Notes under the pieces: model-generated
The model's database searches: none
What the model saw: the letters and a program-made list of their open reading frames with translations, nothing else
What the model was told of the DNA's origin: nothing
Position numbers and translations under genes: made by a program
Source: Savitreella phatthalungensis
Taxonomy: Eukaryota
Length of the DNA stretch: 64,000 nucleotides
Reading direction: 5' to 3'
NCBI GenBank assembly: GCA_051599415.1
Contig: AP039691.1
Coordinates: 248,001-312,000 of the forward strand
Shown here: piece after piece, positions 1 to 64,000 of the stretch
How positions within the stretch are numbered: position 1 is the first letter of the stretch
Layout: each line of letters begins with the position of its first letter

Positions 1-170
1 ATGGGTGACTAAAAGTCACGTGTAAAGCAAGTCGTTAGTTCAATACTGCAACAGCCTCAGGTGTATGAAGGCAGAGTAATAGCCGCTAAGGAGGACGTAG
101 GATGAATGTACATATGCTTGCTAGCTTCATTATATCTGCTATGTCTTGCACTCGTGTGTAGTCTCATGCT

Positions 171-1496
171 TTACACGAAAGCCTCAAACATCTTTGATTT
201 CGTGAGGGTGGCTTTGCAGTCTGGTGCTGGACACTTGACGCCTCTTCTCGCAGCGGAAGCGAAGTGGGCTTTGAAGGTCGCTGCGCAGTGTCCGCAGAAG
301 ACGTGTGAGCATTTGGTGACGAAGATACGGCGCTTGTCGTCATCGCCCTCGCCTCCGAGCTCGCACATGCACACGGGACACACCAGGCTGTCGTCCGGAG
401 TGAATGATCTGGTGTATGGATCGGCCGCGGGAGTAGGTGGTACGTATTTCGAGACACCGTGTGAGAGTGGCTGGGAGTGATGGTGATGCTGAGCGCTGCC
501 AAATCCACCTACGCTTGAGCTGCTGTGGCTGCCGCTGCTCGAACTGCCACCATACCCATTCCACCAAGACGATCCTCCATTGCCACCACCGCCGCCACCG
601 CCACCACCGTAATAGTGGTGATGGTGGTGCTGCTGGCCGTTGCGATTAGCTGAACCGGGAGAGTTCCACGACATGAAGCTCAGTTGAGCGTCAGTCAGAC
701 CTGCAAACATATCCTGCAGACCTGTGTTGTAGTCGAGTGCCGGAGGAATGAATGTCCGGGTCGGCCCACCACCAAATCTGCCTACCAGGAATGAGCCAAG
801 CCCGTTGGCGCTAGCTGCCAGCCTGCCACCACCGAGTGAGTAGCTCAGCATGTCCCGCCAGTTCGACCTTGTGGCAGGTTGATCTGCTCCTGTGTTCATG
901 GGGTCTCTGTTGCGCGAAGAAGACCCGGACGACGAGACAGTGTGGTTGGATCCAGCTGCGGTGGCCGCCGCTGCTGCTGCTGCCGCGGCTGCTGCGGCTG
1001 ACTGTGAGTTGAGTCGACGCGCTTGTTGCGCTGCGAGACGCTGTTGTTCTCGCCTGAAACGATAGTACGCTGATGCGACCTCATCGAATTCTCCGTCACC
1101 GGAACTATAGCTTGTAGAAGCAGCCGAGGTAGGCGCAACGTCCGGCACGCTATCGAGGTCAATGACCTGTGAGTCTGATGTGGCCCTTGTCTGAGTTGAA
1201 CTTCTGTTGCGCTGCCGTCCGAGGGACGGGATCGGGTCAGTATTGGTAGAAATGCTGCGCCTGTTTAAAGGCCGCATGACGTGGGCCGGCCCATTCCGTT
1301 GTGGGCGAGCTTCTGGACTGTTGCTAGATGTCAGATCAATCACTTCTTCGTTGGCTATCGGAACAGATGCAGTCTCGCTAGCATGCCGTTCTGCGCGAGT
1401 CAACCCTGTGACGAATGGATCTGGGAGGAAAAGCGGTCCAGACGCTGGTCCCACAGATGGCGGAGGAGACCTTGTCGTCGCGCGTGCTGGCATCAT
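171..1496 (-). CDS. RING-finger protein with SUMO-interacting motifs; SUMO-targeted ubiquitin ligase subunit (Slx5/Slx8/Rfp/RNF4-like)
   Basis: C-terminal C3HC4 RING CPVC..CSHVFCGHC..CPAPDC; two SIM-like motifs EEVIDLT and QVIDLDS in a disordered N-terminus. The ORF-track start at 1583 is GTG; the first ATG is at 1496. Confidence 0.75.
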   Translation of the reverse strand: MMPARATTRSPPPSVGPASGPLFLPDPFVTGLTRAERHASETASVPIANEEVIDLTSSNSPEARPQRNGPAHVMRPLNRRSISTNTDPIPSLGRQRNRSSTQTRATSDSQVIDLDSVPDVAPTSAASTSYSSGDGEFDEVASAYYRFRREQQRLAAQQARRLNSQSAAAAAAAAAAAATAAGSNHTVSSSGSSSRNRDPMNTGADQPATRSNWRDMLSYSLGGGRLAASANGLGSFLVGRFGGGPTRTFIPPALDYNTGLQDMFAGLTDAQLSFMSWNSPGSANRNGQQHHHHHYYGGGGGGGGGNGGSSWWNGYGGSSSSGSHSSSSVGGFGSAQHHHHSQPLSHGVSKYVPPTPAADPYTRSFTPDDSLVCPVCMCELGGEGDDDKRRIFVTKCSHVFCGHCAATFKAHFASAARRGVKCPAPDCKATLTKSKMFEAFV

Positions 1497-2077
1497 GAAG
1501 GTGACATCCGTTGTTGGCGATGACGCTTGCTTTGAAGTGCTGGAAGGGGATGAGAGAGTGCTAAAAGGGATGTGTTGATGCACGGTTGCTGATTCAGATG
1601 TGTGCGTACGTATGTTGAATCACACTCGTACTTGCGTGCATTCAGCCATTCACTCATTCATTCCTTCGATCATCCTTTTGCTAATCCATTCAATTGAGAT
1701 TTCGGACAGCTTTGTAAACTCTGTAGGGGTTGATCTAAATTACACTTAAGTCTTAATTTAGAATTCTAGGGTCAAATGCGTCTGCGTCATGTGGCGACAG
1801 AACATAGAAGCATTTGAGGCACGCATGCACCTTGCACGCACCTGCTGGCAGCTGACTCCACGGTGACGGATTGGTTCGGTCACACGGCAGGCGATGGGCC
1901 TGCACGAGATGCTGCACTAGAATTGGAAAAGAGGAATTGACCCTTGCCGCCTGTGCTATATATACTATACACAATTTTGCTTGAGCGCCGTGCCGACCGT
2001 AGGAAAGAAAGAGAAACTCCAGAAAGCTATATATATATGAAGAAGGAAAGAGATGAGTGGATTGAATGCATGATGGA

Positions 2078-3952
2078 TCATCGACCTGCTGCACTTGTTG
2101 TTGCTCGTGTAGCACGGCCACCCATCATGATGCCTTGTTGGTTGGCGCGGCTGACGTGATGATTACCAGCTTGGCCATTCAGTTGTTGCTGCGGGCCTTG
2201 GGAGTGAGGATGCTGCTGCTGCTGCTGCTGTTGTTGTTGCTGATGCTGCTGTTGTGAGTGCTGCTGCTGCATCGAGTGGCCTTGGGAGCCTCCACGCTGA
2301 AGAGACGGAATACGAAGCTCGAAATGACCACCGTTGCCCCCGGCAGCTGCGCCGAATGATTGCATCATGTACGGATTCGCTTGGCCGGCAGCTGCAACGC
2401 GTGCTGCACTTTGTTGCAGTTGAGCCTGATGCTGACGTGCAGCTTGGCTCTGCTGGTCGGCGATGGTGGTTGTTGGCGTCTGGGTAGCAGTATGACCTGA
2501 TCCGTTTCCGCCACGCGGGGCGTAGGCGAAGTGTGTATTTCCAGACTCGTTTGTGAACCGCATCTGGTCAAATTGATTTGTGTGCCCATTCATGCTGCTT
2601 GCGCTGCCGCGCGACCGGCCGGTCGACATTGTCCGCTGAATCATGCCGGCCGAGTCCGGTTCGCGACCTTCGTTTGATGGGTCTGGCGCGGTCGGATCTG
2701 CCAGTTGCGCCTCAGCCGCACGCGCTCCACGTCGCCGCTGTCTAGCTACCGATGCAGCTGCACTGCTTGCCGCACGTTGACTATCGATCCTTCTCGCCAA
2801 GTTGGCACCTGGCACAGGATATGGTGCTCCAGCTTCAGTCTGACGGCGACCCGTCGCCTGTCGCCCTTGTACAACGTCATTGGAGCCCGAGTTGTCACGG
2901 CGCAGCATGTCTAGCTGGCGATGAAGGTCGGCGGCATCTTGCCTTCTACGTTGATCTTCCCGCTGCCGGGCTTGATCGACCTTGTGACCCTGCTTTTGCA
3001 GGTCGACGACAAGGAATTGAAGTTTCCGGACTGCCTCATCCCGGATGGACTCCGGTAAGACGGCATAAGCAGTGAAGTACTGGGCCATTGTTTTCTCGAG
3101 TGTAGGCTTATCGGGTAGATCCGCACCTCTACGTGGCGTTGTGCCGGCCTGGTTTGCAACAGCTCTGGTACTGGAAGACGCTGTCGCCTGTGTTGTCGAT
3201 CGCTGAGGCGAATTTGTGGCAGATCCACCATTGTCGATATGGCCATCGAGAATTGCACGCTCGTTGTCATCCTCGATCATCGGCAGATCCGAGAAGTCGT
3301 CGACGTCACCAAGAGTCTGATCGTAGCGCTGCTGCTGCTGCTGCTGGTTCGCAACGCCGCTGCTCGAAACTCCGCTGTGCTGTTGTGAGCCTTGAGACTG
3401 TTGTGGTCGCTGACCATTCTGATCTTGCTGATCCTCGTTATCGATTTCCGTATTATCGCCAGGCCTCGAGTCTCGCTTCAGTCGAGCAGCTTCGTTGTAA
3501 ATGTCGCGAATTGTGACGTCGAGGTTGGAGATCTCAAGCTGGAGGCGAGCGAGCACATCACTGGGCTTGATGCCTGTCAGGAGCTCTGTCTTGACACGAT
3601 CGCGTTGTGCTAGCGGCAGGTCGCGCAGTTTGAGACCGGCGAAATCATCCGGCCCGTGATTGTGATCAGCACAGCGGACCTCGAGGTGCCATAGACCATC
3701 TTTGCGGTATCCCACGTAGACTGCCCACGGACAGTTTGTGCGTTCTGAGCGCGAGGATTGCTGCCGGCGACGCTGTCCGTCCGGCACCCGATGTGTCATC
3801 TCACGGCCCTTCTGACAGGCATAGTAAGCGCTTTTACCCTTGCTACTGCGCATGCGGATCGGCCTATAGCCTTGCTGCATGCCGACTGAGGTGATGTGCT
3901 CATGCGCCTGCTCAAACGTGTTGAACGACTGCTGAATCGGCGGTGCGAGCAT
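2078..3952 (-). CDS. FAR1/WRKY-GCM1-type zinc-finger protein derived from a Mutator (MULE) transposase N-terminus; probable transcription factor
   Basis: 624-aa ORF; N-terminal motif YYACQKG..RTNCPW..W..HNH (C-C-H-x-H) followed by the HTH-like segment GIKPSDVLARL..VTIRDIYN typical of MULE N-termini; no DDE domain seen; Q-rich C-terminus. Confidence 0.7.
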   Translation of the reverse strand: MLAPPIQQSFNTFEQAHEHITSVGMQQGYRPIRMRSSKGKSAYYACQKGREMTHRVPDGQRRRQQSSRSERTNCPWAVYVGYRKDGLWHLEVRCADHNHGPDDFAGLKLRDLPLAQRDRVKTELLTGIKPSDVLARLQLEISNLDVTIRDIYNEAARLKRDSRPGDNTEIDNEDQQDQNGQRPQQSQGSQQHSGVSSSGVANQQQQQQRYDQTLGDVDDFSDLPMIEDDNERAILDGHIDNGGSATNSPQRSTTQATASSSTRAVANQAGTTPRRGADLPDKPTLEKTMAQYFTAYAVLPESIRDEAVRKLQFLVVDLQKQGHKVDQARQREDQRRRQDAADLHRQLDMLRRDNSGSNDVVQGRQATGRRQTEAGAPYPVPGANLARRIDSQRAASSAAASVARQRRRGARAAEAQLADPTAPDPSNEGREPDSAGMIQRTMSTGRSRGSASSMNGHTNQFDQMRFTNESGNTHFAYAPRGGNGSGHTATQTPTTTIADQQSQAARQHQAQLQQSAARVAAAGQANPYMMQSFGAAAGGNGGHFELRIPSLQRGGSQGHSMQQQHSQQQHQQQQQQQQQQHPHSQGPQQQLNGQAGNHHVSRANQQGIMMGGRATRATTSAAGR

Positions 3953-4485
3953 CTCGTGGGTCTCCTATGGCTGTAGACGATTCTGAGGGATGATAGCTGG
4001 CGACTGATGATGTACTGCAATATGGATGAAGCCTGAAAAGCGACTGGAACTGGCTGTCAAGCTTGTCCGGAAGTCCAGATACTATCTAACGCGCTCTTCC
4101 TGGTTCTGTGGAGGCGCGCGTTTGACCAGGCGATGACGCGCCTTTTCTGGTGGCAAGCCAGAGATCCTGGCAGCACTGAACGCGAACAAGGCCCTGGAGG
4201 CGTTTAGACGCGTCGAGATCGATTTCGAAGTGATGTATGGGGCTCTGAACAAGTAGCCAACGAACTTTGGTGTAAACGCTTCAGTGTGCACGACTGAGTA
4301 TGTGGTAGTGTGAATACTGAGAGTGAAGTGAAAGAAGTCTAGCGGTTAGACTGATTGGGTTGATTGTGACGGTTAGTGTATTGAAGGTCTAGCTTGTGAG
4401 GCTATGAGTATGACTTTCTCCCTGTACAAGTACTTGCTCTTTCACCTTCCTATCTGGCTTGCGCTGCACTGGCGTGACCCTGAAC

Positions 4486-4543
4486 TGACCTGACCTGACC
4501 TGACCTGACCTGACCTGACCTGACCTGACCTGACCTGACCTGA
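4486..4543. repeat. Pentanucleotide microsatellite (TGACC)11
   Basis: Eleven perfect TGACC units at 4486-4540 plus a partial TGA. Confidence 0.97.
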
Positions 4544-6227
4544 TATAGTGACCGCAAATGCTCAGGCTTGGTCAGGTATCAGGAGTTCGATTTGGTTCTG
4601 AAGTTGAAGTTGAACTATAGGGTGTCGCGAGAAAGAAGCGGAGGTGCGATAACGAGCTCACCTGAGGTGCACATGATTTGAAATTTGATCGAAATTATAA
4701 TAATATGCAATTCGATTTGATCAACCGACCTTGACTTTCCAAAGATATATCCACTCGACCGTTGCTTTGAATTTCTATTATTTTCATCTAAATTAAATTC
4801 TGACTGCACGTAATAGTCCGGCCTGGTATGGAAGCAGACTCCAGGCTGGTGGAAATACTACAAAACCAATTAACCGTCATGCAGTGCATATACAGCAATA
4901 TAGTGTATTCGATCGATCATTCCTGAATTATCAATTTGATATGATGAGTATTAGTGGCCAGATATATAGATGCATAGAGTGTGCGTGGCTCCGAACGTGG
5001 GGATCTAAGCAGTACACGTGCGGCTAAATGAGAGAGACGTATAGATGCATGGGTTAGCAGCAGCTTGCCACAGAATACCTGACTCACACTGTATAAGGCA
5101 ATCGATGATGCGCACGCAGATCTGAGATCCTGCTGGCTATTGATCGTATGGCTGAGCTCACAGCCAATGTCAGCTTTATAGTGCATCTAAGTACGATCAT
5201 GCTCCACAAGTGCTTCAATTGTGAAGCATTGATGATGTTCCAATGCCCATGCTTGCTACCATCTGTTATGTCTGGTGAATAAGCCATAGCCTTCAGATCA
5301 GTCTATCACAGTCATCATGAACTATCACGGAGTCCTCATGCAGCATCATATCCATGTACTTTTCAGCAATTGATTGAGGCAGTCAAATGGAGCATGGACC
5401 TGAACATACTATCTAGTTGATTCCTGGACTTTAGTCCACGGCAACGATAGCACGGAACAATGTGATTTGTGGAGCGACTCTCTTTCCTCTGCACCGGTAC
5501 ACGCCTGAGTAGATAGCTCACAAGAAGGATTACAGGGTGAAATGGCAAGGCTAGGCGATGCGCCTTCCGCTCCCCTCGGATGATATTACTTTCCGAGGTG
5601 TGTGCTCTTTCACCTTTGTTCAGTTAAGCACAGATTTCAAATTACTCTTTCGAGGTCACTCTGATTACATTCGTCATCGTAATCTTCACATAAGTCATCA
5701 TGGTGGAAATTCGAGCAAGCTATTCCTACAGAGTCAAGTAACTCCTTTCTGTAGAAAGACAAATTCAACTGATTCCCAGTCATCCTCAAACGGCACATCA
5801 AAAGCCATCTCCGCAGCTTCACTACAACATAAAGACAGTCAAGAGATAACTCAAGAGTGACAATAACCAGGATACCTCAGCTCACATACCCGCTGCAGGC
5901 GAATGCTGAACCTCAGGTGTGCCTAAATTGAGATTCGTACTCGCTAACCACACCTCCGTCCAGCCGTTCAGAACCACTAGAAGGAGTTTTATCCTCAGTC
6001 AGACTATGTCACTTTGGCACAGACTGACTTTGAAGCCACTTCCTCCCGTCATCGAATTCCTCAACTGACTTGTGTGCCCTTCACGCTGCGCAAGAGGCCG
6101 CCAATTGTACAGACCGCTTCCATTTGTCCACAATTCTGGACGGGTGAAGTCTATACTTGCGCTCTCGGCTGAGCTTGCCATCTACTCCGAACTTCTCTCA
6201 CTTGCACTGCGACCACTACTGCTACCG

Positions 6228-6262
6228 CTACTGCTGCTGCTGCTACTGCTGCTGCTGCTGCT
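6228..6262. repeat. (CTG/CTA)n trinucleotide tract upstream of the WDR44-like gene
   Basis: ctactgctgctgctgctactgctgctgctgctgct read directly. Confidence 0.85.
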
Positions 6263-6759
6263 CCCATTGCTTCTGCCTCCATATGCTTACTTCGAGTTTT
6301 CGTCGTCATTTCTAATCACTCAGAACGGCTAGCCGCATGTTTTGTCTTCCATTCCGCACATGTCATACTCGGGATCTCTTTTCACGACCACCTCTGTTCT
6401 TTCGTGCAGCAACTTCATTGAGTAGCATTCACAGACTTGCGCAAGACACTGTGACGCTTCACTCTCTCAATTGATCCTTGCATCAGAAGCTTCGGTGAGG
6501 CAAAAGCATTCGATCAATCGCGACCTCTAACAACAGTCGTCTGCCATCTTCCTCCTCGAATCTGCACTGTGAAAATGCGCCATGCTTGACGAAATCCTCT
6601 AGCGTGTGCTCCGGAATCTACACTCCGAGTCTGGTTCACCGAGAGCTCAAACGCCAGTATTCTTACTCATTTCAATCTGAAGCTGTTTAAGATCCGGGCA
6701 TCGTGGAACGTCTCAGGTAGAGCCGTAATCTCGATCGATCCATCGGCTGCGCTCTCACT

Positions 6760-9585
6760 ATGGCAGATGTCGAGCAGCCGCTCGGCAGACCACTCCTGAG
6801 TGTTCGAACCGAGTCAAATACTGATGGCAGAAGTCCCACTTCAAACGTCGTCCAGAAGCTCAAAAGCGGTGCCAGTACGACAGGTGCAGGATCACCAAGT
6901 GCGCCCTCCACACCCGAACAGGATCGCAAGACCGACCCACTCGGAGCTCACATTCTGGCGAGAGCACAATCGTCTCACGTGGATCATGCAGACGCGCCTT
7001 ACTTCAAGCGCAACCTGAGTGAGATCTCTGGCTTTATAAAGGACACAGCAGCAAACATCAGGGATGAGATTGTAGCTCCCTCAGCGTCGGTGTCAACTCA
7101 GACAGATGCCAAAGATGTGACAGGCGCTGATGGCGCTTCTGCTTCTAAGCCGAATCACGAGGCCAAGCATGTCTCCTTCTTCGCGAAGTTGCGTGGCAAA
7201 ACTGCCGAACCAGAATATCGCGAGACTGAAGATGAAGTCCAGCGCCAGGAAGGTGTCCAAGCGGAAGCTTTCTGCGGAGGAGCACACCGACCGAAGTATA
7301 TTCGAGTAAGGTCGCAGGGCAAACACAAGCGCGATTTCAACAACCTTTTCCTCGCTCAGCAATTGTCCATGTGCCCATCGGCTTCTTCGAATACCGAGCA
7401 ATCATCGACAAATAGCAAAACCGCCGGCTCTCCAACACATGGACAGCGGACAGAGAATGCAACATGGGCACTAAAGTTCAGCAAAGACGGCAAGTATTTA
7501 GCAGCTGGCGGACAAGATGGCATCGTCCGAGTCTGGCGCGTGCTTTCGACACCGAATGATCGACGCGAGCAGCAGCAACAGGACACTTCTGGGCTCTACG
7601 CACCGATCGTGTCAAGCAGACCGTATCGCGTGTTTGAGGGACATTCGGCGGACATCCTCGACATCAGCTGGTCGACCCGCAACTTCCTCTTGACATCTTC
7701 CATGGACAAGACTGTGCGATTATGGCACGTTTCGCGTGACGAGTGCTTGTGCTGTTTTCAGCATCGCGACTTTGTCACCTCGATCGCTTTTCATCCGAAG
7801 GACGATCGATACTTTCTTTCTGGCTCTCTTGACTGCAAGCTTCGACTCTGGGACATCGTCGATAAGCAGGTCGCTTTCTGGAATGAGATCCCTGAGCTCA
7901 TCACTGCTGTGAACTTCAGCTCAGACGGTCGTCTAGCAATTGCAGGTACATTTACAGGTCTTTGTCTCTTCTACGAGACAGAGGGCCTACGGTATCATAC
8001 ACAGATCCTTGTTCGCAGTAGTCGGGGCCGCAATAGTAAGGGCAGCAAGATCACAGGCATCGAAGTTGCCAGTGGCTCAACCGATCTAGCGACAAGTGAG
8101 ACGAGGTTATTGATCACGAGTAATGACTCCAGGACAAGGTTATACACGATGCGTGATAAGGCGCTCGAGTCCAAGTTCAAGGGCAACACCAATCAGTCGA
8201 GTCAGATTCGAGCGAGCTTCAGCGACGGCTGTCGCTATGTCGTCTGCGGCAGCGAAGACCGGCAAGTATATATCTGGAACACCCGGGGTGGTCTCGGCGA
8301 TGGCAAGGACAAACGCGGCTACGAGCACTTCCATGCACTTGATGACGTGGTGACGGCAACATGTTTTGCCCCTAATGCCACTCGCGAGCTCCTCCTCGCG
8401 TCCAAAGACCCGATTTATGAGCGCGTTAACATTCCTAAGCAACCTCCGCAGGCCGGCAGCAACAGTTCAATATTAACTGGCCGATCTTCAGCCACCGAAG
8501 ACACATACCTCAACCCGGCTGACGGTAACATCGTCGTCTGTGCCGATGCACAAGGTTCCATCAAGATCTTCAGACAGGATTCAATTGCGTCTCTACTGCA
8601 CGCTGAACGGAGTGACACAATTGGCTCCCTGCTCAAGCGCAAGTCTACTGTAGCACGACCATCCTCCGTCGCCGATGGAGCTATCACTCGCACGGCATCC
8701 GATGCATCGATGCACCAACAGTACAAGGCTGGTCAATCGCTCACGCGGACCACGTCAAACACTTCGGCTAGACCTTCAACGAACGGCATTGTCGTGACAC
8801 CCAAAAGTACGCGCAGCAAGTCGACAAATCACAACAACCCGAACGGCTCTGCGAAGTCGGGAGCGAAGTTAAGCCCGACAGCCGAGCGGGCCGAGGAGCC
8901 AGAGGTAGGTCGCGGCTTGACATCAAGCAGATTGGCAGATCGGCGCCACAGTCATGCATCACAGGATCGAGCTACTCTACGGTCAGAGGAGTCTGGCGGC
9001 AGTGACGCGAAAGCACGACGAGCATCGCAAGTCTACCAGTACGACAATCTGCTGATTGACGAGCAAGGCGTATCAATGGCATTCTACGATCCAAAGTACC
9101 TCTCCCTTCACCACAACCGACCTCGTGCATTGAGTACCTCCACCTTCGGAGGATCCTCCTTCTTCCGCGAGTCAGGGACGTCTAGCCGCGATGGCGCAAA
9201 TTCGCCAATTGCCGTGCGCGCGTCATTCCTCACATCTGAGGACGGTCCAGGGATGGCAGCTGCCACGGCCGCTGCGGCTGCTGAAGCTACAGCATCGACC
9301 TCATTCGGCGGATTTGAGCGGGACGGCGTGTCGCGTTTCAGAAGTCTGGCAAAAGCTCAGCCGGTAGGCTGGGAGCGCACCACTTCATCCAATTCCATGC
9401 ACGTCCTCTCATCGTCATCTCCAACCGTCGTCCACCCACAGACACAGCCATCAGGCCAGCCGTCGAACGCCGACGATCAAGTTGTCTGCACCAATTGTCG
9501 AGCAATCCGCTTCAAAGCTAAATTAGTCCCAGCCACAGGCGCAATTCGCCTCGTCTGTGATGCATGTGGGCGATCACAAGGGTAG
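6760..9585 (+). CDS. WD40-repeat protein, WDR44/Rab11BP (yeast Dgr2/Laf1-like) family, with C-terminal CxxC..CxxC zinc ribbon
   Basis: 941-aa ORF with WALKFSKDGKYLAAGGQDG, GHSADILDISWS..LLTSSMDKTVRLW, HPKDDRYFLSGSLDCKLRLW, KITGIE and SNDSR motifs. Confidence 0.88.
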   Translation: MADVEQPLGRPLLSVRTESNTDGRSPTSNVVQKLKSGASTTGAGSPSAPSTPEQDRKTDPLGAHILARAQSSHVDHADAPYFKRNLSEISGFIKDTAANIRDEIVAPSASVSTQTDAKDVTGADGASASKPNHEAKHVSFFAKLRGKTAEPEYRETEDEVQRQEGVQAEAFCGGAHRPKYIRVRSQGKHKRDFNNLFLAQQLSMCPSASSNTEQSSTNSKTAGSPTHGQRTENATWALKFSKDGKYLAAGGQDGIVRVWRVLSTPNDRREQQQQDTSGLYAPIVSSRPYRVFEGHSADILDISWSTRNFLLTSSMDKTVRLWHVSRDECLCCFQHRDFVTSIAFHPKDDRYFLSGSLDCKLRLWDIVDKQVAFWNEIPELITAVNFSSDGRLAIAGTFTGLCLFYETEGLRYHTQILVRSSRGRNSKGSKITGIEVASGSTDLATSETRLLITSNDSRTRLYTMRDKALESKFKGNTNQSSQIRASFSDGCRYVVCGSEDRQVYIWNTRGGLGDGKDKRGYEHFHALDDVVTATCFAPNATRELLLASKDPIYERVNIPKQPPQAGSNSSILTGRSSATEDTYLNPADGNIVVCADAQGSIKIFRQDSIASLLHAERSDTIGSLLKRKSTVARPSSVADGAITRTASDASMHQQYKAGQSLTRTTSNTSARPSTNGIVVTPKSTRSKSTNHNNPNGSAKSGAKLSPTAERAEEPEVGRGLTSSRLADRRHSHASQDRATLRSEESGGSDAKARRASQVYQYDNLLIDEQGVSMAFYDPKYLSLHHNRPRALSTSTFGGSSFFRESGTSSRDGANSPIAVRASFLTSEDGPGMAAATAAAAAEATASTSFGGFERDGVSRFRSLAKAQPVGWERTTSSNSMHVLSSSSPTVVHPQTQPSGQPSNADDQVVCTNCRAIRFKAKLVPATGAIRLVCDACGRSQG

Positions 9586-9660
9586 TCTGGTGATTGCTGA
9601 TATGGTCTAAGTTGCAAGCACACCTAGAAATGTATGAGACACCGAACAATATACACAGAT

Positions 9661-10896
9661 TTAAACCTGTCCGGGCAACCACATATACACGTTCTGGTCG
9701 GCCGTAGCTAGCATTGCGTACCGCGGGTTGAACGCTAACACCGCACATGGATCCATACCCTGTTGTTGTGGCTGGTTTGTGGTGGTGGAGCCACCGCCGA
9801 AGGCGGATGTGGAGGATGGCGGTGGTCGTGGGATTGCACCTGCGCCAGCAGGTGGTCTGATGGTCCGGATTGGCTGGAGAGACTTGTCGCGGTTGAGGAG
9901 AGGAACTCCAGAGGTGTTGGAGACAGCACCACCGACATCCCAAATCGCAATCCCACCAGCATCACCACCAGTCCCAGCGACCACAAACCGGCCATCAGGC
10001 GTAAACGCAGCCTCGCCAGACCCATGTACGCCAGCACCTAACTTCGAGGAAGGCGTGCTGCCGCCAGGACCAGCTCCAGGCAGCTGGCGTCCAACGGCGC
10101 GGCCATCAATCAGGCGAGCGACGAGATCGCCAGTGAAGGCATCGAGGACGTAGTGTGGCTCGTGTGCAGTGGCGACAAGGATGAGCTTGCCGTCGTTCGA
10201 AATGTCGAGCTTGGACCAGTCTGGCATGCGTGGTGGGTAGGAGTAGCGGGAGAGGAAGACGTCATCTGTGAGGTGGAAGGTCGAAAAGGGTTTCCGGTCG
10301 AAGGAACGCACATCGTACAGGGACAGGTGGCCTGACGGCTGGGAGGCAACGCAGAAACACAGACCCGTAGGATCCCAAGCAACCAGACTCGCAGACGGAA
10401 TGTGCAGCAGCCCTTGCGCGTTCGGAGACTTCAAGTCCCACAACCGCACTGTGTCGTCACCGCCAGTCGAAAGAAGTGTGTCGTCCAAAGGTGAGATCTC
10501 TAGTCCAGTGACACGGCCGGTGTGTCCGCGAAAGTAACGCACATAGGAGTTGTCGTGTAGCGAGAGGTAGCGCAGCGTGTCGTTTTCCTTGGTCGATGCG
10601 TATACGACGTTCGTATGCCGGTGTGCGAATCGCGCTAGATGTGCACCGTACTTCTTCGAGAAACACGTCTTTGAGTGCTTGCCGTCCCGACAGTCGTACA
10701 CCTGAAGCGTGTCATCCGTAGAGCACGATATCAGCCATTCTCCAGTGTCGTCAAAGTCAAGACTCGTCACGTACGTCCCAGGAGTGCCCTTGTTGAATGC
10801 CTGTGCAGGCCGGAATTTCGACAGCAAGTTGCCGTCGAGCCGCAGACTCGATGAGCCAGACGTCGACGTCAATGTCGACGCCTCCCTTGTCGTCAT
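9661..10896 (-). CDS. SWD2: WD40 protein Swd2/WDR82 (COMPASS / CPF subunit)
   Basis: Diagnostic SKKYG..ARFAH, YASTKENDTLRYLSLHDNSYVRYFRGH and DDTVRLWDLKSPN motifs. Confidence 0.93.
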   Translation of the reverse strand: MTTREASTLTSTSGSSSLRLDGNLLSKFRPAQAFNKGTPGTYVTSLDFDDTGEWLISCSTDDTLQVYDCRDGKHSKTCFSKKYGAHLARFAHRHTNVVYASTKENDTLRYLSLHDNSYVRYFRGHTGRVTGLEISPLDDTLLSTGGDDTVRLWDLKSPNAQGLLHIPSASLVAWDPTGLCFCVASQPSGHLSLYDVRSFDRKPFSTFHLTDDVFLSRYSYPPRMPDWSKLDISNDGKLILVATAHEPHYVLDAFTGDLVARLIDGRAVGRQLPGAGPGGSTPSSKLGAGVHGSGEAAFTPDGRFVVAGTGGDAGGIAIWDVGGAVSNTSGVPLLNRDKSLQPIRTIRPPAGAGAIPRPPPSSTSAFGGGSTTTNQPQQQGMDPCAVLAFNPRYAMLATADQNVYMWLPGQV

Positions 10897-11266
10897 CTAC
10901 AAGCACAGTAGACTTGGTAGCTGTGTAGAAGAGTAGTGGGCGTGATTGAAGGGGTACAAGGTGGTATGTGTGTTGTAAATCTTGCTTGCTCGAGTATTGT
11001 GCATGTGCGCGTGATCCCATCATCCGCTGCTGTATTGCTGCATGTGGAGAATTGCCCGAGTCCACACAATCCACACTGTCACGCACATACTGTCCCTCCA
11101 CACGGTAGTCTTGGCGAACTGCCAAGTCATTCAAGTCACTCAAATACGCAAGCAGGCCTTTGCTGCCCTAGAGGAGGACTCCTGTACTCTCAGACGAGGC
11201 TAGAGTCTGGGCAGCTATATCTACGAGTCGCTTCTTGGCTTTTCTCGGCGTGCTAGAGCAAGGGAG

Positions 11267-12373
11267 ATGACGACAAAGTTCCAGGAGCAACCTGCTGTTC
11301 CTGCTACTCCTGCTACAGCTGCTCGTCAGCTGTCTCCGGCCGGTGGATTCATCAGTGGTGGTCTAGCAGCATGCTTTGCGGTCACGGTCACAAACCCATT
11401 AGAAGTCGTCAAGACCCGGTTGCAGCTGCAAGGTGAGCTCGCTAGTAAGTCGCAAGTCAAGCGCGTGTACACAGGCGTTTTCCAGGCGTTAGGAGTCATC
11501 GCAAAGAATGAGGGCATCCGCGGGCTTCAGAGAGGACTATTGACGGCGTACAGCTACCAGATTGCCCTGAACGGCTGCAGACTGGGCTTCTACGAGCCGA
11601 TCAGGCAGACATTGAACGAGATCTTCTACAGTGACCGTCAGGCAAACACAGTCGCGGTGAACGTCTTCAGTGGTGCAGCGTCAGGCATCATGGGAGGTCT
11701 GCTTGGCTCACCTTTCTTCCTCGTCAAGACGCGAATGCAGTCATACTCCCCCGTATTCGCTGTTGGCACACAGCACGACTACAAGGGCAACATCGACGCC
11801 TTCCGCAAGATTGTGAAGCAGTCTGGCTTCCGAGGTCTGATGAAGGGAGCAGACGCAGCCATCCTTCGTACCGGTGCAGGTTCAAGTGTACAGCTGCCGA
11901 TCTACAATGCTAGCAAGCGCTTCATTGAGCGACACGATCTGATCAGTGAGGGGCCTCGAAAACATCTCGTTGCTTCGGCAGCTTCTGGCGTGGGAGTCTG
12001 TTGTGTCATGGTAAGATCATAGATCTCCTTCGACCTTTCTTGAGATGACGCAAATGTACTGACCTGACTTAAGCACGTCTTTGACACGATCCTCACGAGA
12101 TCATACAATCAGACTGGCAACCAGCTCTACAAGAATCCATTGGACTGCTTCATCAAGATTGTTCGGACTGAAGGATTCTTCGCTTTGTACAAAGGTAAAC
12201 ATCGCTGTCAGAGACTTCACCAGTACATGCAAGAGACTAACACCACTTTCACAGGCTTTTTTGCACATCTGCTTCGTATCGGCCCACACACAGTGCTTAC
12301 CCTGACAGCACTCGAGCAAACCAACTTGCTCGTCCTACGAGTCGAGCGGAGTCTTGAGTCGAAGGCCAAGTAA
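11267..12373 (+). CDS. OAC1: Mitochondrial oxaloacetate/sulfate carrier (SLC25), 3 exons: 11267-12010, 12074-12194, 12255-12373 (327 aa)
   Basis: Carrier signatures NPLEVVKTRLQLQGEL, SPFFLVKTRMQSYSP, RTGAGSSVQLPIY, RIGPHT; introns GTAAGA..TACTGAC..AAG (63 nt) and GTAAAC..CTAAC..CAG (60 nt) keep the frame. Confidence 0.93.
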
Positions 12374-12374
12374 G

Positions 12375-12377
<3 letters not shown>

Positions 12378-12413
<36 letters not shown>
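12378..12413. repeat. (CAG)12 microsatellite immediately after the OAC1 stop codon
   Basis: Twelve perfect CAG units starting 4 nt after the TAA. Confidence 0.97.
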
Positions 12414-12415
<2 letters not shown>

Positions 12416-12861
12416 CGAAGCAAGCAGCAGGCTCAGAATGAGGAGGAAACAATTTGGCCGAACGACTCGCAGATCGAGGGTCAGAACGATGAATAGAGCA
12501 AGGGCCATGGTGGCGAATGCATCGCTTGGCGTAGTGTGCACTCTACTGCTGCTCCTCAGCACTGCATAGCGCCAGAGCCCTTGCCGTGTGGAATGTGGCT
12601 TTACAAGATTGTGTACAGATAGACATGAAGACGGGACAAGGGCCGGGTCCATGCATTTGAAGGAAGATAAGCATGAAGAGCCGAGGCCAGCTTCTACAGG
12701 ACAGAAAACTACATGCTCATCATCGTATCACCGGTCATTCGAGTGTCATCTGGAGCTTGCCTACTGAGAACCATGCTCGTACAGCTCCAGAATCCACCAG
12801 CTGTTGTGTTTAAAATACCACGCAGCAATCCCGATCGACAGCTGGATTATTTGCCACTCCT

Positions 12862-12904
12862 CACGTGTGTACGCGCGCAACTGCCGGTAAACGAGTGAAC
12901 GCGT
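12862..12904. promoter_or_regulatory. Candidate RAD5 promoter elements: CACGTG (12862-12867), ACGCGCG, and MCB box ACGCGT (12899-12904)
   Basis: Motifs seen about 255-300 bp upstream of the RAD5 ATG, followed by an AT-rich tract and TATATA; function is inferred. Confidence 0.4.
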
Positions 12905-13158
12905 AAATTGCATTAAATTATTAAATCATCAAACACGAACGAGTACGTACTATATAGCTAGACGAGTCAAGGCTATATAGCAAAGATCTACTCATCGACC
13001 TACAGACACACACACACACGACACATCTTCACTGACTAGCTGCCTTTAGGAAAAGCTCAAGCGCTCTTCTAAGTGTCAAGCCTGACGTGTTGTCTGCTCA
13101 AGCGGTGTGAGGATCAGAACATGACCAGGCACCAGTGCTGAAGGGTCCCAAATCCTAA

Positions 13159-16100
13159 ATGGACGGCGGGAGACCAGCTTTCAAGAAACGCAGGTTCCTA
13201 GACCGCGCTCCAACTTCTGACGCTTCATCAGGAACCTCTTCAGAGCCAACTGAGCCGAAGAAGACAGGTAGAACGCCTCCGCCAGAAGATGCTCCCGAAA
13301 AAGACAAGCGGAAGCACTTCTCCAAGGCTGTCCGGGAGATCACAGGAGAGCTAGACCTTGATCAGGGAGTCCTTGATATTCTCTACAATACAACCAAGGG
13401 CAACGTTCCTGAAGCACTCAACAGCTGGTATGACGGATTCAAAAAGGTCATTGACGCAATGCGTCCACCTGGCTCGACCATTCTGCCCGCGCCAGTGTGC
13501 TATGAAGATCATCCGTCACCACCGCAGAGGCCTGTCCGCTCTCTCCAGAGAATTCCATCCGCTACACGTAAGCCCACAGTCATGGACACAGCAACGAACA
13601 ATGAAGTACCTCTCAAGCGCCAGGCAAGCAGTGAATCTTCTGCATCATCAACTCCTGTTCTTGCAACAGCACATGCGCCAGCGTCGCGGGCCGATACGCC
13701 ACGAACTGCCGCCTCAAAACCAGCTCCGGCACGACCAAGCGCAAATTCTAACTGGACGCGCAAGTACATCGGCGCTTTCGGCACACAGGGCTACCTGACC
13801 AACTCATTCGCTAAATTGACTGCTGGTCAGAGACTGCTGATCACCCGACAGAATATGGAGGCAAAGGTGGCTGCATCCAGAGGTGGCAAAGCCGGCGGAG
13901 CGTCGTCGAAGAGCACTTTACCATATCGTACATTCCAGAGCGCCAAGGATTCGAAGAAACCGCCGAGCTATCTGACACGCTTTTGTTTGCCGAATGGTAC
14001 AGAAGTTGGTCGACTGCCTCAAGACTCCGCCATCGTCGTCGCCACTCTGATCGATCAGGACATGTGCACCTTCGAGGCTGAATGCATCTTTGCTCCTGAC
14101 CGCGTCAGAGTCGGCGCCAACGTCGACCTCCAAGTCAAATGCTACCTCAAGCGTTCTGCATTCCAGCACAAGTCGACACCCTCAACGAATAATGAGCTCG
14201 TTGATGACTCGGCCGAGTCCGCCGAGGAAAAGGTTCTGAAGCTTCGCAGATACTCCCTGGTCAAGCTCTTCGAACTAGTCAACCTTCAAGCCGTGCCGAA
14301 GACCGGCGACGTGGCTACAGCCGCTGTGAAAAGTGCATGGTCGAACGTTGCCACCATGGCTGAAGATGCAATTGACCAGAAGCCAGTCTCGGAAAAGCCC
14401 AAGTCCTCGTCTGACGATGACGAGGAGACTGAAGATGGTACAGAACTTCAACAAGACCAGCTTGACTCTCTCTATCGCAAAGCTCAGACCTATGACATCA
14501 ACATGCCGATGATGGAGCCTGCGGATACATTCGCCTTCACGCTGAAGCCATACCAGAAGCAAGCGCTACACTGGATGTACCACAAGGAGCAAGTCGAGTC
14601 CGAAGGCGGGCGGCAGAGCGACTCGATGCATCCACTCTGGGAGCAATTCAACTTGCCTTTCGAGGATGGGGTGAACCCATCTCAAGCTGATATTGCCGAC
14701 GCCACATTCTACATGAATCCATACAGCGGAGAGATGTCACTACAGTTCCCGAAAGCGCTAGACCAATGTCTTGGCGGCGTGCTCGCAGACGAGATGGGTC
14801 TTGGTAAGACCATCGAGATTCTGAGTCTCGTCCACACCTCGCGCATGAAACGTGAGGCGACTGACGGGGAGACAAACGGGGCTGGTTTCATGTCACATCA
14901 AAAGAATGGCTCCACAAATGCGTGCCATACAACCCTCGTCGTCGCGCCCTTATCACTCATTCAACAGTGGCAATCGGAGGCAGAGTCAGCCAGCAATGAA
15001 GGAACACTCAAGACGCTGCTTTACTACGGCAACGATAAGGCACTCGACCTCAAGCAGCTGTGTTCAGGTCCAAATGCACATTTAGCGCCAGACCTCATTA
15101 TCACTTCCTACGGTGTTGTCCTGTCAGAATGGTCTAATTGGCAAAGTAGTGGCAAGGCGCACGGGTCTGGACTCTTCTCTGTCGATTTCTACCGCGTCGT
15201 GCTCGACGAAGCGCATACGATCAAGAATCGGCAGGCCAAGACGTCACGTGCATGCTTCAATCTATCGGCCACTCGCCGTTGGGCCTTGACAGGTACGCCG
15301 ATCGTCAACAAGCTCGAAGATCTCTTCTCCCTCGTCCACTATCTCGGCGTTGAACCGTGGGGTCACTTCAGCTTCTGGCGGACGTTCATCACGATCCCAT
15401 TCGAGAGCAAGGAGTACATTCGTGCGCTTGATGTCGTCCAGACAGTGCTGGAGCCGCTTGTACTACGCCGAACAAAGGACATGAAAGACAATGAAGGACT
15501 GCCGATCGTGCAGTTGCCAGAGAAAGTGGTCGAGAAAGTATACCTGGAGCTGACAGAGCGTGAGCGCGCTATCTACGACCTCATCTCTGCCAGAGCCCGC
15601 AGAACGTTCAAGATCAATGCAGCTCAGGGTACCGTCATGAAGAACTACTCGTTCATTCTCAGCATGCTGCTCAGGCTCAGACAATCCTGTTGCGACCCGT
15701 CTCTAGTCAAGCAATCTGCTACAGCAGCAGAGCTCTCCCTCGGCCCGCTCGAGGACGCTGGTCCCGATGGCGCGGCCAACGACGAAGAAGCTGCAGACGA
15801 AGCACTTCTGGAGGACGTCAATTTACGTGAGATGCTTGCCAAGTACGCAGAGAGTGCGAATCAGGACAGTAGCGGCGAAACGGATGGTGAAGAATCATCT
15901 CGACCTGCGTCAGCGTATGGTATCGCAGTCATGCAGCAGATTGTCCAGGACAGCGAGCAGGAGTGCCCGATTTGCGCTGAAGAGCCACTCATCAATCATA
16001 CAGTCACAAAGTGCTTCCATGCAGCCTGCAAGGACTGTCTCGTGGGACACATCGCCTTCCAGCGCAACAAGGGAGATCAGCCCCTCTGCCACATCTGCCG

Positions 16101-16755
16101 CGAGCCTGTAGACGAGAAGGATCTGCTGGAAGTTATTCGAGAACGAGTGGACTCTGACGCGAACGCCGAGGAACAGATCCTCCTACGCCCAGTGATGTCT
16201 TCTGCAGCGTCGGCAGCTCATCGCGGTGGCGTTTCGACGAAGGTCGCCGCACTCCTAGACCACCTCGACCGATCGAGGCGTGCAGATGGGACGACCAAGT
16301 CTGTGGTATTTTCGCAATTCACTGGGTTCCTCGACATCGTCCAGACGGCACTCGAGCGTCGGAAACTGCCTATCCAGAGACTTGACGGGAGCATGGCCAT
16401 GCGTGAGAGAACGTGCCAGATCGATGCCTTCAGATCGACCACTTCCCCGGGAGCAGTCCTGCTCATCTCACTCAAGGCCGGTGGCGTAGGGTTAAATCTG
16501 ACGGCGGCGAATCACGTGTACGTGCTCGATCCGTGGTGGTCGAGCGCTGTTGAGTCGCAGGCGGTCGACCGTATCCACAGGATGGGACAGTCACGAGACG
16601 TCAAGGTGTTCAGGTTCCTGATCAAGGAATCAGTCGAGGAGAAAATGCTCAAAGTCCAAGACAGAAAGAACTTCCTAGCAGGCGCACTAGGCATGACCAA
16701 AGAAGAACGCAGGCACGAAACACTCAGAGACATAGAAACCCTATTTGAGGACTAA
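13159..16755 (+). CDS. RAD5: DNA repair protein Rad5 (S. pombe Rad8): HIRAN + SNF2 helicase + RING
   Basis: HIRAN-like YIGAFG..EVGRLP; GGVLADEMGLGKT; VVLDEAH; RWALTGTPIVN; RING CPIC..CFHAACKDC..CHICR; SLKAGGVGLNLTAA; QAVDRIHRMGQ. Confidence 0.95.
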   Translation: MDGGRPAFKKRRFLDRAPTSDASSGTSSEPTEPKKTGRTPPPEDAPEKDKRKHFSKAVREITGELDLDQGVLDILYNTTKGNVPEALNSWYDGFKKVIDAMRPPGSTILPAPVCYEDHPSPPQRPVRSLQRIPSATRKPTVMDTATNNEVPLKRQASSESSASSTPVLATAHAPASRADTPRTAASKPAPARPSANSNWTRKYIGAFGTQGYLTNSFAKLTAGQRLLITRQNMEAKVAASRGGKAGGASSKSTLPYRTFQSAKDSKKPPSYLTRFCLPNGTEVGRLPQDSAIVVATLIDQDMCTFEAECIFAPDRVRVGANVDLQVKCYLKRSAFQHKSTPSTNNELVDDSAESAEEKVLKLRRYSLVKLFELVNLQAVPKTGDVATAAVKSAWSNVATMAEDAIDQKPVSEKPKSSSDDDEETEDGTELQQDQLDSLYRKAQTYDINMPMMEPADTFAFTLKPYQKQALHWMYHKEQVESEGGRQSDSMHPLWEQFNLPFEDGVNPSQADIADATFYMNPYSGEMSLQFPKALDQCLGGVLADEMGLGKTIEILSLVHTSRMKREATDGETNGAGFMSHQKNGSTNACHTTLVVAPLSLIQQWQSEAESASNEGTLKTLLYYGNDKALDLKQLCSGPNAHLAPDLIITSYGVVLSEWSNWQSSGKAHGSGLFSVDFYRVVLDEAHTIKNRQAKTSRACFNLSATRRWALTGTPIVNKLEDLFSLVHYLGVEPWGHFSFWRTFITIPFESKEYIRALDVVQTVLEPLVLRRTKDMKDNEGLPIVQLPEKVVEKVYLELTERERAIYDLISARARRTFKINAAQGTVMKNYSFILSMLLRLRQSCCDPSLVKQSATAAELSLGPLEDAGPDGAANDEEAADEALLEDVNLREMLAKYAESANQDSSGETDGEESSRPASAYGIAVMQQIVQDSEQECPICAEEPLINHTVTKCFHAACKDCLVGHIAFQRNKGDQPLCHICREPVDEKDLLEVIRERVDSDANAEEQILLRPVMSSAASAAHRGGVSTKVAALLDHLDRSRRADGTTKSVVFSQFTGFLDIVQTALERRKLPIQRLDGSMAMRERTCQIDAFRSTTSPGAVLLISLKAGGVGLNLTAANHVYVLDPWWSSAVESQAVDRIHRMGQSRDVKVFRFLIKESVEEKMLKVQDRKNFLAGALGMTKEERRHETLRDIETLFED

Positions 16756-16874
16756 GCAATCGATCAACCTGAGCATCTTTCACGACACTCGCTTTTATGT
16801 CCACTGCTCTCCTAAGTAATAACGTATGTATTTTTTATTCCCACTTTTGCTCAGTGCTGTATGAATGAAGAGAG

Positions 16875-17576
16875 CTAGTCAGACTCCTCGCCTTCGGATT
16901 TCGGGGCTTCCTGGTCGGTGGTCTCGTCGTCGGAAGATGATGCAGCCTTACGACCGTCCTTCTCCTGACCGCGTGGTGCGTGTGGGTCGATTGTGTTTTG
17001 TGACTTTGCGACTGGGTTCTCACCGTCCTTGATGACGGCAGGGACCATGTGCTTTGTCTGGGTGTTTGAGAGGCCAGACTGCTTCGAGCCAATGTCTCCA
17101 CCTGTGGGAGAGGTCACGCCAGCCTCACGACCCTCGCCACCATCCTTCCGCTCACCTTCGAGTCGGGTGATGGCATTGCCAGCCTTCGCACTACCGCTGT
17201 TGGAAGACCCTGGCTGGGAAGCAGCCTGGTCGCGCTGAGATGCAGGCGTCTGCGACGTTCCCTGAGCCTCCCGATCGGTCCTGCTCGATGGGCCGTGGAC
17301 GGCGTCAGGGATCTTCGCTGCAGCCTCCTCGGCAGAAGACGCAGTCGGGTGAAGACCAGCAGAGGCAGCGGCAGCGTGTGCAGCCTTGTGCGCTGAAGCT
17401 TTCTTCTCAGGAGGAGACAGCAAGTACGCAAGCGATGGCACAGTCACCGCAACTGCACCCATCAGCCACTTTGTGTCACCACCGATGGTAGCCTCACCAT
17501 GGGAAGAAGAGGATGCATGCCGGCGTGATGCCTGGACAGCGGTCCTTCGTGCAGTGTTGATCAAGGGTCTGAACAT
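16875..17576 (-). CDS. Uncharacterised single-pass mitochondrial membrane protein
   Basis: 233-aa ORF with Arg/Ser/Ala-rich presequence (MFRPLINTARRTAVQASRRHAS), hydrophobic segment WLMGAVAVTVPSLAYLL and a hydrophilic tail. Confidence 0.7.
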   Translation of the reverse strand: MFRPLINTARRTAVQASRRHASSSSHGEATIGGDTKWLMGAVAVTVPSLAYLLSPPEKKASAHKAAHAAAASAGLHPTASSAEEAAAKIPDAVHGPSSRTDREAQGTSQTPASQRDQAASQPGSSNSGSAKAGNAITRLEGERKDGGEGREAGVTSPTGGDIGSKQSGLSNTQTKHMVPAVIKDGENPVAKSQNTIDPHAPRGQEKDGRKAASSSDDETTDQEAPKSEGEESD

Positions 17577-18493
17577 GGTGGAGTTAGAGTGGTGTCGTCA
17601 GTTGCTGATCAAGGTTTTCTGATGATGAGTATTGAGACTCAAGATTGAGTGACTGAGTGATTGAGTGAATGAGTGAGTGGGGGTACAGGAATGACGTGTT
17701 TGGTGATGGTGAGAGTGGTAGTGATGGTGGTGGTGGTTGTCGTCGTCAATGTCGGGGGGTTGCATAGAGTATACTACAGTATTGGTGCATGCCGAGAGTT
17801 CGTTAGTGATCGAGTGAGCGAGTGAAAGAGTGAATGAGTGAAGGAAGCTTGAAAAGAGTGAGGAAGAAGAGGAGAAGGAAGGAAGATTGGCTGTTGGCTT
17901 AATTGTCTATGACGACTTTGACTTTTTGAATTTTGGAATTTCAGATTTCCTGGATCTTGAATCTCGGATGCATGATTTGAATGAAATCGATCCAATCGAT
18001 CGCATCCAACCAACCAAGCAAGCCGAACACGAATAATTGATCAATTCATCGGAATGCATGACCGATTTCTCCCAATGCATGAATTCAGCATAAGTTCAAG
18101 ATAAAACTGTGCATAAACTGTGCATAACTTCAGCATAAGTAATCTTGATTGTAGAAGAAATCACCGATTGCACGTGCAGAAAATAGCTGAGGCTTCCCTT
18201 ATGGACGGATGAAGAGCGCATATGATATCCAAATACACTTGGTTGCTTTCTCTGGCTGAAGCCTACTTCTCGCGACATCGTGTGGAGCCGGAGGAATAAT
18301 CACGTGTTCTTGATCAGATCAACATTAGCCTTTATATATGCGTAGGAGCACGAGCACAGACGCGACCTCAATCAACGTCACCCCACGCCATTTCTACTGT
18401 TTCTAGAGCTTCTCCCAGACCTTTGATCTTGTTTATTGCTATGGCAGCTGATTGCGCATTATGAGATCTCTTTTCTGAGTCATCTCAGCACCT

Positions 18494-21073
18494 ATGGAAG
18501 GCCTAGGTCCTGCTGCTGCCTGGGATTCTCTGGGCGATGCATTCTATCACAAGCATGAATTCTATACTCTAGACTGGCCAGCAAGTCTTCTCAATGGGCC
18601 CGAGATTGATCTTCGAGAGTGTAGGTGCGCAGCTACATCGTACGGCGGCGCAATCGCAGTCACTCTCGATGAGTCCAAATTCCAGCGGTATCGGGGCACA
18701 AAGTCACAGCGCGGCCTCGTTCAACTGTTCAGCTCTGCCGGCAAACATCTGAGGGACATTCGCTGGGAGAATACGGCGATCCGCGGCGTGGGCTGGACTG
18801 CTGATGAACGCCTCGTCCTCATCTCACAACAAGGACAAGCACGCCACTACGACTTACTCGGCAACTTTGGCCAGCTGACAATCTTGGAGCAGCAATCTTC
18901 TTCTACCGCACTGGACGGTGTAGCTCCAGCGGCAGAACCTGCACAGGTCGTCGACTGCCGATTTGTTGGACAGGGGTTTATCGCTAGACTGACGGACAAT
19001 ACGTTTATAAGAGTCGATTCTATCGACGTGCCGAGGCCATTCATCATGCCCTGTACACACATTACGCCTGAGTCACAAATTCATTGCTGGGCAGTCGTCC
19101 CTGCAACATTTACGCAAAGTCAATCGATCGAGGTTCTCGCCGCGGCAGATCAGACTGTTATCCTACTCGATGGTATCGATTCACAAGATCAGAAAGTGTC
19201 TCAGAGCCCTTTTGCCGGCATTGAACCTTCTCCAAATGGCCAGTTCCTCGCGCTGATGACGCATGACGGGCGAGTGTTGATCACAAGCAGCGATTTCTCG
19301 CGCATTCTGTCGCAGCACTCCGTCGAAGCTGCGACTGGCAATGGGCAGATCTGCTGGTGTGGCAGCGACGCGGTCTTGCTCAGTGACGGCACCGGCATCA
19401 AGGTGTTGGGACCTGGCGATGAGACGATCGACTATTTCTACGACGGTGGCATTGCCATGTTTGCCGAACCTGACGGCGCTCGCATCTTCGCGCCAGGCTG
19501 TCTCGACTTTGTACGTAAAGTGCCCGACACACTGGCGCGCGTTCTGGGTCCCGGCTCGACAGAGCCAGCAACCATTCTCCTCGAAGCACAGGAACAACTC
19601 GAGGCACGATCGATGCGGGCCGATGAAAACGTGCGTGCAATCACTGACAGCCTTGCAGAAGCTGTGGATGACTGCATTCGAGCTGCTGCCGAAGCACTAG
19701 ACCCAGCACTTCAGAAGCAGCTCCTCCGAGCAGCATCCCTTGGCAAAGGCTACATCGATCTCTACAACAGTGACGAATTTGTCGATACCGCAGAGACGCT
19801 GAGGGTCATGAATGCTCTTGCCAAGCCAGATATCGGATTGCCGCTGACGTACGAGCAATACTACCGGCTGACGCCTGAGCTTCTTGTGGACAGACTCCTG
19901 CAGCGAAAGCAGCATTACCTCGCATCTCGGATATGTGACTACTTGCGTCTGCCGGACGATCGAGTCATCACACATTGGGCGACACTCAAAATCCAACACG
20001 CAGCGCAGGACGACGAGGAGCTCCTTCATGCAATCAAGAAGAAATTCACAACTCGAAAGAACGTATCGTATGTCGGAATCGCGCGCACAGCTTTCGGAGA
20101 AGGTCGCGTTAAATTGGCTGCATCCCTGCTGAAAAATGATGGGGATCCAGCGGCACAGGTGCCATTGTTGCTCGACATGGGGGAGGACGACACTGCCTTA
20201 TCTCGAGCGATCTCGGCAGCTGTTCCTGACCTTGTGGAGCAGGTGCTTAGCGAGCTCGAGCGAAAGCACGCACCAGCGCAATTCTTCCGCATCGTCAGCG
20301 CACACCCAGAAGCGATCGAGGCAATCGAGCTCGCGACTTCCCAAGGCCGCGACCCGCAACTCATCCAGGATCTATACTACCAAGACGACAGGAAGCTAGA
20401 TGGCGCAATGTCGATCCTCAGAGAAGGTATCGAGCGGCGTGATGACGGTACAGGTGAACCAGTCAAGCTTTCGTCCCGCGTCAAGCTAGCACACAAGATG
20501 CTGGCTGACGGAAAGGAGAATGCGGCGGAAGTTCGGATGCTGGAAGATCACATCCGTCTGATTGCCGTCCAGGAGCAGCTTGGGAAAGAGTTCGATCGAG
20601 ACTTCACCGGGTGGTCCCTACTGGACACTCTGCGGGAGCTTCACCACCTGGGTCACGTGTCAAAAGCCACGAAGCTCGTCTCGCAATTCAAAGTGAGCGA
20701 TCGGACGTGGGGGTGGATACAGGTCCGCAGCTTTGTGGGTTCACGCGACTGGCCTCACCTGGAGAGCTGGCTGTTTGGCAACAAATCCGGCCAAGGGAGA
20801 AAGTCAGGAGTGCCGATGGACCAGGTGGCCGGAGTGGTGGCAGCCGCAGGTAACAGGAAACTTGCGCTCGACATTGCAGACAAACTGCTACAAAACGCAG
20901 ACCCAGCACTCAAGGTAGACCTCTACCTCAAGCTCGACGAACCAGCCAAGGCAGCAGAAGAAGCAGCTAAACTCAAAGAACCTTCATCGGCATTAGAACG
21001 AGCAAGGAAACTCGCCACCGGTGCTGACCTCGATCAAATCAGGAATGTATTCTCGAGGCTGATGGTCAAGTGA
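18494..21073 (+). CDS. VPS16: Vacuolar protein sorting protein 16 (HOPS/CORVET)
   Basis: 859 aa; YGGAIAV, FSSAGK, SPNGQFLAL, WCGSDAV, LAEAVDDCIRAA, LLRAASLGK, LRVMNAL..IGLPLTYEQY, QVPLLL motifs. Confidence 0.95.
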   Translation: MEGLGPAAAWDSLGDAFYHKHEFYTLDWPASLLNGPEIDLRECRCAATSYGGAIAVTLDESKFQRYRGTKSQRGLVQLFSSAGKHLRDIRWENTAIRGVGWTADERLVLISQQGQARHYDLLGNFGQLTILEQQSSSTALDGVAPAAEPAQVVDCRFVGQGFIARLTDNTFIRVDSIDVPRPFIMPCTHITPESQIHCWAVVPATFTQSQSIEVLAAADQTVILLDGIDSQDQKVSQSPFAGIEPSPNGQFLALMTHDGRVLITSSDFSRILSQHSVEAATGNGQICWCGSDAVLLSDGTGIKVLGPGDETIDYFYDGGIAMFAEPDGARIFAPGCLDFVRKVPDTLARVLGPGSTEPATILLEAQEQLEARSMRADENVRAITDSLAEAVDDCIRAAAEALDPALQKQLLRAASLGKGYIDLYNSDEFVDTAETLRVMNALAKPDIGLPLTYEQYYRLTPELLVDRLLQRKQHYLASRICDYLRLPDDRVITHWATLKIQHAAQDDEELLHAIKKKFTTRKNVSYVGIARTAFGEGRVKLAASLLKNDGDPAAQVPLLLDMGEDDTALSRAISAAVPDLVEQVLSELERKHAPAQFFRIVSAHPEAIEAIELATSQGRDPQLIQDLYYQDDRKLDGAMSILREGIERRDDGTGEPVKLSSRVKLAHKMLADGKENAAEVRMLEDHIRLIAVQEQLGKEFDRDFTGWSLLDTLRELHHLGHVSKATKLVSQFKVSDRTWGWIQVRSFVGSRDWPHLESWLFGNKSGQGRKSGVPMDQVAGVVAAAGNRKLALDIADKLLQNADPALKVDLYLKLDEPAKAAEEAAKLKEPSSALERARKLATGADLDQIRNVFSRLMVK

Positions 21074-22879
21074 GAGAGCATCAGAGCTGTAGGCAACCTC
21101 ACCCACATTTCGGCCAAGAGACTCAGCCTGAATCAGAAGAGATTGTTTGGGAGGAGACCGGGTATATTCGTTGGAGAGCTTTTTCTATTTTCGACCACCG
21201 CTCTGTGATCTGTGGGATAATCACATCAATTGACATCCCGCACCGGGAGCCGGATCCACACACTCCACCGGAACGGAAGCTCGGGTAAAAACACCAAGCG
21301 AATCATCAATGTGGACACGCACGAATGGTATCCACTTACTTTACAATCCATCCTGTCGAATTACCCACGCGGGCAATCTCACAGCCCGCGGATCTGGGAA
21401 TGGCTTCCCGCGCCCGTCGACAGTCGGTGAGAGCGGCAGGAGAGAGCATCAGATTTTCTCCGAATCACGCATGATCCAATCATGAGCACATGCAAAGAGA
21501 TGCTACGCATCATTCTCTCAGCTGGGTAGCGGATATGGAATTGTCGATGCACGCGAGAAAGTTCATTCTTTAGGTTGACGAATGTATGGCATGACAGGTA
21601 ATGGGCACGTGAACTACATGGCAATGAGCTGTATTGAAAAGTAGGTGTGTCATTGCCCCGTGTGCATGTATGTATGTGCCTGATTGACACGGAGACGAAG
21701 CAAATGCATTCCTCCCACCGGAGCGGCACACGTGAGACAGATGGTCGGTGTGAACGTCTCTATGCCGGTGCCTTATGTCAACGCCTTTGGTCGAATATAT
21801 ACCATCCTGCGAGCGCAGCCTCTGCCGGATGAATAGCAATGGCACTCTGTGAGGAAGACCCACAGCTTTCAGTGACAGATCTATTTTAAGCAAATCGATC
21901 TACACAAAACACTCCATCCTGGCTACCGGCTGGAGTCACCAGAGATCATCCTTCGCTTTCTTTTCCAGACTTCACTTCCTTCCGACGCCACCATCGATGG
22001 ATCTGCTGAAAGTATTTTTGAAGACTGGACAGGCTGGAAAATTGCCCAAGGGTTACTCATATCTCTGTAAACTTGGGCTTATCTCAGGTCAAATCGTGGG
22101 ATTCGACGCCACTCCGCACGTCATTGAATTTATATCTGTTGCAGTACTAAGTCACAGCATGAAGTGTTTCTTTCAGTTCAAATCTACTGAGCGCTACCAG
22201 TTTTCCTCGAAGCCTCACCGATCGGGATACCGGCATGTGATTGTGACCAAAAGTGAAGTATACTTAGTACTAGTACTTGTCAATCCTGACCGCAGGACAA
22301 TCCTCCGCTCACAGTAGATTGAGAGATGGCAAAGTGAAGGCTGAATTCAAATCTACCGGCAGTTGGTCTATCAACTGGGTGGATCTCTCGTACACATACT
22401 TTCTTCCTTCCTCCCATCCATCAGAGCTAATCACACTCATATCTCTCTCCACAATGACAACCGATCAACAGTGATGCATGAATATAGTCAGTCCTCTTCC
22501 TCTCAGATTCACACCCACGTACCTGCACTCCAGCATAATCGTCACTACGTACGTAGCCATACACCATCGTACCTTCCTCCACCATACCCTACACCACACA
22601 CTACTCTCAACCCACGCGTCTATCCTCATCCTCTCCCCCTCTACCATCACAATCCTCAATCTCCAATCTTCTCCACGGGGAGCTCTGCCAATTCTGAAAC
22701 CTCAATATTGGGATATCTTGTCCAGCAACATTCCTGGCACGTTCCTTCTACACACGAGGTCATTCAAATCCTTCGGCACATCGCACGACCTTAAACATAT
22801 TCCAGGTACATCTGACCAGAGCTCAGTTGTCACCATCTACAACTCTACCCCACTAGTACATACTTGTCCATAAAAAGTC

Positions 22880-24222
22880 ATGTCTGCCTCGGCAGTGGAC
22901 AACGTCTCACCCATGCGGGAATTCAAGAAGCCAGTGAGGAAGCCTACAAGGCAGATGTCCGTCTCTCGCGTCGAGCCACCGCCGCCAGGCCCAGCTTTCC
23001 GAGTTGTCTACATCGGAGCAGGCGGAATCAACTTTGGCACAGATGAAGGACCCTGGAACCACTCATTCCGTGTGGAAAAGTAAGCACACTCACTGATCCC
23101 GTTCATCTGGAGTTTGTACTGACAATAGCCAGCAAGCTAGGAACCCGTCTAGTCGTCACAGCACTCATCGATCCATTTGCAGCAAGTCGGGAACGCGTCC
23201 TCAAGATCAAGCGTGATTCCTTCGTCGAGCGTGCATACAAAGACACAAAGGAGTACGACTCTGTGGACGCCTATCTTGCTGACCTGAAGCCTGAGGATCA
23301 CCCCCACGCAGTCATCATTGGCTCCCCACCACACTTCCATGGATCTACAGAACCCGGCAAGGATGTCGAGGTCCAGCTCACCAAGGCCATTCCAGGCGTC
23401 GCGCTCTTTGTCGAGAAGCCCGTGACAATGTCGTCAGTGGACGAGTGCAAGAAGGTTGCACGAATCCTGGAGAAGCAGGGAACGATCTGCTCGGTCGGAT
23501 ATATGTTCCGCTACCTTGCTGCTGTGCAGAAGATGAAGGAACTGCTGGCAGACAAGACCGTGAGTGGTGTGGTCGCGAGGTATATCTGCTCCTACGCAAA
23601 GATCACAAAGGCCAACTGGTGGACCTTTTCGCTATCAGGTGGCGCTGTCGTCGAGCAGGCGACCCACTTTGCAGATCTCTGCCGCTTCTTTGGTGGCGAA
23701 GTCGACCTCGACTCCATCCAGGCTAACCAGGTTGAGCCTGACTCACCAGCTGGTCAGCTGTCTGTTGTACCTGTCGATGAGTCGAAGATTGCACCACACG
23801 ACCGAATCGCCCGCATGACCTCAGCCACGTGGCAATTCGAGAAGACCGGAGCGATCGGTTCTCTCACACACGGCCTTCTCCTCCAGGGTACCAAGTACGA
23901 CACGACGCTTGAGGTGTACGCTGACGGATGGCAGCTCCGTCTCGTCGACCCGTACGAGCACCCACGGCTGTACGTGCGCAGCCCTCACGGTGACGACCAC
24001 GAGCAGACCTTCACATTCCCGGAAGATGACCCGTACTTCACCGAGATTGACTGCTTCATCGATGCCATCGAGCACAAGGACCAATCCCACATCGCATCAT
24101 CCTTCTCATCCGGTGTCAAGACCTACGAGTTCACTTGGGCCATCACAAACGCCGCACGCCGTGCAAAGCAACTTAGAGACGAGCGTCGTGCTGCTCGCCA
24201 ATCCCAGGAGGCTCAACACTGA
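22880..24222 (+). CDS. NAD(P)-binding oxidoreductase, Gfo/Idh/MocA family; exons 22880-23079 and 23133-24222 (429 aa)
   Basis: Rossmann-like YIGAGGINFG, FVEKP, VGYMFRY, SGGAVVEQATHF..DL; a 53-nt intron GTAAGC..TACTGAC..CAG joins two ORF-track fragments in frame. Confidence 0.88.
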
Positions 24223-24346
24223 GTCATCCTCTCAATCAATCCGATCAACGCAGCCTTACTTAGTAGCTAGTAGACCTAGACGATGGAATTTGCATGCAAG
24301 AAGCGAAGCAAGCGTACTGTACAATTCGGAAGTTGATACGGGTGAT

Positions 24347-24836
24347 CTAGCTGAAGGTGACGAACTTGCTGTCCCTTGGCAAGCCAGTCTGTGGATCAAT
24401 ACCCTGCCACGTTGGTCAGTATACACACCTGTGAAAGCGCAAAACCAATGTCACTCACCGCTGCCTTCATTCTATCCTGAAGCAAGATCAAGCGAGCCTG
24501 ATCGAAAGTGCACCTCTTCTGCTTCATGATCTGCTGGATCTGTCTCTTTGCTGCAGCGTCAAGACCTGTGCGGGGATCGACCTGAGCGCCGGTGACCTCA
24601 TCGCGCGCCAAGTTTCCAGCTAGATCAAACTCTGCGCTACTCAACCCACCTTCCAGATCCTCCTGGAACGAGCCCCCGGGCACAGGAATGTAAGCCGCCA
24701 CGCGAGTCCGCAAACCGAGCGGCAACCTATCAAGCGGCAATCGATCGAGTGGCAGCAGTGGAATCAGTCGCGCGCGAAAATAAGCAGCCGCCGAGCACAG
24801 CAGTAGCGCAATGAATGTCAGTGTATATAGCAGCAT
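24347..24836 (-). CDS. DUF2015/UPF0357-family small membrane protein; exons 24836-24459 and 24403-24347 (144 aa)
   Basis: N-terminal TM; SFQEDLEGGLSSAEFDL, DPRTGLD, FDQARL; after a 55-nt intron GTGAGT..ACTGAC..CAG the C-terminus reads GIDPQTGLPRDSKFVTFS*. Confidence 0.85.
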
Positions 24837-25070
24837 TCCTGCTGTCGCGGTTCTTACGCTCAGGTGAAGTGGTTTTGATAAGCAAGTCACCAAAAGTGTA
24901 TCACATGTGTGAGGACGTGCGTGGTCGAGCACCTTTACGTCGGTGTGCTATGCCAATGCACAAATAAATTGTCATCACAGAAACGTTTGGGTCACTCACA
25001 CGCGCGCAGTCAGGCAGTCCCTCGAACATATCACAAGTCCCCAGAGGCAGTCCCATCGGCGAAACGGACG

Positions 25071-26405
25071 ATGTTCTGTGCGCTCTCGGGCGAGCCGCCG
25101 CAGGATCCGGTGGTGTCCCGATCGAGTGGTGCCGTGTTCGAACGTCGACTGCTGGAGGCGTATCTGCGGGACAACGATGGCCGTGACCCTGTGTCAGGGG
25201 AGGCGATCTCGAGCGATGTCGACGGTGGCGACATCATCTCCATCCGGTTGGCACCGGAATACGCCCGGCCTCGCGCACCGACGGCCGCAGCCACCAGCAT
25301 CCCAGGACTCCTTGCCGCCTTCCAGGCAGAGTGGGATGCCACAGCGCTCGAGTGCTTCGAGCTCCGCCGGCAGCTCCAACAGTGTCGGCAGGAGCTCTCT
25401 GCTGCACTCTACCAGAACGATGCGGCAACCCGAGTCATCGCACGCATCACCACAGAGCGCGACGAAGCGCGCAAAGCACTCGCCAGTGTCTCGGACGCCG
25501 TCGGTCAGCCAGCGTCCCATGAGCAACTGCACAATGGCCACACCGCAGCAGCAACAGAACCAGATGCATCACTTCCGCAGCATATCCTTCAGGCAGTCTC
25601 AACAACGCAGCAGCAGCTCTCGGCGATCCGGCGGACGCAGAAAGGTCTGCCGGAAGGGTGGACGACTTTGGATCAAATCAAGTCGTTCGTGGTAGACGAT
25701 AGGGAGAATGAGGAGGCAGTCGCAGCTCGCTCGGAGCTAGACCGGAAGGAGGCTGATCAAGAGCTCGTTGCTTTCCACCCGTCTGGCGAATTCCTTGTGA
25801 AGGGAGAGAAGCAGGCGGACACATGGAGCATATGTGAATACGCTAATGGACAACCGTCAGGTACATCCAAGATCCTCGCGACGAGAAGAGCTCCAGCGCC
25901 GCTGAACGCTATCGCCATTCACCCAGACGGTCACCTCGTCGCTCTTGGCGCCGCAGACGGAAAAGTCTACATATACTCGTTCTTTTCAGACGCGATCGAA
26001 GCGACCATCGAGCTTCCAGCACCACTTCCGCACGGCTCGAAAGGGATTGTGTCACTGTCATTCAGCGAGAACGGATTCTGGCTGGCGATTGCGCGTCATC
26101 AGGAAACGACTATCGGTATCTGGCACCTGGGCAAAGATTCTCTCGCGGCGACGCTACAAATCCCGACCGACAACGTTTCACCGCACTCCCTGCGGACCGT
26201 CTCGTTCGATCGCTCGGGGAGATACGTCGCAGCGGGCACCGATCAAACCTTTTCCATCTTCTGCTGGGACAAGCCTTCAAAGTCATGGATCACGGCTATC
26301 CACACATCAGACACGGGCGCCTCTCAACTCGCCTGGCTCCCATACGCTCGCGGTATCGCCATCCGCCATCACGAGCTCGACTACCGATTGTTCACCCTGC
26401 CATGA
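25071..26405 (+). CDS. PRP19: Pre-mRNA splicing factor Prp19 (U-box, coiled coil, WD40)
   Basis: MFCALSGEPPQDPVVSRSSGAVFERRLLE U-box; TSIPGLLAAFQAEWDA..RQELSAALYQNDAATRVIAR; FSENGFWLA. ATG at 25071. Confidence 0.93.
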   Translation: MFCALSGEPPQDPVVSRSSGAVFERRLLEAYLRDNDGRDPVSGEAISSDVDGGDIISIRLAPEYARPRAPTAAATSIPGLLAAFQAEWDATALECFELRRQLQQCRQELSAALYQNDAATRVIARITTERDEARKALASVSDAVGQPASHEQLHNGHTAAATEPDASLPQHILQAVSTTQQQLSAIRRTQKGLPEGWTTLDQIKSFVVDDRENEEAVAARSELDRKEADQELVAFHPSGEFLVKGEKQADTWSICEYANGQPSGTSKILATRRAPAPLNAIAIHPDGHLVALGAADGKVYIYSFFSDAIEATIELPAPLPHGSKGIVSLSFSENGFWLAIARHQETTIGIWHLGKDSLAATLQIPTDNVSPHSLRTVSFDRSGRYVAAGTDQTFSIFCWDKPSKSWITAIHTSDTGASQLAWLPYARGIAIRHHELDYRLFTLP

Positions 26406-26593
26406 CGAACAAAAAACATTTCCGCATTGTAGACTTGCCATCCAAACCTAAAAGCATATCATTGTTAGTCCCCCAATCGTCCTCCTAACTATTCCATGCA
26501 TACACATCCTTCTCCACACCAAAAAAAGGCATCACCTCAGAAAGCTCACTACCATACACATAAACACACCTACCTACGTCAGTCCTCCCCGCG

Positions 26594-27709
26594 ATGGCGT
26601 CAACGAGCAGCGAGCTTCCATCGCCGGCCCTGGAGCCTGGAGTTTCTGAAGCTGTGGCTGTTCCGGTGGTTTGGAGTTCACCATTTGTGCCATTTCGAAG
26701 CGGTGGCGTGTCATCGATCCTGCTGGATCTCCTGCTGATCGAGAGCGCGTCGACGTTCCAGCGCGTCATGAGCGCCAACGCCCTCAAAGCAGTATCCCAA
26801 ACAAACCCGGCCATCCTAGACGGCGTCAAACACGCCGTCGATGACGTCGGTGGCCGTGGTAACTATACGAGGACGGTGGTCGGTGAAGGCGGTGAGCGGC
26901 TGCCGGTGCTGGCGTCGACGCACCCGGTGGAGGAGGAGGTGGGGGTGGTGGGGAGGAGGAAAAGGGCGGCCTGTGCGCTCGAGACGGCGTTGGAGGCCGT
27001 CGGGTTCAGGGTAGGGGTAGGGATGGCAGAGAGGTTGGCAACACACACAACTTCCGTCCAGGCGCCACCGCTGCCCACGGTGTACTACACAACGCATGCG
27101 CAGGCGCCAGGCGTTGGGCCGACGACGGTCGCAGGAGGACTTGCTGCTGGGCTTGGGGCTCCGCCGGCGGTGGGGGTAGCAGCGGGTGATCCGGCGACGA
27201 GCTTGAATACGTTTGTGAGGAGTGATCTTGATGCTGTCAAGTTCGTGTGCAGGGAGGTGTGGCTGGCGATTTTTGGTCGGCAGATCGATAATCTCAAGAC
27301 AAATCATAAGGGCACTTTCCTCCTCCACGACAACACATATAGGTACCTCAAGCTGGCGAGTGCGCCCGCACTGAGACCGCTCCCACAGTGGCTGTCTGCT
27401 GGTGGTGGTGGTGGCGGTGGAGACGGCGAGGAAGTGGATGAGGCGGCGAGGAGGGTGGTCGAGTTGAGCAGGATGAGCAAGTGGATCCTCCAGTTCCCAA
27501 GAGGACTCGTCAGAGGCGTGCTCACGAACCTCGGGTACGAGAATGTAAAGGTCGGGGTGGAATGTCCGAATGGTCCGCCCGGAATCGCAATCCAGGTCAG
27601 GATTCCACACCCTGCCAAAGCCGCAAAGGACAAGACACAGGCAAATTCACAGCGATCAGTATCCCAGACACAGACGCAGGCTCCGACAGAGGCAGCCGCC
27701 GAGGCGTAG
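26594..27709 (+). CDS. TRS33: TRAPP complex subunit Trs33/TRAPPC6 (Bet3 family), with low-complexity insertions
   Basis: [63 protein letters not shown]. Confidence 0.85.
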
Positions 27710-28405
27710 AAGTGGATAGTGAATGACATGACACGACATGATGTAACCACGGAGCATAGAGCTGGCAGATGTGGCAGATGTGGTACGAGAGACCAACGGG
27801 AGATCTGATATTTTGAAGTCACATTCGAAGATGACGATGATAGAGATGGGACTGGAAGAAGGCTTAGCTGTCGGATGGTTAGTAAGGATATTCGATGATT
27901 GCACGTGGACTCCAGAGCGATTGTCAGGCAGTCAGTCAGCGGGCCAGTGAAACAAGGTAGCAACTCCGGCCATCTTCCAGCCTTCCATGTCACCAACATC
28001 TTCATCATCGTTGTCATCTTCTCCTGTGAACCAGGTCTCCTTGTCGATCTGCCTGTTGCCGGTTGTTGTGGTTCTTCTCGAGTGTACAAAATCTCCGATT
28101 TGAGGACTGAAAGGTAATGGTCATTGCGTGCATGATCGATGAATCTATTAAAGCAGGCTGAATCAGAAAGTACGTCAGGAAGAGACGATTTATCTGAGAG
28201 GTAGCTGAGAGACGCAGACCTCGAGAAGAATGGATGCGTCACATGGCAGGGACAGAAAGAGGAGAATGATGATGGCGAAGTCGATGATAAGTCTGTTGGG
28301 CTTGGTGGTGATGCTCTTGGACTGTGGGCTTTCGCCTGGGATTGCTTCACTGGTCGCTGACACGCTGTACTGCTAGATCGGGATGCTGGTCGTGCGGCTA
28401 GGGGA

Positions 28406-29460
28406 TTACAACTTTGATGGGTTCTCCTTGACAAAGGCAACACCCTTGGCAATGTTCTTCTCGAGGTCTGGCAAGCAGGCGTCGATGAGCTTCTGCTCGT
28501 AGTCGGAGATCTGTAGGGATATCGGTCAGTCTGGCTGTTTGATAATTGCACGCAGGCAGATGTGAAACTTACCTTTCCGTAGGAGCGAGCCTCCTTGACA
28601 CCGTCAGGGCCGAGCTCGACGGGCACGGAGAAGTAGTCGAGGCCGTTGACCTGCTTCTTGACAACGTCACCGTTGGGGACACCGTCGAGGTGGATGAAAG
28701 TGGGCTCGACAATGCCGGTCTCACCCTTGACTGCCTTTATGATGGACTCTGCCATCTTGAAGCCAGCGTAGGCCATCGACAGGGTGGCGGAACCTGCACC
28801 GTCCTTGGCCTTGACGACCTCGTCACCACCGAACTGGATGCGGTTGACGAGCTGGTCGAGCTGCTCACCCTTGATCGAGTCAGCGGAAGGCTGCGACTGG
28901 GAGAGGAGCGGGACGATAGTCACACCGGAGTGACCACCGACAACTGGGACGTTGAAGTCTGCAGCCTTTCCGCCGGTGAGCTCGGCGGTGAAGGTCTTTG
29001 CGCGAACGACGTCGAGGGTAGTCACACCGAAGAGCTTCTTCGGATTGAAGATGTTGTGCTTCTTGAGGACCTCTGCAACGATGGGCACAGTCGAGTTGAC
29101 TGGGTTGGAAATGATGAGGAGGAATGCATTGGGGCAGTGCTTTGCGCAACCCTCTGCAAGAGCCTGGACGATCGATGCGTTCTTGTTGAAGAGGTCGTCA
29201 CGGGTCATGCCTGGCTTGCGGGGAATACCTGCTGGGATGACGACGATGTCTGCACCCTCGAGACATGCCTTGAGACCGTCGTTTGCAGGGAGGTGTCCGG
29301 TGACCTTGGCAGGTGTGGAGATGTGGGAAAGGTCAGCTGCGACTCCCGGTGCAGCGACAATATCGTAGAGGGAGAGCTCCGTGACAAGTGGGGAGTTCTT
29401 GAGAAGGAGGGAAGTAGGCTGGCCGATGCCACCAGCAGCTCCGAGAACAACAGCCTTCAT
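28406..29460 (-). CDS. MDH: NAD-dependent malate dehydrogenase, no presequence, C-terminal PTS1 (SKL); exons 29460-28573 and 28510-28406 (330 aa)
   Basis: [55 protein letters not shown]; 62-nt intron GTAAGT..ACTGAC..CAG; exon 2 reads [34 protein letters not shown]. Confidence 0.95.
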
Positions 29461-30513
29461 GTTTGAATGGGAGTTTGAGTTAGGGATAAGGTAGAGAGTT
29501 GAGAGTGTACAGGTAGACGAAGGTGTCTAATGATAAAGGTGAAGGTGCAGGTGGTGAGAGAAGTGAACGCAGACGGATGGAGGCGTTAGGAGAGGAGATG
29601 ATTCTGGCGGTAAGGAGAATACCGGATGAGAAGGTGACTGAGAGTGAGTGTATGAGGGTAAGAGTGAGTAAGGGTATGAGAGGATGAGAGAGTGTATGGG
29701 TGAGTGTATGGGTGAGTGTATGACTGACTGAGTGAGTGAAGGTGTCGGAGCCGGGGAATTCAGGCGGAGAGATTGATCGGCTTCTGTTTTCTCCAATCAA
29801 CTCCAATCCAGTTAAGGATCAGATCAGATCAAATTGAGATCCATCATCAACTCTTATTCTCTCATTCATTCATTCAAGCTCACTCTCAATCACTCCTATC
29901 TCTCTACTTTGGCCACTCTACCCGCCAGATGGATGCACTTTAGACCGTTGACTTGGTCCATGGTTGATCTTTCAATAATTGAATGATCAGATGGAAAATT
30001 GATTAGCTTTGTAGTTGCCCGCTTTAGGACAAATCTGATTTACCATTTGATTTTTCCATCTCGGTTGATTACGGAGGAAGCTAAATTGTCATTCACGAGA
30101 ATCATCCGGAACATCACATGCATCATCCGTTCTACTCAATCAGTCGTTCAGTAGAACTGCAGTTGGTGTATACAGTCTGGTTGATTGGATTCCACAGATG
30201 CACGAACCTGCACCTGGATTCTGAAACTGAAAATCGTCCTACCCGCCACGGAGCATATCATGTTATACAGGACCATGATCGCATTAACATCGGGTAGCAG
30301 GGTAGCACGTGCTCCGACCTTCAATGCAACTCCTTCAGCTAGGGAGACTCGGACATGAGATCCGTCCATACACTCGATTGTTATACTCTGCCAATGATTA
30401 TCACAGTCTCGTCAATCCCGCAAGCGTGCATTTACATTACAGCAGCTGTTGTCATTGTCATCAATCATTATTAAACGTATGCAGGTCTCCACGATAGACC
30501 GCACAGCCTCAGT

Positions 30514-30944
30514 CTAAGCCTTTCTAGGCTGCTGCTCCAACTCATCCTCGATCGGCGTGCCAAATAGCTTGCGTTGTTGCTCTTTCCTCCACCGTTGCGG
30601 CTGCAAGATGAATGTCAGTGGCCTTTACTTTATTTGCTGAGTCGAGACTCTCTTGAGACTGCGGGTGTAGCACATACAGCTTTGAACACGTGATCCTGTC
30701 CGTTGACGTCGTAATCCACGAAGAAGATCAGGTAGACTGTCGAGAAACCGATGGCGAACCATGAGAAAATTTGAACACCACGCGACCACTTGGACAGCTG
30801 TTTAAGGTCAGTGTCTGCGAAAAGTCTATCCGATGCAAAATTCAGTGCGGATCATGACTGTACCCTCTTGGTGTTGATAGCACGCTGATCGAATCGCCTG
30901 CCCTTGTCTGCAAGGTCATTGCGCAATATCCGCGAGCTGAACAT
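30514..30944 (-). CDS. Small single-pass membrane protein (95 aa), probably mitochondrial; exons 30944-30864, 30797-30678, 30600-30514
   Basis: Two phase-0 introns (GTACAG..CTGAC..CAG, 66 nt; GTATGT..CTGAC..CAG, 77 nt) give MFSSRILRNDLADKGRRFDQRAINTKRLSKWSRGVQIFSWFAIGFSTVYLIFFVDYDVNGQDHVFKAPQRWRKEQQRKLFGTPIEDELEQQPRKA*. Confidence 0.8.
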
Positions 30945-32218
30945 TCTGGCTTGCCAATAATTTGTTCTTCTTCGGCCTGACCGCCCTGATGGACTGTGGT
31001 GCCTTGATTGTGTAGGTCGTCCCGTGCCTATGAGGACGTATGGTTGAGCTGCCCTTGGCTGGGGTTGTAGTCAATACGCCGGCTCCTCACTTTGTTGGTG
31101 TAGAAGCATGGATGCACATGCACAACTAGAAGTTCCGCTGCAGAAGAAAGCCCGGTGATCGTGCTTGACGCCACATACGGGGTTTAGCTTTTTGTGGCAG
31201 ATGCACGAATTTTTGCACGGTTACTGGCAATGACACTGGCACTGGCACACATGCTGTTTATTCACGTTGCCGGGATTTGGTTATTCGATGCATGCAGTAT
31301 AAGGAATTTGGTAGTTTGAAGTGTGAGGAGCGTGAGAAAAGAAATAAATGCTCACTTTGCTCTGTCAAGTGAATTGTCATTTCAGTGAGACAATTCAATC
31401 AACCAATTACTGTGAGGGAGAGCGTCCTGCATTCCTACGTTCTGCCTGGACACCCTTACCCTGCCAGGGACCTCTTCGTACTCTGAGCCAGTCAGTCGGT
31501 CAGTCAGTCAGCCAGCTAGTCAGGCGGAGAGGCAGACAGGCAGGCACACCAATCCGGCACACCCAACCTCACTCCACAAGACACGGTGTTCTTTTCGGTA
31601 TAACATCTCCAGACTTCGCTAGATCTATCTTCTACACCGACTTCGTATGTGAACCTCTCTACGTCAACGCCAGCTGCCATGAGCAGGCTGCGCGTCACTG
31701 AGCTAGATCTTGAAATGCCAGTCCCAGCAGACTTGGCCACGGAAGACAGAGACATTCCATCCACTTGCGCGACAACGTTCTGGCTGTCAGGAACGGACTA
31801 CTCATTGTAGCCCTTGTTCGGCAGCACGAATTCAGTCCGCTAGAGCTACTTTCAGCTAATGCTGCGACGCAGAGGCGAGCGTCAGGCCAGGGCAACTTTC
31901 CGGCCACCCTTCTGACACCTCGTCCTCTGTCGCCGGGAGCTTGGAATCATGGTACACTGCAGTCTCTCTCGATGAGATGAGATGTGAGCTTAGACATGTC
32001 ATCACATTCATCTCGAGACTGCAATCACCACTCTCGATACCCAAGTTCTCATCAGTGACGCGCACCAGCCCAGGCGGGATATCGTCCTTGCGCTTTGCCT
32101 TTGCATCTGCGCAGCGGTCTTACTCGTCCTGGAGGCTGCCGTTGCGTGTATTCTCTTATCTGAGCGTCGCAAGCTAACACACCTAATCTAGTCCTACTTC
32201 CTTACCAAACTTTTCATC

Positions 32219-32985
32219 ATGGTCCGCCAATCCGTTCTCAACGACTGCCTTAACAACATTGTCAACGCCGAGAAGGCCGGCAAGCGTCAGGTGCTCATCC
32301 GCCCATCCTCCAAGGTCATCATCAAGTTCCTTGAGGTGATGCAGAAGAACGGTAAGTCAAACAATGCCACCTTCCGTCATGTGTGACACGAGGCGAGAAA
32401 GGATCAAGAGAAGAACAATCGTTGATCGGGGAATCCGCTTGCTGTTCAACGCTCATAACCGGACTTGATAACTCGACGCGCTCCTTTCATCACTTCTGTG
32501 GGGCAACGTCGTTTAGCGTCTCGGGATATCTATCACCAGAGTTCGCGTTCTCCGGGTCGACAGCCTTCCTCTGCTTCGGCAAGATCCATGGCTGAGAGAC
32601 TATCGAATGTTCGCGGCACAGCTCCCACATCACGTCTTCACCTCTCTTTCCTTTTTCAAGTCCCTGTCGCTGCGCATAACAGAGGACATTTGCGTCTACA
32701 AACGATCAGTGACTGACATGAGTAGGCTACATCGGCGAGTTTGAGGAAGTCGACGACCACCGCTCCAACAAGATTGTCATCCAGCTCAACGGTCGTCTGA
32801 ACAAGTGCGGTGTCATCTCCCCTCGCTTCAACGTTCGCGTGAACGAGATCGAGAAGTGGGTCACCCAGCTCCTGCCTTCCCGTCAGGTCGGATTCATCGT
32901 CCTCACTACCTCGCGCGGCATCATGTCCCACGAGGAGGCCCGTGCAAAGCACTCTGGTGGCAAGGTCCTCGGATTCTTCTACTAG
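32219..32985 (+). CDS. RPS22: 40S ribosomal protein S22 (uS8/S15a); exons 32219-32351 and 32726-32985 (130 aa)
   Basis: [81 protein letters not shown]; 374-nt intron GTAAGT..ACTGAC..TAG. Confidence 0.97.
32458..32623 (+). ncRNA. Intronic box H/ACA snoRNA, snR44-like
   Basis: Hairpin 1: lower stem CCGGAC/GTCTCGG, pocket GATAACT + TTTA, upper stem CGACG/CGTCG; H-like box ATATCTA (32526-32532). Hairpin 2: lower stem GTTCGCG/CGCGGC, pocket TCTCCG + ATCGAA, stems GGTC/GACT and CAGCC/GGCTG; ACA at 32618-32620. Both pockets are complementary to conserved 18S rRNA motifs recalled from memory. Confidence 0.75.
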
Positions 32986-33140
32986 ATCACGTCATCTCAA
33001 ACAACCACACTTCGACGACTACTCCTCGACGTTTGCAGATTAGTTTCCGCTCGCTCGAAAAAATGTATTAGACCTTTGACGACACTCATGTTCCTCCTCT
33101 CCCTGCCTTGCGCTGCCGATGTTTTCTGTCCTCCTTAGAC

Positions 33141-33827
33141 CTATACGCGACTTGATACGACGCCGCTTGTCTGCGTGTGCCCTCCGCCTCCACCGCCCAC
33201 TGTACCTGCGGACGTCGCCTGGTACGGGTTTGCTTGCGCAGACTGTGGTTGATGTATTGCTGGAGTGGTTGCTGCGTGACCAGTGGCGGCGGCCGAGTGC
33301 CCTACAGCAGTACCTCCCGTATGGGTCCCAGCTCTCTCGTCTAGGAGCTTTTCGAGAATCTGGACGTTGCGAGTATTGGCCTTGTACATAGCGTCAGCGA
33401 TGTCGCCAACGATGGGAACGAGTCCGACGAGGAAATCGACAGTGATATTGCCAAACAACTGCGCCTTGACACTCTCAGGCACACCACCATCGATCGCCAG
33501 AATCGCTCGCACGATACTCAGCGCCACAAGCAGATCAATCACGTCTCCAACAACAGGGATAAACCCAATCACCGCAGACCATCCAATCCGGCACGAGCAG
33601 CAGCAGAAACACGTGATGCTCTCGTCCATCCGGTACGCTCGCCGGCGAACCTTCTTGAAGATCTTTCGATCGTGCGAAGACCAGCCGGCATTCTCGAGCG
33701 GTTTGAACTTTCGACGAGCCTTCGACGATGGGTCAGACAGCTGGTCAGCCGAGTAGTATGGGTTCGTGCCGAACTTCAGATTCGGCGCGTTCCGCTTGAA
33801 CAGGTACTTTAGCACCGCAGACGACAT
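33141..33827 (-). CDS. DUF4112-domain membrane protein
   Basis: KVRRRAYRMD..RIGWSAVIGFIPVVGDVID..NITVDFLVGLVPIVGDIADAMYKANTRN. Confidence 0.88.
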   Translation of the reverse strand: MSSAVLKYLFKRNAPNLKFGTNPYYSADQLSDPSSKARRKFKPLENAGWSSHDRKIFKKVRRRAYRMDESITCFCCCSCRIGWSAVIGFIPVVGDVIDLLVALSIVRAILAIDGGVPESVKAQLFGNITVDFLVGLVPIVGDIADAMYKANTRNVQILEKLLDERAGTHTGGTAVGHSAAATGHAATTPAIHQPQSAQANPYQATSAGTVGGGGGGHTQTSGVVSSRV

Positions 33828-34149
33828 AGGTAGAGAGAGTGAAGGTGTGGATGGCCTTTGAGATGATGTCTGTTGTGTCGTGGGGAGGCAGGACGGCCGA
33901 TTTTGAGTAGATTAGATAGACGTCATCGAAAGCTTAAACCGGGATTTCGATTTTGAGATTTCCCGGAAATGGCAGCCCTAAATTACATTCAGCTAGAGAG
34001 AGATGATCGACGGAGAACCCGAACCGCATGTCAATGACATTAATAGCAAGCCCAGCAAATACATTAAAAGATAGCATGATACAATACTACAGCGAACTCT
34101 TACAATTTACGATCGCCGTCTGGCATATCAGCGTAGGCTTGTGCTCATG

Positions 34150-35247
34150 CTAGGTGACTAAGTCCTTGACCTGCTGGTAGATCCGCGCGAGCAGTCCTGC
34201 GAGCGCTAGTGGCGTGAAAGATGAAGCAAGCTCGAGCTTCGCACGCATGCGAATTGGCGCGGTCACAGACTTTGCTGCCGGGAATGTGCCTTGATTGTGG
34301 TAGTGCTCGAGCATGTCCTCCTTCTCTTGCCAGCGGGCGTACATCCATTTCTCAAAAGCTTTCTCGTCATCAAGCGGAATTCCAGCGATCGGTATCTTTC
34401 GCCAGTGCATGTGTACACGCTTGGGCGGTTTACCCTCGATGAAGATGCTCTTGAGGGTGTATCGTTCTGCGGCGATCGCGCCTCTTGGTGAGGGCTCATA
34501 TGCCATCGTGCAATCGTAGATATATGGCACTGTCTTTTGCAGATTGCTCAGGCAGAATCGCAGTCCCGTCGTCCGCGGAAGCAGGACATGCTCGAAGTAA
34601 GGTGCTCCGGTCTTCTTGGCGTACGCCTGCGCGCGAGGTCGGGTGTTGTTGCTCATATTGGTGCCCTCCGGATACAGTAGGAACCACATCGGTAGGTCGC
34701 GCTCAGCTTCCAGCTTACCTAGGCGATATTGTAGCCTTGGCCGATCCTGCTCCCACGACCTAGCCATGAAGACAAACCCGTAGAGCTGCATGCCCCAGCC
34801 GATCAACGGGATCCACTTGAGCGAATCCTTCAAGACGATGTAGAGTGCACCGTGCATGCGCGACGTGTAAGCCGCCCACCAGATGTACAGCCAGTCTGCG
34901 TAGATCTGGTGATTCGAGATGACGACTGCGCGAGCGTCAAAGCCGTTTTGCAGCAGACCATCCTGGCCAAGCGCAATCTCGTCCGCACATGTCTCATCCC
35001 CGGAGAAGACTGCCTCGGTCGGCGCAAACCACTCGCACAGGCTAACGGCAAAGACCCCGAATTGTGCTTTCGTCTTGGCTATCCAAGCATACCACCACGA
35101 ACGTGCGATCAGGTAGAGTGGCAGGCCAAGCCACTGGTTGAAGTTAATAACGATAACGATGCTGAAGAAGTAGAGAATGAATGCGACAATTCGGACCAGC
35201 TGCGCCCACAGAGGGACAGGAGGGCTATGTGGTCCTCTGCCAGCCAT
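34150..35247 (-). CDS. Lysophospholipid acyltransferase (PlsC family; Cst26/LCLAT1-like)
   Basis: SNHQIYADW (NHxxxxD), LKDSLKWIPLIGWGMQLYGFVFMARSW, YPEGTN, LLPRTTGL. 35250 is GTG; the ATG is at 35247. Confidence 0.9.
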   Translation of the reverse strand: MAGRGPHSPPVPLWAQLVRIVAFILYFFSIVIVINFNQWLGLPLYLIARSWWYAWIAKTKAQFGVFAVSLCEWFAPTEAVFSGDETCADEIALGQDGLLQNGFDARAVVISNHQIYADWLYIWWAAYTSRMHGALYIVLKDSLKWIPLIGWGMQLYGFVFMARSWEQDRPRLQYRLGKLEAERDLPMWFLLYPEGTNMSNNTRPRAQAYAKKTGAPYFEHVLLPRTTGLRFCLSNLQKTVPYIYDCTMAYEPSPRGAIAAERYTLKSIFIEGKPPKRVHMHWRKIPIAGIPLDDEKAFEKWMYARWQEKEDMLEHYHNQGTFPAAKSVTAPIRMRAKLELASSFTPLALAGLLARIYQQVKDLVT

Positions 35248-35737
35248 CACTCTAGATGACTCGATATTTCGGTAGCTATAGCACGATCATCCACGCTGTA
35301 GAGAGAACCTCGTGAGGGTCCCTGGACGATGTCAATTGACCTGTTGGGCGTGTCACGAGGGGTTCATGTTGATCTGGTCGCGTGTTGGGTTTCGGATGAT
35401 AGGTTACTTTGATTGTTTATCAGAGATCTGCGCAGTCAAATATTCGTACTTGTATGCATACACATCTGTGCATTTAAATTTATATATTCGCTCGGATTTT
35501 CAGCTGAGCGGAAGAATTGGTGGAAGGTGATACACGTGCTGAATGGTTGAATTGATGTCATACACCATATGGTAGATCATGCACATGTGGAGTCAACCCG
35601 CGGATGCACCAGACTTAGCTCTAGTATACTACTACACCTCGTTAGCTTGCAAGCACCCACAGTACCACAGATCATCGAAGGTGTGTATCTAGACTTCGTC
35701 TCACTGTGACGCTCGAGGTCTGAAGATAGGCTTTGAG

Positions 35738-36378
35738 ATGAGTGTTGAGACTTTCACTCTCGCGGCAACAAAGTTTGCACCGAGCTCTCAGTTACCAGTC
35801 ATCGTCTACAGAGGCGCATTCGCATCAAAAGACCCTGCTGAGATTGAGGATACCTTTTACAAGCACGGATGGCTGCCTCAATGGCGATAGTAAGCCAGCT
35901 ATCACCCTGGAAACCTAGCACTTTAACTGACAAGCAAGTGGCATGTACAAGAAACCACATTTCCACAGTGAGACAAACCCATCGTTACTCGTACTGGGAT
36001 TGATTCATGCTGACATCACCAGGCAACACACATGAAGCCCTTGGCGTCTACCAAGGATCCGCTCGGATCCTACTAGGCAGGGCAGAGGAAGAAGACGAAG
36101 GTGGCAGGGAGATCTCGGTCGAAGCTGGTGACGTTCTAGTACTGCCAGCTGGAACAATGCACTGCTCGGCGGCAGAATATGACGGTTTCACTATGGTTGG
36201 GGCATATCCTCGTGGCGCACCGCAATGGGATATGTGTCTTTCGGCCGTCGATCAGGACGCTGGCAACACAGGGGCTACCCAGCGTCAGATAGGGGAAGTC
36301 CCTGTACCAGCTAGAGATCCAGTCACGGGAGGAAAGCTGATGAGTGGGCATTGGAATTTGGCGTGTCCAGCGCTGTAG
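35738..36378 (+). CDS. Cupin-domain protein (YjlB-like); exons 35738-35889, 35939-35967, 36023-36378 (178 aa)
   Basis: Spliced product has LPVIVYRGA..HGWLPQWRYGMY..HFHSNTHEALGV..GDVLVLPAGTMH..MVGAYP..WD..DPV; introns of 49 and 55 nt with CTGAC branch points. Confidence 0.88.
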
Positions 36379-36566
36379 CGCTGCTTTTCCTGATGACCCG
36401 ATGTTTCAGATTTCAGCTGAGTACGAGGTCTCGACTGTGTCGGCAGCTCGCGTGGACTTGAAAGAAGTTTTTGGGTGTGAACTTGTGTGACTCTCTTGGC
36501 AACGCCCGCGTCACCCTCATAACAACATGAGCACAGACGTCCACCGCAACGACCACTACACCATCA

Positions 36567-38207
36567 ATGAGTATGAGTCGTCCGCTTACTCCGACCGATA
36601 GTGTGTATCACTCCATTGCATCTTTCGGTCGTGACAGCGCTGCTTCGGCCGTCACCGCACAGCCGCTGCATGGCGGTAAGGTCTCTGGTGAGTCAACGCC
36701 GAGCAGGAAGCAGGCCATTATGGCTATTGCTAGATCTGAGATGCTGAGCATCGATGGCATGCTAGCAATCAGTGCTCATAGCACACCGACCAAGAAACGT
36801 CTTGAGAATACTAGTGATGCACACAAGCACGTTGAGACAGGTGGTTCAATCTTGTCACGCAATTATGCTCAGCCATCGGCATTTGAAATGCTCTCGACGA
36901 CCAGTAGCCTGGAAAAGCGAGTCCCAGCCAGTGCCCTGATTGGCGAAGAAGAAGACGATATCATGCCACACGATTCGGCATCTATGAGAGCCATGGCTCG
37001 TCTGCACGAGTTAATGGCCAAGCAGCAGAATCCGACTCCCGAGCCATCTGAGCTAGACCAAGTAGCGAACAAAACGAATCCGGAGCTCATTCCCCCACCG
37101 GCACTCATTGCGACTCCTGACGATGGAGACGTGATTGACTCTGTTGAGAAGCCAGCTACTGTGTATGAGAGACCGGAGGCTCCAGCCGCACTGCATGACG
37201 AGTTTGACGCTGAAAGACGCGCCAATAGCGAACATTCGGCGTTGTGCTCGTCGAAGTTAGAGCAGCTTCTCAAAATGACTCGAGCTGATTCAGAGCTTCA
37301 GCAGAAGATCTCTTCCAACTTATTGCCTAAGTTGCATCAGGTGCTGATGTCAGATCGCTCTATCGGAGCTGGGCTTCATGATGACACAAAATCCAGACGA
37401 TCCTCTCTGTTGAGTTCCTCCTTGACTGGTCTTGACAGTGGGATTGCTCGCCCGTATGACGATACATTCGCGACCCGGTCAAATATCTCCGGTAACCCGC
37501 ATGAGATTTTCTCCAACAAGCCCGAGTCCGGCTCAGACTGGGGCCACCAAGCTATCGTAACACATGATCTGCCATCACTCGATAGCTCTATCGATTCACA
37601 GATGCTGGATGAAAGTGCTGAGAGCGTTGAGTCGTCTTCAACGATCGATGAGACGGAAGGTCATGCTGACTCGCGCTCACAGCTTCAGTCCGTGCTCGAA
37701 CAGCGTTTCAGCGTAGAGCTCATGACTCAACGTGCTCTCAACAAGATGGTCGCTGACACTCACGGATACGGCCTACCTAATAGAGCGGGTGGTGCTGGAC
37801 TGGGTATCCCAGCCCGAGGCCCGAAAGCCTTGCTTGCTGACTACTCACGCAAGTCGGGGTCCTCTTCTGGGCTTGTCTCGCGAAGCAATGAGGAACTGAG
37901 ACTGCAAAGTCAAGTGACCCGAATCAGGGCACAAGCTAATCAACTGCAATCGACGGCTTCTAGACTAGCGATCTCTGAAAGCCGACTGGCGGGACAGGTT
38001 CAAGATCTAGAGAGGAAACTCCAGAGTGCTCGTTCAGAACTTGCGAGGACGAGATCAGAGCTATCACACACACGTGCAGAAGTCGCAGCAAAGATGTCCA
38101 ACCTTGCATGGACGAGATCTCAAGCGGTCCGGGCAAAGCTGGAGGGCAAGCAGCAAAGTGGAAGCAACGGTCATATCGGGTCGAGTACCAAGAACTTGTT
38201 CATGTAG
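36567..38207 (+). CDS. Hypothetical protein, Ser-rich with C-terminal coiled coil
   Basis: 546-aa ORF with a heptad-like stretch near the C-terminus (EELRLQSQV..LERKLQSARSEL); the start may be 36527 via an intron. Confidence 0.65.
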   Translation: MSMSRPLTPTDSVYHSIASFGRDSAASAVTAQPLHGGKVSGESTPSRKQAIMAIARSEMLSIDGMLAISAHSTPTKKRLENTSDAHKHVETGGSILSRNYAQPSAFEMLSTTSSLEKRVPASALIGEEEDDIMPHDSASMRAMARLHELMAKQQNPTPEPSELDQVANKTNPELIPPPALIATPDDGDVIDSVEKPATVYERPEAPAALHDEFDAERRANSEHSALCSSKLEQLLKMTRADSELQQKISSNLLPKLHQVLMSDRSIGAGLHDDTKSRRSSLLSSSLTGLDSGIARPYDDTFATRSNISGNPHEIFSNKPESGSDWGHQAIVTHDLPSLDSSIDSQMLDESAESVESSSTIDETEGHADSRSQLQSVLEQRFSVELMTQRALNKMVADTHGYGLPNRAGGAGLGIPARGPKALLADYSRKSGSSSGLVSRSNEELRLQSQVTRIRAQANQLQSTASRLAISESRLAGQVQDLERKLQSARSELARTRSELSHTRAEVAAKMSNLAWTRSQAVRAKLEGKQQSGSNGHIGSSTKNLFM

Positions 38208-39063
38208 CGTCTATGCTTTCGTTGCAGAGTCCTTGGAGGAGGGTGGGACGAGGAGGATTGAAGAAGAACTTTAGGGTAGAAGGTACATCCGGAGGGAGAG
38301 AGACACACTAAATTTGGTAGATGCATGCATGCGCTGAATTTAATTGCTTTGATCGACTAAAATTATAGTCCTCTCTCTCTACTTACTTACTTTATAGTTC
38401 TAGCCAAGCCAGAATTAAATCTGATCTCGAACCCATTAGCAGCTGAATTAACTGGCTGCACAGCATATTGATTGACTCGCATATACCATGGATGGAATAT
38501 TTCAAGTAGGAAATGGACGTGAATTGATTGGATGGAACGGAGGAAAAATCCCGCGCTTCCATCCAATATTTACATGCGTTGAATTGATATTGATTCGCTT
38601 GTTCCTCATACACCCACCCACTCACCAACTCACTCTGTGGGGACTTAGATCGATATGCACATGCACAAGATTCACGAGTAGAGTAAACCCCATTGCCTCC
38701 AGGTCACGTACATCCTATCCAATCAACCCAAGACCCGGTAACAGAGGCTCCACTCACGCACTCACTCATACAGTCTACTCATACAGTCACGCATTCAGTC
38801 GTCCAGTCATCCAAACCATACAGGAAGGAGAAACATCCGCGCATGACCGTTCGTTATCTGCTCATTTGAAGCATCACATCTATCCAGGTGAAGCACCTAC
38901 AAGTCACTGAACTCATACCTCAACGTAGGTCTAAATCACTCTTCATTTCCCAGTCTTCCATCCTCTACAACAACATTCTCACGCATCACTCTTCCTCCAC
39001 CAAGCCACCCCACGCGCATCTACATAACCTTCACCCAAAAGTGTCACCACGCTCACAGACATC

Positions 39064-40590
39064 ATGCTACGCCCATCAACTCGTCTAGTGACGCGCCGCA
39101 CGCCAATCTTCAGAACGCTTCTCCTTGGATCCACACAGAACGGTAGTCGCTCATTTGCATCGGCCACACGCTCCATCTTCCCAGATGAACCGACAGCCAC
39201 ATCCGTCACGACCGATCTGCCTGGGCCCGCATCAAAAGCAGCAAAGGACGAGATGGCCAGAGTACAGGACGTCCGTGCTGTCAACATGATGATCGACTAC
39301 GACAAGTCCCTAGGCAACTTTGTCGCAGACGCAGACGGCAACGTCTTGCTGGACGTCTATGCCCAGATCGCATCCATCGCCATTGGCTACAACAACCCTG
39401 CACTGCTCAAGGCTGCCCAGACACCAGAATTTGCAAAGGCCTTGATGAACAGACCTGCCCTGGGCAACTTCCCTTCCAAGGACTGGGCACACGTGCTTGA
39501 GGACGGTCTCCTCTCAGTCTGCCCACCGGGTCAGGACAAAGTATATACGGCCATGTGCGGCTCTTGTGCCAACGAGACAGCCTACAAGGCTGCATTCATG
39601 TACTACCGCGCGAAAGAGCGCGGCGGTTACGAAGGCCAGGAATTCACTGCTGAGGAACTTTCGTCCTGCATGATGAACCAGGCACCAGGATCCCCAGAGC
39701 TCTCTATCCTCTCATTCAAGCACGCCTTCCACGGACGTCTGTTTGGCTCCCTGTCGACCACGCGCTCAAAGGAGATCCACAAGCTTGACATCCCAGCATT
39801 CGACTGGCCTGTGGCTGATTTCCCACAGCTCAAATACCCGTTGGCAGAGAACGAGGCGGCGAATGAGGCCGAGGTCGATAGATGCATCGCTCAGGTCGAT
39901 GAGACCATCAAGGCATGGAAGTCAAAGAAACCTGTGGCTGCATGCATCGTCGAGCCAATTCAGAGTGAAGGTGGCGATCGTCACGCCCCGGCAAGCTTCT
40001 TCCAGAAGCTGCAAAAGACGCTCAAGGATAACAATGTCCTCTTCATCGTAGACGAAGTCCAGACGGGCGTCGGTGCGACCGGCAAGTTCTGGGCGCACGA
40101 GCACTTCAATCTACCATCTCCACCTGACATGGTTACCTTCTCGAAGAAATTCCAGGCGGCAGGTTGGTACTTCAACAATCCGGAGCTCGTTCCAAATCTG
40201 CCGTACCGGCAGTTCAACACTTGGATGGGTGACCCGATCCGCGCTCTCCAGGCCAGAGTCCTCGTCCAGGAGATCAACAAGCACGATCTCGTCAACCAGA
40301 CGCAAGCCGTAGGCAGTCGCTTATTCGCCAAGCTCGAGGAACTCCAGCGCGAGTACCCAACCCACCTCGGAGACCTGCGTGGCAAGGACAGGGGCACCTT
40401 CATCGCCTGGGATCTGCCCACTGGCCAGCACAGGGACGCTTTCCTCCAGAGCATGAAGAAGGAGGGTGTGCTGATTGGCGGCTGCGGTGCTAAATCAGTA
40501 CGACTCAGACCCACCCTCACATTCGATGACTCCCACGCAAAGATTCTCGTGGACGCGATTCGCAAAGTCGCTTCCTCCACATCTCTGTAG
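39064..40590 (+). CDS. UGA1: 4-aminobutyrate aminotransferase (GABA-T) with mitochondrial presequence
   Basis: DVYAQIASIAIGYNNP, NRPALGNFP, FHGRLFGSLSTTRSK..HKLDIPAFDWP, DEVQTGVGATGKFWAHEH, VTFSKK (PLP lysine), RQFNTWMGDP. Confidence 0.96.
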   Translation: MLRPSTRLVTRRTPIFRTLLLGSTQNGSRSFASATRSIFPDEPTATSVTTDLPGPASKAAKDEMARVQDVRAVNMMIDYDKSLGNFVADADGNVLLDVYAQIASIAIGYNNPALLKAAQTPEFAKALMNRPALGNFPSKDWAHVLEDGLLSVCPPGQDKVYTAMCGSCANETAYKAAFMYYRAKERGGYEGQEFTAEELSSCMMNQAPGSPELSILSFKHAFHGRLFGSLSTTRSKEIHKLDIPAFDWPVADFPQLKYPLAENEAANEAEVDRCIAQVDETIKAWKSKKPVAACIVEPIQSEGGDRHAPASFFQKLQKTLKDNNVLFIVDEVQTGVGATGKFWAHEHFNLPSPPDMVTFSKKFQAAGWYFNNPELVPNLPYRQFNTWMGDPIRALQARVLVQEINKHDLVNQTQAVGSRLFAKLEELQREYPTHLGDLRGKDRGTFIAWDLPTGQHRDAFLQSMKKEGVLIGGCGAKSVRLRPTLTFDDSHAKILVDAIRKVASSTSL

Positions 40591-40687
40591 AGAATCTTCG
40601 AAGCAATTGCCTCACTTTCTATCAAGTATCTACTATATCTTTTTTCTTAGCTCATCTACGCGACCGCATGGGTGCTTCAGACAAACC

Positions 40688-42091
40688 TCATTTGCCATCG
40701 TGGTATTGAACGACGGCGAACTTGCCATTTGTTCTCCAGGTCAGCCTGCCGTGCTTGTCGTCGAGTGATTCGGCGATGCCCGGCTGGAGTCCTACACAGA
40801 CATCTGCCTTGCAGGTCCGTAGTGCGAGTACTCTGAGAGGTAGCTGTGCTAGCGAGCCGATGGCGGTTTTGAAGGAGGTCTCTGGCGGCCAGACTGCATC
40901 TCCCACGAGCTTCCGATAATTCAAATCACCCTTGAACACCACCAGATCGCTCTCCTTCAAGTCGTCCACAAGCTCGGGCGCAAGCTTGCCCAGCCGGCCG
41001 AACGGGTGAGCAGTGGTCCAGAAAGGATGAGGTCGGATGACGATCCTCCCGTCCGCGTACAGCTCTGTCCATCGACCGACGAGGTGATCCATCGCGGCTG
41101 CACCCTTTGCATCCTCGACAGCATTCTCGTCCTTCCCGCCGCCGCCAAAGTAGGTCGTGTGTGAGGCGAGTGCTGAGAAGAGGTGTGCGACGTCGGCTGG
41201 CGTGACGTCCGAGACGAACCAGGGTATGTCTTTTGGGTGGAGGATGACGTGATCTGCATGACCCGTCTCGAGCAGGTACGTCGCGAGAACGAGGTCTGCA
41301 AACAGCTCAAACCCAGCATTATCGAGCACCAAATCGATCCTCCCACCCTGGACATCTTTCAGCGCCGACCACGCGCTCTCCAAGTCGTTCGAGATGATGT
41401 TCTCCTGAGACTTGGCAATCGCCTCTGCCCCTTGCAGCTTCTGCAGATCGTCGTACGACAGGGACGTGAGCAGGGAGAGATCGGTCGCGTTTCCCCACAG
41501 GGAGATCTGGGCCATCTCAAGCCACAGCAGCCTGCGTGCCCTCTCGCTCATCTCCGCGTACGGGTGTGTCTTCAGCTCGTCCACAAGCTTCTCGTACCGG
41601 ACCGCCAGCTCAACCACCGCCCGCCTCGACGATCGGAATGTCGAATCCTTCGATCGGAGGAACGGGTCGTGTGATTGCCAGTGCCGCGTGTGCGAGAAGA
41701 ACGTCCGCAGGGTCCGGTACAGGTAGCACTCTGAGTATAGCCAGGGGACGTTGAACCATGACGGACTCTGCAGGAGCGCGAGTTCCTCGTTGTACGCCGT
41801 GATATCGTCGCCAAAGGATTCGTCAAGTCGAGTCAGCGGCCTGTCTCGAGATTCATCGTACTTCAGCTTGTCGACCTGCGTGATGATCTTCTGGCCTTCG
41901 GCGATAGCTTCAGCATCCTTCTCGTCATCTAAGGCGGCTAGCCGTCGGTGTACGTCATCGACAACCTGAGCGATGATCACTGGCCATCGTTCGGCAGCTG
42001 ACTTGTGTGCAAATGAAGTCTTGTCGCCATTGTTGTAGAACGGCACAGGTGGATCTGTCTCCTTTAGCAACTCCGCCGTGACCGACACCAT
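40688..42091 (-). CDS. DUF89/ARMT1-like damage-control phosphatase (YMR027W-like)
   Basis: ERWPVII, PWLYSECYLYR, SLWGNATDLSL, VLDNAGFELFADL, PWFVSD, FKGDLNYRKL, LRTCKADV. Likely ATG at 42091. Confidence 0.92.
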   Translation of the reverse strand: MVSVTAELLKETDPPVPFYNNGDKTSFAHKSAAERWPVIIAQVVDDVHRRLAALDDEKDAEAIAEGQKIITQVDKLKYDESRDRPLTRLDESFGDDITAYNEELALLQSPSWFNVPWLYSECYLYRTLRTFFSHTRHWQSHDPFLRSKDSTFRSSRRAVVELAVRYEKLVDELKTHPYAEMSERARRLLWLEMAQISLWGNATDLSLLTSLSYDDLQKLQGAEAIAKSQENIISNDLESAWSALKDVQGGRIDLVLDNAGFELFADLVLATYLLETGHADHVILHPKDIPWFVSDVTPADVAHLFSALASHTTYFGGGGKDENAVEDAKGAAAMDHLVGRWTELYADGRIVIRPHPFWTTAHPFGRLGKLAPELVDDLKESDLVVFKGDLNYRKLVGDAVWPPETSFKTAIGSLAQLPLRVLALRTCKADVCVGLQPGIAESLDDKHGRLTWRTNGKFAVVQYHDGK

Positions 42092-42432
42092 CTTGACAAG
42101 CCCTGGCAAGGACAAACTGGAGCTGCAAGCAGAAGGTAGACTTCTGATGAGGTGATGGTAATGAAGGACGTTCGTTACGTAGTTATGTCTGTGACTTGTG
42201 TGATCACATGAATCTGATGAGTGCGTGCATTGAGCTCGGCGTCTTGGCCAAAAGTCCAAACAATCCAATTCACAATAAAACGCTACGTCAGACATCTTCG
42301 TCCTCTCTCTCTCATCAATCCAAGTCGGGGTCCTTGACAGCAAGACCACAACGTCAAGCCCGTCAAATCTTCCACCAGACTATTCCACGACCAGAAAACG
42401 CATCTACTACCCTGCGCGACCATCTCACATCG

Positions 42433-42894
42433 ATGTTCGAGAAGAGCGCACTACCTTATGCTGCAGATGCAGATGCGCCGTTGAAGGAGTCTGAGTTGGC
42501 TGTGCTGCGTGCACAGTATGAGACTGAAGGTAAGCTTGTTGGTGTTCAGACAAAGTTCAATTTTGCATGGGGGTTGGTGAAGAGCAGCAAGCGCGTGGAT
42601 CAGTTGGAAGGCACAAAGCTGTTGACGGAGATCTACAGGGAGTACCCCGACAGACGACGAGAGTGCCTGTACTACCTCGCCCTCGGACACTTCAAGGTCG
42701 GCAACTACACGGACGCTCGCAAGTTCAACAACGTGCTGCTCGACAGGGAACCTCACAACATGCAGGCTCAGTCTCTCAGACAGCTGATCGACGATCGCGT
42801 GGCCAAGGACGGCTACGTCGGCATGGCCATCGTTGGGTCCGCCATCGCTATCGGTGGCATCATCATCGGCAGTATCGCTCGATCGCGCAAGTAA
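42433..42894 (+). CDS. FIS1: Mitochondrial fission protein Fis1
   Basis: [40 protein letters not shown]-terminal tail anchor plus basic residues. ATG at 42433. Confidence 0.95.
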
Positions 42895-43066
42895 AAGTGA
42901 AGATACTTCACCTAGTAACAAGCCGCAGCATGTACATAAAACAAGCAGCAGCAGCAGAACACAGATATGATGACATGGGGTACGATCGAAATTACTGACC
43001 TTTGACGATTCTCACTCGGCGTGAAATCCCATACTTGGGCTTATATTTGTACCTGTAGAGCACCGT

Positions 43067-46000
43067 TCATGGCAGTACTCTGAAAAAGCCAGGAAGCAGG
43101 CGGTAGTAGCTGGAGCAGCGGCCTCGGCGATTGGTCTCTTCATGGCGTCGAAGCACGCCAACGTTCGTCAGAACATCGATGAGGGTAATGAGCTCAGGCG
43201 GCTCGAGATCCTTAGCCATGAAAGATCTGAGCGCGTTGAGGGTCGCTGCTCCACGCTCGACAAACATGCCCATCACTTTCGATAGCAGCTTCTGAATCAT
43301 CTGCTCGTCCGGCTTGCCATCGACGCCAACGAGCAGTGATGGGCCACTGCCACCATGCACTCGCCACGCTCTCACGACCTCTGAGACCGTCACTTGTCGC
43401 TGGTCTTCTCGCCACGCGATGCTTGTTGCTGTGTCGTCCTGCATTGGAAGTTCGAGGAGATTTGTACGATTCGTCCGGCTTCCATCGATTGACTTGACGT
43501 GATAGCCCCGCAAAAGACCCTCTAGTGACCATTGCGTCGTCGTTGCCAAGCCTAATTGTCCGGCAACCAACATTTCAATCGCCGCAAGTGCCATGGACCG
43601 TCCACATGTCAGCGGAATCTCGATCGGATCAGAACGCCCGGCGAGCTCTTGTGGCCATTGAGTTGAATACTGCGAAGCGCTGTGCAGAGCAGCGATAGGA
43701 ATCACAGGCTCGAGGAAAGCGCGGTATTTGTCACTGAAGACCCACGATGGGGTGCCACCGGCGCTCACAGGGTCGCCGATATGTCTGCTCGGCCGAGCTA
43801 GCGTCTGATCCTCTTGCAGCTCTCTGATCACATTGGTAATCAGTTGGCGGTCACCTCGAGCCGTACGAAGCATCGCCTTCCTGGCCGCTTTGTAGTCCCA
43901 CTTGACACCAAGGCCCGCAAGCATTCCCTTTGTGGCCGCGCGAACGCGCACGTGGACGACCTCTGGTGCTTCGTTTCCAGATCTCTCCATCTTGCTGCCC
44001 TGTGCGCCATCCTCGGGTCTCAAATCCGGCGTGATGTCTGCTTCAGACGTGCCCTGATCATTCCTCGTCTCCTTTTCTTCTTCGTCGTCCTCATCTTCCT
44101 CCACAAATGCCTGACCGACGATTTCTTCCATCCGCACGAAGTTGCTCCCGAATGCAAAGTAGCGGTTGAAGATCTGGGATTCCTCCTGGCCAAGATCCAG
44201 CACAGCTTCGATGTCGTCCGGGTCTTCCGGCAATTCATGGCCGACCGCGAAACGTTGTTGCACATCGAAAAGCCGGCTGAACTCCACATAGGGTGATAGA
44301 TCGACGTCCTGGGTTCCTGGCTGCGGAAAGGGTGGTAAGCGACCTTGTTCAATCGCGTCATTGCAACGCTCCGCAAAGAAAGCAGAGTTGATGAACCCAA
44401 GGAGAGCATTTGTCCTCGGTCGATGGCGAATGCTCAGGTATCGGGCATTTAGATCACGCTCCGATAGCTCCGGTACGAGCCTACGCATTGCGTGCCAGTC
44501 GATATTAGCGCGCTTGTTGTGGACTCCTTCCTGGAAGTAAACCTGTGACAGGAATGCTGCACGCAATAATCGGTCTTCCTGTTGTGCTGAGATCGGAGGA
44601 CCGGCGTGGCGTGTGCGTTCACGACGGTCTGTCTCAGAGTCAGTATCTGATCGACCGCCTGCTTCGTATCGACCTGCATCTTGCTTCTGTGCCCTAGGTC
44701 GACGGCTGCGTGCACGAGCAAGCGGCGATGGGCCCGCTGCTCGAGACGCATGTATTCGGTCCACCCTGCTCCCACCACGACGCCTTTGAGCTCCAGTACC
44801 CGGACTGTCATTGTCGATATCGTCTGTTTCATCTTCGTTGTCATCTTCTTGATCTTCATCATCATCATCATCATTGTCTTCTTCATCATCGTCATCATCG
44901 TCATCATCGTCGTTGTTGTCGTCATCATCGTCTTCATCTTCATCATCATCCTCTTCTTCGGAGAGGTTGAGGAATGCATGAGGCAAAGAGGCTCGCTGTT
45001 TGCGCTTTTGCGATTCAGTCTTGCGCTCCTGTTTAAGCTTGAGTTTGCGAGCCTCTAAGGCCGCACGGGCAGCGGCGCGGGCTATGGCTCTTCGCGTTCG
45101 ATCGGCCTCGCGCTCAGCCATTCGCTGCGTTCTCTCAGCTTCGCGCTCAATCAGCCGGATCTCCTTGTCGGCTTCACGCTCAGCAGCACGTTCTTGCTTT
45201 TCAGCTCTGCGCAGTGCGTCCTGGTCACGCTGTAGCGCTTCTCTTTCGTCAGTTTGCGCAATGCGGCGTTGAGCAACGCGTCGCTGTACATCACGATCGA
45301 TGTGTGGCATGTTCGCCTGCGTGACATTTGGCCTCGGGACTGTCTCACGCGGCTTGCGCTGGCGGACAGAATCCAATCTATCTCGAGTTTTGAGACCGGT
45401 TCGTCGAACCTCCTCAGCACGGCGTTGTCGCTCAAGCTCAATAGCGTTGTCGACGCTGGTAAAAATCTGATGCTCTGTGCGTTGCACGCCTCGACGCACG
45501 TACGGAAGGACTTCCAGACCTTCTATCTCGCGCGTCTCTAACGTGCCAGTGTTTTGCAAAGCTTGTTCCTCCCGATTCTTCCAGCGCATTTCTAGTATGC
45601 CAATCGCAGCGTCTCGTGAAAGGTCAGGCCGAGCAAAGAGAGATGCCTCGCTTTTGACTGCCTTTCGCAGGTCCACATATGCCATGATGTCCTGCATGGT
45701 CACGTTGTATTCCACCAGTCGACCATCGAGTACCAGCTGCCGCAGATCAGTCTGAATAGTACGCTTGTCTGGTCGCGTCTTTTGCCTAGCAAGCTGGTAA
45801 TCATGCAGCGCAATGCGATCAAAGTTCGTCGTTGAGAACACGCCTTGACATTTGGCCTCGACGTAGTCAAGAAGTTCATCCCGTCGCTGTCTTGTACGGT
45901 CATCGTTGCGTACAGAAGACCGTGGCGTAGTGGATCTCTTCAGCGTGAAGTGCTGGCGGATAGGAGTTGCGGGCGCTACAGCTTCCAGTGCCGGTATTGC

Positions 46001-47836
46001 TGGCTCGCGATCGCCATCGGCCTCTACCGGCGCAGGGCTCACTGCATCGATTGATTGAGTGGGCCCATTCGTGATTGGACATTCTACCTGCGTCGGCGTG
46101 TGGCACGGAGTATCAGCCATAGGCGGTTCCCGGAAGAGCTCAGGATCGATCACTATCGGCGGCTCTTGACGCTTTGCATTGTCAGCCAATTCAGCAGGCT
46201 CTGCGCTGCGCTCCGTCTCAGCCGTCTCGGCTAGTGATGAGACTGAGCCGGGCTCTATAGAAGGCAAGGCGATGTTCATCGGCTGTGCATCCTTCCGAGG
46301 CCGGCCGCGAGGCCGCTTCGGTGTTGTTGGTGCAATACTGTCCTTGGTAGCTGAACGCTTGCCGGGTGGTCGTCCTCGCGGACGGACAGAGATCAATGCA
46401 GATGGGCTCGATGATACTACCAGCGAGTTCGCCGAAAGCTCCAGATCATCGACCTCCATCTCGCGCTCGTCTCGACCGACCGGAGCAAGACGCGAATAAT
46501 CGATAGGTGGAAGCTCGCCTGCACGTGGAGATACTGGCGTGTGCGGTAGGACAGCTTGCACCATGTTCTTTGGTACGTTCATAATGCTGAAATAGCGTGA
46601 CTGACGGGTGCGACCGATGACCTCAGGAATCTCACAGATGCCCATGTCTGAATACTCGGCCATATATTCATCCTCACTCTTGACGAGCAACAGTCTGCGC
46701 AAGAGCCATTCTGCAGCGCGAGTGTAGCGTGATCCCGTGATCTGGCTCACTACATCGGCTGACGAAACACCATCTGTACCGGATCTTGCAATGGCTTCCA
46801 CCACTGTCGCCTCCGGGACTTCGCCTTTTCTTAAGCCGGCGTCTGATGACGATGACTGTAAGATCGCAGGCTCTGCAGGCAGCGGAACTCTTTCATCACC
46901 TTGCAAAATATCATTGGCTTCGTCTTCGTCGACTTCGTCCTTGATAGCCAGGCTGACACCCCGCCAATCTTCTTTGTCCGCCACCGCGGGGTCGTAGTCT
47001 TTTATCAGTGTGACGACGCGCGACAAGATGGGCTCGTTGTTGCGCGCCAAACCTGTCCTGGTCTTGCACAACTCGATGTATCCATGCTCAGCAAGCGCCG
47101 CAAGAGTAGTATTGTAAGCACGTGCACGCACGTCTCCAGCCTTTTTGGTAGAGCAGCCAAGGACGACGCGCAGGTCGTCAGACTTCATCGCATGACCATT
47201 GCGTTGTTTGAGCGCTTCGATCATTGACAGCCGGAAGGCGCTGAGGTTCAGATCGGCATTTTCAAGCTCTGTTGTGGGGACTTTGCTGTAACGCCAATGA
47301 CGGTAGTGCATCGTCCTGGCTCGCTGCATGATGACCGAGGTACCGATGATGAGGCCAAGATCGGCAAGCTTCTTGCACCGTCCCGGGGCACTGCGCTTAT
47401 CTTGACCGGTACTGGTGTAGAGGTCAATAAGCATGATGCCGTTCTCCCGAGCTCTCGAGACCGCACTCAGCAGTGTGAGCATCATAGGCTGTACCCTCGC
47501 ATAGTCTGGACCATGTCCCGTTAACGCCTGCCAGAGACACTCCTCAGATACACAGAGCCGCAATGTCTCACCGTGACGCGTCCAACAATCGGCCCAAGTG
47601 CTGAGGTCTTGCTTACACGGCAACAATTTGCCCTCACTTGTCTGGTGACACGGAACAAACTCCGGTCGCTCCAGTAACAACTTCCAAAAGTAGTTACGAT
47701 AGGCATCGTCGACATTCTGGTGTACGCCTAGCTTGTCCCAGTACTGCCCGACGATCTGCCAGAAGCGCTTTGGAGTAGCTCCACCTTCGCCATCAATGGC
47801 CAGCTCATCCAGCACGAATCTAAGACAGTCGTCCAT
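43067..47836 (-). CDS. TFC3: RNA polymerase III transcription factor TFIIIC B-block-binding subunit (Tfc3/Sfc3)
   Basis: 1589 aa; N-terminal LDELAIDGEGG, CLWQALTGH, winged-helix segment ARENGI..TGQDKRS..CKKLADLGLI; AT-hook-like RPRGRP; acidic tract. Confidence 0.8.
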   Translation of the reverse strand: MDDCLRFVLDELAIDGEGGATPKRFWQIVGQYWDKLGVHQNVDDAYRNYFWKLLLERPEFVPCHQTSEGKLLPCKQDLSTWADCWTRHGETLRLCVSEECLWQALTGHGPDYARVQPMMLTLLSAVSRARENGIMLIDLYTSTGQDKRSAPGRCKKLADLGLIIGTSVIMQRARTMHYRHWRYSKVPTTELENADLNLSAFRLSMIEALKQRNGHAMKSDDLRVVLGCSTKKAGDVRARAYNTTLAALAEHGYIELCKTRTGLARNNEPILSRVVTLIKDYDPAVADKEDWRGVSLAIKDEVDEDEANDILQGDERVPLPAEPAILQSSSSDAGLRKGEVPEATVVEAIARSGTDGVSSADVVSQITGSRYTRAAEWLLRRLLLVKSEDEYMAEYSDMGICEIPEVIGRTRQSRYFSIMNVPKNMVQAVLPHTPVSPRAGELPPIDYSRLAPVGRDEREMEVDDLELSANSLVVSSSPSALISVRPRGRPPGKRSATKDSIAPTTPKRPRGRPRKDAQPMNIALPSIEPGSVSSLAETAETERSAEPAELADNAKRQEPPIVIDPELFREPPMADTPCHTPTQVECPITNGPTQSIDAVSPAPVEADGDREPAIPALEAVAPATPIRQHFTLKRSTTPRSSVRNDDRTRQRRDELLDYVEAKCQGVFSTTNFDRIALHDYQLARQKTRPDKRTIQTDLRQLVLDGRLVEYNVTMQDIMAYVDLRKAVKSEASLFARPDLSRDAAIGILEMRWKNREEQALQNTGTLETREIEGLEVLPYVRRGVQRTEHQIFTSVDNAIELERQRRAEEVRRTGLKTRDRLDSVRQRKPRETVPRPNVTQANMPHIDRDVQRRVAQRRIAQTDEREALQRDQDALRRAEKQERAAEREADKEIRLIEREAERTQRMAEREADRTRRAIARAAARAALEARKLKLKQERKTESQKRKQRASLPHAFLNLSEEEDDDEDEDDDDDNNDDDDDDDDDEEDNDDDDDEDQEDDNEDETDDIDNDSPGTGAQRRRGGSRVDRIHASRAAGPSPLARARSRRPRAQKQDAGRYEAGGRSDTDSETDRRERTRHAGPPISAQQEDRLLRAAFLSQVYFQEGVHNKRANIDWHAMRRLVPELSERDLNARYLSIRHRPRTNALLGFINSAFFAERCNDAIEQGRLPPFPQPGTQDVDLSPYVEFSRLFDVQQRFAVGHELPEDPDDIEAVLDLGQEESQIFNRYFAFGSNFVRMEEIVGQAFVEEDEDDEEEKETRNDQGTSEADITPDLRPEDGAQGSKMERSGNEAPEVVHVRVRAATKGMLAGLGVKWDYKAARKAMLRTARGDRQLITNVIRELQEDQTLARPSRHIGDPVSAGGTPSWVFSDKYRAFLEPVIPIAALHSASQYSTQWPQELAGRSDPIEIPLTCGRSMALAAIEMLVAGQLGLATTTQWSLEGLLRGYHVKSIDGSRTNRTNLLELPMQDDTATSIAWREDQRQVTVSEVVRAWRVHGGSGPSLLVGVDGKPDEQMIQKLLSKVMGMFVERGAATLNALRSFMAKDLEPPELITLIDVLTNVGVLRRHEETNRRGRCSSYYRLLPGFFRVLP

Positions 47837-48402
47837 GTCCTGAAAGAGTCGATCAGGCGGATACTAAGTCAACATCGGGTATGATGACACAAAGGCGCTC
47901 GAGGCGCTTGATACTATCCTGAAGCGACTTGAGACGGTCGTCGAAATATCTGACCCTGTTCGTCGGATCTGCGAGACTGACGCGTTAAGCACGGATGTAC
48001 TTCGGCAACGATTCCAGGAAGTCTCGTAGTGAATGCGCAAGACCCAGGCGCGCCTGAAGATGAAGTCTTTGTGTGCACAACAACCAAAAGCTTGGTAGTA
48101 TGTTCTGTGCATTCGATTCAAACAAGTCATGCAGTTGATCAATTGTGGAGTTGCAGAGTACGTAGATCGTTTGTTGAAATGAATCAAGCTAAAGAAAAAA
48201 GATGCACACATACACACACTTACTCAAGTCAGTATTGTCGTTGAGGGCATACACGTACATCCGTACTTGACCTTTAGTACGATCTAGCAGGCAAGAAGCC
48301 GCCGTTTCAAGCAGTTGATACATCTCTGCTCGGTAAACTGGAAGTCATTCTGCGAGATCTGATTTTAACAAACGACTTAGACGGCGCAAGATGGCATAAA
48401 GC

Positions 48403-51400
48403 ATGTCGACACACCCTGATAGTGCCTTCTATGCACTCTCGCTTGTGGACCCATCCACACCTGTCTGTGCTCCTGTCCTAGGTCACTTCTCTGGTGGTAA
48501 GCAGCAGGAGCTCGCAGTCGCGACTTGCAATGCCTTGTCAATATATAGAATCGACAACCGGACAGGCAAGCTACGCAAATTACTGTTCCAGCGCGTCTAT
48601 GCAACTATCAGGTCGATCGCGGCATTTCGCTTGGCAGGAACATCTCAAGACCATCTCATCATTGGCTCAGACTCTGGACGGGTGACTGCTCTTCAATTCG
48701 ATGCACAGGCTAGAAGGCTCAAGCGGATACATTGTGAGAGCTTCGGCCGTTCCGGTGCTCGAAGGGTCGTACCTGGTCAATACACAGCAGCCGACCCCAA
48801 AGGCCGCGCTGTCATGCTAGCAGCCATCGAGAAGAACAAGCTTGCTTATGTTCTGAATCGTGACGCGGAAGGTAATATGACCATCAGCTCGCCACTCGAG
48901 GTCTCAACTCCAGGTATGCTTGTATATCACATGGTTGCACTGGATGTAGGCTATGATAATCCGGTATACGCTGTCATTGAGCTCAATCATAAGGACACAT
49001 CACTGGAGGATGCAATGGAGGTTGATGCCGCTGATCAACCCGAAAATACAGGATCCGGAGCGGGACCGCCGAAAGTTCTGTCTTATTACGAGCTGGATCT
49101 TGGACTCAACAACGTCGTAAGAGCATGGATGCAGCCGATCGAGCGCGATGCAACACATCTCGTAAGCTTACCTGGAGGCTATGACGGTCCGGGTGGCGTT
49201 TTGGTCTGCTCTCCTGGTCGGATAGAGTATCGCCACAAGAATCGGCCATTGCACGTCGTGCAAATACCACGTCGGCATAACACATTGATAACTCGGAAAT
49301 CTAGCATCGTTTCCAGCGTCACGCATAAGCTGAAGGGATCTTTCTTTGTACTTCTTCAGACCGACGCAGGTGATCTCTTCAAGCTTTCTGCCGATCATGA
49401 AGAAGGCGCATTGACGTCTCTAACGCTGAAGTACTTCGATACGCTTCCAGTTGCCAGAGGTCTCACCATCTTCAAAGCTGGATATCTGTATGCCGCTTGC
49501 GAGAGTGGCGGTGGACGACTCTATCAGTTCGAGAAACTCGGGGAGGACGATAACGAGATCGAGGTTTCTAGTCGAGCTTCAGCATCAGAGCTTGAGGACG
49601 TTCAATTCACTCCTCGCGAGCTTGTCAATTTGTCTTTACAGGACGAGCTCGATTCCTTCGGACCGATGCTCGATATGGCAGTCGTCAACTTCACGAAAGA
49701 GGATGCCTCACAGGTCTACGCGCTCTGCGGAAAACGTGGTCGATCAACTCTTGAGACCATTCGCCATGAACTTCAGGTGAACGAAGTCATCGCATCCGAG
49801 CTACCCGGCAGCCCGACGGGCGTGTGGACCACAAAGCTCAGACAGGATGATGAGTACGATAGCTACATGGTGCTGTCATTCCTAGATGCCACCTTGGTTT
49901 TGTCTATTGGCGAATCGGTCGAAGAATTATCTGACACCGGGTTGTCTGCGTCGACACAGACGCTGGCGGTGCAGCAGCTCGGTAAAGATGCACTGATCCA
50001 AATCCATCCGCGAGGAATCAGGCACATACAGTCAAGTGGACACGTGAACGAATGGAGTGCTCCTCAGCATCGCACGATTGTACAGGCCACGAGTAATAAT
50101 CGTCAGGTCGTTCTGGCGCTCTCATCCGGCGAGCTCATCTACTTCGAGCTCGATGCGGACGAGCAGCTGAATGAGTATGAAGAGCGCAAAGACGTCGGCG
50201 GCAATGTGACTGCTTTAGCGATAGGGGCAGTGCCGGAAGGACTTCTGCGCAACCCTTACCTCGCTGTTGCATGCGATGACTCTACTGTCCGTGTGCTCTC
50301 GCTGGACCCAGACAACACGCTGGAGTCACTCAGTCTGCAGGCGCTGACGGCGCCTGCAAGCTCGCTGCTCATGATGCAATTGGACTCTGCAGCTGGCGTG
50401 AGCTCTGGGCTTTACCTTCACATTGGCTTGAACAATGGTGTCTACCTGCGCACAAGCCTGGAGCTGAGCACAGGTCAACTGATGGACACGCGCACCCGCT
50501 TCCTTGGCCCGAGTCCAGTAGGTCTGACCGCGGTCCGACCTGCACCTGGCGTTGATGCTGTCATGGCGACATCGACGCGGCCGTGGCTTGGATATACGCG
50601 TCCTGGAGAGGCTACGCAACTATTGCCTCTCCACTACGACGTGCTTCATCATGGTGCAGGATTCTCTTCCGAAGACTTCTCGAATGGCCTTGTCGGCATC
50701 CGCGATAACACGCTTTGCATCTTCACCGTCAACGATCTTGATCACAAATTCAAGCGCGACAGTCTGCCGCTTCGATTCACTCCAAGGAAAATGTGTCGCC
50801 ATCCGATTAAGGCCGTCTTTTACGTCCTAGAGGCTGATCATCATGCTGCGTTGTCGTCCTCATCTGACACAAGTCCAGGTGAAGTAGCCTGGGCCCCAGA
50901 GAGACACTGGGCATCCTGTATTCGCGTTGTGGATCCTGTGACCAATTCGACATTGAGCGAGCTGGCACTAGCCCCTAATGAGGCCGCATTCTCCGCTACC
51001 GTCCTCTCCTTTGCTTCTCGACCTGGGAAGGAGCAGTTTCTGGCTGTGGGATGTGCGATTGGTGCTTCACTGATGCCAAAGACATGCGTTTCAGCAAGTA
51101 TTCATCTATACGCAATCTCCGGAGACGGTCGACGATTGACACTGGTGCACAAAACGGACACCGCCAACGAGATCCCGCTGGCGCTGCATCCATTCCTCGG
51201 CAAGCTTGCCGCCGGATGTGGTTGCGACGTTCGACTTTACGACATCGGCAAGAAGCGCTTGCTTCGGAAGTGTGAGGAAACCCTTGGCACCACAGCCATC
51301 GTTCGACTCCTCTCGCCAAACCCGCTCTCGCCAGAAGACGCGGATCCATCGACAGAGCAGACTCTCGTGGTCTGCGACGCTCTCGAATCCGTGCGGTTTG

Positions 51401-52071
51401 TGCGGTATGTTGAGGATGAGAATACGCTGGTGGCGTATGCTGATGACACGGTGCGACGTTGGGTGTCTGCGGCGTGCGCGGTCGATGCGGCGAGCGTGTT
51501 TGTGGCTGATCGTTACGGCAACCACTCGGTCCTCAGGACGCCACAGCGTGTCTCAGACCTAGTTCGAACAGATCTACAAGGACATCGGCTCATCAACGAG
51601 CACGCCTTCCTCAATGCTGCACCTCACAGACTGGACCTCGTCGCCCACATCCACGCGGGCGATATTGGGGTCGCCGCAGTAAGATGTGAGCTTGTCCCTG
51701 GCGGGCGACCTGTGGTGGTGGTCGGTGGTATTCAAGGCAGCTTGAGCGTGCTGATCCCTTTCGATGCACGTGAGGATGCCGATCTGTTTGCCGCGCTCGA
51801 ACGCGCTATCAGGACACTTCCTTCGTTGATTCCCACCGGCAGCGCTAGTGACGTTAGCACCCTAGGAGATCCCGCAGGCCTCGTCGGTCGTGATCATGCG
51901 GCCTACAGGTCGTCCTTTGCACCACAGCGCAGTATCATCGATGGAGACCTGTGCGAGGAATTCCTGAGTCTCTCGAGTGACGGGAAGGCAGCCGTCGCCG
52001 CGGCGCTACAGCGCGACGTGGCTGAAGTCGTCAAGAAGGTGGAAGAGATGCGTATCAGGTATGCATACTAG
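48403..52071 (+). CDS. RSE1: U2 snRNP SF3b subunit Rse1/Prp12/SF3B3
   Basis: GHFSGGKQQE, GSDSGR, ESFGRSGARRVVPGQY, DPKGRAVM, SSPLE, DVGYDNP, YYELDLGLN, YFDTLP, GRDHAAYRS..IDGDLCE. Confidence 0.96.
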   Translation: MSTHPDSAFYALSLVDPSTPVCAPVLGHFSGGKQQELAVATCNALSIYRIDNRTGKLRKLLFQRVYATIRSIAAFRLAGTSQDHLIIGSDSGRVTALQFDAQARRLKRIHCESFGRSGARRVVPGQYTAADPKGRAVMLAAIEKNKLAYVLNRDAEGNMTISSPLEVSTPGMLVYHMVALDVGYDNPVYAVIELNHKDTSLEDAMEVDAADQPENTGSGAGPPKVLSYYELDLGLNNVVRAWMQPIERDATHLVSLPGGYDGPGGVLVCSPGRIEYRHKNRPLHVVQIPRRHNTLITRKSSIVSSVTHKLKGSFFVLLQTDAGDLFKLSADHEEGALTSLTLKYFDTLPVARGLTIFKAGYLYAACESGGGRLYQFEKLGEDDNEIEVSSRASASELEDVQFTPRELVNLSLQDELDSFGPMLDMAVVNFTKEDASQVYALCGKRGRSTLETIRHELQVNEVIASELPGSPTGVWTTKLRQDDEYDSYMVLSFLDATLVLSIGESVEELSDTGLSASTQTLAVQQLGKDALIQIHPRGIRHIQSSGHVNEWSAPQHRTIVQATSNNRQVVLALSSGELIYFELDADEQLNEYEERKDVGGNVTALAIGAVPEGLLRNPYLAVACDDSTVRVLSLDPDNTLESLSLQALTAPASSLLMMQLDSAAGVSSGLYLHIGLNNGVYLRTSLELSTGQLMDTRTRFLGPSPVGLTAVRPAPGVDAVMATSTRPWLGYTRPGEATQLLPLHYDVLHHGAGFSSEDFSNGLVGIRDNTLCIFTVNDLDHKFKRDSLPLRFTPRKMCRHPIKAVFYVLEADHHAALSSSSDTSPGEVAWAPERHWASCIRVVDPVTNSTLSELALAPNEAAFSATVLSFASRPGKEQFLAVGCAIGASLMPKTCVSASIHLYAISGDGRRLTLVHKTDTANEIPLALHPFLGKLAAGCGCDVRLYDIGKKRLLRKCEETLGTTAIVRLLSPNPLSPEDADPSTEQTLVVCDALESVRFVRYVEDENTLVAYADDTVRRWVSAACAVDAASVFVADRYGNHSVLRTPQRVSDLVRTDLQGHRLINEHAFLNAAPHRLDLVAHIHAGDIGVAAVRCELVPGGRPVVVVGGIQGSLSVLIPFDAREDADLFAALERAIRTLPSLIPTGSASDVSTLGDPAGLVGRDHAAYRSSFAPQRSIIDGDLCEEFLSLSSDGKAAVAAALQRDVAEVVKKVEEMRIRYAY

Positions 52072-52176
52072 GTCGGACGCTGTTCAGAGATGCTGATTTG
52101 AAGTTCATAAGGTATGATGATGTAGTGTACAAAGATGTGGTATATCTACAGCTAATGACGAGTGCTTAATCGCTGA

Positions 52177-52509
52177 TCATCTCCGTCGCATAGTCATGGC
52201 ATTCTTTGCACGCTTGCGAGCGAGGAATTTGCCTCCCTTGAAGGTTTCTCTGGCGCTGCCGCGACCACCGGATGTCGAGATCTTGCCAGACGCTGTGGTT
52301 TTGGGTCCTTTCGGATCGACTTCCATGGTAGAGTCATCGACTGCGGCTGAGTCAGCAGCTTGCTCCTGCTTTTCTTTTTCCTGCTGCTTCTGACCGCGAG
52401 CCAAGTGCTCGGCGACCCGTTTTAACCGCGCTTCCTCGATTGATGATCGAGACTTTGACCGGATCGCGCTGAACTTCTTCTTCACCTGTGACCGTGCAGA
52501 CTTGGCCAT
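52177..52509 (-). CDS. Small basic nucleolar protein, DUF2423 (YBL028C/LLPH-like)
   Basis: MAKSARS..KK..R start, EEARLKRV, KISTSGGR; Lys/Arg-rich, 110 aa. Confidence 0.75.
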   Translation of the reverse strand: MAKSARSQVKKKFSAIRSKSRSSIEEARLKRVAEHLARGQKQQEKEKQEQAADSAAVDDSTMEVDPKGPKTTASGKISTSGGRGSARETFKGGKFLARKRAKNAMTMRRR

Positions 52510-53278
52510 CTTATACCGCGTCGACCTATGTGTTTGGGGAAATGAGCAGGGCTCCTAGCTAACAGCTGAACGATACAGACCGTTGAGTCTAAGACAACAA
52601 AGGATCAGGCGTAGGAAGAGATGGAGGAAGACGAGATGGTGGAGGTTGGTTGTGCCTTGAGATGTAGTACTTGTAATATTCCGGAGTGTGATCTATAACA
52701 ATCTTCAATAAAGAAATAATAGATTCCTGTCAGATTATAATAAATCTGGTAGAGTTTCCTAATTGACGCTATTCAAATGACGTCTGAACTCTCCAATTCT
52801 GCATAAATTTATATGCGTACGTACACTGCTGTGCATTCGATTAATTGAGTATTGATCCAGTGAACGGCGCGAGCACGAGCGTTACGCCATCACATTCACA
52901 GCTCCAATGCAGTATATACGTACAGTAAGAGTACATCACACATACGTCGATAGACAGGGCCGCAATCACGTCCAATAGACTCCTGTAGTCAACACGCAGC
53001 TTCCTTTGAGTTTCATAAGGAGCAATCAGTCGCTGAAGCTCTATCAACGCTCACTCTGTACCACTGTTGGAACACATTAGCTACGCTATCTTCGGCAAAT
53101 CCTGCACGTGCGCAGTCGAGCTCTCTATTTGTTCTTCGCGCGCAGCTCCAGCTACCGCTCATTCGGTTCACTCTTCTCGGAGAATTGGTGGCACGCTCTG
53201 GGTCTCACAGGACAGCATAGCTAGCATGACACGATTTTCATTCGTCCTGGCCCAGACGTGACGCATCGCTCACAGATC

Positions 53279-55543
53279 ATGTCGACAGCAGGCTTTGACC
53301 GAGCGAAGGCCGAGCGGTGGATCAGTGGCCGACTGCTTGTCGCCAATCTGAGGGATGTCTTACGAGAAGAAGGTTTACCTTCGAGCGGCAATAAGCCGCA
53401 GCTGGTGACCCGCGTCGCCGAGCTGATGTCCAACCTCTATGCACAAGGCGACAGTGCGCGCTATGAGCGACTACGTAACAAGGTGTCCAGCATACGGCCT
53501 CCCGGCCGAGTGACCTCATCCACAGCACCGCAGCAGCATTACACGCCGCACACATACAGTACGACGCCAGCAGCAACATCGGCTAGCACGAACCCATATG
53601 CGGCCCAGGCAGCCGCCGCCACTGCCGCAAGATCACATATTCCACAACCCGTCCATGTCGCCAGTCGCACAGGTCCATACAGCTCTTCCACGACAGCTTC
53701 TTCGGCTTGGCACACACCGGCGACTTCCGGTTCGACAGGTGGCAGGTTCAACAAGCGGATACCTGTAAACATCAAGGCACTCAAAGTGCGTGAGAATCCT
53801 TTTATCGAGGTACGCGAACCTCAATCAGCTATCTTTTGGGTCAAAAACGACCAGCCGAGACAGGCCGGTGGCGAGATCAATCTGACGCCAGGAGCCATGA
53901 ATCTCCTCACTAGCCAAAAGGATTCGTACAGGCTTTACTTATTCAGTGGCGACGGGTATCGGCAAGAGCGCGGTCAAGATGTCCTGATGCACTGGCCAGA
54001 TCAGGCTGTCATCTATGTCAATGGTAAGCTCTACGATGGTAGCCTCCGGCCAAAACTGCGGAAATCTCAGGGACTTGAACCCCCCGCCGATTTGACCTCG
54101 CTGCTCAACATCAAAGGCAAGAACGTGTTCTCTGTCCAATACAGCTTTGCATCTCCAGATATCTGTCTCGGTATCCAGGCAGCACTTGTTCGATTGTGGA
54201 AGCCGGCAGATCTTCAGAACCAAATCGAGAAAGGCCGAAGGCTTGTCAAGTCTGCCGTCATTGATCAAATGCGGAAGAAGACGGCAGAAGATGAGGCTGA
54301 CGGAATTTCAGTTGGTGGTTCAGACATCAGTCTACGTGACCCACTGTCCGGCATGCGTATCACGATACCTTGTCGTGGCCAATTGTGCCGCCATACGCAG
54401 TGCTTCGATGCATTTTCCTGGTTATCCATGAATGAGCAAATACCGCGATTTCAATGCCCGGTGTGCAATCAGAACATCCCAAACCTGAAGGCGATCGCTG
54501 TGGATGAGTACTTCCAGGAGATTCTTCAGCAGACATCGCCGGACACTGATAGTGTAACGATCGAGCCGGACGCGACTTGGCATCTACCCGGTATCAACAA
54601 ATCATCAGGTAATGCTGACGATATCCCTCAGAGCGGGCAGCGCGACCAGAACACATCGAAAGACGAGCCATCGGACTCTCAACCGCAGTACGATGTCGTC
54701 GAACTTGACGACAGCGATGACGATGGCGGAGCCACATCGAATCCTGCTACTGCCGTGCCTGCACATCTGAGTGTGCAGCCGAAGCTCGAGCTCCCGTCCC
54801 CTACAGGCGCAATGGGACAAGTTTCAGCGCCTGCTGGTTCAGTGAATGGCAGCGCGAATGGAGCATTCAGCAGTATCAGCTCGCCTGGGCGCACTGCGAG
54901 TCCTGCGATTCGCAGACCACCGCCAGTGACGATCGATCTGACGGAAGACAGCAGTGATGACGACGAGCCGCCCGTCCGACCTTCCAAGCGTACACGAATC
55001 GATGCTCCCGAGACCGCCTCTCCCCCACCCTCTCACGCGCACGTCAACGGCACAACTACCAGCACTAACGACTCCGTTCCCGCACCCATACAATCCCTCA
55101 CCAACGGCCACACCACCGACACGCCAATTACACCGAACCACCACACCCACCCACCATTCCACGGCCCTGACTACGGCACATTCCCACCGACGTCCGCCCA
55201 CCGATTGCCTGCGCCTTTGGCGCCTAGCGGTGGGGTTGGCGGTGTATCTGGGCTGGACGAGTATGGGGTGCCTTTGAGCGAAGGTGGTGTAGAGATTGAT
55301 CGACCGATAGCTCGGCCGTCGGTGGTAGAAGATCGGTCTCCCCGATTGATGCAGAACACCTGTTACAGTAATGATTTCACGTCAAACTCGCCCTTCGACA
55401 ATGACGATCACGACGATCCACAAATCAATAGCGAGATGGATAACCCGTACGAGTGGCCGCCAGCCGAGGAAGAGGAAGAAGATGACGAGGCTGAAGAACA
55501 AGGAGCGGGTTCTGAAGACGAATATGTAGACGATGGGGACTGA
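53279..55543 (+). CDS. SIZ1: PIAS-family SUMO E3 ligase (Siz1/Pli1): SAP, PINIT-like, SP-RING, SIMs
   Basis: SAP LLVANLRDVLREEGLPSSGNKPQLVTR; PPADLT; SP-RING ISLRDPLSGMRITIPCRGQLCRHTQCFDA..CPVC; SIMs VVELDDSDDD and TIDLTEDS. ATG at 53279. Confidence 0.9.
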   Translation: MSTAGFDRAKAERWISGRLLVANLRDVLREEGLPSSGNKPQLVTRVAELMSNLYAQGDSARYERLRNKVSSIRPPGRVTSSTAPQQHYTPHTYSTTPAATSASTNPYAAQAAAATAARSHIPQPVHVASRTGPYSSSTTASSAWHTPATSGSTGGRFNKRIPVNIKALKVRENPFIEVREPQSAIFWVKNDQPRQAGGEINLTPGAMNLLTSQKDSYRLYLFSGDGYRQERGQDVLMHWPDQAVIYVNGKLYDGSLRPKLRKSQGLEPPADLTSLLNIKGKNVFSVQYSFASPDICLGIQAALVRLWKPADLQNQIEKGRRLVKSAVIDQMRKKTAEDEADGISVGGSDISLRDPLSGMRITIPCRGQLCRHTQCFDAFSWLSMNEQIPRFQCPVCNQNIPNLKAIAVDEYFQEILQQTSPDTDSVTIEPDATWHLPGINKSSGNADDIPQSGQRDQNTSKDEPSDSQPQYDVVELDDSDDDGGATSNPATAVPAHLSVQPKLELPSPTGAMGQVSAPAGSVNGSANGAFSSISSPGRTASPAIRRPPPVTIDLTEDSSDDDEPPVRPSKRTRIDAPETASPPPSHAHVNGTTTSTNDSVPAPIQSLTNGHTTDTPITPNHHTHPPFHGPDYGTFPPTSAHRLPAPLAPSGGVGGVSGLDEYGVPLSEGGVEIDRPIARPSVVEDRSPRLMQNTCYSNDFTSNSPFDNDDHDDPQINSEMDNPYEWPPAEEEEEDDEAEEQGAGSEDEYVDDGD

Positions 55544-55612
55544 GGATGGACTTTGTTGTAACAACATACCTTGATTAACTATTTGAAGGGTTAAAAGTAG
55601 TAGATTAACAGA

Positions 55613-58600
55613 TTACAGGGGCGTGGGAGCGGTATAAGTCGTTGTCGTTGACAGGGAGGTTGCTGAGAGAAGGTGGTAGAGGAAGAGAGAGGCTGCTAGG
55701 AGGTTGAATGCAGGGTGGAGGAGGTAGGCGTGCATGACGCCAAACAGGCTGCTCACAACCACACCGTACGTGATCGTCGCAGACACGCCGAATGCAACCA
55801 CGTTCACCAATCGGCGGACGACGACCGTCTTGCCGACCTGTCGACGCGGAAGCGATGAGGGATGGTGGCCGTATGGGAGAGCGCCAGCTGCCAGTTGCTC
55901 GACCAGGAGAATGACAGGCGCTACAACGAGGACGTTGTGGTGGTCGGTGAACGGGACGAACAGGTTGGACGAGATGTTGCGAAGCCAGACGAGTAGGACA
56001 GGAACGTCGATGGGCAGGACGATCAGCATGCATATCACAATACCAAGATTGTACCTCGCCAGTTGCTCTGCTCGCCGTAGTGGTAACTGGTGGTCTAACT
56101 TGGTAGGATCGGTAGCTTGCGCTGGGGTGGGAAGTGTTGCTGCCGGGGAGTCCGATCGGGCAGGAACCTTGTTGCTTGAGGGTTCGGACGAACCCGTCTC
56201 GCCCGGACGGTTTGCCTTTTCTGGAAGAGGAGGTGTTGTGGATAACCCGATTGGTTTCCGACAGAAACGGATTGCGAGACGCTGTCGAGCGAGCTCGGTC
56301 CGGATGCAGGTAAGAAGCTGGGCCATGCATGCGACGACGAATGCGAACTGATATGGAACAATGGTGGCGACAATGAGAAGGAGGGCACCTGTGACGATGA
56401 CTCTGCGGCGTGCGTTGCTAGAATCTCGCATTGGCGGAGAAGCGGAAGCGTTCGAGTTGCTCGGGATGAAGAGAAGTAATCTCGCGACAAACCAGACCAA
56501 CGTCTGGAGCGCGAGGCTAAAGACATGCAGAACGCCTAGGGCGACGAGAAAGAAAAGTGGCGCCAACCACCAGAGTTGAGTCTGCGATAGACCCAGAAGG
56601 AACTGTTGGGTCTTCCATTTGCTCACGAAAACGTCTCGGACCGCCAGGTCGGCAGCTCTTCTCTCGTTGAGCCAGGAAAATCCGAATGATGCAATGCCAA
56701 GGGTAACGAGCATTGGTGGGACGTAGTGCGTTGAGACCTGGATCAGTGCCTGCTGATAGGTCGGCATTTCCCCGGACAGACGGAAGGTGCGGAAAATGCG
56801 CTCGTACGCCAACAGAGCAGAGATGAAGAGGAAGCCTACGAGCGCCACTCGGTATCGCATGACGAGCATGCCGAGTGAGCCTAATGGATCCAGTCGAAGC
56901 TCTAGCTGGATCTTTGCGGTAGCACAAGCTGGATCACGCCATAGTTCAAACTCGACACCGCCGTCGGACTCCGTAAGCGGAAAGTAAGGTGCGTAGCCAT
57001 GGAAATTGATCTCGATCTTCGCGTCAGCAGGTTCAATTCGATGGTACTTGGCCTCACCGGCAGGAACAACGCGCTGCCGAAGGATTGGAACGAACTGCTG
57101 TGCCGGACATGCTTCGAGGAGGACGCGTGCATGGTACGCGAGTAGACTGTTCGTGAGGTCAGCGATGCGGACGCGCGAACTGATGCCGCTCCGATCCAAG
57201 TCGTAGCGAGCTGTTCGGAACGCGTGTGAGAACACTGAGGTCGTAAAAAATTGACGTCGAGGGGCAACGAAGTCGTGAGTAGCCGCAGTCGCTCGTAGAA
57301 AGCTAGCCTGATCTGGGAGATGTGCCTTGATCACAATGTGAGAGGCGTCTTGCGTCTGTGCTGCCGTGAGGCGAAGTACCGAGACACGCACCTCGCTGCC
57401 TGTGTTGGTGAGATCCATTTGCGATGGCAGCAGATCGAACTGTCTGTAGGCGCTATTGCATACCAATTCCACCGGCTCATGACCGCTGCTATGCATGGCT
57501 GTGCAGAGCATGACCTCAAATACCGACATGTCGTCTGCGAGTACTTCGAGCGAGCGCCTACCAGTCAGCCGGATGATCGCAGTCTGCTCAGTAAGCTCTG
57601 GCCTGTACGCAAGTGTGACTAGCTCAGCATCATCAGCTGCGCTATCTTTCAGCTGGATGGCGATAGGCTTGTCAAGAACGATCCGCTCTGTGTCATCTGT
57701 TGTCCGGTCGAGCGAAAGGGTGAGAGCGTTGCGAAGGACTGCCATACGATTGGAGAGAGCCTTTGTCTGGGAAGGTCGGCGAGTGTCGATGATGCTGAGG
57801 AGGGTGCGTGCCATCACCTTTCTAAGCTGGTCACACCAGAGAATGGCTTGATGATCTGCACAAGTCCAGACCTGTGGAATTGCGCTGGTAAACACGGTGA
57901 AACCGTGTTTCGGCGGCACGATGAATTCCAGAGAGGTATAGTCGGAGGAGACGATGGTGTCCAGACCGCCGCCTGCGATTGACAGTATAGCCATATCGCT
58001 GTGGAGGTTGTGCAGGGAGGTGTTGCGGAAGACGTCAGTCCACCAAGCATTCAGCTCGGTGTAGATTTGCTCCATCTTGCTGTCAAACGGAGCTGGAGGG
58101 AGTGCATGAGGCGTGGACATGGTGATAATCGTGTTGACACTCTTCTGCAGGTAATTTGGCATTGTTTGCATGAGTCGGGCAGCAATCCCACCCATGGAGT
58201 GACCGATGATGATAACGGAAGTAGGATCGGGCAGCGGGTTGTCGGGATCGCCTGTGGTGTAGAGTGAGAGGATGTAGGCAACGGCTGCGTTGAGATACTC
58301 TGCTTGATCCAGCAAAGTCTGGCCGTGGAAAGCAGAGAAATCTTCATCGAAATCGACAGTGAAGAAGTCTAACGGTTTCGTGCCGCGAGTATGGAGGCTG
58401 TCAATGCCATCTGATTTGAGGAGTGCGTCGAACTGATTCGCTGATTCTGCCGCGAGCGGTCTGATCTGTTTGTAGCTTCCTGCGTTGCCGGGCACGAAGA
58501 GAACAGGTACACCGATGAGGTTGTCTGTCGAGTCGAGACCATACTCGCGGTAGAGGTAGAGGGAGTACCTGTTTGCAAGTCGCGTGTGCTCTAGATCGAA

Positions 58601-59038
58601 GCCGGCCTGCTTGACGTAGGTCGGGTACATGTACGACATCCGACATAACTTGGTATCACGCTGTAGGTTGAGGAATGCGTAGAGGACTGCTGAAAGGAAG
58701 ATGAGTGCGATGAGCGTTGCCGTCCATAAGAAATGGCTGCCGCGCGATGATCTCCCAGAGGGCAGGGCTGAGGGAGTTGATGAGCATTTTGCGGACAATT
58801 GTCGTGAATGCGGTCGTGTTGACGATTGCGATGGGGGTTCTCGCCTATCAGCAGAGATGGAGGATTGTGATGGAGAGGAAGAGGAGGAGGAGGAGGATGA
58901 AGAGGGATTTGTAGGTGATGGATGATTTGAAGGATGTTGTGACCTTTGTTGTGTTGTTGGGCGGGGCGACTCCTTCGAGGTCGAATGACGTTTTGTCAGG
59001 CCTGGTGGGTGAGGGTATTCGTTGCTCAGGCGCGTCAT
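55613..59038 (-). CDS. BST1: GPI inositol-deacylase (PGAP1/Bst1)
   Basis: CRMSYMYP, YSLYLYRE, VPVLFVPGNAGSYKQIR, lipase motif IGHSMGG, DHQAILWC, multiple C-terminal TM segments. Confidence 0.95.
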   Translation of the reverse strand: MTRLSNEYPHPPGLTKRHSTSKESPRPTTQQRSQHPSNHPSPTNPSSSSSSSSSSPSQSSISADRREPPSQSSTRPHSRQLSAKCSSTPSALPSGRSSRGSHFLWTATLIALIFLSAVLYAFLNLQRDTKLCRMSYMYPTYVKQAGFDLEHTRLANRYSLYLYREYGLDSTDNLIGVPVLFVPGNAGSYKQIRPLAAESANQFDALLKSDGIDSLHTRGTKPLDFFTVDFDEDFSAFHGQTLLDQAEYLNAAVAYILSLYTTGDPDNPLPDPTSVIIIGHSMGGIAARLMQTMPNYLQKSVNTIITMSTPHALPPAPFDSKMEQIYTELNAWWTDVFRNTSLHNLHSDMAILSIAGGGLDTIVSSDYTSLEFIVPPKHGFTVFTSAIPQVWTCADHQAILWCDQLRKVMARTLLSIIDTRRPSQTKALSNRMAVLRNALTLSLDRTTDDTERIVLDKPIAIQLKDSAADDAELVTLAYRPELTEQTAIIRLTGRRSLEVLADDMSVFEVMLCTAMHSSGHEPVELVCNSAYRQFDLLPSQMDLTNTGSEVRVSVLRLTAAQTQDASHIVIKAHLPDQASFLRATAATHDFVAPRRQFFTTSVFSHAFRTARYDLDRSGISSRVRIADLTNSLLAYHARVLLEACPAQQFVPILRQRVVPAGEAKYHRIEPADAKIEINFHGYAPYFPLTESDGGVEFELWRDPACATAKIQLELRLDPLGSLGMLVMRYRVALVGFLFISALLAYERIFRTFRLSGEMPTYQQALIQVSTHYVPPMLVTLGIASFGFSWLNERRAADLAVRDVFVSKWKTQQFLLGLSQTQLWWLAPLFFLVALGVLHVFSLALQTLVWFVARLLLFIPSNSNASASPPMRDSSNARRRVIVTGALLLIVATIVPYQFAFVVACMAQLLTCIRTELARQRLAIRFCRKPIGLSTTPPLPEKANRPGETGSSEPSSNKVPARSDSPAATLPTPAQATDPTKLDHQLPLRRAEQLARYNLGIVICMLIVLPIDVPVLLVWLRNISSNLFVPFTDHHNVLVVAPVILLVEQLAAGALPYGHHPSSLPRRQVGKTVVVRRLVNVVAFGVSATITYGVVVSSLFGVMHAYLLHPAFNLLAASLFLYHLLSATSLSTTTTYTAPTPL

Positions 59039-59395
59039 GGAGTTCGGCGCTTGAGGGATCGGAGAGGCTTGATTAGCAGGGCATGATGGGAGAATTGGTT
59101 GCGAGTGAGGATCGAGGTTTTCAAGGACGGAATGATTGAAGAAAGTGTGTGATCCGAGGAGAGAGCGTGTGTTGTGACGTTTGTGGTTTGAGCGGGGAAA
59201 GGGGACGAGGTGGTCTGAATGTGTGACAGGGTGTTACACTTTTACGTGTTTTAAGATCGAGTGTTCTGTCAGGGAGAAGGATAGGGAGAGGCTGATGCTC
59301 TGTACAATACGATGACGGAATAGGAGCGTGTGTGAGCTTATTGATCGGTGTAAGAGTGGTTATGAGATAGTGATCAGGGGAGGGACTGGATGAAG

Positions 59396-59560
59396 GGTGG
59401 ATGAATGTGAGAAGTTGTGTGTGAGTGTGTATGTGAGTGTGTATATGAGTGTGTATATGAGTATGAGTATGAGGATGAGGATGAGGGATGCTTGGCGTGT
59501 GAGTGTGCATATGCATGTGAGTGTGAGTGTACATGTGCATGTGAGTGTGAGTGTGAGTAA
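59396..59560. repeat. Degenerate GTGTGA/ATGAGT-type hexamer low-complexity tract
   Basis: gtgagtgtgtatgtgagtgtgtatatgagt..atgaggatgagg..gtgagtgtgagt; a similar tract lies at about 59775-59825. Confidence 0.85.
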
Positions 59561-60723
59561 ACTGACTGTGGTTGGTTGTATGGATAAGTTTTGTGTGTAA
59601 ATCTACTGTTGGTAGCTGTAGATGGTAAAAGTCAATCGACTGCTATCCTGTAGTATACATTGTACTCGGGCTTGATTGATCGTATCTGTCGATTTGAATC
59701 TATTGACCGTAGTGGTTAAATTCCACTTTTCCAGATCTGTGAATAGCTTAATCTAGCTGGAGAGTAAAGGTGCATGTGTGTGTGTGTATGTGAGTGAGTG
59801 TGTGTATGTGAGTGAGTGTGTGTGGGTGTAATCACACTGAATATGTCCTACTCGAGTATACACTGCGGGAAAATGCTTGGATTATTCTTATTCAAGATTC
59901 CCGTGTGGCTGGGTGCACCACCTTTGCATTTTTCATTCTCTTCTTTCTCTTCTTTCTCGAGAAGATCCAAGCTAAAGGTTCAGTCAGGTGACAGAGTGCA
60001 CAGCTGGCGTTAGAACTCATTTGACCTGGCTGGGATAGATTCGCGTACGTTTGTATGATGATTGAAGTTGGGTTAATTTCTCAAAAAGGTGATAAATCTG
60101 CCGAGCAGCAGTCCCAATTGATGATGATGAAGTGAGGATCGATGGAGTAACTAGCTTTGTATTAGAGGGCTTGGAAATTCTCTTTGGCTGATGGTTGCAA
60201 TGTGGATAATTCCAGGGTCGTTGATGAGAAGCTCCACTCGCATGAACTCAATACAATCTCATATCAGAATGTTCATGAAAAGAGGTCATGCAACATGGTA
60301 AATTCCCACTTACAAGACTCCATATATTTACTCTGTCATCCTACCATTCGTCCAGCTGCGTGAGGAGAAATTCATCAAAATCATAAAAGTCTTGGCATGC
60401 AATCTGGATCCGTGAAAGGTAAAGGGAAAAAGTAAACTTGACCAAGGTCAAAAACGAAAAGACCAAGATGCAGTTCATGAAGCTCAATTACAAGTCAAGC
60501 CTACACTCAAGGCAATTCAATTCAATAGTTATGCAGGTATCTGAATGGATGGAGGCCTTTTCCAGGTCAATGATCGAGATGGCATGAGCATCAGCGTCTC
60601 TCCACTAGCATCGTAGACGGATACTTGGCAGTCGGTCAACGATTGACCTACTATAGTAAGTGAAACCTTTTCTTCAGACGGAATTGGATCAACTAGATAA
60701 TATTCGCCATCTTCTTGCACGTG

Positions 60724-63594
60724 CTAAAGATCCTCCTTTTCAATCTCGACCTGTGGATCCTCCTTCTCTCCCTCGACCGGAGTCTCCGTTGGGGAGGAAG
60801 CCGACGTCTGAGCCTTGCTCGCCTTGTCCTTTGACTTAGACTTTGCATTCGACTTTCCCTTCGCTGGCTTTGCTTTCGGCTTCGGAGGCTGGTAGTACAC
60901 GTACTTGCCTCGCATCTCCGTAAACAGTTTCTCCAACTTGCCCTGCGCATCCATGATTGATCTTGTGGTCAGGTGGACTTCATCTGAGCGCTTCATGCTA
61001 GCTTGCTTCTTCTGTGCCTTCGTAAGCCACGTCTGCGTCTCCGTCAGCAGATCGTCCAGCTCATCCAGTTCGTCCTCAGACTTGAACGCTGGAGGAACCG
61101 GTGCATCTGCTTCGTCATCGAAGTCTTCCTCAATCTCGTCTTCCTCCACCGCTGCTGCATCATCCGCGACTTGTGCAGGCGTAGCTGAAGCCTTCGCCGC
61201 AGCATCCTCATCATCGAGACCATCGAGCTCAGCCTCGGCTTGTGCCTTCTCCGCTCGAGCCGCTGCTTCTGCCAGACGAGCGCGTTTGCGTTCTTCCCTC
61301 GCAGCTGCCCTGGCAGCTTGACGTTCAGGCTTTCCTGCATCCCAGGCTGCTTTCTCTGCTTGGTACTTGGTCGCGTTTGCCTTCATGTCATTCACGAATC
61401 GCTGAGACACGTCGAAGAGCTTTTCAAGCTGGGAGACCATATCGTCTCGTACATCGTGCTCCATCGTCCGCATGTCGACCACCATCGACAGATCTACCAG
61501 CTTCTTCCGGTGCTCCTTGAATGCGGCGATTTTCGCATCGTCGCCTTCATTCACAAGCCACTCTGCAGCCTCCTTCGCAGCCACGCGCAGTCGCTCAGCC
61601 TCTTCCGGCTTTGCAGCAGACAGCCAAGACTCCTTGTTCAGCGTCTCGCGGGTCTGGTAGATGTATGACTCGAGCTCGTTCCTCGCAGTCTCGCCCTGGA
61701 TCCGATCGTCGTCCATCTGATCGAGCTTCTGGATACGGGCGAATGCAGCATCAAAGAATGTCTCGTTCAGACGAGCTCCTGGCCCAGGCTTCTCGTAGAC
61801 CAAGAGGGCCTGCTTCTCGATTCGCATCTTCTGTGGCTTCGTCTTCCCCGTCGTCACAGGCTTCTTAGCGACCTTCTGCTTCGTGTCTCCGTCTTCTGAC
61901 GAGGAGTCGCCGCCGAACCAGCCCTTCAGTTTACCTGCGACGCCGGAGTCCTCAGTCTTGTCCTTCGTGGTAGAGTCATCGACCTCACACCACACAAACG
62001 GGTCGTCTAGCTTCACCATCCCGGATGAGTCTAGCTTCGCCGAGACAAACGCAGCAGGACTGCACGCGTACTCCTTCTTCAGGGATGAGATGGCATCCTG
62101 CATACCGATGATGTCAAACTCGCCGATGTGTCGAGCTTTACCTTCGACGTCGTCTGACGCGATTGGAAGAGCAGGGTAAGCACCGTATCGGACGGTGTAC
62201 TGCAAGTTGTTTGTCAAGGATGAAGGAAGAGTTAGGTTGAGGGCGGATTCGAAGGGAGTGCCATTAGGGAAGAGCTCTTCGAAATTGCCTTGGCCATCAT
62301 GCGTGAAAGCGCCTTCGACCGGAAAGATCGATCGATCTTGGACGCGCACATCCTTGACCTTGAATCGGCCGGAGAGACCTGCACCACGGAAGACGGCACC
62401 GATCGTAGCGGATTCATCCGCGTTCACGTTACGCGAAAGTTGTTCCTCCGACACGACATCGAGCAGAGCACGTTGGACGAACGGCACCCGTGTCGCGCCA
62501 CCGTGAAGGATGAGCGATGTTATGTTCGATGCGTCGATCGACGCGGCTGCAAAGGCGTTCTTCAGCACCGCTGATACACGCGGCGCCATACCCTGTGTAA
62601 GCTCTTCGAATTGGACGCGGCTGATCTTGCGCCTGAAGTCGACATTCTCGTGCAGCGACTCGACGGAGAGAGTCGCTTCTGTGTTGGCCGATAGCACTTG
62701 CTTGATCTTATTGCTCTCACGAAGAAGACGGGAGAGGGCTCTGGGGTTCTTGCGCATCTCTCGCTCAAGCTGCTTCTGCTCAGTTGAGTCGAACTCTGTG
62801 GCAAAGTGCTCAAATAGGACATCTGTCATCGCTTGACCACCGAGCGTTTTGTCGAAAGCCGTTCCAAGTACCTCGATCGACGTCACATTCTTCTTGAATC
62901 TGCCAAAGTCCTTGACCAGCTTAGTCTCGAACTTGACCACGGTGGCCGAGGTCGAGCCTGCTCCAGAATCGAAGACGACGTGAATTTGGGGCTCGTCGAA
63001 GTGGCGTGCCTTTGCGTAGTCGATCGCCACAGCCACACCGTCGCTGATGAGCGACATGACCTTGACGTTGGCCAGTCGGGCTGCTTCGATCAAGGCACCA
63101 CGCTGACGCTCGGTGAAGAACGGAGGGACGGTGAGCACGACTCCATCAATCTCCTCGCCGGCCATGATGCGTGCATTGTAGACCATATTGGCGATTTGAT
63201 TGGCCACAAGCTCCTCGACAAGAGCAGTCGTCTTGAATCTCTCAAATGCAACGACGTTGTTGTCGGTACCCGGAGCGAGCTTGACTGCCGGGAAGCGTGC
63301 CAGGTAGTCCTTGACTGCCTGAGAATCGCGACGCTGACCAAGCAGCAGCTTGAGCTCAGGGAATGTTTCCTGTGGGAATCTGCCGCTCAACGCGATTGCG
63401 TCTTCACCGTAAGACCGCTCGTTCTTCTTGAAGCCGATGACAGATTGCTCTTTCCGCCGACTGGCCATTGTGATAACCATCTCCATCGGGATACCAGGCT
63501 TTACCAGCCCTGCTTTTGTCCACTGATGACCATAGTCGATGCCCAAGATGGCAGCCTGGGCGATCGCCAGAAGATATGCTGCCCGTAACAGCAT
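60724..63594 (-). CDS. LHS1: ER lumenal Hsp70 nucleotide-exchange factor Lhs1/Grp170/HYOU1
   Basis: Signal peptide; ILGIDYG..KAGLVKPGIPME; LTVPPFF; FDSGAGSTSAT; ILHGGATRVPFVQ; NVNADES; ARNELESYIY; C-terminal KEDL. 63597 is GTG; the ATG is at 63594. Confidence 0.95.
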   Translation of the reverse strand: MLLRAAYLLAIAQAAILGIDYGHQWTKAGLVKPGIPMEMVITMASRRKEQSVIGFKKNERSYGEDAIALSGRFPQETFPELKLLLGQRRDSQAVKDYLARFPAVKLAPGTDNNVVAFERFKTTALVEELVANQIANMVYNARIMAGEEIDGVVLTVPPFFTERQRGALIEAARLANVKVMSLISDGVAVAIDYAKARHFDEPQIHVVFDSGAGSTSATVVKFETKLVKDFGRFKKNVTSIEVLGTAFDKTLGGQAMTDVLFEHFATEFDSTEQKQLEREMRKNPRALSRLLRESNKIKQVLSANTEATLSVESLHENVDFRRKISRVQFEELTQGMAPRVSAVLKNAFAAASIDASNITSLILHGGATRVPFVQRALLDVVSEEQLSRNVNADESATIGAVFRGAGLSGRFKVKDVRVQDRSIFPVEGAFTHDGQGNFEELFPNGTPFESALNLTLPSSLTNNLQYTVRYGAYPALPIASDDVEGKARHIGEFDIIGMQDAISSLKKEYACSPAAFVSAKLDSSGMVKLDDPFVWCEVDDSTTKDKTEDSGVAGKLKGWFGGDSSSEDGDTKQKVAKKPVTTGKTKPQKMRIEKQALLVYEKPGPGARLNETFFDAAFARIQKLDQMDDDRIQGETARNELESYIYQTRETLNKESWLSAAKPEEAERLRVAAKEAAEWLVNEGDDAKIAAFKEHRKKLVDLSMVVDMRTMEHDVRDDMVSQLEKLFDVSQRFVNDMKANATKYQAEKAAWDAGKPERQAARAAAREERKRARLAEAAARAEKAQAEAELDGLDDEDAAAKASATPAQVADDAAAVEEDEIEEDFDDEADAPVPPAFKSEDELDELDDLLTETQTWLTKAQKKQASMKRSDEVHLTTRSIMDAQGKLEKLFTEMRGKYVYYQPPKPKAKPAKGKSNAKSKSKDKASKAQTSASSPTETPVEGEKEDPQVEIEKEDL

Positions 63595-64000
63595 CACGAT
63601 AGAGCTCGGTCTCTGGGTCTACCCGCTTTGTGAGCAGAAATGCAGTAATAGAAGTCTTATAAATGGTGTGCCGATGCCACGTATGCCTCGGACGGGAGCG
63701 GTACAAGCGTGTTGGTCACGCGTCTCGTGCGGATTCTGCGTGACGGATCGGGACCTGTTTGACGGATTCCACGAAAGTCGTCGCTGCTGATCGTTACTAA
63801 TACAAGCAAACAGTGTGGCTTCACTCGCTACCACTTCTGATTGACAAGATGATGGGAAGTAAGCGTCCTTTTGATGCCACAACCCTGAGGCTCTTACTGT
63901 GTCCGTACTTACGTGGGGTTTTCTCGTTTCTGCTACGTAGCATTAAAATTCTTGAACTGCACGTCGATCATTTGACACATGCATGTAAACCATCGAAGGC

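Follow-up and report, generated by a model that had tools for sequence, protein, structure and literature searches.

A probable snR44 ortholog in an RPS22 intron with a predicted exchange of its second guide toward 18S rRNA

In the 64-kb stretch of DNA analyzed here (the window), the intron of the ribosomal protein gene RPS22 (uS8) contains a candidate box H/ACA snoRNA that is probably a real, divergent ortholog of snR44 with a swapped second guide (Table 1). That the element is a snoRNA, and orthologous to snR44, is held with high confidence, and the reading of the intron as a whole, in which pocket 1 has been kept and pocket 2 now matches 18S rRNA, is favored with moderate confidence. The first-pass annotation had proposed an old link between snoRNA and host gene combined with an exchanged second guide, and this proposal is supported by host-gene synteny, identity of pocket 1 with that of the family, absence of the family's 25S pocket, and complementarity of pocket 2 to 18S rRNA. 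It had also described two pocketed hairpins followed by ACA in the RPS22 intron, and each of the motifs it named is found in place upon reading of the sequence, with GATAACT at 32467-32473 and TTTA at 32512-32515 in hairpin 1, and TCTCCG at 32549-32554 and ATCGAA at 32602-32607 in hairpin 2. The layout is that of the box H/ACA class—hairpin, hinge, hairpin, and ACA, with spacings of 14 and 16 nt and an assumed 3′ end—and a 14–16 nt rule for the distance from pocket to box is given in a passage of PMC2780460. After splicing, the snoRNA would be freed from the intron and processed to approximately 32458-32623. We infer a stable RNA, its assembly into a snoRNP, and modification of either uridine.

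Table 1. Features of the RPS22 gene and of the candidate snoRNA in its intron (positions in the window)
Feature	Position	Strand	Details and basis
RPS22 (uS8) exon 1	32219-32351	+	44 codons and first base of Gly45; translation
RPS22 intron	32352-32725	+	374 nt, phase 1; read from sequence
Candidate box H/ACA snoRNA, ~166 nt	32458-32623	+	hairpin-hinge-hairpin-ACA; 5′ end approximate, 3′ end set at ACA+3
Hairpin 1 lower stem, 5′ strand	32459-32464	+	pairs with 32518-32524, one bulged base; MFE fold, aligned to family lower stem
Hairpin 1 5′ guide TTGATAACT	32465-32473	+	8 bp predicted with 18S AGUUAUCG; identical to relatives' consensus
Hairpin 1 upper stem and loop	32474-32511	+	CGACG/CGTCG plus GCTCC/GGGGC; fold
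Hairpin 1 3′ pocket TTTAGC	32512-32517	+	TTTAG: 5 bp (one G-U) with 18S UUAAA 5′ of target U
Hairpin 1 lower stem, 3′ strand	32518-32524	+	fold
H-type hinge box ATATCTA (A-N-A-N-N-N-A)	32526-32532	+	starts 14 nt after upper stem
Hairpin 2 lower stem, 5′ strand TCGCG	32543-32547	+	pairs with 32612-32616; fold
Hairpin 2 5′ guide TTCTCCG	32548-32554	+	7 bp (6 Watson-Crick, 1 G-U) with 18S CGGAGAG
Hairpin 2 upper stem and loop	32555-32601	+	GGTC/GACT closed by G-U (32555/32601), then CAGCC/GGCTG
Hairpin 2 3′ pocket ATCGAATGTT	32602-32611	+	ATCGAAT: 7 bp (6 Watson-Crick, 1 G-U) with 18S GUUCGAU
Hairpin 2 lower stem, 3′ strand CGCGG	32612-32616	+	fold
ACA box	32618-32620	+	16 nt after first 3′-guide base; 3 nt before proposed 3′ end
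Intron tail, ACA box to branch site	32624-32712	+	weak hairpin 32660-32687; second ACA 32698-32700
CTGAC branch-site motif	32713-32717	+	
RPS22 exon 2 including stop codon	32726-32985	+	translation, YIGEFEEV...GFFY

Both exons of the host gene match Pfam Ribosomal_S8 (E 3.3e-05 for exon 1 and 6.3e-10 for exon 2), and the intron between them, which begins with GTAAGT and ends with TAG, was confirmed by direct reading to have the length of 374 nt reported in the first-pass annotation. Relatives were sought by querying metagenome contigs with the protein encoded by exon 2, and 80 loci with 74–80% identity were kept. A long intron (182–372 nt) interrupts the same Gly45 codon in phase 1 in 56 of these loci, 48 of them distinct; 15 loci have no intron at the Gly45 position, four (two distinct) have an 80-nt intron there, and exon 1 was not found on the contig in five. 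All 48 distinct long introns carry an snR44-like RNA at this shared position, in keeping with an old host-gene link. Forty-six parse by motif anchors as two-hairpin RNAs of ~130–160 nt, and the remaining two (L015 and L045) give matches of 42 and 98 bits to R1, a covariance model built from alignment A1, which comprises 44 of the 46 parsed relatives (L042 and L079 were omitted as near-copies of L030 and L071), all fungal orthologs. Among the metagenome contigs, none proved to be a close relative of the window; the best protein identity was 82%, in contigs lacking the intron. In the RPS22 protein tree, calculated from 31 distinct full-length rows and excluding the TTTAACT-type loci, in which exon 1 is split, the window groups with three intronless contigs (support 99/97); these neighbors, with identities to the window of 82% or less, lie apart from the GATAACT-type group. 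Viral contigs yielded no RPS22 relative, and 119 pattern matches in them were rejected as short chance similarity to the snoRNA (11–17 nt).

The Rfam scan with the snR44 model that the first-pass annotation had put forward went against it: nothing in the whole window reached gathering score, including snR44 (RF01262, 33 bits), and positions 32300-32780 gave no match even at E ≤ 10. The same model matches the intron at E ≤ 1 in 15 of 18 sampled loci, missing L012, L015, and L025, with 12 of the 18 reaching the 33-bit gathering score and the best scoring 47.7 bits. When R1 was run over both strands of the window (128 kb), its sole match was found at 32459-32544, covering model positions 3–85 of 141—that is, hairpin 1 and the hinge only—at 11.5 bits; under rough calibration, its E-value is 0.6 in a search of the whole window and 0.0035 when the search is confined to the intron. 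In other loci, seven R1 matches score 18.5–104 bits, far above that value, and the window copy is thus very divergent. Neither the two distinct short-intron loci (L003 and L006) nor any of the 15 intronless loci gave an R1 match. These results bear on a reading in which the intronic snoRNA is being lost, hairpin 2 having drifted and no functional RNA being made: the blank Rfam result and the very low R1 score fit such a relic, as do the disappearance of the snoRNA from related lineages (the four 80-nt-intron loci and the 15 intronless ones) and the intronless state of the window's nearest RPS22 relatives. However, all functional elements of hairpin 1 are intact and properly spaced, hairpin 2 retains the full layout from lower stem through pocket and upper stem to ACA, a bipartite match of 14 bp to rRNA is not expected from random drift, and the intron, counted together with those of the relatives, is still the second longest among 49 distinct long introns; decay is therefore considered quite improbable.

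Together with the intron position, hairpin 1 identifies the element as an ortholog of snR44. The description of pocket 1 as snR44-like holds, with the window matching the family in its 5′ guide TTGATAACT, its 3′ guide TTTA, its 14-nt spacing, and its hinge box. Among the relatives, 34 introns have TGATAACT as the 5′ guide of hairpin 1 and 14 have TTTAACT or a variant of it, and alignment A1 shows a 3′ guide TTTAA and a CG-rich lower stem, with RNAalifold predicting 13 pairs in hairpin 1, 10 of them with compensatory changes. The spacing of 14 nt from the 3′ guide to the hinge box is found in the window and in 40 of the 46 relatives. In the hinge box of A1, A-N-A is invariant and the A four positions further on almost invariant, and the A positions of the window's ATATCTA are those that are invariant or nearly so in the 44 aligned relatives. 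Thus, the H box, labeled non-canonical in the first-pass annotation, is normal for the RPS22-intron snR44 family, in which A-N-A-N-N-N-A rather than the strict ANANNA is the usual form. Furthermore, a pattern derived solely from the relatives (TGATAACT, 25–50 nt, TTTA, 10 nt, ANANNNA) has a single match in the window, at 32466-32532, and none in 100 shuffles. In two ascomycete-like 18S fragments (L084 and L097), the hairpin 1 pocket forms 5+8 pairs at UUAAA-U-C-AGUUAUCG, also written UUAAA-U-CAGUUAUC, with duplex energies of −6.9 and +0.7 kcal/mol; used as a positive control, it is equaled by 7 of 2000 shuffled pockets on ~7 kb of rRNA. Hairpin 1 and the hinge box retain the ancestral pocket, with pseudouridylation of the 18S uridine equivalent to yeast psi106 as the predicted function.

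When each half of 32458-32623 is folded alone, a lower stem, an internal loop, and an upper stem are obtained; relative to shuffles, the folding energy of the whole element has a z-score of +0.34, and those of hairpins 1 and 2 have z-scores of −1.55 and +0.45. Weak z-scores of this kind are common among guide RNAs in which the pockets are open. Since the folds are no stabler than those of shuffled sequence, thermodynamics alone is no proof of a snoRNA, and the energies would fit chance features of the intron or a regulatory intron structure. Such an origin is nevertheless extremely improbable, given that the family-derived pattern occurs once in the window and never in the shuffles, that the only R1 match in 128 kb of strand sits exactly in the orthologous intron, and that snR44 is present in every distinct long intron at the orthologous position.

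For the analysis of targets, a search with a broad-eukaryote SSU primer led to eukaryote-type rDNA contigs inside bacterial assemblies, which were used as the source of rRNA. Contig L142, obtained by a pattern search from one such assembly, contains fungal-type rDNA, in which Rfam recognizes the 3′ end of 18S, 5.8S, and the first 1484 nt of 25S; the start of its 25S we take to be Pezizomycotina-like. In hairpin 2 of the relatives, the 5′ guide CTTACA, the 3′ guide TTTA, and the ACA are invariant in all 44 aligned sequences, and the distance from the start of the 3′ guide to the ACA is exactly 14 nt in 46 of 46. The pockets of all 46 pair best at a single 25S site, L142:2154, which is the U in CUUUAAA-U-A-UGUAAGA (also written CUUUAAA-U-AUGUAAGA; approximately LSU position 1051) and agrees with the reported LSU target of snR44 and N. 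crassa Nc ACA1. According to the first-pass annotation, S. cerevisiae snR44 guides 25S psi1056 in addition to its 18S site. This CTTACA/TTTA pocket is absent from the window's RPS22 intron, where the R1 alignment ends at the hinge, and the earlier suggestion that pocket 2 departs from the snR44 family is borne out by the absence of motifs invariant in the relatives. With the score below the Rfam gathering value and the 25S pocket missing, the element is best described as a divergent snR44 variant. The window's own hairpin 2 has one unpaired base between its lower stem and the ACA, and its 16-nt spacing reaches the upper limit of the 14–16 nt range, versus the fixed 14 nt of the relatives. The new hairpin 2 pocket is known from one genome alone. 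TCTTACAC occurs only once in the window (minus strand, 59348), within low-complexity DNA, and this match was rejected as a snoRNA.

A bipartite scan, in which a target U and one unpaired base are flanked by contiguous pairing on both sides, was used to look for the target of the new pocket. The rRNA scanned came from other species only, with fungal 18S positions ~420–1205 and the 3′ half of 25S lying outside it; a search of the rDNA-bearing assemblies did not recover the middle of 18S. Pocket 2 was found to pair 7+7 with 18S GUUCGAU-U-C-CGGAGAG, also written GUUCGAU-U-CCGGAGAG, with a score of 13 versus 11 for the next-best match, and this 7+7 match is present in all seven 18S-bearing sequences (L084, L097, and five other eukaryotes) of the eight targets. 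The duplex energies, −9.0 kcal/mol for the 5′ arm and −5.5 kcal/mol for the 3′ arm, are stronger than those of hairpin 1, and the two predicted target uridines are 272–273 nt apart in L084 and L097, with the new one downstream. Because the geometry of hairpin 2 is canonical, hairpin 2 together with the ACA box is predicted to direct formation of a pseudouridine at the U of this 18S site, an assignment to which we give a slightly better than even chance. The 18S motif given in the first-pass annotation proves to be real, as it occurs within ascomycete-like 18S fragments and within the published broad-eukaryote SSU primer ATTAGGGTTCGATTCCGGAGAGG, of which the motif TTCGATTCCGGAGA is part according to the primer entries in PMC2916215 and PMC10376359. 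In the literature, looked up by guessed and uncertain yeast position numbers, no pseudouridine was found reported at the new 18S site, and the RNA-letter motif UUCGAUUCCGGAGA was not found in text; a text match to "psi433" in a passage of PMC6182160 was rejected, being 28S psi4331.

The RNA might instead function as an snR44 ortholog through hairpin 1 alone, with hairpin 2 being structural and its complementarity to 18S fortuitous, in which case hairpin 2 would either lack a target or have one elsewhere, for instance in 5.8S, the 3′ half of 25S, or an snRNA. Fungi have many H/ACA families with a single guide, 23 of them according to a passage of PMC5824354; 4 of 2000 composition-shuffled versions of pocket 2 reach the observed score on ~7 kb of rRNA, making chance unlikely yet possible, and pocket 2 is known from a single genome. 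In addition, moving the register by one base allows 5+8 pairing, in which five pairs are G-U, with 5.8S at L142:905. This 5.8S alternative, however, scores 10.5 versus 13 and would place its target 17 nt from the ACA, whereas the 18S match consists of 12 Watson-Crick and 2 G-U pairs abutting the upper stem, leaves a U and one unpaired base, keeps a legal distance to the ACA, and forms a duplex stronger than that of the conserved hairpin 1. A purely structural hairpin 2 is thus regarded as unlikely, and guidance of the new 18S site by hairpin 2 is preferred.

Comparison with known systems places the host-gene link and the exchange in context. In yeast, snR44 from intron 2 of RPS22B guides 18S psi106, according to a passage in PMC9045821, consistent with what the first-pass annotation had stated of snR44 and its host. 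The window element resembles S. cerevisiae snR44 (RF01262) in its RPS22 host, in its two-hairpin H/ACA layout, and in its hairpin 1 pocket, which is the same as the Rfam consensus CUGAUAACU / UUUAAGUG. It differs in hairpin 2, where the Rfam pocket is UCUUACAC / GuUUAC for 25S and that of the window TTCTCCG / ATCGAAT, as well as in length and score, the yeast RNA being longer (211 model positions) and the window being without an Rfam match. In Table 2 of PMC2780460, N. crassa Nc ACA1 is listed as an intronic snR44 homolog of 136 nt for 18S psi105 and 26S psi1037. Like the window element, it is an intron-encoded H/ACA RNA with an H-box pocket for 18S psi105; unlike the element of ~166 nt, whose ACA-box pocket matches 18S, it is 136 nt long and directs its ACA-box pocket to 26S psi1037. 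Compared by size, Nc ACA1 is akin to the RNAs of the 34 GATAACT-type metagenome introns (~130–160 nt). Since the RPS22B and Nc ACA1 papers agree, the host-gene link is old and was already known. The same Table 2 gives human ACA36 (SNORA36) as the counterpart for the 18S site of hairpin 1, a likeness that comes from the table listing rather than from sequence comparison and extends to the target site alone. Finally, snR189 and snR191 are described in a passage of PMC5824354 as keeping their hairpin 1 target across Dikarya while the targets of hairpin 2 are lineage-specific. The pattern is the same, with hairpin 1 conserved and hairpin 2 aimed elsewhere according to lineage, but these are other families with other targets and are not hosted by RPS22; snR44 is not named in the main text of that paper.

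Given that exchange of hairpin 2 is documented in snR189 and snR191, the kind of event proposed here is not new; the novelty lies in the family concerned (snR44), in the 18S site, and in how complete the replacement is. In its fuller form, offered tentatively and judged to fall somewhat short of an even chance, the proposal is that the 3′ hairpin of the RPS22-intron snoRNA was replaced, with a predicted lineage-specific 18S pseudouridine instead of the LSU site of the sampled fungi. In that case, the LSU guide would have disappeared or been transferred to a different snoRNA. The pair formed by snR44 and the RPS22 intron is among the oldest stable snoRNA–host-gene pairs in fungi, and in the window copy it survives with one of its two guide functions predicted to have been exchanged. 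If true, this would place a pseudouridine not listed before in a part of the 18S 5′ domain that is universally conserved, and would provide a natural example of H/ACA guides gaining targets one hairpin at a time. As the curated Rfam models miss the window copy, annotation of this lineage will under-call snoRNAs; a search of orthologous host introns recovers snoRNAs that these models overlook.

The tail that follows the ACA box in the window is far longer than the tails in the relatives and, if the 3′ hairpin was indeed replaced, could be a remnant of the displaced ancestral hairpin. A third snoRNA hairpin was considered in the tail (32624-32703) and rejected, the fold being only weak (−10.3 kcal/mol, z −0.96) and the tail hairpin lying 10 nt from the second ACA with no pocket geometry and no R1 match. 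The tail also contains a TCTTCAC motif, and its second ACA is located just 5′ of the branch site.

In the RPS22 intron of S. phatthalungensis, the 3′ splice site lies 105 nt from the ACA box of the snR44-like RNA, a distance greater than that in all 46 relatives whose long introns were parsed as snR44-like two-hairpin RNAs (median 26.5 nt, maximum 86 nt). In 21 of these 46 introns, a CTRAY branch-site motif begins within 5 nt of the ACA box. The features of the tail in the window are listed in the table below, and this segment might be the remnant of a displaced ancestral hairpin 2. The covariance model of the family, built from 44 fungal snR44 orthologs, gave no match in the tail.

Features of the RPS22 intron 3′ of the snoRNA (window positions)
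Feature	Position	Remark
Intron tail	32624-32712	between ACA box and CTGAC branch-site motif
TCTTCAC	32635-32641	single deletion separates it from the family's TCTTACAC
Weak hairpin	32660-32687	
Second ACA	32698-32700	CTGAC 12 nt further 3′

With its register shifted by one base, the pocket of hairpin 2 in the window can also pair with 5.8S rRNA (5+8 pairs, five of them G-U), as seen at position 905 of L142, a contig carrying the 18S 3′ end, 5.8S, and partial 25S. This pairing is centred on the U in GGUA-U-U-CCGGGGGG, would lie 17 nt from the ACA box, and is weaker than the 18S match. At least 60 contigs (L081–L140) from genomes of bacterial and archaeal species have an exact pan-eukaryote 18S primer site; these contain eukaryote-type rDNA, which presumably represents contamination. 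One example of such rDNA is L142 itself, a 2.6-kb fungal-type 18S-5.8S-25S contig from the assembly behind L084.

A further lineage with hairpin 2 in the course of change may be represented by the RPS22 locus L015, where an snR44 ortholog (positions 406–535; 42 bits with the family model) missed by Rfam has a hairpin 2 in which the ATCTTA guide segment is duplicated and the 3′ guide differs from the usual form.

In a second group of orthologs (L001, L002, L008, L009, L011, L012, L016, L019, L022, L023, L025, L030, L036, and L042), the hairpin 1 pairing is divided otherwise, with a shorter 5′ guide (TTTAACT) and a longer 3′ guide (TTTTAATGG), and RPS22 exon 1 contains an additional intron. Since the hairpin 1 target site reads AGUUAUAG instead of AGUUAUCG in many eukaryote 18S sequences, the guide and its target may have changed together.

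Four related loci (L003–L006, two of them distinct) have only an 80-nt intron without a snoRNA at the position of the window's intron, and 15 others (L013, L014, L017, L018, L020, L024, L027, L029, L035, L038, L041, L046, L049, L052, and L077) lack an intron at this site. A search with the family model detected no snR44 in L003 or L006, which represent the two distinct loci with a short intron, or in any of the 15 that lack the intron. Some of the intronless contigs may be transcripts, not genomic DNA. Elsewhere in the window, a low-complexity tract with repeats resembling ACACTCATAC occurs on the minus strand at 59380–59500.
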